A stretch of 64,000 nucleotides of DNA from a virus (lineage: Duplodnaviria > Caudoviricetes), in IMG/VR virus record IMGVR_UViG_3300026549_000040, positions 32,001-96,000 of that record. One strand, given 5' to 3'. Shown piece by piece: positions 1-64,000 of this stretch. A program made the translations under genes and the position numbers. The notes beneath the pieces were generated by a model that ran no database searches, was not told where the DNA came from, and saw nothing but the letters and a program-made list of their open reading frames with translations. Within the stretch, counting starts at the first letter, position 1. Every line of letters starts with the position of its first letter.

Positions 1-31
1 AATTGATGAAGCAAGAGAAAACTACACCAAA

Positions 32-265
32 GTGTATAAGGAAGCAACAGAACTTGTTAATAAGGCCAAGAAAGAGGCAGAGGAACTTTTAAAGCCTGCT
101 AAGGAATCAATTCAAGAGGCCCAAAAGAAAAAGTATGATGCTGTAAAAGAATTTAATAAAAAGTACGGAACGTACACAGTTTCCTATACCGGTGAAAAAG
201 CTTATAATGAATTCAAAAGAAATTCTGACTGGTTTAACGATATGTTTAAAAGATTCTTTTGGTAA
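32..265 (+). CDS. hypothetical coiled-coil protein (probably starts upstream of window)
   Basis: ORF open from window start; Lys/Glu-rich. Confidence 0.6.
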   Translation: MYKEATELVNKAKKEAEELLKPAKESIQEAQKKKYDAVKEFNKKYGTYTVSYTGEKAYNEFKRNSDWFNDMFKRFFW

Positions 266-300
266 TTTATAAAGATTAATTTGATAGTTATTTTTAATAA

Positions 301-332
301 AAGCTATAGTAAGTATTTCTTGCTATAGCTTT
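301..332 (+). terminator. hairpin, probable intrinsic terminator
   Basis: AAGCTATAGTAAG / CTTGCTATAGCTT inverted repeat followed by T-rich tract. Confidence 0.55.
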
Positions 333-353
333 ATATTTATAGAGGGATAAAAG

Positions 354-1142
354 ATGAAAACTTTTTTTGTTGTATCAGATGTCCATAGTTTTTATAAAGA
401 ACTTATGGAAGCACTCAATGACCAAGGGTTCGATATACATAATGATAATCATATATTCGTAAGTTGTGGCGATCTATTAGACAGAGGTCCTGATGCCGTA
501 AAGTGCCTTGACTTTGTTAATAATCTTCCAGATAATAGGAAGATATTAATAAGAGGTAATCATGAAGATCTGTTGCAAGAAGCAATCTATAGGGGTTATT
601 TTCAACATCATGATTATCATAATAGAACAAATGATACAGTATATCAATTAACAGGCATTAAACCAAACGATGAAAATAGCTTTGTTAGTGCAGATAGAGC
701 TGCTTTAATGGATATGAAGTTTAATGGGGATTGGGATACATATATAGATTCTTGTGTTAACTACTATGAAACAAAAGATTATATATTTGTTCATGGATGG
801 ATCCCAGTAATACAGAAATTTGTAGGATATAATAATGAACTTATGTATGATAAATATTGGAGAGATGATTTTTCTATTTGGGAAGAGGCACGTTGGTTAA
901 ATGGCATGAATGCGTGGTCAAAGGGAGTTAGGGAACCTAATAAAACAATAGTGTGTGGACATTTCCATTCATCATGGGGACATAGTAATTTACATAATAA
1001 TGGAGTTGAATTTGCAGAAACTGATCAAGGAATACAATCAATACATACTCCATTCTACGATGATGGTATAATAGCAATTGATAGCTGCGTTGCCTATAGT
1101 GGATTTATTAATTGTATAAAACTGGAGGTTGAAGATGAGTAA
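354..1142 (+). CDS. calcineurin-like metallophosphoesterase
   Basis: DVH, GDLLDRG, RGNHE, FVHG and GHFH motifs. Confidence 0.9.
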   Translation: MKTFFVVSDVHSFYKELMEALNDQGFDIHNDNHIFVSCGDLLDRGPDAVKCLDFVNNLPDNRKILIRGNHEDLLQEAIYRGYFQHHDYHNRTNDTVYQLTGIKPNDENSFVSADRAALMDMKFNGDWDTYIDSCVNYYETKDYIFVHGWIPVIQKFVGYNNELMYDKYWRDDFSIWEEARWLNGMNAWSKGVREPNKTIVCGHFHSSWGHSNLHNNGVEFAETDQGIQSIHTPFYDDGIIAIDSCVAYSGFINCIKLEVEDE

Positions 1143-1479
1143 AAGACACGTAGAAGAATATTATGCAAAGATGTATTCTGATTATAGAGAACTAAAAAAG
1201 GTTTTAGAAGAACTACAGAATACACTAACTGAAGAAGCAGCAAATAGTTATGTTTCTCAAATAGAAAGTATAAAAGAAAAAGTAAGGTTGCTTGAAGCGA
1301 ACTATAAGAGACTTTCATATATTATATTCCTGCTTAATAAACCTAACAGGAAAAAGAAAGAGACAAAATATATACGTAGTGAAAGTAAAAAACTAAATGC
1401 TATACCAGAAAAAGACAGGGAAGAAGCTGTTATTCAAGAAAATAAATCAGTATTGGATGATATAAAAAATATGATATGA
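1129..1479 (+). CDS. hypothetical coiled-coil protein
   Basis: ORF within operon. Confidence 0.65.
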   Translation: MKMSKRHVEEYYAKMYSDYRELKKVLEELQNTLTEEAANSYVSQIESIKEKVRLLEANYKRLSYIIFLLNKPNRKKKETKYIRSESKKLNAIPEKDREEAVIQENKSVLDDIKNMI

Positions 1480-1504
1480 TTGTAATCTTAATGATGTAAT
1501 TTAT

Positions 1505-1513
1505 TGCTAAATT
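1505..1513 (+). promoter_or_regulatory. TGCTAAATT motif, putative late/phage-sigma promoter
   Basis: same motif recurs intergenically at 15601, 31139, 42583 and 55064. Confidence 0.5.
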
Positions 1514-1520
1514 TATTATA

Positions 1521-1811
1521 ATGGAAAAACAAGTACAAGAGTTATTAAAGAAGCTGAATATAGATTATCCTGTTGAAAAGCAGGGAGAATATTGGGTAGC
1601 TACTTTAGATACGTATGAAGATTTTGTATCTATATACAATAAATTAGAAAAATCTTTAGATGTATTTAAAAATAGTCATGCATCTTTTTTTAATGAGGAA
1701 GATGGACATATACAATATGAAACTGATGATGGATTCATATTAGAGTTAGTTGCAGTACTAGATGAAGATGATTATACACTAAACATCTATAATGATGAGG
1801 AAGAAGACTAA
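1521..1811 (+). CDS. hypothetical acidic protein
   Basis: ORF with TAATG coupling to next gene. Confidence 0.65.
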   Translation: MEKQVQELLKKLNIDYPVEKQGEYWVATLDTYEDFVSIYNKLEKSLDVFKNSHASFFNEEDGHIQYETDDGFILELVAVLDEDDYTLNIYNDEEED

Positions 1812-2503
1812 TGAATGAAAAAACTATATTATCATATAGTGAACTAAATAGGTTAGGAAGAGCACAAGAGATAAGTAGAGAGAATGATGGGGAGCTGTTA
1901 AAAAAGATTACTTCTGACGTAAAGAAAACTATGAGGAAGAATAATCTTGTTTCATTATCAGCACCAGGTATTGGATATAATAAAAGGGTATTTTGTATTG
2001 ACTTCAGTGACAGTGAAATAAAAACCTTTATAAATCCAGTTATAGTCAATAAAACAGAATTAAAACTTGCCAGGGAAGTATGCTCTTCATTACCAGATAA
2101 AGAATATATAGTGCCAAGACACTATGAAGTAGATATTATTTATGAAACACCTACAGGTAAAATAAAAACAAATAGTTTTAAAGATGTTGCTGCTTATGTG
2201 GTGCAACATGAATTAGATCACTTGAATGGTGTTACATTAGAAGATATAGGTCTTGAAGTAGATAGTGATTTTGATGAAGGTACTGAAGAAGAAAGACAAG
2301 AAATTATAAGTATGTATATAGACTCCTTAGGGAAAAGACAAAAATTATTAGATGATGAAATAGAAGAAGATGAAGAATTAAGTACCGTATCTACTAGATT
2401 AAAATTTACAGAGGCCTTAGCAAGTGGTAAAGTAACTTTTGAGAATTTAGAAGAATTAACTAATAAGGATGAAGAATGTACGATAGTACAAAAATTAAAT
2501 TAA
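1811..2503 (+). CDS. def: peptide deformylase (divergent motifs)
   Basis: SLSAPGIG, FINP, EVCSS and QHELDHLNG motifs. Confidence 0.85.
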   Translation: MNEKTILSYSELNRLGRAQEISRENDGELLKKITSDVKKTMRKNNLVSLSAPGIGYNKRVFCIDFSDSEIKTFINPVIVNKTELKLAREVCSSLPDKEYIVPRHYEVDIIYETPTGKIKTNSFKDVAAYVVQHELDHLNGVTLEDIGLEVDSDFDEGTEEERQEIISMYIDSLGKRQKLLDDEIEEDEELSTVSTRLKFTEALASGKVTFENLEELTNKDEECTIVQKLN

Positions 2504-3411
2504 AAAGAACTTTAAGATGGTTAAAGAATGTTCCTTCTAATGTAGAAGGTTCGAATATACAAGAAAAAGATATAGACTTCGGAGAACCTATATTTGTAGA
2601 TAATAACAATGGTTCAATACATGATTTATCTAAAAAATGTAAATCTTACATAGTAATAGGATCACCAGTAGAGCAGGAAGCAGAACGTAAAGTCAGAAAT
2701 GCAGCTGTATTTAAAGGCTTTTGGGATCCAGATCAATCAGATAAATTAGTTTTCTATAAAAATTCTGATCGAGCTGGATTAATAGATGAAGAAGGAAGGC
2801 CGGTATACGCTGATAAATTAGTAACAACTAATGTTGATTTTGGTGATACTGCTTCTGATAAGTACTACATTCTTTGTCAACCAGATATTAATAAAGCATC
2901 TGGGAATGTTCATTATGGAGATATAAATACTTTTAAAATTCCTGCAACTGGTGAATCTGCAGGACAAAATGGTATTTACGTTACTAATAAGGGTATAATG
3001 CACGGTGCTGCATGGAATGATTATGCTGAGAAGCGTCATGTAAAAACAAATGTTTTTCCTGGTACCGTTGTGTGTGAAGTAGGGGATGGATCACTTGTTA
3101 AGTCTTCTGCAAGACTTCAACCATGTCCTTATGTAGTTACAGATACTTATGGTTTTGTTATAGGTGAAGATAAAGATACACCTGTAGCAGTTGCTGGTAG
3201 AGCTTTAGTTTATATAAGCGCTGAAGAGAGAAATTCTGTATCTATAGGCGATTGTTTATGTGCCGGAGAATATGGTAAAGCTTCTATTATGACAAGAGAA
3301 GAGATAAAAGAATATCCTGATAGGATATTAGGTATAGTAACTGGAATTCCAATGGAAGATAAATGGAATGGAGTTGATGTAAATAACAGAGTGTGGATAA
3401 AAATTAAGTAA
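2476..3411 (+). CDS. virion/tail protein with C-terminal intramolecular-chaperone (peptidase G2-like) domain
   Basis: C-terminal NDYAE...GTVV...PVAVAGR...GDCL...ILGIV pattern. Confidence 0.55.
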   Translation: MYDSTKIKLKRTLRWLKNVPSNVEGSNIQEKDIDFGEPIFVDNNNGSIHDLSKKCKSYIVIGSPVEQEAERKVRNAAVFKGFWDPDQSDKLVFYKNSDRAGLIDEEGRPVYADKLVTTNVDFGDTASDKYYILCQPDINKASGNVHYGDINTFKIPATGESAGQNGIYVTNKGIMHGAAWNDYAEKRHVKTNVFPGTVVCEVGDGSLVKSSARLQPCPYVVTDTYGFVIGEDKDTPVAVAGRALVYISAEERNSVSIGDCLCAGEYGKASIMTREEIKEYPDRILGIVTGIPMEDKWNGVDVNNRVWIKIK

Positions 3412-3428
3412 GTTTAATTGGATTATGG

Positions 3429-4022
3429 ATGAATAAGATAAGTTTAAGAGGATATTTAAGAGATATACAGTATTCTCATAATGTTGGTGATATAGAATAT
3501 GAAAAAGCAAATTTAATATGTCCTAATTCTTTTGGCAAAGATGAGGATATAATCTCTCTTAAGTATAAAAAATATTCTAATAAATATAAGGAAGGTGATT
3601 TTATAGAATTAGAAGGTAATTTAAGATCGTATTCTACATCTATAGAAGGAAAAAATTCAGTACAGATTTATGTATTTACTTATTTTGATCTTCCAGATGT
3701 AATATCATCGAATAATACGCAAATAGATGGTAGAGTATGTAAGATGAATGATATAAAAACCACTAACAATGGTAAGAAGTATTTGCACTTTATATTAGCA
3801 AATAATATATTTACAAATAATAACAAGAAGATAAATAATTATATACCATGTACTTGTTATGATGATTTAGCGGAAGAACTTTCTGATTTTGATGTGAATA
3901 CAAAACTTGATTTAAAAGGAGAATTTCATTCACATTATTATAAAAAGTACATTTCTGATGATGAGTTTGAATATAGAATAGCACATGAATTAGTGATAAA
4001 AAGTTATGAAAAACTTGATTAA
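3429..4022 (+). CDS. ssb: single-stranded DNA-binding protein (tandem OB folds)
   Basis: two OB repeats (GNLRSY; GRVCK...NYIPC...GEFHS), clostridial type. Confidence 0.75.
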   Translation: MNKISLRGYLRDIQYSHNVGDIEYEKANLICPNSFGKDEDIISLKYKKYSNKYKEGDFIELEGNLRSYSTSIEGKNSVQIYVFTYFDLPDVISSNNTQIDGRVCKMNDIKTTNNGKKYLHFILANNIFTNNNKKINNYIPCTCYDDLAEELSDFDVNTKLDLKGEFHSHYYKKYISDDEFEYRIAHELVIKSYEKLD

Positions 4023-4059
4023 CTTATATACATATTGTCATAAATAGTATATAATATTT

Positions 4060-4281
4060 ATGATAAAGGATGAAATAGTTATGAATAACAGAGAATTAGT
4101 TAAAGACTTTTATGGAAAAGTTATAGGTTCTATAGAAACAGTTGGTACTAAACAAATTGCTAGAGACTTTTATGGAAAAGTCTTAGGTAGATATGATAGC
4201 ACAGATAATAAAACAAGAGACTTCTATGGAAAGGTATTAACTCAGGGTAATACACTAATGGGTTTATTGTTTAAAAAATAA
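4060..4281 (+). CDS. small beta-repeat protein (3x [R/K]DFYGKV)
   Basis: internal repeats; probable start at 4081. Confidence 0.7.
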   Translation: MIKDEIVMNNRELVKDFYGKVIGSIETVGTKQIARDFYGKVLGRYDSTDNKTRDFYGKVLTQGNTLMGLLFKK

Positions 4282-4287
4282 GATGGT

Positions 4288-4833
4288 ATGAAAAGAAAAC
4301 TTGCTGTTGACATTGATAATACTATATGGGATCTTGTTTCTTCTTGGATAGAATACTATAACAATAAATATGATGATAATGTTAAAGCATCTAATATAAC
4401 TAAGTATGCTTTTTTTGATCTTACTAAGAAAGCTACTAAAGAAGAAATGTTTGATATACTATGCGTAGATGATTTTTGGTCTACGGTTAATCCATATAGA
4501 TACTCAGAAGAGTACTTAAGAAAATTAAATAAAGAATTTGATTTATATATAGTAACTAGCACTTCATATAAGACCTCAAGGAAAAAGTTTGAAAGATTTT
4601 TTGAATTATTTCCTTTTTTAGATGAGCATCAGCTAATAATAACTCATCATAAAGAGATAATAGATGTAGATATCATAGTGGATGATTGTCCAATAAATCT
4701 AACCAATACTGATCATATAAGATTTTTAATCAACCAATCTTATAATAAATCAGTTAAGGATGAATCTATTATAAGAGTTAATGATTTACGAGAAGTGTAT
4801 TACTATTTTTTTAACACTAATAATAACAAATAA
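4288..4833 (+). CDS. 5'(3')-deoxyribonucleotidase, HAD family
   Basis: DIDNT, IVTS and IIVDD motifs. Confidence 0.85.
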   Translation: MKRKLAVDIDNTIWDLVSSWIEYYNNKYDDNVKASNITKYAFFDLTKKATKEEMFDILCVDDFWSTVNPYRYSEEYLRKLNKEFDLYIVTSTSYKTSRKKFERFFELFPFLDEHQLIITHHKEIIDVDIIVDDCPINLTNTDHIRFLINQSYNKSVKDESIIRVNDLREVYYYFFNTNNNK

Positions 4834-4849
4834 GAAGGATGATGACAAT

Positions 4850-5050
4850 ATGATTACTATTTATACAACAGAGACTTGCCCAAAATGTAAAATACTTAAA
4901 AAGAAATTATCTTCTAAAGGTGTGGACTTTGAAGAGATATGGGATGTAGACGTATTAAAAAGTCTGGATATATTTGAAGTACCTGTACTTGAGGTAGATG
5001 GAAAATATTTAGAATTTAGTGAAGCCAATGAATGGGTAAATAATCTGTAA
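4850..5050 (+). CDS. nrdH: glutaredoxin-like NrdH
   Basis: CPKC, VPVLEVDG; directly upstream of nrdD; start revised to ATG 4850. Confidence 0.8.
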   Translation: MITIYTTETCPKCKILKKKLSSKGVDFEEIWDVDVLKSLDIFEVPVLEVDGKYLEFSEANEWVNNL

Positions 5051-5064
5051 AGGGGTAAATAGTA

Positions 5065-6978
5065 ATGCTGATAAATTTAAAACTAAACAAGAATTTTACA
5101 ACTGCTTTCAATAGATTGTCAAATGAATATGGTACTGACATAGTTGAATTAAATGGTTTTTCAGAAGAACAGTTAAGTTGGACAGACTTTCTTGATAATT
5201 TTGTATCTAAAGAAACAGTAGCAGATGCAACTATTGATGGGAATGCAAATATTGGTACTAAAGATATATGCTCTTTAGAAGCTGAGATGAGTAAACCTCA
5301 TAGTAAGCTAATTGCTTTTAATAAGATCTATCAAGAGCTAAACCAGGAATTTGGATTTAAAGTTGCTAATGATTGGATTCAAAATGAATGGGATGGTCAT
5401 TTTTATCTACATGATGCAGCTAGTTCTACTTATAAACCTTATTGTTATGCATATGATCTGGAAAGATTGGTAAATGAGGGTCTTTACTTTATAGATACTT
5501 TTAATAACCAGCCACCAAAGCACCTTGTAACGTATACAGATTTTGTGGGTGAGTTTGTTAGTTGGGCTAGTAATAGAACAAGTGGTGCTTGTGGATTACC
5601 AAGCTTTCTTATATATTCTTTTTATTTCTGGAGGAAAGATATTGAGAATAACTACTTTGTATCTAGTCCCGAAGCATATAGGGACCAGGAATTTCAGAGA
5701 ATTATATATAAATTAAATCAACCATATCTTCGTGTTAATCAATCTGCTTTTACTAACTTTAGTATTTTTGATAGATCATACTTAGAGTCAATTTTTGGTG
5801 GAAAAGAATTTCCAGATGGTACTTTTATTATTGATTATATTGATGATATATTAGAGTATCAGAAATCTTTTATGGAAGTATGTAGTAAGATAAGATCAGA
5901 TAATATGATGACTTTTCCTGTTTTAACTTTTTCTTTATTGAGAACTAAAGAAGGAAAATTTGTTGATGAAGATTTTGCTAAATGGTGCTGCAGACATAAT
6001 ATGAAATGGGCAGATAGTAATTTCTTTATTAGTGACGATATTACAAGTCTAAGCAACTGCTGCAGGTTACTGTCAGATGTAAAAGAACTTGGTTACTTTA
6101 ATTCTATTGGTGGTACATCATTAGAAGTAGGCAGTATTAAAGTTAATACCATTAATCTTGCTAGGCTGTCCTATGAAAATAAGAAAGCTGATTATCTTGA
6201 TGCGCTAAAAGAAAAAGTATATCTGTGTCTACAGACACTTCATATAATTAGAAATATAATTTCTAAAAACGTACAAAGAGGTCTATTACCAAACTATAGT
6301 CATAAACTTATTAATATGGATTCTCAATATTCAACCATAGGTATTATTGGAATATATGAAACTTTACAAAAATATAGAATGGTAAAGAAGGATGAATTAG
6401 GTTATACTTATTATACGGATTCTGGAATTGAATTTGCAAAATCTATCTTCAATGCTATAAATGAAGTTAAGCAGAAGTTTATAGAAGAGAATGATGTAAC
6501 TTATTCCATAAATATAGAACAGATTCCGGGGGAAAGAGCTGCTTCAATACTTATGCAAAAAGATAAGTTCTTCTTCCCGAAAGAAAAGTATGAACTACCT
6601 TTATATGGTAATCAGTGGATTCCACTTGGTATTAAGACTTCCTTAGATGAGAAGATTAAACTCAGTGCTATACTTGATAAGGCTTGTAATGGTGGATCTA
6701 TTGCTCATATTAATATAGAATCTCCATTTAATAATTTTGAAACTGCCTGGAAGATGCTTAATAAAGTAGCTGATTCTGGAGTTGTATACTTTGCTTTCTG
6801 CACAAGAATAAGTGCATGTAAGCATAATCATGGTTTTTATGGGGATGTTTGTCCTGTATGTGGGGAACCTGTAGAAACAACTTATCAAAGAATAGTTGGA
6901 TTTCTAACTCCATGCAAAACATATAGTAAAGAAAGAAAAGAAGAGTTTAAGCTTAGAGATTGGTTTGATGTGAACTAA
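5065..6978 (+). CDS. nrdD: class III anaerobic ribonucleotide reductase, no ATP cone
   Basis: YLHD, SNCCRL, C-terminal CxxxH/CPVC and RIVGF glycyl-radical loop. Confidence 0.92.
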   Translation: MLINLKLNKNFTTAFNRLSNEYGTDIVELNGFSEEQLSWTDFLDNFVSKETVADATIDGNANIGTKDICSLEAEMSKPHSKLIAFNKIYQELNQEFGFKVANDWIQNEWDGHFYLHDAASSTYKPYCYAYDLERLVNEGLYFIDTFNNQPPKHLVTYTDFVGEFVSWASNRTSGACGLPSFLIYSFYFWRKDIENNYFVSSPEAYRDQEFQRIIYKLNQPYLRVNQSAFTNFSIFDRSYLESIFGGKEFPDGTFIIDYIDDILEYQKSFMEVCSKIRSDNMMTFPVLTFSLLRTKEGKFVDEDFAKWCCRHNMKWADSNFFISDDITSLSNCCRLLSDVKELGYFNSIGGTSLEVGSIKVNTINLARLSYENKKADYLDALKEKVYLCLQTLHIIRNIISKNVQRGLLPNYSHKLINMDSQYSTIGIIGIYETLQKYRMVKKDELGYTYYTDSGIEFAKSIFNAINEVKQKFIEENDVTYSINIEQIPGERAASILMQKDKFFFPKEKYELPLYGNQWIPLGIKTSLDEKIKLSAILDKACNGGSIAHINIESPFNNFETAWKMLNKVADSGVVYFAFCTRISACKHNHGFYGDVCPVCGEPVETTYQRIVGFLTPCKTYSKERKEEFKLRDWFDVN

Positions 6979-7595
6979 TGAAGATACTAAATATAAAAGT
7001 AGAAGATTTTACAAATTACAAGAAACCAGCTATGTTTATTGGGATGGGTACCTGCAATTTTAAATGTTGTAATGAAGCAGGTATTCCTCATGAAATTTGT
7101 CAGAATTATTTACTTAAAAATGATTATATTGAGTTAGAACCTAAAACTATAGTTGGTAATTATTTAAGTAATACAATAAGTGAGTCAGTAGTTATAGGTG
7201 GGTTAGAACCTTTTGATGATTTTATGAATTTACTCGATTTAGTAGATGAGTTTAGAAGGAATACTTCTGATGATATAGTTATATATACAGGTTATTATCC
7301 ACATGAAATAACTACATACTTATTATATTTATCTGAATATGATAATATAATATTGAAGTTTGGTAGGTTTGTACCAAATAATAAACCTCATAAAGACAAA
7401 ATATTAGGAGTTAATTTAGCAAGTGATAATCAATATGGTGCTAAATTAATAAAAGGGTGTAAAGACATATTAAAAGCAATACATGATAATGATGGGTACT
7501 GCCCATGTAAAATAAATAAAGATGAAACAACTAAATGCTGCTGTGAAGATTTTGTTAAAACAAAAGAATGTATTTGTGGTGCATTTGAAAAATAA
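6978..7595 (+). CDS. nrdG: NrdG radical-SAM activase with C-terminal ferredoxin:thioredoxin-reductase-like domain
   Basis: CNFKCC, GGLEP, YTGY, LASDNQ; tail GYCPC...KCCC...CICG. Confidence 0.85.
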   Translation: MKILNIKVEDFTNYKKPAMFIGMGTCNFKCCNEAGIPHEICQNYLLKNDYIELEPKTIVGNYLSNTISESVVIGGLEPFDDFMNLLDLVDEFRRNTSDDIVIYTGYYPHEITTYLLYLSEYDNIILKFGRFVPNNKPHKDKILGVNLASDNQYGAKLIKGCKDILKAIHDNDGYCPCKINKDETTKCCCEDFVKTKECICGAFEK

Positions 7596-7605
7596 AGGAA
7601 TTTAA

Positions 7606-8541
7606 ATGTTATATGATTTTATTAATGAAGCATTTATCTTAGAGAGTGAAGAACTCAATGAAGATAAAATGGTTAAGTACGATGGAGAATTATCTCCTAA
7701 GTTTGGCTGGTGTGCTATTTACATAGGTGGTCCGGCTTCTGGTAAAGGAACTGCTACTAAGTTTCTTTCTAGATTAGAAGGTGATTATTTTAACGTAGAT
7801 AATCTTAAAGAAATAGAAAGAATGTGGCAGATAACAGATCCTAAGACTGGTAAGCCACACTCAGATAATTTCAAAACACCTTCCGAGATTGTACCAAAAC
7901 TTGATAAAAACGGTGATCCTGTTATAAGTAAAGAAAGAAAAAGCCCGTGGACTGGTAAGAAAACAGGTGGTGAAGAAGTATATTATGATAAATATCGTAA
8001 TATGGGAAATAGTGATTTCGTATCAGAACTTCATGGAGAGATGAAACCTCTTGGTAAGAAATGGCAAAATTCTATGCTTAATAATCCAGAAAATGAAACT
8101 CGTAATAAGGATAGGTTACCGAATCTTATATTTGATATAACGGGTGATGATCCAAGGAAGATTATGAAGATTATCGATCCATTAAAAGCACAGGGTTACA
8201 AAATTGCTATTATTTGGATGCTTACTACACCAGAAAAGGCTATATTAAATAATTTCAAGAGAGATAGAAGTGTAGACGTTAGACAGGTATTACTACCTAA
8301 ACATAAAGGTGTTATGGACGCTGTAGAAGATATGTTCTCTTCTGATAAGATTAAAAAAGTTGATGAATTCTGGGTTATCGATACAGATGCAGGTGTAGAT
8401 CCATTCAAGGATCCTGTAGGTTATCATAATGCACAGAATGTTTATCATATTCCAATTATGCAAGATGGAATTAAAACAATTTCATATATAGCTGATAGAA
8501 TAGCTACTAATAGAGAACAATTGAATACTTATGGCTTTTAA
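7606..8541 (+). CDS. P-loop kinase (zeta-toxin/AAA_33-like)
   Basis: GGPASGKGT Walker A, NVD, IFDITG, NxxRxR lid. Confidence 0.7.
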   Translation: MLYDFINEAFILESEELNEDKMVKYDGELSPKFGWCAIYIGGPASGKGTATKFLSRLEGDYFNVDNLKEIERMWQITDPKTGKPHSDNFKTPSEIVPKLDKNGDPVISKERKSPWTGKKTGGEEVYYDKYRNMGNSDFVSELHGEMKPLGKKWQNSMLNNPENETRNKDRLPNLIFDITGDDPRKIMKIIDPLKAQGYKIAIIWMLTTPEKAILNNFKRDRSVDVRQVLLPKHKGVMDAVEDMFSSDKIKKVDEFWVIDTDAGVDPFKDPVGYHNAQNVYHIPIMQDGIKTISYIADRIATNREQLNTYGF

Positions 8542-8554
8542 TTTCAATTTTATG

Positions 8555-8596
8555 TTTACATATTTAAAATATGTGTTATAATAATTATAGGAAGAG
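8555..8596 (+). promoter_or_regulatory. early sigmaA-type promoter with conserved AATTATAGGAAG box
   Basis: TTTACA-16-TATAAT with extended TG; similar copies at 14932, 27990 and 48456. Confidence 0.75.
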
Positions 8597-8609
8597 AGGA
8601 GGTAAACAT

Positions 8610-8876
8610 ATGAATACGGAAATGGCCAAGTTAGTAGAATTGCTTATGGATGATAAGCTTCCATTTCAGGTTGTTATACAGGAAGATCTTGAGGCTACTC
8701 AAATTTATATTCCAAATATAAATAATCCTATATTTGACGTGGTATGTAACAAATATAGTGAGGGTGGTGTTTCAGGACTTTTGGAAATATTAAATCATGT
8801 ATCAGGAAAGCATACTGGATATCTAAATTGTGAAGATGCTTTTGACATTATAAATCTATGGGCAGGGGGTGGTTAA
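8610..8876 (+). CDS. hypothetical early protein
   Basis: GGAGGT SD before ATG 8610. Confidence 0.7.
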   Translation: MNTEMAKLVELLMDDKLPFQVVIQEDLEATQIYIPNINNPIFDVVCNKYSEGGVSGLLEILNHVSGKHTGYLNCEDAFDIINLWAGGG

Positions 8877-9183
8877 TATGATGAGACTTGGGGATATTAG
8901 AGCAGATCTAGAGCAATTCGACTACTGTGAACTAATATTTAATCTTTCATCTTCTGGTTGTGATAGAGGTAATCTTGGATGTAAATATGTATATGAATTA
9001 CTTCAAAGAGAAGATGATTATGAAATACCTTATAATTGTTATGAAATCATATATGATTGGGATGATTTTGTAGATGTAGATGGAGTAGATTGTGTATGTT
9101 TTTATGATGATGACAAAGGTTTTTTAGAAAATAATAAGAAGTTTTTTGAAGTTTATGGAAAACCAAGAGAGGAATGGATATGA
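8869..9183 (+). CDS. hypothetical protein
   Basis: overlapping operon ORF. Confidence 0.6.
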   Translation: MVNMMRLGDIRADLEQFDYCELIFNLSSSGCDRGNLGCKYVYELLQREDDYEIPYNCYEIIYDWDDFVDVDGVDCVCFYDDDKGFLENNKKFFEVYGKPREEWI

Positions 9184-9479
9184 AAACAACATGTGTAAAT
9201 ACAAAAAATTCAAATATCAGCAGTAATACAGCTCCAGCTAGTATTAATATATCTGATATGTTTTTTAAGTCATACTCAGAACTAAAAGTATCTAAGGTTA
9301 TTTATAATAATCCAGCTACTATCGTATACTTTTCAGATGGATCTAAATCGGTTGTGAAGTTACATCCTGAAGATACTTTTAATGAAACAACAGGACTTCT
9401 TATGGCTATTTCAAAAAGATTGCTTGGCAGTAAAAATTTGCACAGAGCATTAAAAGATTTTACAAAAAATTACGATTAA
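9174..9479 (+). CDS. conserved phage hypothetical protein
   Basis: VIYNNPATIVYFSDGSKSVVK motif typical of Firmicutes phages. Confidence 0.65.
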   Translation: MDMKTTCVNTKNSNISSNTAPASINISDMFFKSYSELKVSKVIYNNPATIVYFSDGSKSVVKLHPEDTFNETTGLLMAISKRLLGSKNLHRALKDFTKNYD

Positions 9480-9482
9480 ATG

Positions 9483-9511
9483 TTTACAATATTGTAATTG
9501 TATGTTATATT
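9483..9511 (+). promoter_or_regulatory. sigmaA-type promoter of the tRNA/ncRNA island
   Basis: TTTACA-17-TATATT with extended TG. Confidence 0.65.
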
Positions 9512-9590
9512 AATTATACAATCAGGAGTTGATTGGACTATAAGCAATACTTACCCTCTAGTGTATGGGGCAATATACACTAAATAATTT

Positions 9591-9664
9591 TGCGGGATCG
9601 TCAAGTGGCAAGACAACGGGCTCATTACCCGTTACCGTAGGTTCGAATCCTACTCCCGCATCCA
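9591..9664 (+). tRNA. tRNA-Met(CAT), initiator-like
   Basis: cloverleaf, GGG/CCC anticodon stem, loop CTCATTA, CCA end. Confidence 0.85.
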
Positions 9665-9668
9665 ATAT

Positions 9669-9750
9669 GGGGATGCGATGGGCGTTCGACTCGGCTTAAA
9701 CCCAAAGTGAACTGTCGAGGACATCGGTTCGAATCCGATCATCTCCACCA
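9669..9750 (+). ncRNA. minimal tmRNA-like RNA (tRNA-like domain only)
   Basis: GGGGATG/CATCTCC-ACCA with G3:U70, no D stem, TTCGAC...GGAC flanks, canonical T arm; only 28 nt between the flanks. Confidence 0.7.
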
Positions 9751-9764
9751 TATTAATAAATTAA

Positions 9765-9851
9765 GCGGCTGTGTCGGAACTGGCAGACGACTCGGACTTA
9801 AAATCCGATGCTCCTGTGAGCGTGTGGGTTCAAATCCCACCAGCCGCACCA
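9765..9851 (+). tRNA. tRNA-Leu(TAA)
   Basis: cloverleaf with long variable arm, CCA end. Confidence 0.93.
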
Positions 9852-9858
9852 AAGGAAC

Positions 9859-9911
9859 AGACACAAACAGCAAATATGATGTTCTTAATAGGGTAAAAAG
9901 ATATTGTGTCT
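9859..9911 (+). ncRNA. ACAGCAA stem RNA, copy 1
   Basis: AGACACAA/TTGTGTCT stem with ACAGCAA at its inner 5' side. Confidence 0.55.
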
Positions 9912-9938
9912 AGGTAAGTTTTATAGGAGGAAGTAAGC

Positions 9939-11465
9939 ATGGGATTTGTTGAAAACTTAAAAGTAGAACAGAATAACGATAACGAAATGAATCTAACGGA
10001 AAACTTAGCAGTTGCATATAAAACAACTGGTGAGTATTTGTTAGATTTTAATTTTAAGGTAACGAATTTAAGACATTCAAGCTATGAAGATGTAGTTACT
10101 AACTTTAAGAAAGTTTACTACAGTGATAGCACAACAGCATTGAAGTATTTATTCTATGTTGGTGACATTAGATATGGTTTAGGTGAAAGACATATCTTCA
10201 AATCTTGTTTTAAGTGGCTTGCAGAAACTCATGGAGATAAAGTAAAAGGTCTTCTGTTTCTTATTCCAGAATATTCAAGATGGGATGTTCTTGTATCATT
10301 AATTAATTGTGATAATAAGAAGATACAGAAAGAAGTTACTAATATCATCCGTATCCAATTAAATAAAGATAAATATGGCATGCTTAATAACAGATCTATT
10401 TCATTACTTTCTAAGTGGCTGCCATCAGAAAATGCTTCTTCTAAAGAAACAAAAGAGTTAGCAAAGATTGTAAGAACCAATCTTAAAATGACTCCTAAGA
10501 AGTATAGAAAAACTTTGAGTACATTAAGAGCTTATCTTGATGTGGTAGAAACTAAGATGAGTGCAAAAGATTGGGATAAGATAGATTATAGTTCTGTTCC
10601 ATCAATTGCTAATATAAACTACTCAAATGCTTTTATGAAGCATGACCCACAGAGAAGAACACAATACTTAACTGATCTTAAAGAAGGTAAAACTAAGATT
10701 AATGCAGGTGTACTTCAGCCACATCAGATTGTATATAGATATGTTAATGGTCATGATGGGTGGTATAATGATGTTTCAATCAAGTATGATGAAACTTTAG
10801 AAGAACTATGGAAATCATTGCCAGATGTTTGTACAGAATCTACTTTAGTAGTTAGAGATGGTTCTGGTTCAATGTATACTTCTGTTAGTGGAAGAATAAG
10901 AGCTGTGGATGTTGCAACAGCACTTGCTATTTACTGTGCAGAACATACAATGGGTGAATTTAACGATAAGTTTATTACTTTTTCTTCTCGTCCTAAGCTT
11001 GTAGATTTATCTTATTGTGAATCTTTAGCAGATAAGATTGATAAAGCTTATCTTGAAACAGAAATGTCAAATACAAATATTTTTAAAACTATGATGTTGG
11101 TTTTAGATACTGCTGTTAAATATAAGATGAAACAGGAAGAACTTCCACGTAATATTCTTATTATTTCAGATATGCAGTTTGATGGTTCAAGATTTAATCT
11201 ATCAAAATCTTTATTCGATGAAATAAAGGACGAATTTAAGAAGTATGGATATAAAATGCCAAGAATTTGTTTCTGGAATTTAGATCCATATGATTCAGAA
11301 ACTATTCCTCTTAAGCAAAATGATAATGGTTTAATCCTATGTAGTGGATTTTCAATAAATAATTTGAATATGTTTATGAGTGGAGAGATTGATCCTCTTA
11401 AAGTCTTATTAGACATATTAAATTCAAAACGGTATGATGCTGTTGAAGCAGCAATAGATAGATAA
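9939..11465 (+). CDS. DUF2828 / TROVE(Ro60)-like protein with C-terminal vWA domain
   Basis: LTEN, DIRYGLGER, KWLPSE, IDYSSVPS; MIDAS RDGSGSM...T...ISDMQFD; AGGAGG SD. Confidence 0.85.
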   Translation: MGFVENLKVEQNNDNEMNLTENLAVAYKTTGEYLLDFNFKVTNLRHSSYEDVVTNFKKVYYSDSTTALKYLFYVGDIRYGLGERHIFKSCFKWLAETHGDKVKGLLFLIPEYSRWDVLVSLINCDNKKIQKEVTNIIRIQLNKDKYGMLNNRSISLLSKWLPSENASSKETKELAKIVRTNLKMTPKKYRKTLSTLRAYLDVVETKMSAKDWDKIDYSSVPSIANINYSNAFMKHDPQRRTQYLTDLKEGKTKINAGVLQPHQIVYRYVNGHDGWYNDVSIKYDETLEELWKSLPDVCTESTLVVRDGSGSMYTSVSGRIRAVDVATALAIYCAEHTMGEFNDKFITFSSRPKLVDLSYCESLADKIDKAYLETEMSNTNIFKTMMLVLDTAVKYKMKQEELPRNILIISDMQFDGSRFNLSKSLFDEIKDEFKKYGYKMPRICFWNLDPYDSETIPLKQNDNGLILCSGFSINNLNMFMSGEIDPLKVLLDILNSKRYDAVEAAIDR

Positions 11466-11469
11466 AATT

Positions 11470-11534
11470 TAGACACGAACAGCAATTTGCAAGATCAGTT
11501 TTATTAGCTTCAGAAATAATAAAAATTGTGTCTA
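11470..11534 (+). ncRNA. ACAGCAA stem RNA, copy 2
   Basis: TAGACACGA/TTGTGTCTA stem plus ACAGCAA. Confidence 0.55.
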
Positions 11535-11555
11535 GTTCATACTTACCTCCTTTTT

Positions 11556-11637
11556 TAGGCCCTAACAGCAATCAATATGTTTTATAAAAGCTTGTTACTA
11601 TGTTTATTTAGAGAAAATACTTTTATTATAGGGCCTA
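11556..11637 (+). ncRNA. ACAGCAA stem RNA, copy 3
   Basis: TAGGCCCTA/TAGGGCCTA stem (compensatory changes) plus ACAGCAA. Confidence 0.55.
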
Positions 11638-11645
11638 GCCTATAT

Positions 11646-11721
11646 GACCCATTAGCTCAGTCGGCAGAGCACCTGACTTTTAATCAGGGTGTCCGGAGTT
11701 CGAATCTCCGATGGGCCACCA
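11646..11721 (+). tRNA. tRNA-Lys(TTT)
   Basis: cloverleaf, CCA end; A2:C71 mismatch. Confidence 0.92.
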
Positions 11722-11725
11722 AAGA

Positions 11726-11802
11726 GGACCATTAGCTCAGTAGGTTAGAGCATCCGGCTCATAACCGGCAGGTCGTAGGTTCAAGTCCTACATGGTCCAC
11801 CA
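11726..11802 (+). tRNA. tRNA-Ile2(CAT), lysidine type
   Basis: cloverleaf closely resembling Firmicutes Ile2 (GGACC...GGTCCA). Confidence 0.85.
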
Positions 11803-11844
11803 AATATAACTTTTATATGATGAATATTAAAATATAACTTTTGT

Positions 11845-11997
11845 ATGATGGATACTAAAAAACCTTATGTACTTTTAGAAGATATTGTAGGATTTTATGA
11901 AAAGTTAAATAAACTTAAAAAAAGTCATTATCCTATAAGATATATAAAGTATATAATGAAAAAAGATTTTGATAAACTTGATATAAAGTTTTTATAA
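11845..11997 (+). pseudogene. 50-aa ORF, possible decayed endonuclease fragment
   Basis: AT-rich ORF after a 28-bp tandem duplication; C-terminus loosely like phage PD-(D/E)xK endonucleases. Confidence 0.25.
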
Positions 11998-12001
11998 ATA
12001 T

Positions 12002-12077
12002 GGAGCTTGTCCTCGACGGTATTGAGGGCTGGTCTTATAAACCAGTACACGAAGTTCAACTCTTCGGGGCTCTACCA
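12002..12077 (+). tRNA. tRNA-Ile(TAT)
   Basis: CTGGT-CTTATAA-ACCAG anticodon arm, CCTC/GAGG D stem, T arm, ACCA end. Confidence 0.8.
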
Positions 12078-12083
12078 AAATAT

Positions 12084-12268
12084 AACTTCATGGCAATCCA
12101 ACATAAGTAGTTCTAGAACAATGCTTATGAGATAGCCGCCTGAAGCAACAGGTCGACTTTAATAAAGGGACGGAGTCGATACAACAATACTCACCGTGGG
12201 TTGATCACCACAAGAATTCCGGAAATATAGAGAAAGAATCCGTAGAACGAGCTTGAAGCCATGAAGTT
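12084..12268 (+). ncRNA. unknown structured RNA (~185 nt)
   Basis: 11-bp closing stem AACTTCATGGC/GCCATGAAGTT with several internal hairpins. Confidence 0.55.
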
Positions 12269-12275
12269 TACTTAT

Positions 12276-12349
12276 GTGATATTAGTGTAAGGGTAGCATA
12301 TCTGCCTTCCAAGCAGTTGGTATGAGTTCAAATCTCATATATCACTCCA
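12276..12349 (+). tRNA. tRNA-Gly(TCC)
   Basis: cloverleaf, TCCA end. Confidence 0.9.
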
Positions 12350-12351
12350 TA

Positions 12352-12751
12352 ATTAAGGGAACGGAAAACAGCGGATGCCCATAAAGAGAGAACCTGTCCG
12401 AAAGGTTCTGGAGTGTAGTGGCTACTCGGCTACCCTTAATAACTGATTTTATCCTGAATTATGTTACGGGCGCCACGGTGTCAGTAATCCGCCATAGTGG
12501 GGTATACCAAATGACGACTCCCCAGGGGTCCGGACATAAATAAGATAGAATTGGTAAAGTCCAGGTCAGCTCAAGACTATAAAAGGAAAAAAATAAGGCT
12601 CTTTGGCTGAACGAGGGCCACATACATGGGTTGTGACCCTTACGCTCATAGGTTTATTCCATACCAGTGAGAACATGATTTAAAAGGAATACGTTATCCA
12701 GTTTGCGTAAAATTATGGTTTGTAGTTATCCTTATACTGGAGAAAAACTAC
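12352..12751 (+). ncRNA. cluster of unknown structured RNAs
   Basis: closing stems ATTAAGGG/CCCTTAAT and ACTGATTTTATC/GATAGAATTGGT, plus hairpins and pseudoknot pairings; no plausible ORF. Confidence 0.45.
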
Positions 12752-12757
12752 TTATAT

Positions 12758-12833
12758 GCTCCCGTAGTCTAACGGATAGGACACGTGGTTTTCATCCACG
12801 TAATGCGGAGTTCAACTCTCCCCGGGAGTACCA
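12758..12833 (+). tRNA. tRNA-Glu(TTC)
   Basis: cloverleaf, CCA end. Confidence 0.9.
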
Positions 12834-12843
12834 TATACGAGGT

Positions 12844-12916
12844 CGCCGCAAAAGTAATGATCTCATCTCCCAAGTCGTAGTAAGATTTGTGCGGTGAAAG
12901 CTTGGGAATATCATAT
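12844..12916 (+). ncRNA. pseudoknotted spacer RNA
   Basis: CGCCGCA/TGCGGTG crossing TAATGAT/ATCATTA and TCCCAAG/CTTGGGA. Confidence 0.45.
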
Positions 12917-12921
12917 TATAT

Positions 12922-12998
12922 GTCCGTGTAGCCGAATTGGCATAGGCATCTGACTTAGGATCAGAATTTTGGGGGTTCGAGTCCTCTCACGGACACCA
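12922..12998 (+). tRNA. tRNA-Leu(TAG), short variable loop
   Basis: TCTGA-CTTAGGA-TCAGA; 5-nt variable region. Confidence 0.85.
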
Positions 12999-13000
12999 AT

Positions 13001-13087
13001 CGAGGGTTGTCCGAGTTGGTTTAAGGTGCCAGTCTTGAAAACTGGTGGACGATAGTCCCCTGGGTTCGAATCCCAGACCCTCGGCCA
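13001..13087 (+). tRNA. tRNA-Ser(TGA)
   Basis: cloverleaf, long variable arm, GCCA end. Confidence 0.92.
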
Positions 13088-13088
13088 T

Positions 13089-13173
13089 CGGAGAGTAGCG
13101 TAGTGGCGAACGCAGCGGACTGTAAATCCGTGACATAGAAACATCGGTGGTTCGAGTCCACCCTCTCCGACCA
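13089..13173 (+). tRNA. tRNA-Tyr(GTA) with C1:G72
   Basis: CGGAGAG/CTCTCCG-ACCA; GCGGA-CTGTAAA-TCCGT. Confidence 0.9.
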
Positions 13174-13189
13174 TTATAATTTACAATTA

Positions 13190-13264
13190 GGTCTGGTCGT
13201 TCAATGGATAGGATAGTGGATTGTCGCTCCACAGATCAGAGTTCAATTCTCTGTCAGACCGCCA
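13190..13264 (+). tRNA. tRNA-Asp(GTC)
   Basis: cloverleaf, GCCA end. Confidence 0.88.
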
Positions 13265-13269
13265 AAACA

Positions 13270-13480
13270 GTTGTAAGTCTGTAAGAGTATTCGGTTCAGC
13301 CTTTACCGCTCGTAAAACTTTCCGTGATGACAATCGTTAAGGTCAAGTGGTGGTAAGCACACAGCCAATGTAAAGTGTGGTTAAAGGTTAGAGAAATGCA
13401 GAAAGAGACGGCGATAACCGTTCAGACGTATCCTGAAAGCATAGTAAATAATCAACGATGCAAGATGCAGATCTCGTAAA
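13270..13480 (+). ncRNA. unknown structured spacer RNA (~210 nt)
   Basis: GTCTGTA/TGCAGAT, AGCCTTT/AAAGGTT, TGAC/GTCA and ACGG/CCGT stems. Confidence 0.4.
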
Positions 13481-13487
13481 TATTTAT

Positions 13488-13564
13488 GGCTCCATAGTTC
13501 AGTTGGTAGAGCGGCAGGTTGAAGCCCTGCGCTTGCGATAGTTCAATTCTATCTCGTTCCACCA
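13488..13564 (+). tRNA. tRNA-Phe(GAA) with mismatched acceptor stem (possible pseudo/decoy)
   Basis: GCAGG-TTGAAGC-CCTGC; acceptor GGCTCCA/TCGTTCC has three mismatches. Confidence 0.7.
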
Positions 13565-13571
13565 CAAATAT

Positions 13572-13648
13572 CTGGGTATGGCTCAGTTTGGTAGGGCATC
13601 TGATTTGGGTTCAGAAGGTCGCAGGTTCAAATCCTGCTACCCAGACCA
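13572..13648 (+). tRNA. tRNA-Pro(TGG)
   Basis: cloverleaf, C1:G72, ACCA end. Confidence 0.92.
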
Positions 13649-13767
13649 TATAAAGCGCAGAATGGCTACCAGTCAACCGATTGCAAGGTTTTACTGAAAT
13701 ACAGTTTCGTGCGCTATATAAATAGATAGCCCCGTATGTGATGTAGGACTGGCGCATTACAAAATTT

Positions 13768-13842
13768 GGTCTATTGGTATAATGGTAATTATATTCGGTT
13801 GTCAGCCGAAAGATACGTGTTCAATTCACGTATAGACCGCCA
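13768..13842 (+). tRNA. tRNA-Asp(GTC), second copy
   Basis: TTCGG-TTGTCAG-CCGAA, GCCA end. Confidence 0.88.
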
Positions 13843-13968
13843 AACAAAGCACGCTTTATAGCCCAAGCAGACCCACCCTTACTCTGGCAAGCTATAAAGA
13901 AGACGATATAATAACATGTCACACAAGTAGTGTAACGGGAGGGGTGACAACTTTTATGGAAATTATGT

Positions 13969-14044
13969 GGGTTGGTAGCTTAAATAGTGAAGCGGTCGCC
14001 TGTTAAGCGACAGAGTGTGGGTGCAAGTCCTACCCTTCCCGCCA
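13969..14044 (+). tRNA. tRNA-Asn(GTT)
   Basis: GTCGC-CTGTTAA-GCGAC; two T:T pairs in acceptor; T loop TGCAAGT. Confidence 0.8.
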
Positions 14045-14050
14045 TAATGT

Positions 14051-14127
14051 GTAGCCTTAGTTTAATTGGTAAAACGCCAGTCTCCAAAACTGGAAGATAT
14101 GGGTTCGAGTCCCAATAGGTTATGCCA
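14051..14127 (+). tRNA. tRNA-Trp(CCA)
   Basis: CCAGT-CTCCAAA-ACTGG, GCCA end. Confidence 0.85.
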
Positions 14128-14132
14128 ATAGT

Positions 14133-14289
14133 TCCTATATGCGCAATAGGATGGTGGAAAAGAACGACGAAGCAATAAGCGAGTGTAATGGTTCAAATCC
14201 AAAGTCGGAAGTAGGGTAGAAACGCAAGTAGTAGCCCAAAAGTCCTGTTCGTTATTGTGGATAGTAAACGTATCCCAATCAACTACCAT
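14133..14289 (+). ncRNA. unknown structured RNA containing a T-loop
   Basis: ATGGTGG/CTACCAT closing stem; TGG-TTCAAAT-CCA T-arm mimic. Confidence 0.4.
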
Positions 14290-14359
14290 AAGCGTAATAA
14301 GCCTATGCCAGTGGTATGCGTAACATGTTACGAAAAAGGTTGATTATTTAATATTTCGT

Positions 14360-14433
14360 TGCCCCGTTGTGTAGTGGTAGCACAACAGACTTTGACTCTG
14401 TTAGTCCTGGTTCGAACCCAGGCGGGGTAGCCA
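14360..14433 (+). tRNA. tRNA-Gln(TTG)
   Basis: cloverleaf, U1:A72, GCCA end. Confidence 0.92.
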
Positions 14434-14443
14434 AAATACATAT

Positions 14444-14497
14444 AGATCTCTTATTCGTTATTTCTTTTCCTCCTTTCATGTAGTGAATAAGGGATCT
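14444..14497 (+). ncRNA. 17-bp hairpin displaying an anti-Shine-Dalgarno loop
   Basis: stem with G:U pairs on + strand; loop TTTCTTTTCCTCCTTTCATG. Confidence 0.5.
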
Positions 14498-14509
14498 TTG
14501 TATTTATAT

Positions 14510-14594
14510 GGAGAAGTGGCGTAATGGTATCGCAGTGCCCTGCTAAGGCATCCTACCTATGGTAGTCCGAGTTCGATTCTCGGCTTCTCCGCCA
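14510..14594 (+). tRNA. tRNA-Ser(GCT)
   Basis: cloverleaf, long variable arm. Confidence 0.92.
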
Positions 14595-14607
14595 ATAAAG
14601 TATTTGT

Positions 14608-14684
14608 CCGGGTATAGCTCAATTTGGCAGAGTGCATGGTTTGGGACCATGATGTTGCAGGTTCAAATCCTGCTACTCGGACCA
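14608..14684 (+). tRNA. tRNA-Pro(TGG), second copy
   Basis: CATGG-TTTGGGA-CCATG, ACCA end. Confidence 0.92.
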
Positions 14685-14708
14685 TATATTATATTATGTA
14701 GATAACTA

Positions 14709-14903
14709 ATGGAGGAACTATGTATGAAACCATCAAGTATAGCATGGACAATTAGTATGATTCTATGGCTTATTTGCTTTATTGTAAGTCGTATATTACA
14801 AAAGAATGGTTATGAGACAGAAGCTGGAACATTTTTAGCTATGCAATGGTCTTTCTTAGGATTTAGTTTTATCTTTTTAGGTTTTGGTCATGACTGGTGG
14901 TAA
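14709..14903 (+). CDS. small two-TM membrane protein
   Basis: two hydrophobic stretches; GGAGG SD favours start at about 14724. Confidence 0.6.
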   Translation: MEELCMKPSSIAWTISMILWLICFIVSRILQKNGYETEAGTFLAMQWSFLGFSFIFLGFGHDWW

Positions 14904-14931
14904 AAATTAATAATTATTTATAAGAAACCTA

Positions 14932-14975
14932 TTTACATTAGATAAATTTATGTTATAATAATTATAGGAAGAGGG
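14932..14975 (+). promoter_or_regulatory. early promoter (TTTACA...TGTTATAAT-AATTATAGGAAGAGGG)
   Basis: near-identical to the 8555 copy. Confidence 0.75.
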
Positions 14976-15003
14976 TATAAAAAATGATAAGGAGGTAAGT
15001 AAG

Positions 15004-15249
15004 ATGATAACTAGAGAAATGTTCAACCTCGTAAATGATTGTTATAACGAAGTAATGGATGATCTCAATGATACATTTGAACAACCAGAACCTATAATGC
15101 CTCACAGTTCAGAAATCATTAGAGATTATAAATCAATAGCTGCAGAAGAATGGGAAGAACTCACAGTTGAAGAAGCAGATAAAATATTTGATAAGATCTA
15201 TAGAATGATAGATGAATCAAGACTTTTAAATGCTATTGCTTGGTCATAA
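15004..15249 (+). CDS. hypothetical early protein
   Basis: AAGGAGGT SD. Confidence 0.7.
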   Translation: MITREMFNLVNDCYNEVMDDLNDTFEQPEPIMPHSSEIIRDYKSIAAEEWEELTVEEADKIFDKIYRMIDESRLLNAIAWS

Positions 15250-15264
15250 TAAGGAGGTAAGATT

Positions 15265-15339
15265 ATGGGAGCTTTACAGATTTCAGTATTTTTAATCTTA
15301 ATGATTTGGGCTGCAGATAGTGACTACAATAAATTTTAA
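15265..15339 (+). CDS. 24-aa hydrophobic peptide (MGALQISVFLILMIWAADSDYNKF)
   Basis: perfect AAGGAGGT SD; fills the gap in an early operon. Confidence 0.5.
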   Translation: MGALQISVFLILMIWAADSDYNKF

Positions 15340-15353
15340 AGGAGGTAAATATT

Positions 15354-15569
15354 ATGGCTAATAAAAAAGAAGTAAACTCTATAATCAGAATAAATAAAAA
15401 GAATGTACCTTCAATACAGTCAAAAGGGTTGTTCTACTACGTAGATGCAAACAGAAATGAAGAAGGTGATATTACAAATGTAATCTATGGTCTAGTAGAT
15501 AATAGAAAAGGGAAGAAGGTAGTTAAAGAATTCGACTCCATAAAGGAACTGGAAGAATCAATAAAATAA
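15354..15569 (+). CDS. hypothetical early protein
   Basis: AAAGGAGGT SD. Confidence 0.7.
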   Translation: MANKKEVNSIIRINKKNVPSIQSKGLFYYVDANRNEEGDITNVIYGLVDNRKGKKVVKEFDSIKELEESIK

Positions 15570-15592
15570 CAAAATAACAAAATATAAATATA

Positions 15593-15638
15593 TAAAAGAT
15601 TGCTAAATTATTTATAGAAAATAATAGCAATCTTTTTT
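15593..15638 (+). promoter_or_regulatory. TGCTAAATTATTTATA putative late promoter inside a terminator-like hairpin
   Basis: 24 nt identical to 31131-31154; AAAAGATTGCTA/TAGCAATCTTTT inverted repeat. Confidence 0.55.
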
Positions 15639-15640
15639 TA

Positions 15641-15961
15641 TTGGGGTTAAATAGAATGATACATAGAGGAACAACTCCTATTATAAGATTTAAATTAGAT
15701 GTAGATACATCTAAGATTTCTAATTTAACTATATTCTTTTCACAAGGTGGTAAAGTAATACTAACTAAGACTTTTGAAGATATAACAATAAAGCCTGAAG
15801 AAAGTTTAGTAGCTACTCCACTAACAAGAGAAGAAACATTACAATTAGAAGCAAATAAAGATCTTCATATGCAGTTAGTTTTAGAATTTAATGATGGAAG
15901 AATTTCTTCAAGTAGATATCTAACGGAATATGTTTATGATATTATGGATGAGGAAACATAA
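15641..15961 (+). CDS. baseplate upper-protein (BppU N-terminal)-like protein
   Basis: RGTTP...Q...LTK...LTREETL pattern; start probably 15656. Confidence 0.55.
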   Translation: MGLNRMIHRGTTPIIRFKLDVDTSKISNLTIFFSQGGKVILTKTFEDITIKPEESLVATPLTREETLQLEANKDLHMQLVLEFNDGRISSSRYLTEYVYDIMDEET

Positions 15962-16380
15962 TGAAAGATAAGTTTGATTCTATATTCAATGTAGATCTTA
16001 ATCATGACTATGATAATATAGAATTAGAAAGTGTAGATAAAAATTTAGAAGCTTATATAGATGTAGATCTTAATCATGACTATGATAATATAGAATTAGA
16101 AAGTGTAGATAAAAATTTAGAAGCTTATATAGATGTAGATCTTAATCATGACTATGATAATATAGAATTAGAAAGTGTAGATAAAAATTTAGAAGCTTAT
16201 ATAGATGTAGATGCAGATTTTATAACATCTACAGATACTTATGTAAGTTTATCTAAAGACTATAACGATTTATATAATAAACCTTCTATTAATGGAATAA
16301 CATTAATTGGAGATAAATCGTTACAGGAATTATTAGATATAGAAGCAATTGATTGTGGTACAAGTACGACAGTAATATAA
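15961..16380 (+). CDS. tail-associated protein with 3x 24-aa repeat
   Basis: DYNDLYNKPSINGITLIGDKS fibre motif. Confidence 0.6.
   Translation: MKDKFDSIFNVDLNHDYDNIELESVDKNLEAYIDVDLNHDYDNIELESVDKNLEAYIDVDLNHDYDNIELESVDKNLEAYIDVDADFITSTDTYVSLSKDYNDLYNKPSINGITLIGDKSLQELLDIEAIDCGTSTTVI
15991..16206 (+). repeat. perfect 72-bp tandem repeat x3
   Basis: units start at 15991, 16063 and 16135. Confidence 0.95.
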
Positions 16381-16381
16381 A

Positions 16382-16762
16382 ATGCCTAAATTAAATACTA
16401 GAATACAACTAAAAAGAGATACAACAGAACATTGGGATAATGCTATAGGATTTATTCCATTACCTGGGGAAGTCATAGTATATACAGATTTTGATGAAAT
16501 AGAATATACAGATGAAACAGGTACAATAAAAACAAAACAAATTCCAAATATTAAAGTAGGTACAGGAAATGCGTATGTACAAGATCTAGCTTTTGTTGAT
16601 GAGAAAACTAGAGATTTATTATTACAGCATATATATGATCTAGATCTTCATACTACGATCAATGAAAAATTGTTTTGGAATAATAAGTTGAATGTTGATG
16701 ATGCTGAAGAACAAATTACAGGAGAATTAGAAGAAGAAACATTAATTCTAAATAGGAATTAA
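16382..16762 (+). CDS. tail fibre-associated protein (hyaluronidase N-terminal-like)
   Basis: RIQLKRDT..W...GEVIVY...IKVGTG...DLAF. Confidence 0.65.
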   Translation: MPKLNTRIQLKRDTTEHWDNAIGFIPLPGEVIVYTDFDEIEYTDETGTIKTKQIPNIKVGTGNAYVQDLAFVDEKTRDLLLQHIYDLDLHTTINEKLFWNNKLNVDDAEEQITGELEEETLILNRN

Positions 16763-16778
16763 TTTAAGGATTTTATGA

Positions 16779-18080
16779 ATGGCAGAAATTAGTAAAATTA
16801 TTTTACCTTCTGGTAATACTTATGATATAAAGGACGCTACTGCTCGTGAGATGATTTCTGGTGGTGTTTCTTTTATTATTGCTTGGGATGGAACTGGCAC
16901 TCCAGTAGCAGCAGATATTCCAAAAGGAGTTAAAGCAGGAAGTGTAACAGGTACTTTAGAAGCAGCTGATGCTCAAGCTGGAGCTTTTTATTTAATTAAA
17001 TCTTCAAGTACTCCAAGCTCGGAAACTTTAGATATATATGATGAATATGTAGTAGTAGGTAGTACTACTAAGAGCTGGGAAAAACTTGGAGATACTCAAT
17101 TAAATTTATCTGATGTTGTAACAAATGTTAGTTTAACTAAACAAACTGACGTTGTTTTAGGAGAAGCAACTACTTTCACGAATGCTTCTTCATCAGTTAC
17201 TTTTACTGGTGGAACTACAGATAAAGTACTTGGTGAAGCTACAACTTTTTCTGTAAATAAACCAACTATTACAGTAACTCCATCAACTACAAATATAAAA
17301 GCCACTGCAAGTGGGACAGCAGTTGGAGCGAATGGTACAGCAAAAGCAATTACTGGATTTGGTACTCATACAACAGATACATTTGTAAAATCTGTTACTG
17401 CTGAAACTGGGAAGAATTTAGTTACAACTACGGTACCAAATGTTACAGGAAATACTTCTGTTTCTATTCCAAATGTAACTGGAAATACAAATGTTACAAT
17501 TCCAAATGTAACAAGTGCAGGAACTGCTTCTACATGGAATTTTGCAATGGGGAGTGGAAATGCTGCAGAAACATTAATTATTAGTGGAGCTAATTCAACT
17601 GCACCAACTTTAGGCACATCTTTAAGTGCTTCAAAAGTAACACTTGGAACTGCACTTACTGCAACAAATACAACACTTGGTACAGCAAAAACTGTAGCTA
17701 CTGGAGCTACATCAACTACTGGTACCGGTGATGCAGTTGTTACTGGAGTTACTGTTGGTGATTCAGCTGCCGCTATCACAGCTCTTGGAACTCCTACTAC
17801 AGCAGATGCATTAACAGGAGTTAAAGTTACTTCACAACCTACAGTTGCACTTGCTACCGGAGCTACGGCTGGTACTGGAGTAGTAAGCGTGGCAACCGGA
17901 ATTAGTTCTGCTACTGCTGGAGATCAAACAGTTACAGTCGGAACAAATGATAAAGTTACAGCAGTTACTGGTATTGGTACAGGTACTGCAGCAGCACAGA
18001 CAATTACTGTCGGAACTAATGATAAGGTTACTGTACTTAAGAATACAACAGATGTAAGTGTAACAAAAGGTAACGAATAA
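16779..18080 (+). CDS. Thr/Ala/Gly-rich tail fibre protein
   Basis: YDIKDATAR N-terminus, YDEYV...WEKLG motif, low-complexity repeats. Confidence 0.7.
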   Translation: MAEISKIILPSGNTYDIKDATAREMISGGVSFIIAWDGTGTPVAADIPKGVKAGSVTGTLEAADAQAGAFYLIKSSSTPSSETLDIYDEYVVVGSTTKSWEKLGDTQLNLSDVVTNVSLTKQTDVVLGEATTFTNASSSVTFTGGTTDKVLGEATTFSVNKPTITVTPSTTNIKATASGTAVGANGTAKAITGFGTHTTDTFVKSVTAETGKNLVTTTVPNVTGNTSVSIPNVTGNTNVTIPNVTSAGTASTWNFAMGSGNAAETLIISGANSTAPTLGTSLSASKVTLGTALTATNTTLGTAKTVATGATSTTGTGDAVVTGVTVGDSAAAITALGTPTTADALTGVKVTSQPTVALATGATAGTGVVSVATGISSATAGDQTVTVGTNDKVTAVTGIGTGTAAAQTITVGTNDKVTVLKNTTDVSVTKGNE

Positions 18081-18095
18081 TAGGAGGTGATTTAA

Positions 18096-20957
18096 ATGGC
18101 TAATATAAGTGCTATTAAATTACCTAATAATACAACTTATAATCTTGTTGATAATACTAGTGGGTATACGAAAAATACAGGTACAATCACTAGTGTAAAA
18201 ACAACCGCAGGGACACATTCTGTGATTAATGTGACAAGTGGGGCAGCTAATTTTAATGTACCAACAAAAACAAGTCATTTAACAAATGATAGTGGATTTT
18301 TAACATCTCATCAGACTTTATATGAAGCTAATTTAAATTGGGGTAATACAGGTATTTCTGGTAATGTTACTCCTATGGGAGCTAGTTTATCTTCAGAACA
18401 TAGTGCAAATCGTATAGCATATTTAAATCCAGCAGCAATTCAAATTGAATACACAACAAACGGTGGATCTTCTTGGACTGATAGTGGATATAGTGGTACA
18501 GAGAAAACTTGGTTATGTACTGGTAGCCAAAATATTGCGGTTGGACAGTCAAAAAGTGGCTATTCACAATCTACTGCATTAACAACTAATCATTGGACTA
18601 GAATTACCTTAACTGGTCAAAATGGTACTAATACGTATGTTTATACTGCTCCTAGAAAATTATTAGTAAATATGTCTACGGCTGTAGGGGTAGAATGCTT
18701 AGTTGAGTATAAAACAGGAGCTTCTGGAGCTAGTTGGCAAACCTTTGGAACTTACACCGTATCTGGCTGGAGTGGCTGGAATGATATTCCTTTAGTATTA
18801 AGTACTTTTGGTGGGGGTACAACTCAAACCACTAATTATTGGTATTTACGCTTTACTTTTAAAGTTACATCAACAAGAACTGATAGTTATAAAGGTATGT
18901 CCTTTGTAAATGGTTTAAGATTATTTGGTTCAAATGATTGGACATCTGCGTCTTCTGCTAATGGTAAAGGCCCATTTTCATCCACAGGTCATTTATATAG
19001 TTATGATGTAGGAGCTAATGCAACTTTTCCAGCAAAAGTTACAGCTACAGGCGGTTTTAGTGGTAATGTAACTGGTACTGCAACTGGAAATCTTACAAGT
19101 GTTCAATATGATTCAACTAACGCAAAATTAACATATACCAAAAATGGTTCAAATACAGATATTGTAACGGTGGCTACCTTAAAATCTGCATTAGGTTCAA
19201 TGCCAGCTTCTGACGTATATAGTTGGGCAAAAGCTTCAACAAAACCAACCTATACAGCAAGTGAAGTTGGGGCATTACCAAGTACAGCAAGTATTCCAAC
19301 AAAAACCAGTGATCTTACAAACGATAGCGGTTTTATAACTACTGATACTAATACATGGAGAGCAATACAAGTAAATGGTACTCAGATATTAGCTGGTACA
19401 ACAGGTACAAATGCTCTTAATTTAAAAGCTGGAACAAATGTTTCTGTTACAAATTCTAGTGGTACTGTTACTATTGCAGCTACAGACACAACTTATTCAA
19501 GTAAAACTGCAGCAAGTGGTGGTACAGATGTATCATTAGTCACAACAGGTGAAAAATATACTTGGAATAATAAGAGTAATTTAGCTTTAGGTGAAACTTC
19601 TTCTGCTGCTTATAGAGGAGATAGGGGTAAAACTGCATATGATCATAGTCAGAGTACACATGCTAGAACTGATGCAACTGCAGTTACTTCAAGTACTACA
19701 AATGGAAAGATTAAAATAAATGGTACTGAAACAACTGTTTATACTCATCCAGGTTCTGGAACTAATCCTCATGGAACAACAAAATCAGATGTTGGTTTAG
19801 GAAATGTTGGTAATTTTAAGGCAGTTTCTACAGTAGCGAGTCAAGGACTTTCTACTACAGAACAGTCTAATGCTAGAGCTAATATAGGTGCAGGAACAAG
19901 CTCGTTAACTATAGGTACTTCTGGAACTACAGCAGCTGCTGGAAATCATACACATACTACTTCTTTAGCAACAGATACAGGAACTTCCACTGTTACATTA
20001 GCTAGTGCTACTAAATATAAATTAACTGCTGGTGGTAATTCTGTAATATTTGCCATGCCAACTATATCAGACACTAATGTTACTCAAAATTATTCTACTA
20101 CAGATGCAGAATATCCTTTATTGTTCAGCTCTGTTGCTGGAATTAGCTCTACTTCAACTAGAGGAGCAGTTACTGCTTCAGTAAATAATGAATTACATTA
20201 TAATCCACGTCATGGAATTCTTCAAATAAACGGTTTTAATGATTATCAAGGAAATTATTTTTCATTTGGGGAATTTACAATAAATAATTATGGTACTGAA
20301 TTAGGGTTTGTAGGCTATAGTAGTACGGATCATCATGATGCTTATGGATTAAAATTAGGTTCTGATTATGCTTCATTATTTTATACTAATGAAGATGGTG
20401 ATGAAACTTCTATCTCTGTAGGTCCTTCATACATAGATATGACTTGCAATAATAGTGGGATCATAACTATTGGAAGCGATAGTGATGTAGGAGTTGAAAT
20501 TCCTCACTTGTTAACCACAGCAACCGATACAAGAATTGGGGGTGCTAGGTCTTGGAAACACCATACCACAACATCAATAGGGCCCACCCCAGTACAAGTA
20601 AGTTCTAAGACTACTGTTAATTCTTTTTCTACAACATCAGGAAGATATTATGGTATTGAATCAGATCTTGATGGTAGACTATTTGTCAACGTACCATGGA
20701 CAGATACTGATACAAAAGTAACGGTAGCAGAAAATACAAAAACCACTAAATATTATCCTATACTGGCTACAGGTACAGGTACTGCTACAAGACAAATAGA
20801 TACAAATGATAAATTAAATTCAGAAACAGCTTCTGGTTTATATTATCAAAATGCTATATTAGGTACTCCAGGATTAAATGTAGGAGATATTGATTATACA
20901 ATTACAAATGATGAATATTCAGGATTATACGAGACAATTAATGCTTTAATAGGTTAA
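18096..20957 (+). CDS. long tail fibre protein
   Basis: PTKTSDLTNDSGF, KPTYTASEVGALP and NPHGTTKSDVGLGNV fibre motifs. Confidence 0.8.
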   Translation: MANISAIKLPNNTTYNLVDNTSGYTKNTGTITSVKTTAGTHSVINVTSGAANFNVPTKTSHLTNDSGFLTSHQTLYEANLNWGNTGISGNVTPMGASLSSEHSANRIAYLNPAAIQIEYTTNGGSSWTDSGYSGTEKTWLCTGSQNIAVGQSKSGYSQSTALTTNHWTRITLTGQNGTNTYVYTAPRKLLVNMSTAVGVECLVEYKTGASGASWQTFGTYTVSGWSGWNDIPLVLSTFGGGTTQTTNYWYLRFTFKVTSTRTDSYKGMSFVNGLRLFGSNDWTSASSANGKGPFSSTGHLYSYDVGANATFPAKVTATGGFSGNVTGTATGNLTSVQYDSTNAKLTYTKNGSNTDIVTVATLKSALGSMPASDVYSWAKASTKPTYTASEVGALPSTASIPTKTSDLTNDSGFITTDTNTWRAIQVNGTQILAGTTGTNALNLKAGTNVSVTNSSGTVTIAATDTTYSSKTAASGGTDVSLVTTGEKYTWNNKSNLALGETSSAAYRGDRGKTAYDHSQSTHARTDATAVTSSTTNGKIKINGTETTVYTHPGSGTNPHGTTKSDVGLGNVGNFKAVSTVASQGLSTTEQSNARANIGAGTSSLTIGTSGTTAAAGNHTHTTSLATDTGTSTVTLASATKYKLTAGGNSVIFAMPTISDTNVTQNYSTTDAEYPLLFSSVAGISSTSTRGAVTASVNNELHYNPRHGILQINGFNDYQGNYFSFGEFTINNYGTELGFVGYSSTDHHDAYGLKLGSDYASLFYTNEDGDETSISVGPSYIDMTCNNSGIITIGSDSDVGVEIPHLLTTATDTRIGGARSWKHHTTTSIGPTPVQVSSKTTVNSFSTTSGRYYGIESDLDGRLFVNVPWTDTDTKVTVAENTKTTKYYPILATGTGTATRQIDTNDKLNSETASGLYYQNAILGTPGLNVGDIDYTITNDEYSGLYETINALIG

Positions 20958-20964
20958 CTAAAAG

Positions 20965-21528
20965 ATGGCTACAAAAACATTATATCAAATTTTAAATAAA
21001 ATAACTAGTATATTAGAAGCAAAAATTTCTAAAGCAGATTATTATTTAGCTATGTGTGAAAGAGTTTATACTCCTTCTGATTATGACTGTGTTTCTAATT
21101 TTCCTGGAGTGACCATATCTGCTAAAAATTTGACGTTATCAGGTAATATGCTTTTTCTTTATTTAAACGTAACAATGACAAGTGCAGCTCAAACTAACTT
21201 AGGTACGGGTAATGTAAAAAATAATTGTATTGCTACTTTTACTATTAATGATTTTTATGGTCCTAGTATCACTGATCCTTTTAATAATTCTGATAGAATT
21301 AAGCGTATAGCTGGAATTTATAACAGAATAGATGGTTTGAGTGGCTATTCTGCTGGAACAGCTTCTGTAGCTACATTTGATATACAATCTACGTTCTCTA
21401 TTCTTTCAGGAGTTGTGACTATTAAAGTATATACTGCTGCTATACAAGCTAAAACATCTAATTTTCGAATTAAAGCACTGATACCAGTTAGAAGAATGAG
21501 ATGGAATCCTGATGGAGGGACAGTATAA
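20965..21528 (+). CDS. fibre tip / receptor-binding-like protein 1
   Basis: beta-rich; LYQILNKI N-terminal motif shared with the next two ORFs. Confidence 0.5.
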   Translation: MATKTLYQILNKITSILEAKISKADYYLAMCERVYTPSDYDCVSNFPGVTISAKNLTLSGNMLFLYLNVTMTSAAQTNLGTGNVKNNCIATFTINDFYGPSITDPFNNSDRIKRIAGIYNRIDGLSGYSAGTASVATFDIQSTFSILSGVVTIKVYTAAIQAKTSNFRIKALIPVRRMRWNPDGGTV

Positions 21529-21984
21529 ATGAGGTTATATGAATTATTAGATAATATACTATTTTTATTAAGTTGGAAAATATTAGATATATTAACAGAG
21601 CGCTTTATAGTAGGTGATGCAACTATGAATAGTCAAACAGTAGCTTCAGGATTTACAAAGTCAGAAAATTCTAATATTACACTATATGGAAATGTTTTAG
21701 TGGGTTATCATTTTTTGAATAAAAACTCTAATTGGGGTACTGGTAATATTACTAATACACTTGTTAATACAATAACATATACTTTACCTCATGCAGCTTA
21801 TCAATATGCGTCGGCTGGTGGCTCTGGTGCTACAGGATCATTAAAATTACAAAGATACCCGAGTATTGATATAGGTTCAGACTATGTAGGCAAAATTAAC
21901 TATTATGTAGATGCAGTCTATTCTGCAGATGCTTATGCACAAGCAAGATCTAAAAACTATATTCGATATGAATCTTTAATGTAA
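21529..21984 (+). CDS. fibre tip / receptor-binding-like protein 2
   Basis: MRLYELLDNI; GTGN[I/V]xN shared with the previous ORF. Confidence 0.5.
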   Translation: MRLYELLDNILFLLSWKILDILTERFIVGDATMNSQTVASGFTKSENSNITLYGNVLVGYHFLNKNSNWGTGNITNTLVNTITYTLPHAAYQYASAGGSGATGSLKLQRYPSIDIGSDYVGKINYYVDAVYSADAYAQARSKNYIRYESLM

Positions 21985-22001
21985 AGAGAGATATATAACT
22001 A

Positions 22002-22760
22002 ATGAGACTGTATACTATAATTAAAGGTATAGTAACTTCAACTAAGATGTATTATAACAAAATGAAAGCACTAGATGATTATTGGGCTACAAAACACACA
22101 TTTACGGTTACTGCAACTGCACAAAGTGGATTTTCTAATGTTTCTATGAGTGCTCATACTATTGGAAATGCTTTTAGTTTTGATATATCATTTAACGTAA
22201 CTTCTGCATTATCCACAAATACATACCCAAAGAAAAAAATATGTACTTTTGTTTTGCATGATGATAATCATATTCTTAATCATACAGTTGTTCCAGGAAT
22301 TGAAAATTCTACTCTGTACTCGACAGGTGGTTTAACTACTATTGCTACAACAGATCTTGTTTGGAATGCTACAGCAAGAACACTTTCTGGGAATGTGTGG
22401 CTTTGTGGTGTAGCTGCGGGTGCACTGTCTACAGGTACTACATATACCAGTTATCCTTATGGTATAGCAGGTAGAACTATGGGTGAGTTTAGTTTATCAA
22501 CTATTGATACAGTTCCAAGTCTTACAGTTGATTTTAAATACTTACATGGTTATACTTGGGAAGAGTTTGTAAATAGTAATTATAATACAGATAATTGTTT
22601 TAGTATTGATTCAAATAATTATATTAGATATACAGGTAGTGAATCAGAATTTAAATATTTTATTTGTTCACCTATTCCACGCGAAAACAATGGAAATCAA
22701 TATAGACGTATAGTGACTACAACTGATTATATAAAGTCTACAGAATATATAATTTACTAG
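22002..22760 (+). CDS. fibre tip / receptor-binding-like protein 3
   Basis: MRLYTIIKGI; beta-rich. Confidence 0.5.
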   Translation: MRLYTIIKGIVTSTKMYYNKMKALDDYWATKHTFTVTATAQSGFSNVSMSAHTIGNAFSFDISFNVTSALSTNTYPKKKICTFVLHDDNHILNHTVVPGIENSTLYSTGGLTTIATTDLVWNATARTLSGNVWLCGVAAGALSTGTTYTSYPYGIAGRTMGEFSLSTIDTVPSLTVDFKYLHGYTWEEFVNSNYNTDNCFSIDSNNYIRYTGSESEFKYFICSPIPRENNGNQYRRIVTTTDYIKSTEYIIY

Positions 22761-22783
22761 AGAAAGTATGTGAAAGGAATAAA

Positions 22784-23119
22784 ATGAAAAAAGAAACATT
22801 AATTACTTCTATTGCTTCCATAATAGCATTTATATTAGTAGTTATTAAAATGCTAACTGGTGTTGATTTTAATATTGGAGCTGATGTGATTACAGCTATA
22901 GCAACTTTAATAGCTGCTGGTATTATGTGGTTTATATCTCATTATTATAACCAAGATTATTCTAAGGTTGCTCAAATATTAACACCAATTATGAGATACA
23001 TTAAGAAATTGGCAGAAGAGGGTGATTTAAGACTTCTTGATGAAATTCAAAATTTAGTATATACTTATCAAATGAATGAAGGTCAGGAAGAATCAGAAGA
23101 GGAAGAAAATGACAATTAA
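22784..23119 (+). CDS. holin
   Basis: two TM helices, YYNQDYSK motif, immediately before lysin. Confidence 0.7.
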   Translation: MKKETLITSIASIIAFILVVIKMLTGVDFNIGADVITAIATLIAAGIMWFISHYYNQDYSKVAQILTPIMRYIKKLAEEGDLRLLDEIQNLVYTYQMNEGQEESEEEENDN

Positions 23120-24725
23120 TGCAATTAATATAATTCCTATAAAGACAGATTATTGTCCTACTATGGGTGATTATGCCATAAAGAAAAAGATGAATGTTTC
23201 CTGGGCTAAGAAAAAGAAAGGAGACATTGTTCTTTTTGATTTTAATGGAAATGGCACATCTGATCATATAGGTATTGTTAAGAGTATAAATAAAGACGGA
23301 TCAATAACAACTATTGAGGGAAATACTGGCGCTGGAAATAATGCTAATGGTGGACAGGTACAAAGAAGAATCAGATATAAATATCAAGTTAATTTCTTTG
23401 TGAGACCTAAATATACAAAAGAGATAACTGCTGAAAAATTAATTGCTACTGCTGAATCTCAACTTGGTGTTAAAGAGAGTCCAAGAAATTCAAATAAAGT
23501 AGAATATAATAGATGGTTTTATGGCAGTAATAAATCAGCATATTGGTGTTGTACTTTTGTATGCTGGTGCTTTGCTCATATAGGTGCTACTAAACCAGCT
23601 AAGAAAACAATTCCAACGGTTAAGAAGCCAACTGGAAAATATAGTGGTACTATTCCAACTGGATTATTAAAGATTGGGTCAAGAGGTACTAAAGTTAAAC
23701 AGTTACAGAATTTCTTAACTTGGTATGGAATAAAACTTAATGCAGATGGTGAATTTGGTAGTAATACTCAAAACGCCGTTAAAGTATTTCAAAAGACAGA
23801 GGGATTGACAGCAGATGGCGAGTATGGTGATAAGTCTTATAGAAAGGCTCTTTTATATAAAGCTAGTAGTAAGACATCAAATACTACAACTAAAACTACG
23901 AAAGAAACAACAAACTCTAAAAAACCTGGAACAACGAACACAGGAGATACTAAGAAAGTATTAAAAGCTTATAGTGGAACATTTCCTACTTTAAATAACA
24001 ATCAAAAAATAATAAATGGATTAGCTTTTAGATTATGTTATCCATACGGAACTTCTAAGAAAAAATATACTTTTAAGAATGGCTCTCCTACAAAAGCATA
24101 TAAAGATGCTATTAATAAAGTTTTTCCTAATCATAATTCATGGTCTAATAAGAAACAAAAAGTAGGTGCTTGCTGTGATATTTTAACAGCAGTTGAATTA
24201 GGATTAGTTGGTATAAAGGTAAAAAAAGATTTAAAAGATCAATTAGTAGATATGCCTAAAATGACTAAACAATTAAAGTCTACTGGCTATTATAAAGCGT
24301 CGGACTTTAAAGGTGGTCAAATAGTACAAAGGGGTAGAAAAGATAAATCTGGACATACCTATACTATATGTGAACTTATTAATGGTAAAAGATACATAGC
24401 TAACTCACATTATAAAAAATTAGGTGGTACTTATGCTGTTATGGATTCTGTAGTTAAAACAGAATCTCCTAAGAAATGGAAGTATTATAAATGTTATACT
24501 CCATTAGGTGCAAGCAGAACATACTATAAGACAGGTGATTATGGTTATGATGTAGTATTTATACAGAAATTCTTAAATTGGTATGGTTATACTGTATCAG
24601 TTGATGGAGATTATGGAGAAAAAACATCAAAGGCAATTTCTAAATTTCAAACAGCGGTTGGGCTTAAAGCTTCTGGCAGATGTGGAAAAGATACTATTGC
24701 TAAGATGAAAGTGGTTAAAAAATAA
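23109..24725 (+). CDS. endolysin: circularly permuted CHAP, PG-binding domains and a second Cys/His domain
   Basis: GDIVLF..DHIGIV..TIEGNT precedes YWCCTFV; DGEFG/DGDYG PG-binding repeats; start revised to 23109. Confidence 0.8.
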   Translation: MTINAINIIPIKTDYCPTMGDYAIKKKMNVSWAKKKKGDIVLFDFNGNGTSDHIGIVKSINKDGSITTIEGNTGAGNNANGGQVQRRIRYKYQVNFFVRPKYTKEITAEKLIATAESQLGVKESPRNSNKVEYNRWFYGSNKSAYWCCTFVCWCFAHIGATKPAKKTIPTVKKPTGKYSGTIPTGLLKIGSRGTKVKQLQNFLTWYGIKLNADGEFGSNTQNAVKVFQKTEGLTADGEYGDKSYRKALLYKASSKTSNTTTKTTKETTNSKKPGTTNTGDTKKVLKAYSGTFPTLNNNQKIINGLAFRLCYPYGTSKKKYTFKNGSPTKAYKDAINKVFPNHNSWSNKKQKVGACCDILTAVELGLVGIKVKKDLKDQLVDMPKMTKQLKSTGYYKASDFKGGQIVQRGRKDKSGHTYTICELINGKRYIANSHYKKLGGTYAVMDSVVKTESPKKWKYYKCYTPLGASRTYYKTGDYGYDVVFIQKFLNWYGYTVSVDGDYGEKTSKAISKFQTAVGLKASGRCGKDTIAKMKVVKK

Positions 24726-24774
24726 TGAGTTATATGAAGAGGCGTTTAAATTACAACATAGATAGGATAAGCTA

Positions 24775-25020
24775 ATGACTGAAAGTATAATAGTAGCAAT
24801 AATTGCTGGTGGTGCTGCCATAGGAAGTAATGTAATAATTGCATCAGCTAATAACAGTAAAACAATTTATCGTATTGATCAACTTGAAAAGAAAGTAGAA
24901 AAACATAACAATCTCGTAGAAAGAATGTATGAAGTTGAAAAACAAAATAAGATTCTTGAAAAAGAGATTGAAGATACAAGTGATAAAATTGATGATTTAA
25001 AACATAAAATAAGGGAATAA
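24775..25020 (+). CDS. holin/XhlA-like small membrane protein
   Basis: N-terminal TM, YRIDQLEKKVEKHNNLVERMY. Confidence 0.65.
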   Translation: MTESIIVAIIAGGAAIGSNVIIASANNSKTIYRIDQLEKKVEKHNNLVERMYEVEKQNKILEKEIEDTSDKIDDLKHKIRE

Positions 25021-25025
25021 TTATA

Positions 25026-26564
25026 ATGAGCTATACGCCTACAAGATGGATTAATGGAGAGGATGGACATGATACTCCTATTAATGCTTCTAATTTAAAT
25101 AAAATAGAAGCTGGTATATCAGATAACTCTTCTGGTATTTCACAATTACAAGGTGGGATGAGGTTCATGGGAGAAACTTCTACTCTCCCGAATAACCCAC
25201 GTATTGGAGAAGTATATCAAGCATCTGCTACAGGACTTGTATATGGTAACAAAATAGGTGATTTATTAGTATATACTAAAACAAATTCTTGGCATGTAAT
25301 TCCTTCTGGTAATGAACATGACGGAACAGTTACAAGAATAAATCAAGGAGCAGGTATAATAGTTAATAATGGTTCTCCTCTTACAGAATCAGGAGAAATA
25401 AAACTAGATACCTCTTTTGTTGCTAATAATACTAGAAATGGATTATTATCCAGTACTTTGTTTAAAAAAATAAGTACTTTATCTAATGTAGCTGTTACTG
25501 GTTCTTGGTCAGACTTGGATCAATCTACAATACCAAATTCTGCTAAAAGACCTATAAGAGATGATGTTGATATAGAAGCTTCTGAGGATCCGTCACAAAC
25601 TGTAGTATCACAATATGGGATAAAAACATTATTAGATGGAAAAGCAGATACTTCACATAGTCATTTAATAGAAGATATAGAAGTTAAAGAAACAGCAGAA
25701 AGTGAACCACAACCTTTATCTAATTATCTTGCAAAAGATAATAATGGTGTTACAGATGTACTAACTCCAGCGGCGCCAAAACTTCACCCTCATGGTAATA
25801 TAACTGCTAATGGTTATGTTATGTCAGGAGATACATACGCTCAGAATCAAGTACTTCTTACAGATTCTGATGGAAGAATAGTACCAAGTCCAACTATTCC
25901 TTCTTCTATGTTAAGAGGATATTCTATATATAGTGCAGATGGTTCTTCTTCTATAAACATAAGTACTTTAAATAGTACTGTTGGTGTCACGGGTGATGAT
26001 GGTTTAAGGGGTGCTGTAAAAAATCTTAATACTTGGGTAGGTATAGATGATACTCAAGGTTTAAGAAAAGATGTATCAACTCTTTTAGAACAAGTAGGAA
26101 CAACTGATACTAATGGATTAATTAAAAAAGTATCAACATTAGAGTCTGCTTCTAATACTTATGCATCAAAATTTAATATTTTAAATTTTAGTACAACTGG
26201 TTCTGAGAAACATGGTGAGAAGCAAGGTGTAAATAGACTTAATCTAGTAGTTCCAGCTTCAGGTGTTTTACCTGCTGCTGATAGAGTTGTGAAATTAACT
26301 CCCCCTGCAGTACCAACAGCTATAAAATCTACGCATGAATATAAACCTATAGCTTTATATGGTTGGAATTTTAGTAATAGACCTAACACAGGTAAAGCAG
26401 CTCCTAATGGAAGAAATTGTTCTATGTGTACTTTATATGGAATTACATTTAATAAAAAATCTGATGGTTGGTATGCTAATGCTGAAGTAAGGAATAATGC
26501 AACAACTAGTGCAATTGTTTATTTAACTCTTTATGTAACTTGGAGAACTGTAAAAAAATCTTAA
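25026..26564 (+). CDS. tail fibre-like structural protein
   Basis: TPINASNLNKIEAGI N-terminus, KADTSHSH, HPHGNIT. Confidence 0.65.
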   Translation: MSYTPTRWINGEDGHDTPINASNLNKIEAGISDNSSGISQLQGGMRFMGETSTLPNNPRIGEVYQASATGLVYGNKIGDLLVYTKTNSWHVIPSGNEHDGTVTRINQGAGIIVNNGSPLTESGEIKLDTSFVANNTRNGLLSSTLFKKISTLSNVAVTGSWSDLDQSTIPNSAKRPIRDDVDIEASEDPSQTVVSQYGIKTLLDGKADTSHSHLIEDIEVKETAESEPQPLSNYLAKDNNGVTDVLTPAAPKLHPHGNITANGYVMSGDTYAQNQVLLTDSDGRIVPSPTIPSSMLRGYSIYSADGSSSINISTLNSTVGVTGDDGLRGAVKNLNTWVGIDDTQGLRKDVSTLLEQVGTTDTNGLIKKVSTLESASNTYASKFNILNFSTTGSEKHGEKQGVNRLNLVVPASGVLPAADRVVKLTPPAVPTAIKSTHEYKPIALYGWNFSNRPNTGKAAPNGRNCSMCTLYGITFNKKSDGWYANAEVRNNATTSAIVYLTLYVTWRTVKKS

Positions 26565-26575
26565 GGGATTATTAA

Positions 26576-27475
26576 ATGTTTAAAAAACCAGTAATAAAAT
26601 ATAATGGTGTTATACCTAAACCTTTATTAAAGATAGGAAATAAAGGAAATGCTGTAAAAGATTTACAGAAATTTTTAAATTGGTATTTAACAGGAAAATT
26701 AGTTATAGATGGTGAATTTGGACCAAAGACTAAGAAAGCTTTAATATCTTTTCAGAAATATGAAAAACTTGTTAAAGATGGAGAGTATGGTGATAAATCC
26801 TACGCCAAAGCTAAATCTTACAAGAAACAAGAAGAAAAATCTAAATCTTCAATGTCTTATATAGTAGATGTTTCTTACTGGCAACATGATATTGATTGGA
26901 ATAAGGTTAAAAAAGATGATATTGCCGGAGCAATATTAAGAACTTCATATACATCACAAAGATCTTTTTCTTTATCTAAAGATTCTACTTTTGAAAAGAA
27001 TATTAAAAATGCTAAAAAAGCAGGTTTATATATAGGTGCATATCATTACTCACAAGCTATATCTGTAAAAGAAGCAGTAAAAGAAGCTAAATATATGTGT
27101 AAGATATTAAAGCCATATAAGAATGATATAAAACTTCCTGTTGTATGTGATTGGGAATTTGGTATAAGACTTGATGGAAGAAAAGCTAAGTCACTTGGAA
27201 AAGCAAAATGTACTGAAATAGTTAATGCATTTTGTAAAGAAGTGAAGAAGCAGGGCTTTGCTCCTATGGTTTATGCAAACTATATGACCTTCTCTAACTA
27301 TCTTAATACATCAAAAATAAAAGAAAATGATTACTTAATTTGGTTAGCTCAATATGCTTCTAAAGCATCTATGGATTATGATATGTGGCAGTATAGTTCA
27401 AATGGAAAAGTAGCTGGCATAAAAAATAGAGTAGATGTTAATAAAGCTAAGCAAACAATATTTATTAAAAAATAA
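26576..27475 (+). CDS. GH25 muramidase endolysin with N-terminal PG-binding domain
   Basis: DVSYWQ, GAYHYS, DWE, WLAQY, WQYSSNG, VDVN. Confidence 0.9.
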   Translation: MFKKPVIKYNGVIPKPLLKIGNKGNAVKDLQKFLNWYLTGKLVIDGEFGPKTKKALISFQKYEKLVKDGEYGDKSYAKAKSYKKQEEKSKSSMSYIVDVSYWQHDIDWNKVKKDDIAGAILRTSYTSQRSFSLSKDSTFEKNIKNAKKAGLYIGAYHYSQAISVKEAVKEAKYMCKILKPYKNDIKLPVVCDWEFGIRLDGRKAKSLGKAKCTEIVNAFCKEVKKQGFAPMVYANYMTFSNYLNTSKIKENDYLIWLAQYASKASMDYDMWQYSSNGKVAGIKNRVDVNKAKQTIFIKK

Positions 27476-27580
27476 TTTCAACTGAGTGATAAGCAAAAAT
27501 CGGGGGCAGCTTACTTGTGGGGAGTTGTGCAAAAGGTCTGGTGGGTAGTCCTTTTAACATATACTAAATGAATTAGGGTA

Positions 27581-27629
27581 TTTACAAAACTATTTTATTA
27601 ATATATAATTATATTAATAAAATAGTTTT
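27581..27629 (+). promoter_or_regulatory. TTTACA-17-TATAAT promoter overlapped by a 20-bp perfect inverted repeat
   Basis: arms 27586-27605 and 27610-27629. Confidence 0.6.
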
Positions 27630-27653
27630 TTAGTTTTAAGGAGACAATTAACA

Positions 27654-27956
27654 ATGAGTGAACAAGAATATTATACAGAAGATTATATGGGATTAGATGA
27701 TCTTAGTAAAACAATACCCATGATGACGAGTGATGATTGGAAACAAAGATTTATTGCAGAGTATGCTCAGTTAGTAACTAGAATCGACAAATTACTAGAT
27801 TATATTTATGATGCAGATACTATTGCGTTAAACTGTCCTGTTGAATTATTAAATATGCAGTTAGAAGCAATGAATGAGTATGAAAAGATATTAGAAATCA
27901 GAGCTACCTTATATGGTATTGATCTAAGTAAAGAACTTGAAAAAATGGACAGATAA
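27654..27956 (+). CDS. crAss001_48-like hypothetical protein
   Basis: DWKQRFIAEY.QL..R..KL...LL..QL..M..Y..IL..RA. Confidence 0.6.
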   Translation: MSEQEYYTEDYMGLDDLSKTIPMMTSDDWKQRFIAEYAQLVTRIDKLLDYIYDADTIALNCPVELLNMQLEAMNEYEKILEIRATLYGIDLSKELEKMDR

Positions 27957-27989
27957 AATAAAAAAAATAGATAAAATACAAAAAAAGTA

Positions 27990-28036
27990 TGTACAAATAT
28001 CTAATCTTGTGTTATTATAATTATAGGAAGAGGGGG
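27990..28036 (+). promoter_or_regulatory. early promoter with AATTATAGGAAG box
   Basis: TGTACA-17-TATTAT with extended TG. Confidence 0.7.
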
Positions 28037-28060
28037 TCATTAAAAAAGGAGGAAAAAGAC

Positions 28061-28246
28061 ATGATGAAGATCGACGGAAAAGAAATCAAGTATTTGTACA
28101 TGGCAGTTACGAAAGATGAGTACGAACTTCCTATTGCTGTTGCTGACAGTGTTTCAGAGTTGGCAGAAATGCTCGATATGAAACCAACGACCATTTCAAT
28201 TTATCTTTCACTTGGAAGACCAGGATTCGTTAAGATTGAAGTTTAA
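28061..28246 (+). CDS. small HTH-like early protein
   Basis: VTKDEYELPIAVADSVSELAEML; strong SD; start revised to 28061. Confidence 0.65.
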   Translation: MMKIDGKEIKYLYMAVTKDEYELPIAVADSVSELAEMLDMKPTTISIYLSLGRPGFVKIEV

Positions 28247-28261
28247 TAAGGAGGTAAGAAT

Positions 28262-29173
28262 ATGAGTTATCTTAACAGAACACTACCACACACAAACGCT
28301 TTTGGTACTGTGGATATTTCATCTGCAACATCGGTACATGACGCACTTTCCCTTTCAGGTATGGATTGGAAGGTGGATTCAAGACCAATCTTCGATGTAA
28401 CAGGTAAGAAGTTCCCTAACTATGTAGCTAATGTTAGACAGGACACAGATGAACTTCTCGGTATTGTAACAGATAGGTATAGAATCGTTCAGAATGAAGA
28501 GGCTTTTGAATTTGTAAATAATCTTTCTTCTGAAGGATTTGAGTTTGAAAGTGCCGGGGTATTTAAGGGTGGCAGATCTACTTGGTTGATGGGACATCTT
28601 CCTGAAGAAACTATTCTCGGTGATGATATTGCGAATAATCTTGTATTTGTTAATTCACATGATGGATCGTCAGGTGTAAAAGTAATGATGACACCTGTAA
28701 GAGTTATTTGTTACAACATGCTTAACTTAGCATTACGTAGAGCCAACAGATCTTGGTCAACTAAACATACTACAAGTATTTATTCAAAACTGGAAGAAGC
28801 ACAGCATACTTTAGGACTCGCTCAGAAGTATATGGATGAACTTAAGATTGAAGCAGATAGACTTGCTAACATTACTATTACAGATAATGAAATTGAAGCA
28901 ATCTTTGATAAGATGTTTCCTGTAGATCCTGCTAAAGACTCTGCAAGAAAAATTAGAAATGTATCTACTTTGAAGGATGGTTTTATTAAATGTTATGATG
29001 AATCTGACATTAGAAAATTTAAAGGTACTGTCTATGGTGCAATTAATGCTATGGCAGATCTGGTAGATCATAAAGCACCCGCAAGAGTTACAGCAAATTA
29101 TTACGAAAATAATTGGAATAGACTTATCAATGGTCATTCAATGCTTGATACTTTCTATAGACTTGCAAGTTAA
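28262..29173 (+). CDS. DUF932 (TIGR03299-like) phage/plasmid protein
   Basis: Y.IVQNEEAF, NSHDGSS, TPVRVICYN motifs. Confidence 0.85.
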   Translation: MSYLNRTLPHTNAFGTVDISSATSVHDALSLSGMDWKVDSRPIFDVTGKKFPNYVANVRQDTDELLGIVTDRYRIVQNEEAFEFVNNLSSEGFEFESAGVFKGGRSTWLMGHLPEETILGDDIANNLVFVNSHDGSSGVKVMMTPVRVICYNMLNLALRRANRSWSTKHTTSIYSKLEEAQHTLGLAQKYMDELKIEADRLANITITDNEIEAIFDKMFPVDPAKDSARKIRNVSTLKDGFIKCYDESDIRKFKGTVYGAINAMADLVDHKAPARVTANYYENNWNRLINGHSMLDTFYRLAS

Positions 29174-29202
29174 ATTGTTCTGTTAGGAGGTATGTTATCA
29201 TT

Positions 29203-29424
29203 ATGATAGAGGCATCTAATAACATTGTAAAGATTGAAGGTACTTCAAAAACTATATGTACAGAATTTACACATATTGTGGTTCATATTATGCAAACATT
29301 TGAAAAGGAATTTGAATTAGATCAGCAACAAGCTATATGTGTTATTAATGAATGTTGTAAGATTGCTTATATGGATGATGAAAGTAGATCAGAGTATTTA
29401 CGTAAATTAATTAAGGAGGAATAA
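29203..29424 (+). CDS. hypothetical protein
   Basis: AGGAGGT SD. Confidence 0.65.
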   Translation: MIEASNNIVKIEGTSKTICTEFTHIVVHIMQTFEKEFELDQQQAICVINECCKIAYMDDESRSEYLRKLIKEE

Positions 29425-29426
29425 TT

Positions 29427-29711
29427 ATGAACACTCAGTCCTATCTCGATCAAGCTGAAAAATATAAGTTTAATGAAATGCAAGCTCGGTTAGGAGGTGA
29501 TGAAGCATTAGCAGAAAAATACAAAGTCATGTCGGAGATGGCTGTAATTAATTCTGCAAAAGCAGCTAATCGGGATAGGACAAGAAACTATTATACTTAT
29601 CCTACTTCTAGTGGTTTTTCTATTCCAGAATCTCCTGCGGATATTGTACGTTTCATTGTATGTGGATTATTAGGATTTAGTATTGCAATGTTGCCATTTA
29701 TCTTGTTTTAA
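29427..29711 (+). CDS. hypothetical protein with C-terminal TM
   Basis: ORF with hydrophobic tail. Confidence 0.6.
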   Translation: MNTQSYLDQAEKYKFNEMQARLGGDEALAEKYKVMSEMAVINSAKAANRDRTRNYYTYPTSSGFSIPESPADIVRFIVCGLLGFSIAMLPFILF

Positions 29712-29727
29712 GGAGGTGTGGTAATAA

Positions 29728-30357
29728 ATGTTTAGGTACTTAGAAAAGTATACAGGAATATATAGAGTTTTGGGTTATCTTGATCTTAATACGAATGATT
29801 TCCCAAGAACTGATAACGGGGACATAGACCCTTCTTATGAAGACTTATATATACCTTGTTATAGAGGCAAGAGTGTTATAAAACATACCTATGAAAAAGA
29901 TATACTTGTTATATGTTTTTATGGAAAAAATTCAACTGCTAAGAATGTCTATAAAGAATTAAAAGATAAGTATAAGAAGATCTATCTTGAATATGAAGAC
30001 TGTGGAGAAGATGGTCTTATATATTTTAATGCTGATGATATAAAGAAAATAGCTACTATAGTAAGACCTAAAACAAGTGGAGCTTCTATAAAATGGAATT
30101 CTAATAAAAATCTTCCTAAGGTATCTTATGATATTCCAAAAGAAGATAATGATAAATTAGTAACTATAACAAAAAATTTGTCTAAACTACAGAAGATGCA
30201 TTTTGGAAAAGCTGTATCTTCATTGTTTTTAACTTCTAAAAATCTAAAAGAAGAACAGAAACAATCTAGGCTTACACCAAAACAATTTATACATAGTAAA
30301 GGTTTATGGGAAGAGTACATTAAATTAGCTAAGAAAGAGGTAAAGAATGTCAACTAA
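29728..30357 (+). CDS. hypothetical protein
   Basis: ORF with AGGAGGT SD. Confidence 0.7.
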   Translation: MFRYLEKYTGIYRVLGYLDLNTNDFPRTDNGDIDPSYEDLYIPCYRGKSVIKHTYEKDILVICFYGKNSTAKNVYKELKDKYKKIYLEYEDCGEDGLIYFNADDIKKIATIVRPKTSGASIKWNSNKNLPKVSYDIPKEDNDKLVTITKNLSKLQKMHFGKAVSSLFLTSKNLKEEQKQSRLTPKQFIHSKGLWEEYIKLAKKEVKNVN

Positions 30358-30586
30358 AAAAGAAATTGATAATGTAAATCATCCAAGTCATTATCTTGGA
30401 AATGTAGAAGTTATAGATTATATAGAGGATAAGTTAACAACTGATCAGTTTGAAGGATACTTGGTAGGTAATATTATTAAGTATATATCTAGATATAGAA
30501 AAAAGAATGGACTTGAGGATCTAGAAAAAGGTCAATGGTATCTTAACAGATTAATTGGATTTAAAAAGGGTATTAATGAAAAGTAA
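30347..30586 (+). CDS. DUF3310 (T7 gp1.7-like) protein
   Basis: VNHPSHY, GNIIKYISR, KNGLEDLEK..WYL. Confidence 0.85.
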   Translation: MSTKKEIDNVNHPSHYLGNVEVIDYIEDKLTTDQFEGYLVGNIIKYISRYRKKNGLEDLEKGQWYLNRLIGFKKGINEK

Positions 30587-31076
30587 TGAGCTAAATTTAT
30601 GCAATAATAGTAATTTGTTTAATTTGCCTTTTACAAAAAGGCATATATTGAAAAATTTATCATATATAAAATCTCGTATAATAAATTGCTACCAAAGAAT
30701 AAGATATGGCGTATCTAGGTATGATGCATGGGATTTTAATGACTTTTTATATGCAGTTATAGAAAATGGTTTAAAATATCTTAAAGACGCAGGTAATAGC
30801 TATCCTGGGTGGTGTACTTACGAAGAATGGCAAACTAAATTAGAGTATATGATAAAATTAAGTGAATTATCAAACCGATATGAAGATGAGGTTACTGAAA
30901 AATCTTTCGATAAATATTTAGACACCTTTTCTAAATATGGTAAAGACTCTGAGGAATGTAAAAAAGCACATGAGGAATGGATGGAGGATGAACAATCATT
31001 TGAAATAACTAAGTATAATTCACGACATAAATTACTAAAAGAGTTAGAAAAATACATAGATGATTTATGGGATTAG
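30555..31076 (+). CDS. hypothetical protein
   Basis: ORF, probable start 30576; followed by GGGATTA/TAATCCC hairpin. Confidence 0.65.
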   Translation: MDLKRVLMKSNELNLCNNSNLFNLPFTKRHILKNLSYIKSRIINCYQRIRYGVSRYDAWDFNDFLYAVIENGLKYLKDAGNSYPGWCTYEEWQTKLEYMIKLSELSNRYEDEVTEKSFDKYLDTFSKYGKDSEECKKAHEEWMEDEQSFEITKYNSRHKLLKELEKYIDDLWD

Positions 31077-31130
31077 TTATTAATCCCATTTTTATTTGTT
31101 AAACAAACAATAAGAGTCTTTATAAATGAG

Positions 31131-31154
31131 TAAAAGATTGCTAAATTATTTATA
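31131..31154 (+). promoter_or_regulatory. TGCTAAATTATTTATA putative late promoter
   Basis: identical to 15593-15616. Confidence 0.55.
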
Positions 31155-31156
31155 AA

Positions 31157-31582
31157 TTGATTTCAACAAGTAAGAGAGATTTGATAATGCTTACAGAAAA
31201 ATATATGGACATTAAGGTTGAATTGCCAGATCTAAAAGGTGAAGAAGGTGATTCAAATACATACTATGAAGAAGTAGAAGTACCTGATAGTGAAATACGT
31301 CATTATATAGATACTTATTTATCTGCGGAAGATGTATTAGATTATGCTAAACAAATAGATCCTGAAAGTTTTTCAAAGGAGAACGGTGCAGATATAGATT
31401 TAGCATATGATATACTTATAAATGAATTTGATGAACATGATGATATTGAAGATATAAAAGATCTAAATGAATATATACAAGAACTTGTTTATCAAGATTA
31501 TGAAAAAGTAGCTGCGGAAAAAGTTCAAGATGATTTAGATACACTAGATTCTGACGAACAGCATAGGTATTGGGGACTATAG
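31157..31582 (+). CDS. acidic hypothetical protein
   Basis: ORF, probable start 31187 (MLTEK). Confidence 0.65.
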   Translation: MISTSKRDLIMLTEKYMDIKVELPDLKGEEGDSNTYYEEVEVPDSEIRHYIDTYLSAEDVLDYAKQIDPESFSKENGADIDLAYDILINEFDEHDDIEDIKDLNEYIQELVYQDYEKVAAEKVQDDLDTLDSDEQHRYWGL

Positions 31583-31590
31583 TTTTTTGA

Positions 31591-31700
31591 CCCTATATAC
31601 AAAAATGTTAATAGGGTATATACAAAAATGTTAATACCCTATTAACAAAATTGTTAAGGATAATAATACAATATAATAATACATATTAATATAATATATA
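31591..31700. repeat. three 23-bp-spaced iteron-like repeats plus AT-rich tract
   Basis: TATATACAAAAATGTTAATA at 31594 and 31617; variant at 31640. Confidence 0.75.
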
Positions 31701-31727
31701 GTAAAGATACAAATTTTAGGAATTACT

Positions 31728-32618
31728 TTGGATAATACTTACACAGACATCTCGAAAGATCTTCAGATAATAGAAGATGTATTTATAGAAACAGATGAAG
31801 ATTATGAAAAACTATATAGACAGATAGACTTAACTGAGGAAGAATTTACAGATATAAAAGCGGGTAGATTGGAACCAGATAAAATTCAGTTAGAAAATAT
31901 TTACAACTTTGCTTATAATCATAATCTATATCTAAATGAAATATCGTGGCTGGAATGTCAGGATGAATATGAGACTGGTGATATAACAGTACATAGTCAT
32001 GGAGCACATACAGCAATAGTTGGAGATATTATATTAAAGAAAGCTCCAGGAAGTAGCAATGACTTTGGTGATGGTTTTTATTTAGGTGAAGATATATCAC
32101 AAGCCGGTATGTGGGTTGCAAATGATGTTAACTCTTCTTTATATATATTTACATTAGACAAAAGTGATCTTATTGAAGCAAGATTTAATGTAGATGTTGA
32201 TTGGATGTTAGCAGTTGCACTATGTAGAAATAAGTTAGATGACTATTTAGATAATCCAAGATTACAATCTTTAAAAGAGAAAATAGATAACTGTGATTAT
32301 GTATATGCACCAATAGCAGACAATAATTTGTTTGAAGTAATTGATTCATTCCTAAATGGAGAGATTACAGATTTACAATGTTTATATGCTATTTCAGCAT
32401 CACATTTAGGATATCAAATAGTTATTAAAAATGAAAAAGCTCTAAGTCGTATTGATATGAAAAAACATCTATATCTTTGTTCTGTAGAAAAAAGTTTATT
32501 CAATAGAGAATCTGATATTGAAAGTAATACATCAATGCATAAGTCGCAAATTGCACAGGTAAGATATAAAGAGGTTGGTAAGTATATAAATGAATTACTT
32601 GAAGAGGGAATTGAATGA
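31728..32618 (+). CDS. DUF3990-family protein with N-terminal extension
   Basis: HG...NDFGDGFYLG...QA..W, APIAD. Confidence 0.7.
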   Translation: MDNTYTDISKDLQIIEDVFIETDEDYEKLYRQIDLTEEEFTDIKAGRLEPDKIQLENIYNFAYNHNLYLNEISWLECQDEYETGDITVHSHGAHTAIVGDIILKKAPGSSNDFGDGFYLGEDISQAGMWVANDVNSSLYIFTLDKSDLIEARFNVDVDWMLAVALCRNKLDDYLDNPRLQSLKEKIDNCDYVYAPIADNNLFEVIDSFLNGEITDLQCLYAISASHLGYQIVIKNEKALSRIDMKKHLYLCSVEKSLFNRESDIESNTSMHKSQIAQVRYKEVGKYINELLEEGIE

Positions 32619-32974
32619 TATTAATAGAAAAAATAATTGAATTAAATGATAAGCTATATATAGATTCCTGGTATGATAAATATTCTAGAAATTATATAAC
32701 GCAAGTTAAAGATCTAGATGATAATGAAGTTGATTATGCTTACTCAGGTAATTCAAAAGACAGGAATGCAGATATACAGATGTTTAAAGATAAATACAAA
32801 GAAGAGATTGTAGAGTATTATCAGAATAAGAAAAAGAAGAAAAAGAAACAAGAGTTGCCTATTACTGGTATAAATCCAATTATGCCAGATAAAGGTGCTG
32901 GAATAGATACATTTAATAAAAATGCAGCTCCTGCAGGAGACATTGGAGGAGAAGCTGCAGGAGGCGGAGAATAA
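32615..32974 (+). CDS. hypothetical protein
   Basis: ORF within operon. Confidence 0.6.
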   Translation: MILIEKIIELNDKLYIDSWYDKYSRNYITQVKDLDDNEVDYAYSGNSKDRNADIQMFKDKYKEEIVEYYQNKKKKKKKQELPITGINPIMPDKGAGIDTFNKNAAPAGDIGGEAAGGGE

Positions 32975-33502
32975 ATGAAAAACCTTAGAGAATGTTTTAA
33001 AGACTGGGATAGAAAAGAATTTAGAGATAATTCAAGATCATTTGAACTTGAAATGTTGTATGAGTCTGTTAAAACAACATTATCTGCTCAACAAAAAAAC
33101 GATTTAGCTAGATTTGTTAGAAAAGCTAAAACTGCCGAAGAAGTAAATACTTATATGACAGGCATGATTGCAAAAGATAATGTTAAAGAATCATTTACAG
33201 AAGATATAGATGAAGAATCATTCAATAAACTTAAAGAAATAGCATACGAGCTAGATAATTATATAGAAGACAAAGTTTGGGTAAGAGATTTTTGGTATGA
33301 TGCTCAATTTGATAATACTATTACATTTAGTATAAGTGGTGATTGGAAACATGATCATTTAAGATTTAACTACTATGCCAGTGAGTGGTTAGATAATAGA
33401 GGTATTGATTATAAAATTTCAGAACATATAACTGATGATAGTGAAGATGATTCTTACGACGCTGATCATACTATAAGAATTTATAACTTAAAGGAATTAT
33501 AA
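32975..33502 (+). CDS. hypothetical, probable internal head protein
   Basis: LRE/LYE/VKE motifs. Confidence 0.55.
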   Translation: MKNLRECFKDWDRKEFRDNSRSFELEMLYESVKTTLSAQQKNDLARFVRKAKTAEEVNTYMTGMIAKDNVKESFTEDIDEESFNKLKEIAYELDNYIEDKVWVRDFWYDAQFDNTITFSISGDWKHDHLRFNYYASEWLDNRGIDYKISEHITDDSEDDSYDADHTIRIYNLKEL

Positions 33503-34438
33503 ATGAAGTTAAAGTTAAGAGAAAATGCAGATATAAATACAGTAACAGGTATATCTGATATTATTATAGACTCTATAAATAAAAAATGGGATAACATAAG
33601 AGATTTTAATAGTATAATAGTTAATTTAAATGAAGAAGGCTATGAAGACCTTGTTCCTGTTATAGAAAGCATACTTGAAGACGAAAATAGAAACGTAGGG
33701 AAATTACAACAATTGGTTGAATTAGTTTCTCCTACTGCTAGCTCTATAGAAGATGGTAAGCAAGAAGCTATTGATGAGTTAGATGGTAATGAAGTAAAGG
33801 TAGAAGAAGAAATGAAATTAGATGAGAATTTTACAAACGTATCTGATGAAGTAGAATCAAAGATGGATGATACTTTCTTTAAGGCCAATAAAGATCACGA
33901 TAGAGATGAGAAAGAAGCTGAAGATGCATTAAAAGAAAATGAAAAATTGGCTAAAGAAACTATTCCTAAAGAAGGTGAAACTGGTAAAAAAGTTACTTCA
34001 AAGGCATTAAAAGCTATGCATCTTAGTGAAGCATTATTTGATGAAGATACTGAATCTAAAAAAAAAGACCATCTACTAGAGGATAATGAAAATATCAAAT
34101 TTGATATAGCAAAAGAACAAATTAGAAAATTTAAAGAGGGGAAGATGCCAAAAGATTGGACCCCTAAAGATTATATAGATGATTTAGTTAATAGAAAGCA
34201 TCTATCAAGAGAAGAAGGTGAAAAATTATTATCTGAAGACTTTGATGATGACTATTCAATAGAGTCTTTTAGATCTTATTCTAAGCAAGCTTTGTTTAAA
34301 CTAAAAGAAGCATATAATCATATAACTCATGGAGAAGAGTATGACGAAGCCATGAATTCATTAAAAGAAGCAAGAAATATTATAGATAAATTAATGGATG
34401 AAATGGGTGAGCAATATTTAGATGGTGATTATGAATAA
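33503..34438 (+). CDS. acidic hypothetical, probable internal head protein
   Basis: MKLKLRE, LDE, LSE, LLE motifs. Confidence 0.55.
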   Translation: MKLKLRENADINTVTGISDIIIDSINKKWDNIRDFNSIIVNLNEEGYEDLVPVIESILEDENRNVGKLQQLVELVSPTASSIEDGKQEAIDELDGNEVKVEEEMKLDENFTNVSDEVESKMDDTFFKANKDHDRDEKEAEDALKENEKLAKETIPKEGETGKKVTSKALKAMHLSEALFDEDTESKKKDHLLEDNENIKFDIAKEQIRKFKEGKMPKDWTPKDYIDDLVNRKHLSREEGEKLLSEDFDDDYSIESFRSYSKQALFKLKEAYNHITHGEEYDEAMNSLKEARNIIDKLMDEMGEQYLDGDYE

Positions 34439-34809
34439 TGTCATATGAGAATGAATTATATTCTTATGAATATCCTATTTCTTGGGATAGAAGAAATAAG
34501 AATTATTTAAAAAAAGTTCATAATAGGTCAGTCGTTGTGGAAATGATAGTACCTATTGTTTTTAGGTTAAGATTCTATATTGATGATAAGCTGATTTCTG
34601 ATGAGACTTATTCACCAACTAATAACACAATAAGATTTCCAATGCCTTATATTGTACAAGATAAGGTTTTTTCAGGCTGGCAGTTTGAATATAATAGTGA
34701 ATATAAAATAATAACTTCTGAAAATTATGACGACTTAAAGGTTGTCATTTTAGATGGTTGTGAAGATATAAAACTAACAGCTTTATATGAAGATATAGTA
34801 AATGATTAA
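34438..34809 (+). CDS. hypothetical protein with an InlB-B/Flg_new-like repeat
   Basis: FYID...P...FSGW...LTALY. Confidence 0.5.
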   Translation: MSYENELYSYEYPISWDRRNKNYLKKVHNRSVVVEMIVPIVFRLRFYIDDKLISDETYSPTNNTIRFPMPYIVQDKVFSGWQFEYNSEYKIITSENYDDLKVVILDGCEDIKLTALYEDIVND

Positions 34810-34818
34810 GGAATATGA

Positions 34819-36237
34819 ATGTCATTTCATGTATATAATACAAAAAATCAAGCACTAAAAGCGAATAAACTATCTGAGATATTATCTTATATATCTGAAG
34901 ATTTTGCTGGAGTGATAACTGATGATTGGAGTGTTGGTGCTTTTGATAATCCAACACAAATAGAATACTCAGAAGTAGGATCCCCAACTGGAAATCCAAA
35001 AACAAGTAATTATTATGAATTTACAGATGGAATTGGATATTTCCCTTCACAAGATATGTCTGTTGTAGAAGGAAAAACTTATTATACTTATAATAATTAT
35101 TGGATATGGCACCCAGATTTAAGAGATAAAGAAATAACTTTTATAGGTGCTGGAATAAATATAGGATATGATGTACCTACGCCAGATTTTGAAGAAAGCA
35201 GTGGTTACTGGCCGTATGAGTCTGGAGATAAAGAATATCTGTACGGAATAGATGTAATAGTTCCTGGTGATAATTCTTCAATTGCATCAGATGCAGGTAG
35301 AGTGTGGTTATGCACAGTAAGTTGTGATTCTATATCACAAGCTGATATTTATATAATAGTAGATAATCCTGCTGGTAATCCTGTTGAGAATGGTTATTAT
35401 GAATATACTGGTTCTGAATTCCAATTAACTGAAGATGAACAAGTAGTTTCAGGTAAGATATATTATTATGTAATAAAAGATGAAGCTATAAAAGTTACTA
35501 ATGCTAGTTTTCCTAACAGAGCCGATAGTACAGCTGGGAATATTCTTGTTAGTTCCTTTGAATATTATGGTAATACTGTATGGGTTCAGAGGTCTTTAGT
35601 TTATAATGGTATGCAAGCAAGAAGATTTTTTATACCTATTTGCTATAGATCTGTAAATAGTCTAGGTGGATACTATAGTAATAATATTATATTCAGGAGA
35701 GATAAGCAAAGCTATAACTCATTCCTATCTGCAAGAACTTATTATAATTTATTAAATGAACTCAGTGGTAAGTTTGTTCATAGATCCGGTGGTCCTAAAG
35801 TTGGTGATATTGGAAATCTTAATATAACGAATAGCACTATTAGCAGTAATCAAGGTGATTCGATAGAAAACATGGTTTCTATAAATAGACCACATGTTAC
35901 AGGGTTGTCTGTTATAGATAATAAATATCCTGAGGTTTCTAATATTATAATGTTAGGTGGAACTGGGGAAGCCAATGATGACACTGACCCAGATAGAATA
36001 GGGTGTAAAAAAGGTAGACTATATAGAACACCTGATAATTGGTATATTCCAGTTACTCATGGTGGTACTAGTGCTACAGAACAATACCAAGCTAGAAGAA
36101 ATTTAGGATTTTATTTTGGTAAAAGTATACCTACTGCCGATCCAAAATTAAATGGTACACCTGGATATTTATACTCAACACCGGTAAAAGTTGATAATCA
36201 GCCAGATTATGGCAGAGTATGGTTTAGGATTCTATAA
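34819..36237 (+). CDS. virion structural protein (tail/baseplate)
   Basis: repeated GNP...YYE...GK.YY; PVTHGGTSAT...ARRNLG fibre motif. Confidence 0.55.
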   Translation: MSFHVYNTKNQALKANKLSEILSYISEDFAGVITDDWSVGAFDNPTQIEYSEVGSPTGNPKTSNYYEFTDGIGYFPSQDMSVVEGKTYYTYNNYWIWHPDLRDKEITFIGAGINIGYDVPTPDFEESSGYWPYESGDKEYLYGIDVIVPGDNSSIASDAGRVWLCTVSCDSISQADIYIIVDNPAGNPVENGYYEYTGSEFQLTEDEQVVSGKIYYYVIKDEAIKVTNASFPNRADSTAGNILVSSFEYYGNTVWVQRSLVYNGMQARRFFIPICYRSVNSLGGYYSNNIIFRRDKQSYNSFLSARTYYNLLNELSGKFVHRSGGPKVGDIGNLNITNSTISSNQGDSIENMVSINRPHVTGLSVIDNKYPEVSNIIMLGGTGEANDDTDPDRIGCKKGRLYRTPDNWYIPVTHGGTSATEQYQARRNLGFYFGKSIPTADPKLNGTPGYLYSTPVKVDNQPDYGRVWFRIL

Positions 36238-36239
36238 TA

Positions 36240-37646
36240 ATGTCAAGCATTAAAAAACATTGGGATGATGCTGGATATAGACCAGGACAAAGACAAGATT
36301 TAGAAATAACCTTTGTTTCCCGTAAAGGTAATAAAGTTAAGATTAAATGGGAATTAAAGGTACGGTCTAATGGTACTGATATGTATCATTATAATACACG
36401 TCATAATAAAGCCAGCATTTATTCTCCTAAAGACAACAAAAGATCTTCAGAAACATATCAGGCTAGAGGTACTAATGATAAAGCTACTGTGTCTGATTCA
36501 TTTACGATGACAGTAGAAAACGATACAGATAAGATAGATTTTTGGTACAAAAACAAAAGAGTATGGGTTAAGCATACTGATGCTTACGAACCAAGAAGTA
36601 CTGGTGTTGTTGATAAAACCAAAGTAGGTACTTTATCTATTCCTAAAAATGTAAAGCACACTATAAAATTTGTAGGTGTTGTTAATAAGTATGAAAAAGA
36701 ATATTCTGTTTATGATGAAAATTCTTTTACTATACCTAAGTTATCTCCAACGTCTAGTTATTATGATTTTAAAGGTTGGACGACAAAAAAGTATAGTAAT
36801 ACTTTAAAAAATATAAAAGCGGCTAAGGTAGACACTTCTACAGGTCATAAAATAGATAGTGTTGAAAAAAGTATAACTTATTATGCTGTATGGCGTCCTA
36901 AGACTATTTATTATTATTTCTGGGATAAAGGAAGTAAATCTCCAAATCCATCTTATAAGATAAAACATACTTATGGTACACCTACATCAATGCCTAATGG
37001 AGATACTCATTTAAAAGGTAAGTATAAAGTAGATGGGTATTCTTTTAAGCATTGGTTACTGTTGCCAGATAAAAAAGTTAAATATAAAGCTAATAGTGAT
37101 TGTTCAGAATGGGTTAAAGGCTCAAGTAACCATGTAAGTTTTTCTCCATATAGAGAAGCAGATGCCAATAGAATAGAATTTATATTTAATAATCCTAATG
37201 GAGATAAACGAATATTTACAGGTGATGAAGCATATTATACTGATTCTAAGTTTAATATGTCAAAAGCATTAACAAATTCAAATGGTGAACAAAAGTTCAC
37301 TCCTACAACTGCTTGGCCTGGATATAATTTAGTTGGATGGTCTACAACTCCTTTAGACATAGAAGATCCAGGTAAAAGCTCATCTAGTGGAAAACATACA
37401 TCTGCATCAAGCAACGACACTAATAAGTCTTTTACTATTTACCCTGTATCTGGAATTATAGATAAATTTGATTATTCTTATTTTAAAGATCATAAATTAA
37501 CTTTATATGCTTATTATGAGTATTATACTACAACCTATGTATACACACAAGATGGTTGGAAATTAGCAATGCCTTATGTCTACACAAAAGATGGTTGGAA
37601 GATGGCAATGGCATACGTATACACAAAAGATGGTTGGAAGATATAG
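36240..37646 (+). CDS. virion protein with InlB-B-like repeats and C-terminal 3x YVYTxDGWK
   Basis: FKGW/FKHW/LVGW repeats. Confidence 0.55.
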   Translation: MSSIKKHWDDAGYRPGQRQDLEITFVSRKGNKVKIKWELKVRSNGTDMYHYNTRHNKASIYSPKDNKRSSETYQARGTNDKATVSDSFTMTVENDTDKIDFWYKNKRVWVKHTDAYEPRSTGVVDKTKVGTLSIPKNVKHTIKFVGVVNKYEKEYSVYDENSFTIPKLSPTSSYYDFKGWTTKKYSNTLKNIKAAKVDTSTGHKIDSVEKSITYYAVWRPKTIYYYFWDKGSKSPNPSYKIKHTYGTPTSMPNGDTHLKGKYKVDGYSFKHWLLLPDKKVKYKANSDCSEWVKGSSNHVSFSPYREADANRIEFIFNNPNGDKRIFTGDEAYYTDSKFNMSKALTNSNGEQKFTPTTAWPGYNLVGWSTTPLDIEDPGKSSSSGKHTSASSNDTNKSFTIYPVSGIIDKFDYSYFKDHKLTLYAYYEYYTTTYVYTQDGWKLAMPYVYTKDGWKMAMAYVYTKDGWKI

Positions 37647-37656
37647 ATAGACTAGA

Positions 37657-39681
37657 ATGATAGATAACCTTAAAGAATTAGAAAATTTAAGTAGAGAAGA
37701 AAAAGAAGAAGTTCTTAAAATATTAGACCAGATATATGACTCAGGCGCTTCAGAAGAATATAATAAATTATTATTAGAAGATTACGAAGAAATACCAGTA
37801 GATATTGAAACTTTTTTAAGAGATAAAAAATATCTCGGTAAAGGCTTAATAAATGATGAAGGAAAGTTTACAGTTTATACTTATTGGGAAGATATGCTAA
37901 AGATTATATTTCCAGATCCTTTACTTCCTGCACAGTATAATACATTAGCTCTTACTGGATCAATTGGTATTGGTAAATCTTTTGTAGCTGTTTTATGCAT
38001 GCTCTATGAATTATACAGAATGTTATGCCTAAAAGATCCTTATGTATATTATGGTCTACAACCTATAGACAAAATTACTTTTGCAGTTATGAATATAACA
38101 TTGGATGCAAGTAAAGGTGTAGCGTGGGATAAAATGCAACAACTATTACAGTCATCTGAATGGTTTTTATCAAAAGGGTCTGTAAGAGGGGATATAAATA
38201 TTGAGTGGAGTCCAAGTAAGAATATAGAACTTATTGCTGGTTCATTAAGTAGACATATAATTGGTCGTGCAGTATTTAGTGCGTTTTTTGATGAAGTTTC
38301 ATTTCAACCTAATCAAGATGTTGAGAAACAAAAGGAAAAAGCAAAAGCATTAGTTAATACTGCAAATGCTCGTATGCAGTCCAGATTTATGAAAGGTGAT
38401 AAAAATCCTACTCTATTAATTCTTGCTTCTTCAAAAAGAACAGAACAATCTTATATGGAAACTTTCATTGAGAATAAGAAGAAAAATGAAAGTAAAACAA
38501 CGTATGTTGTAGATGAACCACAGTGGGTTATAAGAGAAGATAAAAAAAGTTCTGTTACTTTTAAGGTTGCAATAGGGAATAAATTCTTAGCATCAGAAGT
38601 AGTACCACTAACTGCTACTGAGAAAGATATACAAATATATCGTGATAGGGGTTACAAAATATTAGATGTACCAATTGGGTATTATGAAAACTTTATAGAT
38701 GATATTGATATTGCATTAACCGATATTGCTGGTATATCAACAACAAGTAGCAGTAGGTATTTATCAGGTCCAAGAATAGCAGCAATAAAAAATAATACAT
38801 TAAAGAATCCATTCTCAAATGATATATTAGAGATTGGTAATAATCCAGAAGATAATACGCAGTATTACGATCATTTTGATTTAGATAGTATAGATAAAAC
38901 TTTATTACAATATCCTTTATACATACATTTAGATATGTCTATATCTGGAGATAAGACAGGTATTGCAGGTGTTTGGATAAAAGGAAAGAAGCCTCCAGTT
39001 GAAGGACAGCCTCCTTCTAAAGAACTATTTTTTCAACCAGCATTTGTAGTATCTATAAAAGCTCCAAAAGGTTATCAGATAAGTTTTGAAAAAAATAGAC
39101 AATTTATTTATTGGTTAAAGGATAATGGTTTTAATATACGAGGAGTATCATTCGACTCTTTCCAATCTGCAGATATGAAACAACAACTTGCAGGTAAAGG
39201 ATTTGAAGTTGAGACGATATCCGTTGATAAAACTAAAGACAATATTTGTCAACCTTACCAATATTTAAAAAATACTATCTATGAAGAGAGATTAACTTTA
39301 TTTGAAAATACTCTACTAACAGAAGAATTATTAGGATTAGAAAGAAATAATTCAAATGGTAAGATAGATCATACTCCAAGTGGTATAAACTCAAAGGACT
39401 CTGCTGATGCTCTTTGTGGTGCAATATGGAACGCTTCACAGCATGGAGAAGAATTTGATTTTGAATTTGGAGAAACATTAGATACCATAGTAGACGTTTC
39501 TGAACAAAATACGATAAAAGATGAAGGCAAGCAGCTTATGATAGATTTTGAAGATGAATTAAAAAGAGCAGCAAACGCTTTTGGTGAAAGCCTAAAAAGA
39601 AAAGATAATAATTATACAGATTTTGGTTTAGGGGCTTCTACAACAGATTATATGCTGTATGGTGATTGTTTAATAATATAA
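37657..39681 (+). CDS. terL: terminase large subunit
   Basis: GSIGIGKS Walker A, FFDE Walker B, ASS motif III, HLDMS and KDSADA nuclease motifs. Confidence 0.88.
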   Translation: MIDNLKELENLSREEKEEVLKILDQIYDSGASEEYNKLLLEDYEEIPVDIETFLRDKKYLGKGLINDEGKFTVYTYWEDMLKIIFPDPLLPAQYNTLALTGSIGIGKSFVAVLCMLYELYRMLCLKDPYVYYGLQPIDKITFAVMNITLDASKGVAWDKMQQLLQSSEWFLSKGSVRGDINIEWSPSKNIELIAGSLSRHIIGRAVFSAFFDEVSFQPNQDVEKQKEKAKALVNTANARMQSRFMKGDKNPTLLILASSKRTEQSYMETFIENKKKNESKTTYVVDEPQWVIREDKKSSVTFKVAIGNKFLASEVVPLTATEKDIQIYRDRGYKILDVPIGYYENFIDDIDIALTDIAGISTTSSSRYLSGPRIAAIKNNTLKNPFSNDILEIGNNPEDNTQYYDHFDLDSIDKTLLQYPLYIHLDMSISGDKTGIAGVWIKGKKPPVEGQPPSKELFFQPAFVVSIKAPKGYQISFEKNRQFIYWLKDNGFNIRGVSFDSFQSADMKQQLAGKGFEVETISVDKTKDNICQPYQYLKNTIYEERLTLFENTLLTEELLGLERNNSNGKIDHTPSGINSKDSADALCGAIWNASQHGEEFDFEFGETLDTIVDVSEQNTIKDEGKQLMIDFEDELKRAANAFGESLKRKDNNYTDFGLGASTTDYMLYGDCLII

Positions 39682-39712
39682 AGAAGTGGAATGATACTAA
39701 GTTGGTGATAAA

Positions 39713-41620
39713 ATGGCAGAAGTAGATAACAACATTTTTAATAAAGAAAATGATAAGATAGGTCAAAAAATAAATCCCATGCCAGTACCAGAAACTAATA
39801 TAGGTGTGGATACAGATAATGACTTTTTTAAGGATATAGCAAATTTAGGGGATTCTTCTAGTATTGATATAACAACTATAAATAGTTTTTCACAACTATC
39901 AAATAGTAGAGAAACTTTATATCAAGTCTTAGATACCATGGCTCAAGATTCCACCGTATCTGCTATATTAGAAATATATGCAGAAGACGCTACAGAACAA
40001 AACGAACAAGGTCAAACAGTTTGGGTTGAATCTGATGATGCTAATATTGCTAAATATGTTACTTTCTTATTAAATAGTTTGAATGTAGAAAAGAATATAT
40101 ATAGATGGGTATACTCATTATGTAAGTATGGGGATTTATATTTAAAGCTATTCAGACAATCTGATTTTGATGATGATTTATTAAAAGACGAAGATAAGAG
40201 TGTGTTAAATGAAAAGTTTAATAATATAAGTGAAGTACCGTCAGAAAAACAGAATCTTGATGAGAATGTAATTGTAAAAGCATATAGAAAAGATGATAGA
40301 TTAGTTAATTTTGTTGAAATGGTTTACAACCCAGGAGAGATGTTTGAATTAACTAAATTCGGCAAGAGTTATGCTTACATAAAAACAAATACGTTACCTG
40401 TTCTTCATCAGCAAGATAATCCTATTATTTCTTCTTACTATTTATATAAAATGCGTAAGAGAGATGTAGAAGTATATAATGCAGTAAGTTATGTGCATGC
40501 AGCTTTAACTGATGATACACCGAGAATACCTGAACAAGTACAGATATTTAATGGTGAAGATTTATCTAAAGATAGTGATTCAAATACCTATACTGTAAAC
40601 AGAGGACAATCTTTATTATTTAGCTCTTATAAGATATGGCGTCAGATGATGCTTCTTGAAAATGCTTTATTATTAAATAGATTAACCAAGTCTTCTATAT
40701 TAAGAGTTATAGAAGTGGAAGTTGCAGATATGCCTAAAGAAAGAGTTCAACCTTATCTGCAAAGAGTTAAAACATTAGTAGAGCAAAAAACCTCATTAAG
40801 CGATGGGGATAAGATATCTGAATATACAAATCCAGGCTCTATGGAAAATAATATTTATGTTCCTACCAGAGGTGGTATTGGTGCTATAAATACTCAACAA
40901 ATTGGTGGTGATGTAAATGTTAAAGATATTGCTGATATAGATTATTTTAAGAATAAGTTCTATGGAAGTATGAAAATTCCAAAGCAGTATTTAGGAGATA
41001 CTGATGATGCTACAGGATTTAACGGTGGTACTTCATTATCTATAGTATCTTCCAGGTATGCTAAAACTGTAAAAAGAGTTCAAGCTACTATACGACAAAT
41101 GTTAACTGACGTAGTTAATATTCTTCTAATAGACAGAGGTTTAGACTCTTATGTAAATAAGTTTACATTACAGATGCAAGAGCCAGTTACACAAGAAGAG
41201 TTAGATAAGAGAGATAGTTTATCTTCTGAAATTCAGATAACAGATGATTTAATGAGAATGGTAGGTGATATAGAAGATCCTATCATTAAGTTAAAAATAC
41301 TAAAAGCTTTATTATCAAAAGTTATATCTAACCAAGAAGTTATAAGTCTTATACAAGAAACTATTGAAAGCCTAGAGAGTGCTAATGAAGAACAAACTCC
41401 TGATGCAGGTGATGATGAATTTGGGGATGATGACTTATTTGGTGACATAGGTGGTGGTTCTGGTGGAGCCGGAATGGATTCAGACTTTGATTTTGGAGAT
41501 GAATCAGATTTTGGTGATATTGATAATGATGTTGGTGGTGAAACTGATATGGATACTTCTTCAGGTGACAGTTTACCATCCCCAGCTGACTTAAGTGCTG
41601 GTGATTTCACAGAGTTATAA
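39713..41620 (+). CDS. portal protein (T4 gp20-like)
   Basis: LCKYGD.YL, LENALLLNR, NIYVP.RG, DIDYF.NK. Confidence 0.88.
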   Translation: MAEVDNNIFNKENDKIGQKINPMPVPETNIGVDTDNDFFKDIANLGDSSSIDITTINSFSQLSNSRETLYQVLDTMAQDSTVSAILEIYAEDATEQNEQGQTVWVESDDANIAKYVTFLLNSLNVEKNIYRWVYSLCKYGDLYLKLFRQSDFDDDLLKDEDKSVLNEKFNNISEVPSEKQNLDENVIVKAYRKDDRLVNFVEMVYNPGEMFELTKFGKSYAYIKTNTLPVLHQQDNPIISSYYLYKMRKRDVEVYNAVSYVHAALTDDTPRIPEQVQIFNGEDLSKDSDSNTYTVNRGQSLLFSSYKIWRQMMLLENALLLNRLTKSSILRVIEVEVADMPKERVQPYLQRVKTLVEQKTSLSDGDKISEYTNPGSMENNIYVPTRGGIGAINTQQIGGDVNVKDIADIDYFKNKFYGSMKIPKQYLGDTDDATGFNGGTSLSIVSSRYAKTVKRVQATIRQMLTDVVNILLIDRGLDSYVNKFTLQMQEPVTQEELDKRDSLSSEIQITDDLMRMVGDIEDPIIKLKILKALLSKVISNQEVISLIQETIESLESANEEQTPDAGDDEFGDDDLFGDIGGGSGGAGMDSDFDFGDESDFGDIDNDVGGETDMDTSSGDSLPSPADLSAGDFTEL

Positions 41621-41635
41621 AATGTAAATAAATTA

Positions 41636-42056
41636 TTGGCTATGCCAAGGATGTCTGAATAATGATTGATTATAGATTATATATTAGAGAAAGTATAGAA
41701 TCAGATGTTTTATATCATGCTACTTTTGGTTATTACTTAGATAATATAACTACTAATGGGTTGATGCCAAATAATACACAAAATTATTCTGATTCAAAAG
41801 ATAATTGTGTATATCTAGCAAATGATTTAGATGTGGCCGCTTCTTACTGTGAAGCGGCTGAAGTAGATGATGAAATATATGATTCTGGTATCTATATAAT
41901 ATATATAGATACAAGTAGGCTAGATGATTCAAAATTAATTGAAGACGAAAATGTATTAGATGATGATAGTACATTTGAGTATCATGGGGTAATTAAACCT
42001 AATTGCTTTTTAAAAATAGAAGAGTATGACTAGATAAAATTTGGCTATGCCAAGGA
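41636..42056 (+). repeat. 16-bp direct repeats TTGGCTATGCCAAGGA flanking one gene
   Basis: copies at 41636-41651 and 42041-42056. Confidence 0.85.
41662..42033 (+). CDS. ADP-ribosyltransferase-fold (Tpt1/KptA-like) protein
   Basis: LYHAT...I...GL.P...VYLA.D...A..Y...FEY.G.I.P. Confidence 0.6.
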   Translation: MIDYRLYIRESIESDVLYHATFGYYLDNITTNGLMPNNTQNYSDSKDNCVYLANDLDVAASYCEAAEVDDEIYDSGIYIIYIDTSRLDDSKLIEDENVLDDDSTFEYHGVIKPNCFLKIEEYD

Positions 42057-42065
42057 GAATATAGA

Positions 42066-42530
42066 ATGATAACTAAAAATGATTGTTTGATACTGCTAGT
42101 TGAGTTAAAAGAAAATTTACCAGATAAAACAGAAGAAATAGATAACTATATTAAGAAATTAGTAATATCTTCTCAACCTACTATTGATATTATAAGGTAC
42201 ATAAATGATAACAAAGAGTTGAACCTTAGAAGTTTTTATGAGAAGTTAAGAAAGAGTTATAATCAAGGACATTCTAAGTTATATAAAAATATAGTTAATG
42301 AAACGTCTTTAGAACCTAAAGAACTTATTTGTTGTTTAGGTGCTTTACAGCAACAGGTATTATTATACTATAAATTATTAGATGATATTTCATTCTTAAA
42401 ACAAGCAAGATTTGATGAAATTTCTAAGTGCTTATTACATTATTATAAGACAGGCGATATAATACAGTGTCAAAAGTTATTAGAGTTATTCAAAGCAGAT
42501 TTAAAGTTTATGGAAGAGATAAGTAAATAA
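42066..42530 (+). CDS. hypothetical helical protein
   Basis: ORF with AAGGAG SD. Confidence 0.65.
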   Translation: MITKNDCLILLVELKENLPDKTEEIDNYIKKLVISSQPTIDIIRYINDNKELNLRSFYEKLRKSYNQGHSKLYKNIVNETSLEPKELICCLGALQQQVLLYYKLLDDISFLKQARFDEISKCLLHYYKTGDIIQCQKLLELFKADLKFMEEISK

Positions 42531-42582
42531 TAAATTGAAGTAATAAATTCAAATTTTACACGATAAAAATACTTGAATTTAT

Positions 42583-42598
42583 TGCTAAATTAGTATAT
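42583..42598 (+). promoter_or_regulatory. TGCTAAATTA putative late promoter
   Basis: upstream of bS21/protease/capsid genes. Confidence 0.55.
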
Positions 42599-42635
42599 AA
42601 TTACAAAATATAACTAAGAGAGGAAGTGATTAAAC

Positions 42636-42893
42636 TTGGCACAAGTTTACGTTAAGAAGATTAATAAAAATGACTATCAATCACAGGCTGAATATAGAGA
42701 TGCTTGTGCTGATAATGTAGAAGCTGCAATAAAATTATTTAGAAAAAAAGTTGCTAACGAAGGTATTATGAAAGAAGTACAAGATAGAATGTACTACGTT
42801 AGCAAGGGTGAAAAAAGACGAAAAGCCGCTAAGATAGGCAGAAGAAAGCAGCTAAAGAAAATGTATCGTGATAGACGTTTTTATAAGGACTAA
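42636..42893 (+). CDS. rpsU: ribosomal protein bS21 homologue
   Basis: NVEAAIKLFRKKVANEGIMKEV..R.YY....EKRRK; TTG start. Confidence 0.85.
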   Translation: MAQVYVKKINKNDYQSQAEYRDACADNVEAAIKLFRKKVANEGIMKEVQDRMYYVSKGEKRRKAAKIGRRKQLKKMYRDRRFYKD

Positions 42894-42968
42894 AAGTAAT
42901 ATAGTATAACAGAGAGTTTACATAGAATTAGCAGTATTTATATTACTGTATAAGGACTATAAATTATA

Positions 42969-45900
42969 ATGTTAGAATCATTAAAACATGAAGATTTACA
43001 ATTTCAAGAATTAAGTCCAGAAGAAAAACAAGCTAGAGGTATATTAGCTAGATTATCAGGACCAATAGCTAGTTTTACAAAGGGCACTAGAAATGGACGT
43101 AAGTATTCAGATAAATTATGGGAAAAGGCATTTGATTCACCATTAGTTAAAGAAATGTTTTCTAATGGTGGTTTACCAGGTGAATTACAGCATCCTGCAG
43201 ATAGATCAGAAACTGATCCAACTAAAATTGCTATTATGATGCCAGAGCCTCCTAAGAAAGATTCAAACGGACACTTAGTTGCATCTGTTGATATATTAGA
43301 TACACCATGTGGACAGATTGCATATCAATTAGGAAAATATGGTTTTAAGTTTGGGATCAGTTCAAGAGGAGAAGGAGATCTTATACAAGATTTCTCAGGA
43401 GAAGAATCTGTAGATCCTGATACATATACATTAAATGCTTTTGACCTTGTATTAATTCCAGCATGTGAGGATGCAAGATTACAATTTACAGAAAGTTTAA
43501 ATTCAAAGACTTCTACCAATACAAATATTAGATCTATATTAAGTGAAGCTTTAAATAGTGCTTCTGATAAAGATAGAAAAATAATGGAAGAGGCTATTGA
43601 TGAATTAGATCTAAGTGATAACTATCAATTTGTAGAAACTTATAATGGTGAGGATATCTATTTTGATCCAGAAACTAAAAAGTATATTGTAGGTACGATT
43701 GATAATGAAACCGTATTAAATTCTATTAAAAATGCCAGAGAGTACATAGATAGATATTTAACAGAAGCTTCTAATGGGTCTAAAGAATTTGTAATAGAAT
43801 TTTTATATGATGAATATAATGATATGACAGATGAATCAGATCATAATCTATTAGGTCATATTAAAGTACGTGCTTCTTCTGAATCTGATGCTCTACAAAA
43901 AGCTAAAGAGTATTTATCTTCTACTGGTTATCATGATGCTTTGAATATAAGACATCTTAAAATAAGTAATGATAATTACTCAAATATTCCTTTAGTAGAA
44001 GAACAAGTTGGTAGAGAAGAAACAAAAGTTAATACAAAGCCAAGTGAGATTCTTCAAAATAAATCTGAAGATGATTCTGAAGACAATAAAGAAGAAGTAT
44101 CTAATAATATGAATCAAGTGGTAGCACAAGATGAAGAGGATAAAGATTTACTTGAAGAAGCATTAACTCCAGAAGAAAAGATGGATTTATGGCATGATGG
44201 TAAACGTCGTGAAAATATAAAAGCTTGTGGTGATAGAAAACTTGTTAAGTATAGACATATATGCTTACAAAATGGTTATGATAAAGAAGTAGAGATTATA
44301 GAAAAAGAGCTTGAAAAAAGAGGAATTCCAAAAGAGCTTTATGAATCTATGGATACTAGAGAAGATGATGAACCAAAGAGAGCTTCTTGGGATACTGATT
44401 TCCATAGATTAGACGTAGAGTATAATCATAATTTTAAACAATTTAAAGATATGGAAAAAGAAAGTGGTGTTATTAGAGACTTCATAGATGATTTAAAAGC
44501 CTCTGGAAAAGATTATGATATATATGAACACCATTCAGACCCAGGCTGTACTATATTCTTTAATGAATCTTTAACTAAATCTTTAACTGAGGATGAAGAT
44601 AACGAAGAGGATGATACAGATTTCTTTGCTCCATATTGGGAAGATTTAAATGGCACTGAACAAAGTGCAGCTGAAGCAGCATTAGCCGAAATTAAAAGAG
44701 GTTCATCTATAGAAGATGCAGTACATGGTGCAGTTACCATGTATAATGAAGCTAATGAAGATGACGAATATTCTGAAGAAGATTTCTTTATGGAAGAAGC
44801 CGATTATAAAAAAGTATTAGATTATGTTAAAGCTCATGAAAATGTAGATGAATCATTAACTGAGGCTAAAATGGGTATGTATTCCTATATTTATGGTGTT
44901 CATGCACACCCTAATGGAAACGATAGAATACTGGCTGGTTCCAGAGATCTAGATGAGATAACAAGATCTGGCATAAAACAGGCAAAGAAAATATTCAAAA
45001 ACCCATTTATGACAGATAAAGAGAAATATGATTATTTAGATACTATGTATATATCTAATGATGATACAGAAGAAATTGATGTTTCTCCTGAATTTGATGA
45101 TTATGTAGATGGTTTAATGTCAGAACTATCATCAAGGATAAATAAGAGTTCAAATAAATTTAATGAAGGTGCTATAACTCCTAAAAAGAAGATACCATTA
45201 ACTGCTAAAGAATTTAAATACACAATGTCTTATAATGGTGAATCATCTGATATAAATTCAGCTGTAGTTATTATTCCTAATGGCATTAAACTTGGTGATG
45301 GATCTTTTATGGATGCCGTAGTTCATTGTGAAGATACTAATGGAGAGGAAATAAATTTTAATTCTGTTAGTGAGGCACAAGATTGGATTGATACTTATGG
45401 TGATGATTGCCTTTATAGAATAGATAATGGTAATGAATTATATGCAACACCATCACAAGCATATGATATTGACAATAGTGAGGAATTAACTGAAGATAAA
45501 TACACTCGTGATGAGTTATTTGATAAATTTGGTACTGATAATTTAGATATTATCAATGCTGGAAATGAAGAAACTGTAGAACTTGCAGACGACAATGACG
45601 TGGCAATGGTAGAACAGCTTCAAAATATATTAAAACAAAATAAATCTTTAGAAGAAAAGGTAAAGACTCTTCAAGAAAAACTTTCAGTTGGCTATGCGAA
45701 GGAAATGGAATTAAAAGAAGAGATTGATACTTATAAACAAAAAGTATCTAAGTTATCTAAGAAAACTAAAGAGATAAAAGTTTTAACTGAGAAATTATCT
45801 AACGCTGAGAGGAAGATGAAAGATGCTAATTCTCAAGCAGATGGTAAAATCTCAACTCTTAATGAATCTATATCTGCTAAAGATTATGAGAATAAAGGTC

Positions 45901-46424
45901 TTAAAAAAGATATTTCTTCTTTAAAAGAATCGTTAAGCAAGAAAGATTCGTTAATAAAATCTTTAGACGAGCAATTAGGCAAGTATAAAGATAAATTAAA
46001 TTCTAAACAAGATGACATAGAACAATTAAAAGAACAATATGAAACTGGTCAGAAAGATTTAGAACAATTAAAAAATCAATACGCTAAAAAAGTAGAACAA
46101 CAAAATCAGATCATAGAAAAATATCAAAGAGTAGCAAAAAATTCTGTAAAAAGATATATAGAATCACAGGCGGTTAGACTTGGTGTAAAATCCGATGAAA
46201 TCGTAAATAGGTTACCTAAAAACTATTCTTTCAATGATATAGATACAATATGTGAAGATTTACAAGAGTATAAGTTCAATATGAGTAATTTACCGTTTAG
46301 CCAATATGGTTTAAACGAAGGATTAAAAGTTACCGCAAAAAATGTAAGTAACGGTTTGGTAGAGGCAAACCCAGATGATGAAATCACAGAATATGACTTA
46401 AAGATAGCGGAGGCATTTTTATAA
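42969..46424 (+). CDS. prohead protease (T4 gp21-like) fused to acidic region and coiled-coil scaffold
   Basis: NGRKY, GELQHP, GISSRG, FDLV..P; C-terminal heptads. Confidence 0.85.
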   Translation: MLESLKHEDLQFQELSPEEKQARGILARLSGPIASFTKGTRNGRKYSDKLWEKAFDSPLVKEMFSNGGLPGELQHPADRSETDPTKIAIMMPEPPKKDSNGHLVASVDILDTPCGQIAYQLGKYGFKFGISSRGEGDLIQDFSGEESVDPDTYTLNAFDLVLIPACEDARLQFTESLNSKTSTNTNIRSILSEALNSASDKDRKIMEEAIDELDLSDNYQFVETYNGEDIYFDPETKKYIVGTIDNETVLNSIKNAREYIDRYLTEASNGSKEFVIEFLYDEYNDMTDESDHNLLGHIKVRASSESDALQKAKEYLSSTGYHDALNIRHLKISNDNYSNIPLVEEQVGREETKVNTKPSEILQNKSEDDSEDNKEEVSNNMNQVVAQDEEDKDLLEEALTPEEKMDLWHDGKRRENIKACGDRKLVKYRHICLQNGYDKEVEIIEKELEKRGIPKELYESMDTREDDEPKRASWDTDFHRLDVEYNHNFKQFKDMEKESGVIRDFIDDLKASGKDYDIYEHHSDPGCTIFFNESLTKSLTEDEDNEEDDTDFFAPYWEDLNGTEQSAAEAALAEIKRGSSIEDAVHGAVTMYNEANEDDEYSEEDFFMEEADYKKVLDYVKAHENVDESLTEAKMGMYSYIYGVHAHPNGNDRILAGSRDLDEITRSGIKQAKKIFKNPFMTDKEKYDYLDTMYISNDDTEEIDVSPEFDDYVDGLMSELSSRINKSSNKFNEGAITPKKKIPLTAKEFKYTMSYNGESSDINSAVVIIPNGIKLGDGSFMDAVVHCEDTNGEEINFNSVSEAQDWIDTYGDDCLYRIDNGNELYATPSQAYDIDNSEELTEDKYTRDELFDKFGTDNLDIINAGNEETVELADDNDVAMVEQLQNILKQNKSLEEKVKTLQEKLSVGYAKEMELKEEIDTYKQKVSKLSKKTKEIKVLTEKLSNAERKMKDANSQADGKISTLNESISAKDYENKGLKKDISSLKESLSKKDSLIKSLDEQLGKYKDKLNSKQDDIEQLKEQYETGQKDLEQLKNQYAKKVEQQNQIIEKYQRVAKNSVKRYIESQAVRLGVKSDEIVNRLPKNYSFNDIDTICEDLQEYKFNMSNLPFSQYGLNEGLKVTAKNVSNGLVEANPDDEITEYDLKIAEAFL

Positions 46425-46475
46425 AATTACACATGATTGACAATTTAATAATATAAATAAAGGAAGTTAAATATA

Positions 46476-47810
46476 ATGGCTAATAGATTATTAGAAAAAT
46501 ATTCAAAGAAGATACAGTTAGCAGAAGCTGTATATAAGAAAAGACATCAAGGCGAGCCGATGGACAGCATGAGAAAGATCACTGTTGCTAAGTGTCTTGA
46601 TAATGTTAATAAGTTCCTCAATGAGGCTTTTGATTCTTCAATGGGTACTCAGAGAAGTGCAATGGGAGATTATAAGAGATTTTGTATTGCGTTAACTAAT
46701 GTTGGTCTTCCTAACTTAATCGCTTTTGATTTAGTTCACGTTTCACCGATGAGCTCAATGTATGGTAATGTAGCCTATATTGAATATGTCAAAGGAACAA
46801 CCAAGGGTGAGTCAAAAGAAGGCGATTTCACTAATGGTGTATGGTCGTTAGGTGATGTAGATGTTAACTACACTGGTCAGGCAGTTGTAGAGCCAGTTGA
46901 AAGTTTCACTTCTGAAACTACTGCAGTTGCTTTTAAGCAAGGTGCTAAAGCTGTTCGTCTGTTAGATGCTAATGGCGTTCAAGTTGATGATGCTGATGGT
47001 GAACATCCAGCTACAGTTAATGCTGATACTGGTGTTGTTACACAGACTTCTTTCAAGACAGGTAAGAGTGCTAGCGATGTTAAGAAGATTGCTTATGTCT
47101 ATGATAATGTAGTTATTCCTCAGGAAACTCTTCCAACATTAAAAGCTGAATTAAAGAATATTGGTCTTGAAGCTAGAGCTAGAAGAATCGCTGTATTCTA
47201 TAGTCAGATGGCTGCTTTCCAAGCTAAGACTGATTATGGTTTTGATTTAGCTGACGGTCTTGCTGAACAGGCTGTTGGTCAGTTATCTTATGAGATTGAT
47301 ACTGAGATTTGCAATATGTTAATCGATGCTGCTAGCCCAGTTGCTGGTATCGAAGACTTTAGTAAAACTCTTCCTGTAGGTGTTAACCTTGCAGACCACT
47401 ACGCTGCGTTTGCTGCTAAGTTAGAAGAGTACAAGATGGCATTATATGACAGAACTAAGAAGTTTGTTCCTAACTTTATGTTAGTTGCTTCTGATGTTAT
47501 GCCTGTAATTCAGTTTGTACCTGGATTCCAAGCTGCTACAGTTTCAGACATTAATGGTCCATACTTTGCTGGTACATTAGCTGGTCTTAAAGTATTCGTA
47601 ACTCCGAATATCGATCCTGGTAAGATGATATTTGGTGTTAACCAAGGTGCTATGCAGGCTGCTGCTGGTATTTATGCCCCGTATATGCCTGTTGTTCCGA
47701 CTCAACTTCTTGGATTTGCTGATGGTGGAATGAGTCAGGGCTGGTCAACGATGTATGACTGCAAGATCTTAAATGCGGATCTGTTAATTTCAGCTAACAT
47801 TGTTGCTTAA
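46476..47810 (+). CDS. major capsid protein (T4 gp23-like)
   Basis: PNLIAFDLV.V.PM, EARARR, LSYEID.EI, GIYAPYMP. Confidence 0.92.
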   Translation: MANRLLEKYSKKIQLAEAVYKKRHQGEPMDSMRKITVAKCLDNVNKFLNEAFDSSMGTQRSAMGDYKRFCIALTNVGLPNLIAFDLVHVSPMSSMYGNVAYIEYVKGTTKGESKEGDFTNGVWSLGDVDVNYTGQAVVEPVESFTSETTAVAFKQGAKAVRLLDANGVQVDDADGEHPATVNADTGVVTQTSFKTGKSASDVKKIAYVYDNVVIPQETLPTLKAELKNIGLEARARRIAVFYSQMAAFQAKTDYGFDLADGLAEQAVGQLSYEIDTEICNMLIDAASPVAGIEDFSKTLPVGVNLADHYAAFAAKLEEYKMALYDRTKKFVPNFMLVASDVMPVIQFVPGFQAATVSDINGPYFAGTLAGLKVFVTPNIDPGKMIFGVNQGAMQAAAGIYAPYMPVVPTQLLGFADGGMSQGWSTMYDCKILNADLLISANIVA

Positions 47811-47845
47811 TTAGTTAGTAGATATTATTAATATGATATCGTATT

Positions 47846-47875
47846 GGGGGTGAATATTTTTTCATCCCCTTTTTA
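47846..47875 (+). terminator. intrinsic terminator after capsid gene
   Basis: GGGGGTGAA/TTCATCCCC followed by T run. Confidence 0.75.
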
Positions 47876-47882
47876 TTAAACA

Positions 47883-47911
47883 TTTACAATCATATAGATA
47901 TGTAATATAAT
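47883..47911 (+). promoter_or_regulatory. sigmaA-type promoter
   Basis: TTTACA-17-TATAAT. Confidence 0.6.
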
Positions 47912-48073
47912 AAATATTATATAGTTACATTATTTATATATGATATGTAGGAGATTTATTCTCAGAAGCCGTCAAAATGTTTATGAAGTCAACGAGTATG
48001 AAGCAGTTGTATATTGGAAACAATTCAATTTGCGAATCGTTGACGCCAATTTATGAAAAGGAGGTAAAGTGAC

Positions 48074-48268
48074 ATGGAAAGAAATACGATGGAGAAAAAA
48101 TTTGCAAAGGCTTTATTTAAGTATTCGTTTGGAAAAGTATCCGTGGACGAAGCAGAAAAGATTGCGCCGTCTTTTGTTAGCAAGTTTCTCAAAGGTTGCG
48201 AGTCCTCCCATACATTAGCGCACAAGGGACTTGATTGGTACGCCAAAGAAGTAGCAAAGAATATGTAA
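48074..48268 (+). CDS. small moron-like hypothetical protein
   Basis: AAAGGAGGT SD, higher GC, own terminator. Confidence 0.7.
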   Translation: MERNTMEKKFAKALFKYSFGKVSVDEAEKIAPSFVSKFLKGCESSHTLAHKGLDWYAKEVAKNM

Positions 48269-48285
48269 AGAAAGTTTGAAACCAC

Positions 48286-48310
48286 AAAAGCCCGCCGAAG
48301 CGGGCTTTTT
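48286..48310 (+). terminator. intrinsic terminator
   Basis: AAAAGCCCGC-CGAA-GCGGGCTTTTT. Confidence 0.85.
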
Positions 48311-48455
48311 GTGTGCGATAAAAATAATCAGATTTGCAATTATTTAAGGACTAAATGCAACACCCATCTATTTAAAGAGTAAATGCAACAAAAATTGCAT
48401 TTTCTTCTTTAATTCACGAATAAGCTTAGACTTTTTTATTTTTTTAATTTAACTA

Positions 48456-48500
48456 TTTACAAATGGGTATAGGTATGTTATTATAATTATAGGAAAGGGG
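48456..48500 (+). promoter_or_regulatory. early promoter with AATTATAGGAA box
   Basis: TTTACA-17-TATTAT with extended TG. Confidence 0.7.
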
Positions 48501-48524
48501 AGTTATTAAAAAGGAGGTAAGGAC

Positions 48525-49049
48525 ATGGAATTCAAGAGTGGAATGAAAGTTCAATCAGAAGTGATATTGATTGAATCTATCACATACGGTTCAGAACCAA
48601 AGCATTACTACGACGATGGCATTAGACATATCTATAAATTTATGGATAAAGACGATAATGTGTTTACTTGGTTCACCACAAAAGTATTAGGATTTGACTT
48701 TGTAACTTCACGGGGAAATGTTGACTTTGAATTCATTAATGAAGGTGATAAAATGGAAATTCGTGGTACTATTAAGTCAATAGGTGAATATAAAGGCGAA
48801 CCCCAGATCATTATAACCAGAGTTAAAGTAACTAATGTTAATAAGTCCAATCTTAGTGAAGATAAAATAAACGAATTAAAGCGTATTGTTCAGTTAGCAA
48901 AATATGATAGAATGCCTGGAGTATACAAGGTTATTAATGTTTCTTATAGAGAATATAAAGAAAAGTATAAAGAGTATGAAGTAGTACATGGTAGTTTTAA
49001 GAGAACTGATCATGGTAGCTATGTTGATATTATTATTTATAGGGGGTGA
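48525..49049 (+). CDS. OB-fold-like early protein
   Basis: IRGTIK...EYKGEPQ..ITRVK. Confidence 0.55.
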   Translation: MEFKSGMKVQSEVILIESITYGSEPKHYYDDGIRHIYKFMDKDDNVFTWFTTKVLGFDFVTSRGNVDFEFINEGDKMEIRGTIKSIGEYKGEPQIIITRVKVTNVNKSNLSEDKINELKRIVQLAKYDRMPGVYKVINVSYREYKEKYKEYEVVHGSFKRTDHGSYVDIIIYRG

Positions 49050-49249
49050 TTAATATGACAACCTTAACAGAAAGAGCTAATATGCACATCTGCTGTATTT
49101 GTGGAAAAGAATATAATGGTCATGGTAATAATCCATACCCTATTGGTTGGGATATCTATTCAGAAGATGATAGATGTTGTGATGAATGTAATAGAAAATA
49201 TGTTATACCAGCTAGAATTGCAGAATTGTACTCTGGGAAGAGGAGGTGA
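49046..49249 (+). CDS. small zinc-finger protein
   Basis: CCICG...GNNPYP...CCDECN. Confidence 0.65.
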   Translation: MINMTTLTERANMHICCICGKEYNGHGNNPYPIGWDIYSEDDRCCDECNRKYVIPARIAELYSGKRR

Positions 49250-49818
49250 TTTGTATGAGAGAGTTATTATTCTATCCGGCATTTAAAAGATCTGACAATG
49301 GCGAGTATATTCCACTAGTTTATAATTATAAAGGAAAACCTTCACAAATTTTTTGGAAGAGTCAGAGTTTTATTGATATAGATTATTTTATAGAGAAGTT
49401 TCCTATGGTAAAAAGAGAAAATCTTATAAACAGTGATTTTAAAGATTTAGTCTTTACACTTGATGATGATCGTAAAGATGGTCCTTCATACGTGTATGAA
49501 ATAACAGAAAAAGATCTTATTCAAGAATCTAAAGATATGGGCATAGTTTCTGGATATTGCCCAAAAGAAGAAGTTAAACTGTATTACGAAGTTGATAATC
49601 CCCAAGAGTATCTATATTGGGAAATGAGTAAACCTATAAGGGCAGATTTTATAGCAGAGTTATCCGAAGAAGAAAGAAGTAAGTATATGAAATTTTATAC
49701 TGTAGATATGTATAGCTCAAGTTATGTATGTAATATATTGTATGAGACTCTAGATAGATTGGATATACCCTGGGATATAGATGGAGAATCATGTATACTA
49801 ATTAACTATTCTTTTTAA
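49246..49818 (+). CDS. hypothetical protein
   Basis: AGGAGGTGA SD. Confidence 0.65.
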   Translation: MICMRELLFYPAFKRSDNGEYIPLVYNYKGKPSQIFWKSQSFIDIDYFIEKFPMVKRENLINSDFKDLVFTLDDDRKDGPSYVYEITEKDLIQESKDMGIVSGYCPKEEVKLYYEVDNPQEYLYWEMSKPIRADFIAELSEEERSKYMKFYTVDMYSSSYVCNILYETLDRLDIPWDIDGESCILINYSF

Positions 49819-49825
49819 GATAATG

Positions 49826-49854
49826 TTTACATTATGCATAATGTAATATATAAT
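49826..49854 (+). promoter_or_regulatory. sigmaA-type promoter
   Basis: TTTACA-17-TATAAT. Confidence 0.55.
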
Positions 49855-49897
49855 AAATTTGTACTTAATAAAACTAATTGTTGAGAGGAGAAAAATT

Positions 49898-50251
49898 ATG
49901 ACAAAGAAGGAACTTATTAATTCATCAGATTATGTAGTTGATAAGGCTGTTAAGATCGCTGGTACTAACTATGACAGACGCAGAAAAGTTACAAAATCTA
50001 TGAAGAGAAGAATGAATCAGATGTACGAAGCTGGTAAAAGTATTTATTCCATCTCAGAGCATTTTAATGTTTCTTATGACTCTGTAAAGAGAGCTGTCAA
50101 TAGTATGTTTAATGAAGCTGAAAAAGCAAGGAAAAGGGAAGTAAATAAGAAGCATGGCCCATATACGGATTACGATCCATCAAATCTTTCTAACAGAGCT
50201 AACTATAAAAGACAGCTGCTTATGGAAAATAAGCGTTTAGTTATTTCATAA
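49898..50251 (+). CDS. HTH DNA-binding protein
   Basis: MYEAGKSIYSISEHFNVSYDSVKRAV; start revised to MTKK after GAGGAG. Confidence 0.65.
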   Translation: MTKKELINSSDYVVDKAVKIAGTNYDRRRKVTKSMKRRMNQMYEAGKSIYSISEHFNVSYDSVKRAVNSMFNEAEKARKREVNKKHGPYTDYDPSNLSNRANYKRQLLMENKRLVIS

Positions 50252-50323
50252 TATAAAGGGATTATATATAATCCCTTTATACCTTTTATATTTAGATTAA
50301 TGTGAGTATTTAGGAGGTATGGT

Positions 50324-50758
50324 ATGAACATTAACTATTATGCAGGGAAGATCATTTATTATATCAAGAGATTCGTAATTGTGGTTTTTAATATTAAAAC
50401 TTATGAAACAGAAGTAGAAAGACTTAACAATCTGAGGAAGATAGATAAAGAAATGATGGAGCTGTATGAAGAGACTATTTCATACTATTCCAGAGAGCTA
50501 AAAGAACTTGAGCATATTTGTAAAGAACCTTTATCTGTTGTAGAGGCTGTTGATAGAATAAAGCATAGTTCATATGCACAAGGACGCAAAGATGCCTATT
50601 CACAAATGGGTATAAAAGCACTTAATGCAAGGGTAGATGGTAATACATTGTTAGTTGATGAAGAAGGAAAACTTATAGAAGTAATCACAACACCAACACT
50701 TGAAGAAGTGTGTATGGATGAAGGAATTGATATTAATGAATTGGAGAATGTATCATAA
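50324..50758 (+). CDS. hypothetical protein
   Basis: AGGAGGT SD. Confidence 0.65.
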   Translation: MNINYYAGKIIYYIKRFVIVVFNIKTYETEVERLNNLRKIDKEMMELYEETISYYSRELKELEHICKEPLSVVEAVDRIKHSSYAQGRKDAYSQMGIKALNARVDGNTLLVDEEGKLIEVITTPTLEEVCMDEGIDINELENVS

Positions 50759-51673
50759 ATGAAATTAGAAAATTTAGAAGTATTTAATTTTAAGGGTGCT
50801 TTTAGAGGCATGCGTAATCCTATGAATAGCTGGGATAGAAGTGACAGTTATTTTGGTTTGGCAAATTTTGATTATGATAATCCGATATCTAAGCTATCAA
50901 ATAAGTGGGTTGAAAATGAAAATAAAATAAGAGAAATAACAGGGAAGAATGTATTTGAAAAAGGTACAGAAAAATATTATGAAGTATGGTCAAAATATTA
51001 TGATTGGTTAGAAGGATATAGTAAATTAAATGTAGATAGTTATACTACTGAACTTATATGTATTGGGCCTGAAGATATGAAATTAGCTCAGAGGTTGATA
51101 AGATCTGGAAGTGAACATCGTAAATTTTTAAGACAGATTATTATTTGTTTTGATCTTGAAGCCCCATTATATTTCTGGAAAGAATTTGATACCTATAAAG
51201 TAGGTACAGCATCGAATTCTACTTCAACAATGCATAAATTAGCTTCTACACCAATAACATTAGATTGTTTTGAAACAGATGATTATGAACCTAATTTAAT
51301 CTATCTTACTGGTGTAGATGATAGTGGAGATAATATGTTTTCATATCAGTTGACAGTTAGAGATATTGTTGAATCTCAAGGTATGAATACATATGATGAA
51401 CCTACAATTATTCAATTTCTTGAAGAACTTCGTGTAAAATATAATAAAACTAAATATAAAAAATATTGGAAAGAACTAATAAGATGGTTACCTGAAAGTT
51501 GGTTACAGAAAAGAACTATAACTATGAATTATGAAACAGCTTTTAATATTATACATCAGAGAAAAAATCATAAACTTTCAGAGTGGCACTATCTAATAGA
51601 TAAATTTAAAGAACTATTACCATACGCTAATGAACTATTGTTTATTGAAGAACAGGATGTAAAACTGCCATAG
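50759..51673 (+). CDS. ThyX-like (flavin-dependent thymidylate synthase-related) phage protein
   Basis: RGMRNPMNSW, HRKFLRQ, APLYFWKEFDTY, NSTSTMH, QRKNHKL.EW; family assignment tentative. Confidence 0.55.
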   Translation: MKLENLEVFNFKGAFRGMRNPMNSWDRSDSYFGLANFDYDNPISKLSNKWVENENKIREITGKNVFEKGTEKYYEVWSKYYDWLEGYSKLNVDSYTTELICIGPEDMKLAQRLIRSGSEHRKFLRQIIICFDLEAPLYFWKEFDTYKVGTASNSTSTMHKLASTPITLDCFETDDYEPNLIYLTGVDDSGDNMFSYQLTVRDIVESQGMNTYDEPTIIQFLEELRVKYNKTKYKKYWKELIRWLPESWLQKRTITMNYETAFNIIHQRKNHKLSEWHYLIDKFKELLPYANELLFIEEQDVKLP

Positions 51674-51698
51674 GTATTTATTAAGAGGATTTTTAATT

Positions 51699-52034
51699 AT
51701 GTTAGAAGATAGTCATGTGCAATTTATATCTTATACTGGTAAATATCCAAATCTTTGTAGTGGTATCTTAACTTTAAAAATTGATAATAAAGAAGTTTCT
51801 TTTGGCAAAGATTACTCATTACCAGATTCTGAAAATAAATCAAATTTTAATTCTTTTTGGTCTTCTGGTGGTGGGTGTAGTTTTAACGATGATTGGACAG
51901 AATCTTTCGTTAATCGTGATGAGTGGATTATTTATGAAGATGATCTTCCAGAAGAGTATCAGAAGTATGCAGAAGAGATTGAAGAAGTTTTTAATGAAAA
52001 CGTGAAACATGGATGCTGTGGTGGATGTCTTTAA
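51699..52034 (+). CDS. conserved phage hypothetical protein
   Basis: YPNLCSG...FWSSGG...GCCGGC. Confidence 0.65.
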   Translation: MLEDSHVQFISYTGKYPNLCSGILTLKIDNKEVSFGKDYSLPDSENKSNFNSFWSSGGGCSFNDDWTESFVNRDEWIIYEDDLPEEYQKYAEEIEEVFNENVKHGCCGGCL

Positions 52035-52047
52035 TTAGGAGGCACTT

Positions 52048-53241
52048 ATGATTATAAATGGTAAACGAGCTCTTGCTCACACTGAAAAAATTGAATGGAT
52101 AAAACCTATAGAAGGTGCAGATAATATAGAGCTAGTAGGAATTCTTGGTTGGACTTGCATTGCAAAGATAGGTGAGTTCAAAGAAGGAGATACTTGTGTA
52201 TATATTGAAATAGATTCTAAAGTACCTGAAAAAGAATGGTCTGAATTTCTTAGGGGAAAACATTTTAAAGTAAAGACAATGAAACTTGGTAAATTTAAAG
52301 TTATTTCTCAAGGATTAGCTTTACCGATTGATTCTTTTGATGTAGAAATTCCTAATAAGATAGGTATTGATGTTACAGATATTCTTGGTATTAAATATTC
52401 TGTAAAAGAGGATAATAGGAGAAAAGGGAAGGGTATTGATAAATATCAGTCTATGGCTCAACGTAGACCAGATATATTTAAACGTCCTTGGGCTCGCTGG
52501 GTGATGCGTAGAATGTGGGGAAAGAGAATTATGTTTTTCTTTTTTGGTAAGAAGAAAGATACCGATAGAAAGTTCCCTACAAAGTTTGAATATATTCATA
52601 AAACAGATCAAGAGCGGGTTGAAAATATGCCTTGGGTTCTTGAAGACAAAACTCCTTTTATTCGTACACAAAAATGTGATGGGTCAAGTGCTACTTATAT
52701 TCTTGAAAGAAAAGGTAGGGGGAAATATGAATTCTATGTGTGTTCAAGAAATGTAAGGATGATAGATGAGAAGTCAGAAAATTTCTTTGGTGAAGACAAT
52801 CCATATTGGGAAATGGCGATAAAATATGATATCGAAAATAAACTTAAAGACTATTTAGAATGGTTCAAAACTGTTGATTATGTATGTTGGCAAGGGGAAA
52901 TATGTGGACCTAAGATCCAAAAAAATCCTCATAAATTAAAAGAAAATCATTTATATCTGTTTCATATGATTGATAGCGAAATAGGTATGTTTGATATAAG
53001 AAAAGCTAAGTATTTTTGGGATAGATACTTTATGGAGTCTGTTCCTATTATGGAAGATGATTATATATTACCAGATAGTCTTGAAGAGTTTAAGTTAAGT
53101 GCCGATGGGTATTATGACTCACAAGTATGCGAAGGAATAATGAATTGTAAAAGAGAGGGGTGGGTATACTATAAAACAGATGATCCAACATTTAGCTTTA
53201 AGAATGTATCAAGAGAGTATTTATTGAAAAAGGGTGAGTAA
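52048..53241 (+). CDS. RNA ligase (Rnl2/DRB0094-like)
   Basis: PIEGADNIE N-domain; KCDGSS, WQGE, EGWV, FKNVS motifs. Confidence 0.88.
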   Translation: MIINGKRALAHTEKIEWIKPIEGADNIELVGILGWTCIAKIGEFKEGDTCVYIEIDSKVPEKEWSEFLRGKHFKVKTMKLGKFKVISQGLALPIDSFDVEIPNKIGIDVTDILGIKYSVKEDNRRKGKGIDKYQSMAQRRPDIFKRPWARWVMRRMWGKRIMFFFFGKKKDTDRKFPTKFEYIHKTDQERVENMPWVLEDKTPFIRTQKCDGSSATYILERKGRGKYEFYVCSRNVRMIDEKSENFFGEDNPYWEMAIKYDIENKLKDYLEWFKTVDYVCWQGEICGPKIQKNPHKLKENHLYLFHMIDSEIGMFDIRKAKYFWDRYFMESVPIMEDDYILPDSLEEFKLSADGYYDSQVCEGIMNCKREGWVYYKTDDPTFSFKNVSREYLLKKGE

Positions 53242-53387
53242 TGAAATATCAATTAGTATTTATATTTGGGTTATCTGTAGGATTTTTTATAAGCTCTTTA
53301 CATGGTGCCAATAAAATAAATGATATACATGCAGGATATGGTCAAATATTAAAACATATATCTGAAAGGGATAAAGATGAAAACTAA
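53241..53387 (+). CDS. 48-aa membrane peptide
   Basis: TAATG coupling, N-terminal TM. Confidence 0.45.
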   Translation: MKYQLVFIFGLSVGFFISSLHGANKINDIHAGYGQILKHISERDKDEN

Positions 53388-53736
53388 AGTATTTACAAAA
53401 AATAAAGATGGAAAGATTGAGTTCACAGAGTTAGAACTTAAAAGATTATTAGATGAAATTTATAATGATGGGTATAATGATGGAAAGAAGAATTGTACTT
53501 ATACATATACAACTCCATATAGATACCCATATACACCTTGGTATTATACTTATTGTAATAGTAATAATATAACATCAGGTTCAAGTGCAGAGGGTTATAC
53601 TCTTTCAACTGTAACTTCTTCTACTTGTAGTGATAATACAAAATGTAATTGTAGTGATAAGAAGAAAGATGATGATAAATATACGTTTACATATACATTT
53701 GATAATACAAATAAGAAGAAGGGGAATAATAAATGA
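53377..53736 (+). CDS. hypothetical protein
   Basis: ORF within operon. Confidence 0.6.
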   Translation: MKTKVFTKNKDGKIEFTELELKRLLDEIYNDGYNDGKKNCTYTYTTPYRYPYTPWYYTYCNSNNITSGSSAEGYTLSTVTSSTCSDNTKCNCSDKKKDDDKYTFTYTFDNTNKKKGNNK

Positions 53737-54137
53737 ATTTAAAAACATTGGTAGAAGAGGGTTATAGTATACTTAATGGAAGAATAGTAGATTTTTCTAT
53801 TGAAAGTACTGGAACAGCTCTTGTATCTAAAGTTATTATAGAAGGTGATAATTGGACATGTAACTTTGGTATCTATGATTTACTAAGAAGTGATTTCGAT
53901 GGTTTGGCTTTTATTAAAGGGCTGATGGATGTTCTAGAAACACCCAAGATTTCTGATCTTACAGGTAAGATAATAAGGTTAGCAGCTAAGCCCGATGAAC
54001 AAGTTAAGATAATTGGTAACATCTTATATGATGTATGGCTTAATTGTGAGGACTATGAATCAAAAGAATCAGATTTAGAAGATACTGAAATTCAAGTTAA
54101 TAATAATGAAGATGAGCTTATAGAGGAGGAAGAATAA
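53733..54137 (+). CDS. hypothetical protein
   Basis: ORF within operon. Confidence 0.6.
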   Translation: MNLKTLVEEGYSILNGRIVDFSIESTGTALVSKVIIEGDNWTCNFGIYDLLRSDFDGLAFIKGLMDVLETPKISDLTGKIIRLAAKPDEQVKIIGNILYDVWLNCEDYESKESDLEDTEIQVNNNEDELIEEEE

Positions 54138-54139
54138 GA

Positions 54140-55003
54140 ATGTTCTATCCAACAGATACTGGTGTACATCTTATTATAGATGGTGATCATATTGAAACCA
54201 TATCTAATACAGAAGATGTACCCGAACAATTTTGTACTGAGTGTATAAATTATATAGAAGATACCACAGAAAGTAAAGAAAAGCACTTTAATGTTCATTT
54301 TGATTGTACTTCCGGTGAGGAACTAAGCTTTGTACAGATTGGAGAATATGGATTTAATATTTGCATTTCTACAGAAGAAGAACCCTGTACTAAAGTTGTT
54401 TTAGATCTTCCTACAGAAAATAATTTTCCTCATAATTATATGTCACTTAGTAATAAGGAATTAGTAAAATGCTTATTAGTAGAAGCTGTAGAAGATTTTG
54501 AAAGAGATTTCTCAAAATGGGTCAATATCTTGTGTGTAGATAAATCAAATAAAAAAGTAAGAGATGAAAAAGCTATAGAATTACATAAACTATTGCTAAG
54601 AGCGAGGGCTGTAATTCAAGATTATGAAAGTAAAACTAAGGTAAATATTAAAACTTCCTCGGGTAATAATTATCCGATAAAAGATAGAGCTGCTTGGGAA
54701 AAAGTATTTTATACACTATTTGAACCAGAGTTTGATTCATATATGTATTATCAAGATATAGATAATCCAGATGCCAAATCATTCCTTACAGATAGAGGTG
54801 GATATGAAAATGATGTTTTTTTGATTAATCCATATTATTGGGGGGATGATGAAAAAATAGCTGGAGAACCTAATTTTATATATAAGCCTTCAGATCTAAA
54901 AATATATTGGTATAAATATCCTTTTAGAGGAGCTTATATGAATAAAGATATAAAGTTAGAAGAATTTATAAGGATTCTTCAAAAGTGTAAGACTTCTATG
55001 TAG
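54140..55003 (+). CDS. hypothetical protein
   Basis: C-terminal PYYWGD...PNF.YK...WYKYPFR. Confidence 0.65.
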   Translation: MFYPTDTGVHLIIDGDHIETISNTEDVPEQFCTECINYIEDTTESKEKHFNVHFDCTSGEELSFVQIGEYGFNICISTEEEPCTKVVLDLPTENNFPHNYMSLSNKELVKCLLVEAVEDFERDFSKWVNILCVDKSNKKVRDEKAIELHKLLLRARAVIQDYESKTKVNIKTSSGNNYPIKDRAAWEKVFYTLFEPEFDSYMYYQDIDNPDAKSFLTDRGGYENDVFLINPYYWGDDEKIAGEPNFIYKPSDLKIYWYKYPFRGAYMNKDIKLEEFIRILQKCKTSM

Positions 55004-55007
55004 TAGA

Positions 55008-55040
55008 AAAGGGTCTAGGTTATATCCTGGGCTCTTTTTT
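55008..55040 (+). terminator. intrinsic terminator
   Basis: GGGTCTAGG/CCTGGGCTC followed by T6. Confidence 0.7.
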
Positions 55041-55063
55041 AGTATTAAAATAATAAAATTTAA

Positions 55064-55079
55064 TGCTAAATTATTTATA
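55064..55079 (+). promoter_or_regulatory. TGCTAAATTATTTATA putative late promoter
   Basis: same 16-mer as at 15601 and 31139. Confidence 0.55.
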
Positions 55080-55124
55080 TTAATAGGAATAGATCTACTT
55101 ATTAAGGTGGTGAAATATTAAACA

Positions 55125-55520
55125 ATGAATAGTAAATATTATGTAGAAAAAGAAGGAAAATATTATTACATATACGAATATGATAATTCTTCAGGAGAAA
55201 GTCATTTTGTAAAAGCCGTATCTTCAAAAGATGACTTAGCAGAGTTTGATCCTGAATTAGTTAAGATACAGGGAAGTTTAGAAAAAGAAAAACTAAAAGA
55301 AGCTATGAAGTCAAATAGAAGAATATGGAATCCAGATAGGCATTTAGATGAAGTTTGTAATCTGTATAGAAAATGGGCTGGCTGGGATGACGATGAAGTG
55401 ATAACAGAAGAACATTTTAAAAATCAAGATTGGCGATTAAGAAAGATGAGTGCTTTAAAGAACACTCCTGTTAATAAGATAAAAGAAGGATTATTAAATC
55501 AAAGGATTCAGAATAAATGA
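55125..55520 (+). CDS. hypothetical protein
   Basis: first ORF after late motif. Confidence 0.6.
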   Translation: MNSKYYVEKEGKYYYIYEYDNSSGESHFVKAVSSKDDLAEFDPELVKIQGSLEKEKLKEAMKSNRRIWNPDRHLDEVCNLYRKWAGWDDDEVITEEHFKNQDWRLRKMSALKNTPVNKIKEGLLNQRIQNK

Positions 55521-56620
55521 AAATTAGGAAAGTATTAAACGAAGCTACTATAGAACAAGCTGCTAAAGAATATGGCAGTGGAGTTAAAAAAGCTGCAAAT
55601 GATATACAAGCAGGACAAGTAGTAGATGGTGAAGAGCCATTAGGTATGATGGGTAGAGAACTAGATGCTGCTCTTGCTGCTGCCAGAGAGGCTCAAGATT
55701 TTGGTGAAATTGGTGGTGTAAATGTATTATTTGTAGGCCGTGGTGGTACAGGTAAAACATATACTGTTAAAAAATGGGCACAGCAAAGAGGTATCAATTT
55801 AGTAGAAAAAGATGCTAAAACTATGGACCCTTCAGATTTAGGTGGTGTTGTTGCCAGAAGATATGATGATGAAGGTAATGCTACTAATACTGTTACAAAA
55901 CTTTCTAATACAGAATTCGATGAATTAGATAAACCTAATTCTGTATTATTCTTAGATGAGTTAAACAGAGCAAGAAAAGATGTTGCTGGTGCATTATTAA
56001 CTTTAATTAATGACCATGTTATTAATGACCAGACTCAACCTTCTGGCAAGAGATTATTAAAAGGATTCTTATTTACTATTGCTGCTATTAACCCGAATAA
56101 ATCAGGTAATGAAGTAAATAGTTTAGATAATCCTATGAGATCAAGATTTAAGACAGTTGATGTTGAATCTAATCCGCAGGAAAGTATTGAACACTTTGAG
56201 TATAAGTTTGGTAAACAGATTGAAAAACTGAAAGCTATGGGTAAGCCAGAAAGAATACCTGTTGTTCAAGGTAGATTAGAGCTTGCTAAGAAATTATTAT
56301 CAGATCCAAGATTTGAATTTGATGGTGATGAAGAAGAAGAAATCGCACAGGATGAAGGACTTCCAGTACTCAATCCAAGATCTTTCTCAAGATTATTAAC
56401 TGCTACAAATGGTACTAAAGAATCTTTATTAGCTAACTGGAGTGGTTTCTGTAATCCAGAAAAGTATAATGTTGTAGAAGATATATTATCAGATTATGTT
56501 GATGTAGATGATAAGGCTAATGATGCTTTAAAATTTGATGGGGATAATCCATTTGCAAAAGCTAAAGCTCAACAAAGAGCACAAAAGAGTATTTACGATC
56601 AAATAGCTGATCTCATTTAG
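55517..56620 (+). CDS. MoxR-like AAA+ ATPase
   Basis: GRGGTGKT, LFLDELNRA, AAINP, LDNPMRSRF, NPRS. Confidence 0.88.
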   Translation: MKIRKVLNEATIEQAAKEYGSGVKKAANDIQAGQVVDGEEPLGMMGRELDAALAAAREAQDFGEIGGVNVLFVGRGGTGKTYTVKKWAQQRGINLVEKDAKTMDPSDLGGVVARRYDDEGNATNTVTKLSNTEFDELDKPNSVLFLDELNRARKDVAGALLTLINDHVINDQTQPSGKRLLKGFLFTIAAINPNKSGNEVNSLDNPMRSRFKTVDVESNPQESIEHFEYKFGKQIEKLKAMGKPERIPVVQGRLELAKKLLSDPRFEFDGDEEEEIAQDEGLPVLNPRSFSRLLTATNGTKESLLANWSGFCNPEKYNVVEDILSDYVDVDDKANDALKFDGDNPFAKAKAQQRAQKSIYDQIADLI

Positions 56621-56634
56621 TGGGGTGATTTAAT

Positions 56635-57363
56635 ATGGCTATGACAAAAGAAGAAAAAATCGCTAAGAACTATTTGATGAGAGTATTGGCTACAGATGGT
56701 TATTCTACATACGCTAAGATATTTAGTAAGTTTGATTTTAATTTTACCAGTGATCCTGATGTTGTAGCCTATTTAGATCCAGCCAGAGGCGTTATTGTAG
56801 CTAATAGAGGCTTAGATGAGTTTCAAATAAGTGTAATAATAAGACATGAAATATTACACGATTATTTAAAACATGAGAAAAGGTTACTGACAAAGTTAGC
56901 AGTTGAGCATGGTTTAGATCCAGATGATTTAGATGATATTGCTATAAGAGATTTAAAGAATGAACTCTATGGTAATAAAGATTTTAATATTGCTGGTGAC
57001 TATGAGATTTCTAATAAGGGCTATACTGACAAAGATAAGAAAACAATTAGAAATATTATTCTAAATGGTAGAACATTATCTGGATTAGTTACAGAAGATG
57101 ACCATCCTGAATGGACAGAGCTATCCATAGAAGAAATGTTCGATGAGTTAAGAAAAGAGAAGCAAAAGATGAAGCCAGACGAGGACGTGATCATAGGTGT
57201 GTTACTTCCTCTTAAATCTGCATTAGATAGTGTTATACAAACTGGTGGTTGTGATATCTTCGTAGGTGTTGATGGTGTTATGTATTCTTCACAGTCTGTA
57301 GTAGACTATGCTAAACAGAATGGAATAGGAAATATTATTAGACAGAATGGAGGAACTAAATGA
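56635..57363 (+). CDS. DUF2201-N-like metallopeptidase
   Basis: RHEILH...H, FNIAGDYEIS. Confidence 0.75.
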   Translation: MAMTKEEKIAKNYLMRVLATDGYSTYAKIFSKFDFNFTSDPDVVAYLDPARGVIVANRGLDEFQISVIIRHEILHDYLKHEKRLLTKLAVEHGLDPDDLDDIAIRDLKNELYGNKDFNIAGDYEISNKGYTDKDKKTIRNIILNGRTLSGLVTEDDHPEWTELSIEEMFDELRKEKQKMKPDEDVIIGVLLPLKSALDSVIQTGGCDIFVGVDGVMYSSQSVVDYAKQNGIGNIIRQNGGTK

Positions 57364-57992
57364 AAAAAAATGTATTACTAGAGGCTCCTTCAAAACCTCC
57401 TGTCCATATTCATCATGGTTCACTAAAAGATTTAAAAACTTTCTTAGACAAAGATGGTAATCCTTATGACTTAAAAGTATCTTCTATGAATCCTATGGAT
57501 CAAGGTTCTGGTGATGGAACTGAAAGTTCTTCAGGACAAAATAATAATCAACAGGGTAACCAAGGTAATTCACAAAGTAGTAGACAAGGTGGTTCCAGTG
57601 GTGGTCAACAAGGTAACCAATCTGGTAATCAAGGTAATCAGAGTGGTACACAGAATGGACAATCTGGTAGTCAAGGTCAACAAGGTGACCAAGGACAACA
57701 AGGTGCTCAAGGTCAACAAGGAAATCAAGGTCGACAAGGTGGTCAGCAAGGTGATCAAGGAGATGGCCAAGGCAATCAAGGAGATAGTCAAGATAACCAA
57801 CAAGGTGGACAACAAAGTAGTCAAGGTGGTAACCAACAAGATAATCAAGGTAACGGTCAACAAAGTAATCAACAGTCTAACAACGAAGATAAGTTTAAAG
57901 TCCCAGAAAAAGGTCAGATGTTTAGGGATATAAATACAGGAAAGACTTATGAATGGGACGGTTCTAAGTTTGTTGGAACAAGAGGAGTTTAA
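57360..57992 (+). CDS. Gln/Gly-rich low-complexity linker protein
   Basis: about 130-aa QG-rich tract; ATGA coupling. Confidence 0.7.
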   Translation: MKKNVLLEAPSKPPVHIHHGSLKDLKTFLDKDGNPYDLKVSSMNPMDQGSGDGTESSSGQNNNQQGNQGNSQSSRQGGSSGGQQGNQSGNQGNQSGTQNGQSGSQGQQGDQGQQGAQGQQGNQGRQGGQQGDQGDGQGNQGDSQDNQQGGQQSSQGGNQQDNQGNGQQSNQQSNNEDKFKVPEKGQMFRDINTGKTYEWDGSKFVGTRGV

Positions 57993-57994
57993 TT

Positions 57995-58948
57995 GTGCCA
58001 GATAATAAAGTACCAAATGTAAATGAATTGGGCGAGGTACATATCTATAAAGATGATGCTACTGGAGATATGTACATATTTGATGGAACCCAATTAGTAA
58101 AGATTGGAAATTCAACTCCTCAAATAGGTGATAAAGGGGATCGTGAATTTCAAGATAAAGAAGAAGAAGAAAGAAAAGCTCAGATTGAAAAAGAAAGAGC
58201 TGAAGCTGAAGAAAACGGAGAAGAGGTAGACGAAGAAGAAACCGAAGAAGAAAAACAGCAACGTATTGATGATATAAAAAACATGATGGGTGATGAAGGT
58301 ATAGCAGATGATATACAAAATGAAACCCGTGGTCATGTAGATAAAGAGTTAAAGAAAAAGCGTGCTGCTAAAGAAAAAGAAGTAAAAAAGTATACTTCTT
58401 CTATGCAAAGATTTAGAGAATCTTTAAGAAGATTCATTGCTAACCAAGTTAGCGAAATAAGAGATAGAACATTCAAACGTGAAGATCCTTCTTATGAAGG
58501 TTCTGGTATTATAAGACCTGGTCGAATGATAGATGATAATAATAAAATACCTAAAATTAATGTTTACTTTGACCAGTCCAGCTCTTGGGGAGATGCTGAT
58601 ATTAGAAAAGGTGAAGAAGCAATTGGTGTTTTGAATAATTATGTTAAAAGAGGCGAGATCACAATAGATGTATATTATTTTAGTGACTTTGTTTCTGATA
58701 ACAAAGAACAAGTAGCTGGTGGTGGAACAGCTGCTGGTGCAGAGTTAATCGAGCACATACAGGCAACGAAGCCGGATAATGTAATTGTAATGACAGATGC
58801 TGATTTTGATCATTGGGGAGAAATTAACGAAGCACCTAATATAAAGGTTCCGGGTGCTGTATGGCTTTTATTCAGAAAGGGTGAAAGATCAATATTATTG
58901 CAACAACACCTTAAAGGTAGAAAGCAAACAAGAGTATTTGATTTTTAA
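57995..58948 (+). CDS. vWA domain protein (DUF2201-C-like)
   Basis: YFDQSSS, GGGT, VMTDAD MIDAS motifs. Confidence 0.8.
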   Translation: MPDNKVPNVNELGEVHIYKDDATGDMYIFDGTQLVKIGNSTPQIGDKGDREFQDKEEEERKAQIEKERAEAEENGEEVDEEETEEEKQQRIDDIKNMMGDEGIADDIQNETRGHVDKELKKKRAAKEKEVKKYTSSMQRFRESLRRFIANQVSEIRDRTFKREDPSYEGSGIIRPGRMIDDNNKIPKINVYFDQSSSWGDADIRKGEEAIGVLNNYVKRGEITIDVYYFSDFVSDNKEQVAGGGTAAGAELIEHIQATKPDNVIVMTDADFDHWGEINEAPNIKVPGAVWLLFRKGERSILLQQHLKGRKQTRVFDF

Positions 58949-58969
58949 TTTAATAAGGATTAAGTTATA

Positions 58970-59527
58970 ATGATAAAATTAGAAGACAACGAAAAAGAAA
59001 TTCTTAGAGAACTTGGGAAAAAGTATCTTAAGAATAATGATATACTTGGATTCTGTAGGGCACAAGATTCAGCTGGTGCCATTAATCCAGGAAGAATAAT
59101 GCAGTTTTTAATGGAAAATGGTGTGCCAGTGTTTGACTATTTAGAATTTATACCTGATAAAATGTTTCTAGGAGCAGAAATTGAATCTATTTCTATTCCA
59201 AATCATATAACTAGAATAGGAAAATCAGCATTCCGTAATTGTAGTGATTTAACTTCTGTGAATATAGGCGATTCTGTTATTCAGATAGGGGATCATGCAT
59301 TTGGAAATTGTGGAAAGCTTACAGAAGTTTTCTTACCAAACTCTGTTAGAGTGCTTGGGTCTGATGTTTTTGAGGATTGTTCAAATAATCTTATTATATA
59401 TGCTGAGAAGAGAGGTCCTGGAAATAGATTAAAATGTAAACAAGGGGAAATACCTTGGTATAAAGAGCATCTATTTAGACAGCCAGAAACTACTGAAGAA
59501 GATGCAGAACAAGAAGAACAACTATAG
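58970..59527 (+). CDS. BspA-type leucine-rich repeat protein
   Basis: IPNHITRIGKSAF.NC..L..V.I..SV..IG..AF.NC. Confidence 0.85.
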   Translation: MIKLEDNEKEILRELGKKYLKNNDILGFCRAQDSAGAINPGRIMQFLMENGVPVFDYLEFIPDKMFLGAEIESISIPNHITRIGKSAFRNCSDLTSVNIGDSVIQIGDHAFGNCGKLTEVFLPNSVRVLGSDVFEDCSNNLIIYAEKRGPGNRLKCKQGEIPWYKEHLFRQPETTEEDAEQEEQL

Positions 59528-59542
59528 ATTGGATTTATTAGA

Positions 59543-60673
59543 ATGTTAAGATTAAGAAATTTAACAGAAAGTTTAGAAAAAAGATATAATTTAAGTGAAT
59601 CTCGTGACTTGAATGAATCTGATAAGTTAAATGAGAAACTTAGTGACGATATGCCAGATTGGTTTGCGAAAAGATTATTAACTACAAAATATACTGATTC
59701 AAGTCGTATTTATAAGAGGGATCTAGGAGGCTCTGCACATTTTGCCGGAGGTAACAATTATACTTATCTTAAGGGTAAAGGCGCTAAGAAAAATCCTAAT
59801 TATGGTAAAGTACCAGATTATAAACAATCTGAATATGATGATCAATCACTATTTACAGGGTTACTACATAAGGGCATAAGTCTAGATAATGTGAAAATTA
59901 TAGAAGGCCCAGTACCAATTTCTGATACAGATAAAAGATTACAGCCGCCTAATATCCCAATTTTTCTTCTTAATGATGGTGTAGTATATATTCCTGGTGT
60001 AAATGATGAAGAAAAACTTGGAAGTAGAAAGACATTAGGAGCGTATAAAATAAGTGCTTTATTGCCTCAATGTAAAAAATTTGCTTACATAGATGGAAAT
60101 GACCCAGATAATTTTAAAAGAGAATATAAACGGAATACAAGATACAAAGACCGTAGTGGTTCAATATATAGAGCTGATAGTCCTGAAAAAGATAGAGATG
60201 GAAATCCAATAGGCGGTCTAAAAAATACTTATTGGAATAAATATGATAAATCAGGATATAAGATTATTCCTCCAGCAGAGAAATATAAAGATAAATTAGA
60301 TGAAATAAAAGCTAAGAAAATTTATGAAATTATGAAGAAATATGAAGATTATCTTACTGATGCACAGCAAGAAATTGCAAACTATATTTCTTCTTTATCT
60401 ATGAAAGAATATCGTTTAAATAATGATACCATAGAACGATTACAAACTATATTAAATAATGCTATAGGATATTATGTAGCTGTCGATAAACATATAAACG
60501 AAATAGTTAATGATACGTCTACTACTGATGAAGAAAAAAGAGATAGGTTAGTTGATCTAATAAACTCAAATTATCCTTATAGATGGGAAGGAGTTAAACA
60601 ATTAGATAGAGAAGTAGTTAGATTAAAAGATGCTTCAAAAGACGTATTTAACGCAACTATAGATTGGATATAA
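59543..60673 (+). CDS. hypothetical, probable internal head protein
   Basis: N-terminal LTE/LSE/LNE/LNE propeptide-like motifs. Confidence 0.6.
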   Translation: MLRLRNLTESLEKRYNLSESRDLNESDKLNEKLSDDMPDWFAKRLLTTKYTDSSRIYKRDLGGSAHFAGGNNYTYLKGKGAKKNPNYGKVPDYKQSEYDDQSLFTGLLHKGISLDNVKIIEGPVPISDTDKRLQPPNIPIFLLNDGVVYIPGVNDEEKLGSRKTLGAYKISALLPQCKKFAYIDGNDPDNFKREYKRNTRYKDRSGSIYRADSPEKDRDGNPIGGLKNTYWNKYDKSGYKIIPPAEKYKDKLDEIKAKKIYEIMKKYEDYLTDAQQEIANYISSLSMKEYRLNNDTIERLQTILNNAIGYYVAVDKHINEIVNDTSTTDEEKRDRLVDLINSNYPYRWEGVKQLDREVVRLKDASKDVFNATIDWI

Positions 60674-60687
60674 ATTAAGGATATTAT

Positions 60688-61731
60688 ATGAATATAAGAA
60701 CATTAACAGAATGTTTAGATACTAAACTAAAAACAGAAGCTTTTGAGTATGAATTTGATGATGAATTAGATTATATAATGGATGATGATTCATTATCAGA
60801 TGAAGAAAAAGAACAAGCTATAAAGGATCTGTATAATAAATACAACATAGATGAAAGTTGGAGTGATGAAGATATATCTTCAATACCATTTTCAGAATTA
60901 ATTAGTGGTAATTGGTTTGGTGCAAAAGAGAGTGATTATGGTGGAACTGTAGATAAGTCATTCTTTTCTAAATGGGGAGATACAGAAGATACCAAGTTTT
61001 CAGATGAAGATCCTGAATCATTAAATGAAGATTGGGATGATGATTCATTATCTGATATTGAAAGAGAACAAGCTATCAGTGATTTATATTCTAAATATAA
61101 TTTGCACGAAAGTAATTCTTGTGATGGGTGGATAGCTTTTTATAATGGTAAGAAATTAGAAATACCAAAATCTGATGTAGACGGCGGTATATATGAAGCA
61201 AAACAAAAAGCTATTAAAGAGTTAAAAGTTCCTAAATCTAAGATTGGTCTTTTAAGTATAAAGCCTGCTTATAATGAATCCTTAAATGAAGGAAGAAAAT
61301 CAACAAAGAAAAAATTTATAATTCGTAGAGAGCAACGTGGGTCTATATTTAATGATGACTGGCATGAAATAAGACCGCTTGAAGTAATGGCTAAAAATGC
61401 TCAAGAAGCACAGGATAAATATCGCAGGATACTAAGAAGCAGAGGTAAAACTGCTAATCAATATGAAAGACATATAGATATTAAGGAAGCTGATCCACAG
61501 AATGAATCATTAACTGAAAGTGTTGCAGGAGATATTATTTGGGAAAAAGTTAGAGATTATATTCAAGAATTAATAGAAACAGAAGTAGTAGATAATCTGG
61601 CTAGTGTTGTTTCTTCAGAAATACCTGAATATAATCCAGATTGGTGCGGTGATTCATCTTTTACAAGTCAACGCGCAGTTGAAAAGCTTGCAGAAGAATT
61701 AGCTACAGAATTAATGTTTAATCTAGAATAA
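60688..61731 (+). CDS. acidic modular protein, probable internal head protein
   Basis: internal repeat DDDSLSD.E.EQAI.DLY.KYN..ES; many ESLNE/LTE. Confidence 0.6.
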   Translation: MNIRTLTECLDTKLKTEAFEYEFDDELDYIMDDDSLSDEEKEQAIKDLYNKYNIDESWSDEDISSIPFSELISGNWFGAKESDYGGTVDKSFFSKWGDTEDTKFSDEDPESLNEDWDDDSLSDIEREQAISDLYSKYNLHESNSCDGWIAFYNGKKLEIPKSDVDGGIYEAKQKAIKELKVPKSKIGLLSIKPAYNESLNEGRKSTKKKFIIRREQRGSIFNDDWHEIRPLEVMAKNAQEAQDKYRRILRSRGKTANQYERHIDIKEADPQNESLTESVAGDIIWEKVRDYIQELIETEVVDNLASVVSSEIPEYNPDWCGDSSFTSQRAVEKLAEELATELMFNLE

Positions 61732-61746
61732 ATATAAAGGAAATAA

Positions 61747-62241
61747 ATGTTAGTATATGAAAAGAAAGTAGATGGCACAAGACATCTTTATGGAAAAGTA
61801 GAAGGAACAGTTCCGGCTGTTGATGATGTTCAACTAACTTATAAAGATGCTGATGGTCAAGAATTAGAGTTAGTAGAAAAAGATACATACAAAGATAATG
61901 GTAAGGGTGGTATTTATAGAGTATCAGATAATGCTGCTGTAAATGTATTTATTGGTGATACTCAAATTATTGGTGAAGAGATTGAAGAACCCGATACTCC
62001 TTTAATTACAAGTATTACAGTAACTCCTCCGACTAAGACTACTTATAATGGTGGTGAAACTTTAGATTTAACTGGTATGGTAGTAACTGCTAATTTTGAT
62101 AATGGAGATACAGAAGTATTAACTGAAGGATTTACAACATCTCCTGCTGAAGGGGCTACGTTACAAGGCGGTGAAACAGTGACAGTTACTGTTTCTTATT
62201 ATGAATTAACAGATACGTTTGAAGTAACTGTTGGACAATAA
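61747..62241 (+). CDS. virion protein with Ig-like (Big_3) domain
   Basis: SITVTPPTKTTY..GETLDLTGMVVTA.FDNG. Confidence 0.8.
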   Translation: MLVYEKKVDGTRHLYGKVEGTVPAVDDVQLTYKDADGQELELVEKDTYKDNGKGGIYRVSDNAAVNVFIGDTQIIGEEIEEPDTPLITSITVTPPTKTTYNGGETLDLTGMVVTANFDNGDTEVLTEGFTTSPAEGATLQGGETVTVTVSYYELTDTFEVTVGQ

Positions 62242-62263
62242 GTATAATAATTAAGGTAGTATA

Positions 62264-63004
62264 ATGCATATTGATGATTTTAGAGATGAGGTAAAGTTAA
62301 AATTAACTGGAGATATTCTTGAATCTGAATTAGATGATGATACATTAAATAAAATTATCAAAAGTGCATTAAGAGAACTTCAAAGATATATAAATCATAC
62401 AAAGTTAATTACAATACCTTATAAGCCTTGTATTGATTTATCTAACGAAGAAGATACTAATAATGTAAAGATAGATGTTAATTCTGTTGTAATGGTATAC
62501 AGAACAGAAGATTTAGCAGGAACAACTTCAGGAGAAGGTGATGGTGGAACTTCTGATCCTATGCAGGTAGCACAATGGCAATTATTAAGTGGTATGGGGA
62601 ATATAATGTATTTCCAAGATGCTGTATACAACTATGGAGCTTGGACTACATTACAACAAATAAGGAATACTACTTCAACAGACTTAGCATTTAGATTTGA
62701 TAAAGATTCAAGTAAGTTATATATTAATGTTCCTAATGGTACACCAAGCAAGATCACATTAGAGTATGTTCCGATTATACATAATGTAGATGAAATTAAA
62801 TCTCCTTACTGGATAGATATGTTAGTAAGATTATCAGTAGCACTAACAAAAGTAACAGTAGGGAGAATAAGAACAAGATATACTCAAAGTAATGCTTTAT
62901 GGCAAAGCGATGGTGATACTATTCTTTCAGAAGGAAAAGAAGAATTAAATAGTTTACGGGAAATGTTACTTCAGAATTCAGAATTAACATACCCAATAGA
63001 TTAA
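62264..63004 (+). CDS. neck/head-completion protein (T4 gp13-like)
   Basis: ELDDD...AL.ELQRY; K..VGRIRTRY...DG..I..EG..EL. Confidence 0.65.
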   Translation: MHIDDFRDEVKLKLTGDILESELDDDTLNKIIKSALRELQRYINHTKLITIPYKPCIDLSNEEDTNNVKIDVNSVVMVYRTEDLAGTTSGEGDGGTSDPMQVAQWQLLSGMGNIMYFQDAVYNYGAWTTLQQIRNTTSTDLAFRFDKDSSKLYINVPNGTPSKITLEYVPIIHNVDEIKSPYWIDMLVRLSVALTKVTVGRIRTRYTQSNALWQSDGDTILSEGKEELNSLREMLLQNSELTYPID

Positions 63005-63019
63005 TAGGAGAATAATTTA

Positions 63020-64000
63020 ATGGATAAAAATTTTATTCAGGAAGCATTTAAGCAAGTTTATCTAACAGAAGATGCTGAAGAATTTTCATTAAATGTTTCT
63101 GGTCCAGACGATACTGAATCATTCATGGATATTGTTAATTCTGATGAATACGCAGATGATGAAATGATATCTGATGTTTATGATTTAGAGGCTGAAGCAA
63201 AAGAAGACTTAAAGCAATCATATATCGGTAAAGTAATATTAGACTGTAATGTATGTCATAGTAATGTATTCGTTGATAAAGATGAGATTACTGAAAATGA
63301 AGATGGTGTTTGTTGTGAAGAATTAGAATGCCCGTATTGCATGTCTAATGAAGGTTACACTATTATAGGTGAAGTTAAACCTTATCAAGAAGCTGATGAA
63401 AATACGGACGAGATAGAAGATATTGAAGTAAATACTTCAGATGATGAACCAGTAGAAATAGAAGCTGATGAAGAACCTGAAGAAGATGAAGATTTAGAAG
63501 AAGGCCTTAAAGCAGACAAAGTAAAAGCTCTTCAAAGAAACGACAAACTTGATGGACAAAAGGGTCTTGGAAGAGGTAAAGGTTTAGAAGCATCAGATGA
63601 TATTCGTGGTCCTAAGTATAAAGAACTGAATGAATGTGGTGATCCAGAAGAAATAAATGAATGTGGTGATACAGAAGAACTTAATGAAGCCAAGAAAAAA
63701 GGCACCCCTTGGGTAGTAGAGTCTGATGTAGATGGTGAAATAGCAAGAGTAAAATCAGAAAATGAAGCTAAAGAAACCATAGCGGAATTAAAGAAAGAAG
63801 ATAAAAAACTGAGAAAGGGTAAGAAAGTTAAATATTCTTACAAATTTGATGAATCAGTTGATAAGAGTTTATATGATAAAGTTCAAAACACTATGAATGA
63901 AGATATAGAAGATATATCTGTTTCTACTTCTAATGAAACCACAACTATATCTACAAAAGATGATGGTGGAGTGGTAGTAGAAACTTCCCCTAAAGAAGAT
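63020..64000 (+). CDS. acidic protein with CxxC pairs, truncated by window end
   Basis: AGGAG SD, ATG 63020; CNVC, CPYC; LTE/LNE motifs. Confidence 0.65.
   Translation, partial: MDKNFIQEAFKQVYLTEDAEEFSLNVSGPDDTESFMDIVNSDEYADDEMISDVYDLEAEAKEDLKQSYIGKVILDCNVCHSNVFVDKDEITENEDGVCCEELECPYCMSNEGYTIIGEVKPYQEADENTDEIEDIEVNTSDDEPVEIEADEEPEEDEDLEEGLKADKVKALQRNDKLDGQKGLGRGKGLEASDDIRGPKYKELNECGDPEEINECGDTEELNEAKKKGTPWVVESDVDGEIARVKSENEAKETIAELKKEDKKLRKGKKVKYSYKFDESVDKSLYDKVQNTMNEDIEDISVSTSNETTTISTKDDGGVVVETSPKED

Follow-up and report, generated by a model that had tools for sequence, protein, structure and literature searches.

The closest described counterpart of the RNA studied here is that of Mycobacterium phage DS6A, already published as a 'TLD only' tmRNA, consisting of the tRNA-like domain (TLD) alone (Hudson, Lau & Williams 2014, PMC4131195; PMC11915505), and listed on the tmRNA Website as tmID 11587 (PMC4131195; 2025 database paper PMC11915505). 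A similar molecule, chargeable or not, is reported to strongly inhibit E. coli tmRNA, perhaps through titration of SmpB (Mao et al. 2009 as cited in PMC4131195; the inhibition is repeated in PMC11915505). Plastid forms devoid of a coding sequence, about 65 bp long, were added in the 2025 database paper (PMC11915505). According to a review (PMC3929946), the TLD fragment associated with SmpB mimics a whole tRNA, binds the ribosomal A site together with EF-Tu, has been crystallised with that factor on the ribosome, and supports the template-free synthesis of polyalanine in vitro.

The DS6A RNA is located at positions 28479-28561 of JN698994, in an unannotated gap between gp33 and gp34, and its score was not above the Rfam threshold. 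Its interior reads AAAACC-GCAC-GCGG-UA, which corresponds to the motif of the family described below (an A-rich run, CC and a short hairpin). We compared it with an RNA gene present in a window of 64,000 nucleotides, the whole stretch of DNA analysed here, which represents bases 32001-96000 of a 144,875-bp IMG/VR virus record (IMGVR_UViG_3300026549_000040) classified as complete by CheckV. Both RNAs are phage-encoded, measure about 80 nt, share a GGGG...CUCCA acceptor stem with G3:U70 and a T arm, and contain neither a tag ORF nor pseudoknots. They differ in that DS6A has a high-GC actinobacterial host and an RNA with GGUCGAC and GGCAC instead of UUCGAC and GGAC, whereas the window copy belongs to a low-GC, 145-kb myovirus-type phage, lies in a tRNA array and possesses an unstructured 18-nt loop and an encoded CCA. 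The window RNA displays features of the DS6A type, namely a length of about 70-100 nt, tmRNA ends joined by a short hairpin, no tag, and no SmpB encoded by the phage. It adds a member to a class of RNAs that is known but has hardly been described, the phage TLD-only tmRNA.

Other systems share part of this design. The tmRNAs of jakobid and oomycete mitochondria and the plastid forms of about 65 bp also have no tag frame and rely on an SmpB encoded elsewhere (PMC11915505), but they are vertically inherited and constitute the only tmRNA of their compartment, whereas the window RNA adds to the host's own complete tmRNA. The engineered TLDs, such as that of T. thermophilus with a UUCG loop (PDB 2CZJ; PMC3929946), are near-identical in design, with about 25 nt from the 5′ end and about 34 nt from the 3′ end joined by a short loop; these are laboratory constructs, while the window mini-tmRNA is a natural gene under selection. 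Full-length tmRNAs of the mycobacteriophage Bxz1 group and of Bacillus phage G, often near tRNA clusters, and two-piece tmRNAs like those of Melnitz and other marine myophages (PMC9004378) are phage-borne as well, but all of them keep the mRNA-like domain and the tag. The first-pass annotation had attributed tag-less forms mainly to jakobid and oomycete mitochondria; the organellar forms stand, but the phage precedent of DS6A (PMC4131195, PMC11915505) had been missed. The two roles that it had put forward, an SmpB/EF-Tu decoy and a tag-less rescue RNA, are the same functions as those discussed in the literature.

A BLAST search of the window RNA and three family members against 50,697 cultured-phage records returned no further mini-tmRNA, so that DS6A is the sole cultured carrier that we name. 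Two matches were rejected as mini-tmRNAs, that of Vibrio phage D479 being an ordinary tRNA and that of Synechococcus phage S-CAM1 a complete two-piece tmRNA. The latter, of the cyanobacterial type (RF01851, 128 bits), is located at L219:555-823, i.e. about 108674-108942 of HQ634177, in a stretch that has no annotated feature in the record and adjoins tRNA-Arg and tRNA-Val.

Direct inspection of positions 9669-9750 on the + strand returned exactly the sequence, and the sequence elements, that had been described beforehand (Table 1). The acceptor stem (GGGGAUG/CAUCUCC) comprises 7 bp with G3:U70, a discriminator A and an encoded CCA. The D-loop analogue ends with UUCGAC, after which tandem G.A pairs lead into helix 2a (UCGGC/GUCGA); this helix closes the 18-nt loop and is followed by GGAC and by a T arm whose loop is of the GGUUCGAAUCC type.

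Table 1. Coordinates of the mini-tmRNA, its elements and its immediate surroundings in the window.
Feature	Position	Strand	Remarks
Promoter-like site TTTACA-17-TATATT with TG	9483-9511	+	10/12 matches; upstream of the RNA cluster; weak
tRNA-Met(CAU)	9591-9664	+	4 nt upstream of the mini-tmRNA; ARAGORN, Rfam 57 bits
Mini-tmRNA gene, tRNA-like domain only	9669-9750	+	82 nt including the encoded CCA; RF00023 51.1 bits; family covariation
Acceptor stem, 5′ strand GGGGAUG	9669-9675	+	Pairs with 9740-9746; G3 of G3:U70 at 9671
D-loop analogue (CGAUGGGCGUUC), conserved GG, without D stem	9676-9687	+	Aligned to the tmRNA consensus ..uGGa..UUC
Helix 2a, 5′ strand (G.A, A.G, then C-G and UCGGC)	9688-9695	+	Pairs with 9714-9721
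18-nt interior loop UUAAACCCAAAGUGAACU	9696-9713	+	Stands in for the entire mRNA-like domain and pseudoknots
Helix 2a, 3′ strand GUCGA, and GGAC junction	9714-9722	+	Sequence, model alignment, family covariation
T arm AUCGG-UUCGAAU-CCGAU	9723-9739	+	100% of cells paired in 84 sequences
Acceptor stem, 3′ strand CAUCUCC, with A and CCA	9740-9750	+	U70 at 9744; discriminator A at 9747; CCA at 9748-9750
tRNA-Leu(UAA)	9765-9851	+	14 nt downstream of the mini-tmRNA; ARAGORN, Rfam 56.1 bits

To the Rfam tmRNA model RF00023, the gene aligned with 51.1 bits (gathering score 47, E 3e-17) over model positions 1-374, 14 nt taking the place of 308 central positions. The tRNA model gave 24.1 bits against a cut-off of 29 and aligned the acceptor and T arms only; neither a D arm nor an anticodon arm was recognized, and there is no NGC anticodon such as a canonical tRNA-Ala possesses. 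The earlier description of an RNA with G3:U70 and A73 but neither a D stem nor a 7-nt anticodon loop is thus borne out, as is its assignment to tmRNA and not to tRNA. The permuted (two-piece) tmRNA model RF04321 reached 24.7 bits for a cut-off of 47, and the order of the elements is the standard 5′-to-3′ one, closed by a hairpin, unlike that of a two-piece tmRNA. The tRNA-Sec model gave 17.3 bits. ARAGORN, which called 18 tRNAs elsewhere in the window, called neither a tRNA nor a tmRNA at 9669-9750.

The mRNA-like domain, with its resume codon, tag frame and stop, is absent: 18 nt separate the two strands of helix 2a, and ARAGORN reported no tag. Pseudoknots PK1-PK4 are likewise absent, with no sequence to form them. 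The interior loop UUAAACCCAAAGUGAACU contains no ORF and no stable fold; it keeps an AAACC motif and is predicted as an open 18-nt loop, with no inner hairpin predicted. The architecture pattern matched the window once and none of 100 shuffled sequences. Single-sequence minimum free energy folding missed the tRNA-like fold and was not better than for shuffles (z -0.75), a result that is uninformative for RNAs of this tRNA-like type. The sequence and the model alignments support the identification of 9669-9750 as a tmRNA tRNA-like domain that is encoded by the phage, has alanine identity and lacks the mRNA-like domain.

A pattern search of phage genomes revealed the same architecture of about 80 nt on more than 119 IMG/VR phage contigs, representing 88 distinct sequences, mostly of 80-83 nt. 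This first pattern fixed the GGGG and the discriminator, as well as UUCGAC and the GG of the D loop, so that the (near) invariance of GG and UUCGAC in the resulting alignment was imposed by the search. Pair and covariation counts were derived from this alignment (A1) of 84 sequences, in which 82.6% of the cells form standard pairs, compared with 61.6% in shuffles. The covariation score was 0.492 versus 0.114 for shuffled alignments, with none of 500 shuffles reaching it and slid controls not exceeding 0.106. In the T stem, all cells are paired and three positions show 3-5 pair types; in helix 2a, five pairs present changes on both sides.

Among the matches listed, the closest relatives of the window copy are L016, L054 and L116. 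All three keep the 82-nt form, with compensatory changes in helix 2a (U-A to A-U or G-C) and in the T stem (A-U to U-A), and the mini-tmRNA, at 85-92% identity, is the sole segment conserved between them and the window, the flanks being otherwise unrelated. A recent deletion from a full-length tmRNA, which the first-pass annotation had named as an alternative, therefore fails as an explanation. Furthermore, the complete phage G030 (123.6 kb) possesses a full-length tmRNA of 392 nt and, in addition, a separate mini-tmRNA of 82 nt, which indicates a gene in its own right and not the decay product of a sole tmRNA gene. In this phage, the full-length tmRNA is located at L217:89-480 (94 bits; ARAGORN 'Tag not identified') and the mini-tmRNA, with a different acceptor stem, at L218:87-168. 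On these comparative grounds, the mini-tmRNA is a real, conserved gene, neither a recent deletion nor a relic.

Rfam called tmRNA above threshold in 12 of 13 tested members and in all 38 larger carrier records, with scores of 50.7-81.1 bits; the window copy is among the lowest of the family (51 bits against a range of 51-81). ARAGORN never called the 80-nt gene as such, either in the window or at the 119 loci listed. Analysis of the interiors of the matches listed revealed an A-rich NAR..CC motif in 98 of 138 and an inner hairpin in 109 of 138. A reading frame of zero length, in which a UAA stop would act as resume codon, was considered and rejected, since a stop opens the loop in only 40 of the 138 interiors.

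The carrier phages are very diverse. When one genome of each of 185,579 bacterial and archaeal species was searched, the strict pattern was found in 16 places, mostly on small contigs of metagenome-assembled genomes, one of them being a 130,604-bp contig listed as viral by IMG/VR. No tRNA gene lies nearby at 90 of the 119 loci listed. The recurrent neighbors are head genes, one group of mini-tmRNAs lying between the large terminase and portal genes and another directly before the major capsid gene. Structured RNAs were observed close to some members. In L016, the closest of the relatives listed, a ROOL RNA (RF03087, 286 bits) at 3239-3835 on the - strand lies directly 3′ of the mini-tmRNA (3860-3941), within a large tRNA array; the window contains no ROOL match. 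A Pistol ribozyme is present in L034 (6093-6154), about 100 nt upstream of the mini-tmRNA, and four type II hammerheads surround the mini-tmRNA in L097:517-2359. These flanking self-cleaving ribozymes may process the transcripts in L034 and L097.

Since the first search pattern fixed part of the acceptor stem, the family was rescanned with the core only (UUCGAC ... GGAC and T arm), leaving the acceptor stem free. A perfect 7-bp acceptor stem was found in 152 of 158 distinct sequences among the matches listed. Among the 154 members with at least 6 pairs, G3:U70 is present in 152 and A73 in 153, while CCA is encoded in 57; acceptor-stem positions 5-7 vary freely in the family. The near-invariance of G3:U70 and A73 in a search that left the stem unconstrained argues for selection on the alanine identity set, even if the conserved G3:U70 might reflect some other constraint.

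The phage of the window comes from cattle-gut samples. It has a G+C content of 31%, and nearly all its genes lie on one strand. It encodes a T4-type major head protein, a portal, a terminase, a prohead protease, an endolysin and an anaerobic ribonucleotide reductase. The head protein is at most 31% identical to its counterparts in Bacillus, Listeria and Streptococcus myoviruses. The large subunit of the anaerobic ribonucleotide reductase is located at 5065-6978 (+), and this enzyme points to an anaerobic host. Near-identical DNA was found in bovine-gut runs and in runs labelled as skin metagenome, from at least two studies beyond the probable source.

tRNA-Met, the mini-tmRNA and tRNA-Leu open a 5-kb island holding all 18 tRNAs that ARAGORN recognized in the phage, none of which is a tRNA-Ala. 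Upstream of this island, the ORF at 7606-8541 (+) shows a weak match to a Zeta-toxin (kinase-like) domain. Within the island, a tRNA-Phe(GAA)-like gene at 13488-13561 (+), detected by Rfam (41.7 bits) and missed by ARAGORN, has three acceptor-stem mismatches and is perhaps defective or non-canonical. In a part of the island that contains no tRNA, a block of about 70 nt at 12179-12251 (+) shows 93% identity to L054:4546-4619, on a contig otherwise unrelated and with diverged flanks. This block matches no Rfam family and forms no stable fold (z +0.99), and an exact search with its core found it in none of the other viral contigs.

The tRNA-Met(CAU) gene is likely the start of a shared transcript of the tRNA cluster. 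The promoter-like site upstream (Table 1) is of a kind that is no more frequent in this region than chance predicts. The mini-tmRNA stretch is covered by contigs of two RNA-library runs made from one sample, which may derive from DNA, one of these contigs beginning at 9532. Over 9532-14237, the depth of these contigs is 3-8 times that of the flanking contigs, whereas it is flat in the DNA run. As contigs give no transcript ends, strand or level, this raised depth is a weak hint of expression.

How such an RNA would act can be proposed from the partners that its conserved elements address. We slightly favor an action on the ribosome, in which the mini-tmRNA would be alanylated, bind host SmpB and EF-Tu, and compete with the host tmRNA at stalled ribosomes. 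It would be transcribed with the phage tRNA cluster, trimmed like a tRNA and charged with alanine by the host AlaRS through G3:U70 and A73. Host SmpB would then bind in place of the anticodon arm, and EF-Tu would deliver the complex to ribosomes stalled on broken mRNAs, where it would compete with the host tmRNA. The nascent chain would gain one or more alanines but no SsrA degradation tag, since resume codon, tag ORF and stop codon are all missing from the RNA, and release after peptidyl transfer would depend on other host factors. During infection, the net effect would be to divert or inhibit the tagging performed by host trans-translation and to uncouple rescue from degradation tagging. Genes for SmpB, peptidyl-tRNA hydrolase (Pth) and RF-1/ArfB-type factors are all absent from this phage and SmpB from the 38 other, larger carrier records, from which we conclude that the mini-tmRNA would depend on the host's SmpB. 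Several points weigh against this ribosome-acting role: the phage encodes no candidate for the release step following peptidyl transfer, the window copy scores in the lowest range of the family, its inner hairpin is missing, and the inhibition in E. coli was obtained without chargeability (Mao et al. 2009, via its citation in PMC4131195).

A passive SmpB sponge, the main alternative, would suffice to account for this last observation, as relayed in PMC4131195. In this case, the mini-tmRNA would titrate host SmpB, perhaps also AlaRS or EF-Tu, away from tmRNA and block trans-translation, but would never act on the ribosome. The lack of SmpB in the carriers fits such a sponge, as does the retention of all SmpB-facing elements of the TLD (GG of the D loop, UUCGAC/GGAC and helix 2a). 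A sponge, however, has no need of alanine identity, yet G3:U70 and A73 are maintained while neighboring stem positions vary. It is because the charging signals are kept almost without exception, although inhibition in E. coli, as cited in that source, requires no chargeability, that we prefer ribosome action and regard a pure sponge as possible but rather unlikely. An alanine-charged tRNA-like RNA could also serve another use. It might be a decoy or antidote against host defences in which the acceptor or T arms of tRNAs are sensed or cleaved, or it might provide template-free alanine tailing as a signal. The polyalanine synthesis described for the TLD fragment with SmpB (PMC3929946) is compatible with such tailing. 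Moreover, most of the loci listed are free of tRNA genes and many lie within the head-gene block, which suggests a role of their own apart from tRNA supply. In the flanks of these loci, however, no conserved protein partner or defence-related neighbor was found, and we consider this other use improbable.

Two further explanations have a very small probability. The next gene of the island, at 9939-11465 (+), encodes a DUF2828 and DUF7788 protein (phrog_850, 'RNA-binding protein') whose nearest neighbors in feature space, as a lead only, are viral TROVE and vWA_Ro60 (Ro60-like) proteins. Bacterial Y RNAs (YrlA) contain tRNA-like modules, and the mini-tmRNA could by analogy be a Y-RNA-like tRNA mimic, partner of this protein in a phage RNA-quality-control particle. 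We rejected this partnership: a Ro-like homologue is found in none of the flanks of the 119 other loci listed and in one of 38 whole carrier records, 18 kb from the mini-tmRNA. The matches listed for 9560-9870 at E values up to 10 do not include YrlA, and those of the YrlA model elsewhere in the island are sub-threshold and overlap ordinary tRNAs. The Ro-like gene is bracketed by three other stem elements, at 9859-9911, 11470-11534 and 11556-11637, which each have a terminal helix of 8-10 bp and an inner AACAGCAA and make better candidate partners for its product. The ssrA gene is a frequent integration site of phages, which carry its 3′ end with them, and the tRNA cluster of the window contains the perhaps defective tRNA-Phe-like gene mentioned above; both would be in keeping with a non-functional remnant, whether a decayed tmRNA, a degenerate tRNA-Ala, an attP-type ssrA fragment or the acceptor piece of a two-piece tmRNA. 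Against such a remnant, both halves of the RNA are present and covary, close relatives retain the 82-nt form with compensatory changes, the permuted tmRNA and tRNA models stay below their cut-offs, and the family spans very diverse phages. An integration remnant in particular was rejected, because this phage has no tyrosine integrase. Of the 39 records searched, with this phage counted among them, 6 encode one, mostly far from the mini-tmRNA.

Returning to an action on the ribosome, the mini-tmRNA might be an active, alanine-charged rescue RNA and not a sponge, which together with host SmpB would free ribosomes on cleaved mRNAs while adding only one or more alanines. We hold this form of the proposal to be doubtful. 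If it were true, phage proteins would be spared SsrA-directed proteolysis, for instance where phage transcripts are cut by RNases or abortive-infection systems of the host. The family would then represent an RNA-based counter-measure that is widespread among phages, as well as a minimal form of trans-translation occurring in nature.

Trans-translation, the main bacterial pathway of ribosome rescue and protein quality control, is also targeted by drug development. The phage RNAs of this large family keep exactly the half of tmRNA that faces AlaRS, EF-Tu and SmpB and discard the tag, which suggests that phages routinely manipulate this pathway. The family is large, conserved and almost purely phage-borne, and it probably disturbs the process by which the host tags stalled proteins. 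The 80-nt genes were missed by ARAGORN in the window and at the 119 loci listed, the DS6A copy is unannotated in GenBank, and Rfam labels mini-tmRNAs as 'tmRNA' without revealing the missing tag. These RNAs form a natural series of minimal tmRNAs that could be used to probe what becomes of the ribosome if peptidyl transfer is not followed by a resume codon.

Follow-up and report, generated by a model that had tools for sequence, protein, structure and literature searches.

The window analysed here is a 64,000-nt stretch (positions 32,001 to 96,000) of an IMG/VR phage record that is 144.9 kb long (31% G+C), and all coordinates below are those of the window unless a lineage is named. On its + strand lies a gene for a 508-aa protein (9939..11465) with the Pfam domains DUF2828 and DUF7788. 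It is bracketed by three small RNAs that share one layout, in which ACAGCAA comes after a closing stem, and which we call handle RNAs. RNA1 (9858..9913, + strand) has an 8-bp closing stem with ACAGCAA at 9867-9873, and belongs to the 5' leader of the gene, whose Shine-Dalgarno (SD) region follows 8 nt downstream. RNA2 (11470..11535, + strand; ACAGCAA at 11479-11485) and RNA3 (11556..11638, + strand; ACAGCAA at 11565-11571) lie 3' of the gene, and both have 10-bp closing stems. That of RNA2 includes two G-U pairs, and as these function on the + strand only, they place the flanking RNAs on that strand. The first tRNA after RNA3, tRNA-Lys(UUU) (11646..11721, + strand), begins 7 nt downstream, and its processing would define the 3' end of RNA3.

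The DUF2828 protein is predicted to fold as a Ro60/TROVE ring with a vWA domain. Its AlphaFold (AF2) model has a pLDDT of 82, and the top Foldseek matches in the PDB were TROVE/Ro60 structures (9kop, 9l5y, 1yvr, 2nvo; E 1e-8 to 3e-5), with Ro60 of Thermus phage phiLo among the best. The TROVE ring and vWA domain are present at the level of the predicted fold only: Pfam assigned DUF2828 and DUF7788 but not TROVE to the 508 aa, and a profile search of PDB sequences gave no match. A hit to ribosomal protein S21 in that search (E 0.29) was taken as noise. In known systems YrlA-type RNAs pair with Ro60/Rsr (Chen et al. 2014, PMC4201824), and phage phiLo has Ro60 together with Yrl1/Yrl2 (PMC12135203). 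The locus resembles these in having a predicted ring-plus-vWA fold beside small RNAs with a terminal stem and a 5'-side motif, in a tRNA-rich setting. It differs in that the protein is DUF2828/DUF7788 and the RNA motif is a stem plus ACAGCAA, as opposed to the GGUCCGA/CGAA of Y RNAs. Rfam, at E up to 1, showed no family over RNA1-3 or the tract between RNA2 and RNA3; its YrlA model scored 22-28 bits (cut-off 69) over tRNAs only, and RNA1-3 had no match. The DUF2828-linked stem-ACAGCAA RNAs are absent from every RNA catalogue. A scan of GenBank phages for close relatives matched the tRNAs alone, and a single-protein scan of IMG/VR for close relatives returned nothing.

RNA2 and RNA3 are joined by a short linker (11536..11555, + strand) that reads UCAUACUU then ACCUCCUUU, with CCUCC at 11546-11550. 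The linker directly follows the RNA2 helix, whose 3' arm ends at 11535. On its other side, the 5' arm of RNA3 begins at 11555/11556, with the final one or two U's of the linker taken into the RNA3 stem. There is no G in its 20 nt. An earlier note had described a 19-mer here, at 11538-11556 on the + strand, as a single-stranded anti-SD segment. This sequence is present at exactly that position, and its reverse complement is, as claimed, an SD, 5 nt and ATG AAC TAG (Met-Asn-stop). Folding also agrees with the note, in that the predicted probability of CCUCC being unpaired is 0.93 in the window; it is 0.89-0.99 in five of six close lineages. With a further 350 nt of coding sequence from upstream in the fold, CCUCC was predicted to pair with purine runs in some lineages, and these runs differ in place and sequence between lineages. 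Folds of the close lineages thus gave no conserved intramolecular partner for the linker within the transcript.

DUF2828 homologues are very numerous. In a survey of 160 DUF2828 loci from IMG/VR and metagenomes, most had stem-ACAGCAA elements just 3' of the gene, and stems of at least 8 bp were found at 50% of ACAGCAA anchors compared to 18% of random anchors. In 11 lineages (DUF2828 protein 51-96% identical), the invariant core ACCUCCUUU lies between RNA2 and RNA3. Nine of the 11 also retain UCAUACUU, anti-AUG included, and the linker consensus over all of them is ACCUCCUUUCU. The linker of L002 (96% protein identity) is identical to that of the window. L003, L163, L164, L165/166, L167, L361, L362 and L363 (57-67%) keep UCAUACUU plus ACCUCCUUU(C), and the block directly follows the CUAG that closes RNA2; in L164 and L361 the spacer part of the linker has a 4-nt U insertion. 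L364 (55%) and L046 (51%) have lost the CAU and retain ACCUCCUUUCU. In the more distant L008, L011 (twice) and L012, CCUCC is found in the RNA2 loop, just 5' of its 3' arm.

This conservation exceeds that of the remaining RNA. In the alignment of the lineages, the mean pairwise identity of the linker is 0.87, compared to 0.44 for the interior of RNA2 and 0.47 for that of RNA3. The latter values are the level of unrelated AT-rich sequence, and the two interiors cannot be aligned. Strain-level variants in DNA runs occurred in the loops of RNA1 and RNA3, and none in the linker. Judged from these comparisons, the linker is under purifying selection. The earlier note had named lack of conservation as a ground for rejecting its proposal; within the clade of the window that objection fails, the linker being kept in 11 lineages.

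Counting the motif by itself would not have led to this conclusion. On the + strand of the whole genome CCTCC occurs 16 times, compared to about 10 expected; 14 of these are in + strand ORFs and two are non-coding. A lone non-coding CCTCC is by itself within chance, and it is the conservation in 11 lineages that makes the linker non-random. Nor is CCTCC a hallmark of the RNA class: it occurs nine times among about 211 unique ACAGCAA elements, compared to 2-6 times for words of the same composition and seven times for GGAGG, and we found no class-wide enrichment of CCUCC in these elements. Both of these counts would suit a neutral spacer or a chance resemblance to an anti-SD. Near-invariance over 18 nt, next to RNA interiors and synonymous sites that are saturated, makes such neutrality scarcely credible. 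Most of the roughly 200 other ACAGCAA RNAs have no linker tract. As the tract is missing from most ACAGCAA/DUF2828 loci, it is, on the sequences surveyed, a clade-specific addition and not a general property of the particle or of the RNA class. Two wider searches were set aside. CCTCCTT is frequent in non-coding + strand DNA (25, compared to at most 11 for its permutations), a count confounded by real minus-strand ribosome-binding sites (RBSs). In an IMG/VR scan with a 17-mer, nearly all matches were true minus-strand gene starts in unrelated phages, and the match in L321 was a chance one in coding sequence.

Which strand is selected? Read on the minus strand, the linker has a textbook SD, 5-nt spacing and ATG, present in nine of the 11 lineages, and the same 18-mer opens real genes in many genomes; the conserved element could thus be a real translation start, with an antisense transcript carrying a mini-ORF or a start-stop. 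The reading frame that follows is not conserved, however: its length is 2, 2, 2, 2, 6, 7, 7, 17 or 21 codons, the peptides are unrelated, and no conserved ORF was found behind the ATG in the 11 lineages. L364 and L046 have no ATG at all, yet retain the CCUCC core. Every neighbouring gene and RNA is on the + strand, and promoter-like sites on the minus strand do not exceed their frequency in shuffled sequence. We therefore consider a minus-strand start very improbable, and the statement in the earlier note that the ATG is not a gene start holds. A decayed minus-strand gene is ruled out, as the core is invariant while the frame changes and two lineages have CCUCC without the ATG. A relic would drift and a working start would keep its ORF, and neither fits. 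The unconserved frame, the all-plus neighbourhood and the background level of minus-strand promoters together indicate that the selected feature is the sequence of a + strand RNA. A promoter or terminator role of the linker region gave no signal above shuffles.

Metatranscriptome data give a weak hint that the linker region is transcribed. It is present in two metatranscriptome runs from one cattle-gut sample. One contig covers 9532-11692 without a difference and has a word depth of 37.5, compared to 10.5 for the upstream genes (a 3-4-fold excess in the metatranscriptome contigs), while in a DNA run the word depth is flat (13-17); these data are contigs and carry no strand, ends or level of RNA. 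Over the wider segment 9532-14237, the contigs of these two runs that cover the DUF2828 gene and the tRNA/RNA island exceed those on the flanking protein genes 3-8-fold in word depth, and here too a DNA run is flat.

The leader of the DUF2828 gene and the tRNA island also vary between relatives. In L003, L165, L167 and L164 a small hairpin of the UGGC-N5-GCCA type lies about 25 nt before the DUF2828 start, and in most relatives it separates the 3' arm of RNA1 from the SD of the Ro60-like gene. In place of this hairpin the window has GGUAAGU, a complement of ACUUACC in the linker. In L002 (4700-4900) the tRNA-Lys is broken directly after the 5' strand of its anticodon stem by foreign sequence that opens a new ORF. 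Upstream, at L002:2218-2900, the tRNA-Met/mini-tmRNA region has given way to an ORF with a weak HNH match, and tRNA-Leu also looks replaced in its 5' half. From their sequences, these interruptions of tRNA genes may be intron or homing-endonuclease insertions.

What could a + strand RNA of this sequence pair with? UCAUACUU plus the core block is the exact complement of the 18-mer AAAGGAGGUAAGUAUGAA. The earlier note listed matches to RBSs of the phage itself, and these exist. A start region at 14989..15006 (+ strand) matches over 13 nt (14989-15001; duplex -21.5 kcal/mol) and serves the ORF at 15004, the first after the tRNA array. A second at 48508..48527 (+ strand) matches over 14 nt (48508-48521; -22.5 kcal/mol) and serves the ORF at 48525. 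The shorter matches are also there, with the 10-mer AGGAGGTAAG at 15252 and 28249. These matches are generic, however, because the linker complements a consensus strong RBS, and complementarity to such a consensus gives them trivially. About 40 start sites of the genome form duplexes of -15 to -26 kcal/mol with the linker, and nearly all of the 25 best + strand duplex sites (-17 to -26 kcal/mol) lie just 5' of a start codon. No exact match in the window exceeds 14 nt, and many strong RBSs share the best energies. Duplex scans of two complete genomes, those of the window phage and L003, revealed no unique, near-perfect or conserved target. The two genomes have eight orthologous pairs among their top 25 targets, which is expected anyway from conserved strong SDs. 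PHROG annotation of the best-matching target genes was uninformative, and lent no support to the label of early genes in the earlier note.

A search for targets in hosts had the same outcome. The 18-mer is an ordinary start region in very diverse bacteria. It occurs in at least 119 bacterial genomes, where 77 of 81 occurrences are followed by an ORF of at least 30 aa, and in about 38 phage contigs. The only recurrent family behind it is a 99-aa protein, presumably a ribosome hibernation factor, in closely related Bacteroidaceae genomes. We rejected this family as a target lead, its recurrence reflecting the redundancy of these genomes.

We propose tentatively, with a probability of about 0.4, that the linker is a sense-strand, single-stranded anti-SD/anti-start-region seed that pairs with RBSs. 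It would be displayed either as the 3' tail of RNA2 or as a bridge within an RNA2-RNA3 tandem. Its 18-19 conserved bases would complement an archetypal strong start, made up of an extended SD, a 5-nt spacer (9 in one subclade) and AUG. The linker would then pair with the SD/start region of mRNAs with strong Firmicute-type RBSs, including those of the phage itself, and block 30S binding, like the C-rich seeds of Gram-positive small RNAs. Since the seed is joined to RNAs that are probable ligands of the Ro60-like protein, a bound mRNA might be passed to the Ro60-like particle. We infer a stable linker RNA, binding of the protein to the flanking stems, the pairing itself and an effect on translation. 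The earlier note proposed much the same, an antisense guide presented between two protein-binding stems. Its description of the setting is borne out, with the tract lying between two handle RNAs beside a protein of predicted Ro60-like fold. The guide itself fares less evenly: it is conserved, predicted to be unpaired and complementary to strong RBSs, but has no specific target in two genomes.

That the duplex scans gave no specific mRNA target would also suit a tract that binds protein or serves processing, with no SD pairing at all: a pyrimidine-rich strand threaded through the Ro60-like ring, a ligand of S1 or of another host protein, or a spacer or cleavage site to separate RNA2 from RNA3. 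The central cavity of Ro60 takes single-stranded 3' extensions beside helices (PDB 1yvp, 2i91), and a G-free tract of 20 nt directly after a helix has this form. RNA1 and RNA3, however, both have no such tail, and the tract is missing from most DUF2828 loci, so it is no general binding determinant. Furthermore, its 11-nt identity to the 3' end of 16S rRNA (see below) and its correctly spaced anti-AUG would both have to be coincidence. We regard this reading as quite unlikely.

Another potential target is close by. The linker could pair in cis with the start region of the DUF2828 mRNA, 1.6 kb upstream in the same transcript, and the protein, bound to RNA1 and RNA2, would join both sites and shut off its own translation. 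The arrangement suits such autoregulation, as RNA1 abuts the SD of the gene, and RNA2 and the linker follow its stop in all close lineages. The phiLo Ro60 dimerises on Yrl RNA (PMC12135203). Duplexes of the linker with the translation initiation region (TIR) of its own gene have energies of -15.7 to -19.7 kcal/mol at six loci (five lineages, the window and L002 counting as one), several own TIRs share GGAGG..AGUAUG with the complement of the linker, and in the L003 genome the own TIR comes 9th. In the genome of the window phage, however, it ranks only about 36th, and the complementarity is no better than that to any start containing GGAGG. L164 combines an A-rich TIR spacer with the U4 insertion in its linker, but L361 has the insertion without a matching TIR. 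The TIRs of orthologues are also similar by descent, which reduces the effective sample to about 1-2. Cis autoregulation therefore appears improbable.

The motif is displayed elsewhere in the RNA island of this clade. In the window, a hairpin at 14444..14497 (+ strand; 18 bp, 18-nt loop), between tRNA-Gln and tRNA-Ser, has CCUCCUUUC in its loop, with CCTCC at 14469-14473. Its predicted fold is stable (-22.5 kcal/mol, z = -5.7), and its CCTCC is the only other non-coding one on the + strand of the 145-kb genome. In L003, L165, L167 and L361, a hairpin is followed by ACCUCCUUUCU directly 5' of a mini-tmRNA-like element. This repeated sense-strand display speaks for the motif itself as the functional unit.

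In these four relatives, tRNA-Met and the mini-tmRNA-like gene flank a conserved element of about 100 nt (L003:2030-2131; L167:920-1011; L361:~980-1074; L165:~640-720), which the window does not have. The stem of its terminal hairpin covaries (GGUGGA/UCCACC, GGUGGG/CCCACC, GGCGG/CCGCC), and the ACCUCCUUUCU after this hairpin abuts the GGGGAUG 5' end of the tRNA-like domain. Going by this arrangement, cleavage at the tRNA-like 5' end would yield a hairpin with a 16S-like 3' tail. In L163 (2964-2972), CCCUCCUUU fills the spacer from the 3' arm of RNA3 to tRNA-Lys, as a second anti-SD-like tail. Handle RNAs of sister lineages have features of another kind. Within the first 260 nt after the DUF2828 stop, L005, L007, L009, L010, L004, L075, L058 and L088 have many handle RNAs with short anticodon-loop-like hairpins, with 7-nt loops such as CUUUUAA, CUGUUAA and CUUGAAA, and L010 has an entire tRNA-like insert. 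Going by such look-alikes, sites in host RNAs seem to be copied, in the same sense, by the ACAGCAA RNA class.

ACCUCCUUUCU, the clade consensus, matches base for base the 11 nt that end the bacterial 16S tail (anti-SD) in its Firmicute form (...CACCUCCUUUCU), and GGATCACCTCCTTTCT is found at the 3' end of matches to RF00177 (SSU rRNA) in a Clostridium genome and in multiple copies in a Bacillaceae genome. Like the 16S tail, the linker is predicted to be single-stranded after a helix. Unlike it, the linker lies outside any rRNA, it is preceded by UUACUU and not by GGAUC, and in the window it ends in UUUUU. The window's own copy matches the 16S 11-mer at 9 of 11 positions, in a comparison made with Firmicute 16S rRNA.

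The linker may thus be a mimic of the 16S tail, a decoy or bait whose same-sense copy, displayed next to the Ro60-like particle, competes for a factor that recognises the tail; pairing with mRNA would then be beside the point. This reading, which the earlier note does not raise, is just as simple as that of an antisense guide. Candidates for the factor would include 3' exonucleases, proteins of the ribosome or of hibernation, and ribonucleases of defence or toxin type that strip off the anti-SD. Toxins that excise exactly this piece are documented: MazF-mt11, which cuts C|ACCU, takes the terminal 11 nt off 16S rRNA (PMC12274833), and RelE1 releases its anti-SD region (PMC12620021). Both act on the segment that the linker copies and are the type of factor that a decoy would encounter. 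They are mycobacterial, however, and the linker has no MazF-mt11 CACCU site, as U and not C precedes its ACCU. The consensus equals the 16S 3' end in eight of the 11 lineages, whereas the tail of the window ends in UUUUU. The mimic gains from the four relatives with the 11-mer 5' of the mini-tmRNA, where cleavage would make it a 3' terminus, and from L163, with CCCUCCUUU right before tRNA-Lys, but the copies displayed in loops are not 3'-terminal. Copies of anticodon loops such as CUUUUAA in other handle RNAs fit same-sense mimicry, and a mimic would not clash with the SD-dependent genes of the phage itself. On the other hand, the conserved UCAUACUU extension with its anti-AUG is left unexplained, and no 16S-tail decoy RNA has been described in the literature searched. 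Taken together, a tail mimic is the main rival of a pairing seed, possible but rather doubtful.

A broader form of this idea concerns the particle as a whole, which might display copies of the anti-SD tail as decoys or sensors for defence ribonucleases that cut the 16S tail. The copies displayed would be the RNA2-RNA3 linker, one released by processing at the 5' end of the mini-tmRNA, and one in the hairpin loop, and by analogy the anticodon-loop copies of the sister phages would be a parallel. We think this unlikely; if true, it would be an RNA-based counter-defence that protects the ribosome.

How, then, does the evidence bear on an anti-SD seed? Purifying selection on the linker counts for it, as does the CAU at SD-to-AUG distance, which lies in a 5' extension that is not 16S-like. 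Even with the 4-nt insertion of L164 and L361 the SD-to-AUG distance (9 nt, compared to the 5-nt spacer) is still within the working range. Further support comes from the best duplex sites, nearly all just 5' of start codons, from the predicted unpaired CCUCC with no conserved partner and from the + strand placement of the flanking RNAs by their G-U pairs; the higher metatranscriptome word depth over 9532-11692 is a weak hint in the same direction. Display that is independent of position (linker, RNA2 loops, hairpin loop) also fits a pairing seed. Against a seed stand the lack of a unique target in two genomes and the expectation that a generic anti-SD RNA would strike the strongly SD-dependent genes of the phage itself. 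It also counts against a seed that ACCUCCUUUCU, the most widely kept part, is the 16S terminal 11-mer, which includes bases beyond those that most phage SDs pair with. Finally, the sister RNAs with same-sense anticodon-loop copies suggest mimicry, and not antisense, as the logic of the class.

SD pairing is the standard mode of Gram-positive small RNAs, and the C-rich or anti-SD seeds of RsaE/RoxS and RNAIII occlude RBSs. The linker resembles these seeds in being accessible, conserved and pyrimidine-rich, of CCUCC type, and located in a linker or hairpin loop. It differs in that its complement spans the spacer and the AUG, so that no single target stands out, and in being phage-encoded, in a tRNA/RNA island and joined to the putative partner RNAs of a Ro60-like protein. 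Phage T4 encodes RegB, a protein endoribonuclease that inactivates the SDs (GGAG) of some of the phage's own early mRNAs. RegB is thus a precedent for a phage aiming at strong SDs; unlike RegB, the recognising element here is an RNA, and no nuclease has been identified. While anti-SD seeds and Ro60/Y-RNA particles are each already known, we found no Y RNA with an anti-SD tract described in the literature searched, nor any Ro-type partner RNA to which an anti-SD or 16S-tail tract is joined.

Ro60/Y-RNA particles are widespread, and their functions in bacteria and phages are poorly understood. A conserved copy of the ribosome's tail on handle RNAs, predicted to be exposed, provides a concrete handle on the role of the particle. 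If the linker is a seed, mRNA start regions would be brought to the particle, for RNA-guided control of translation or for decay, and an RNA2-linker-RNA3 unit with an internal linker would be expected. If it is a mimic, RNAs of the particle would imitate the tail of the ribosome as a decoy, and a stable + strand RNA ending ...CCUCCUUU(CU)-3' would be expected. The two can thus be separated on about 170 nt of RNA. Either, if true, would be a first for Ro-type particles as well as for the tRNA/RNA islands of phages.
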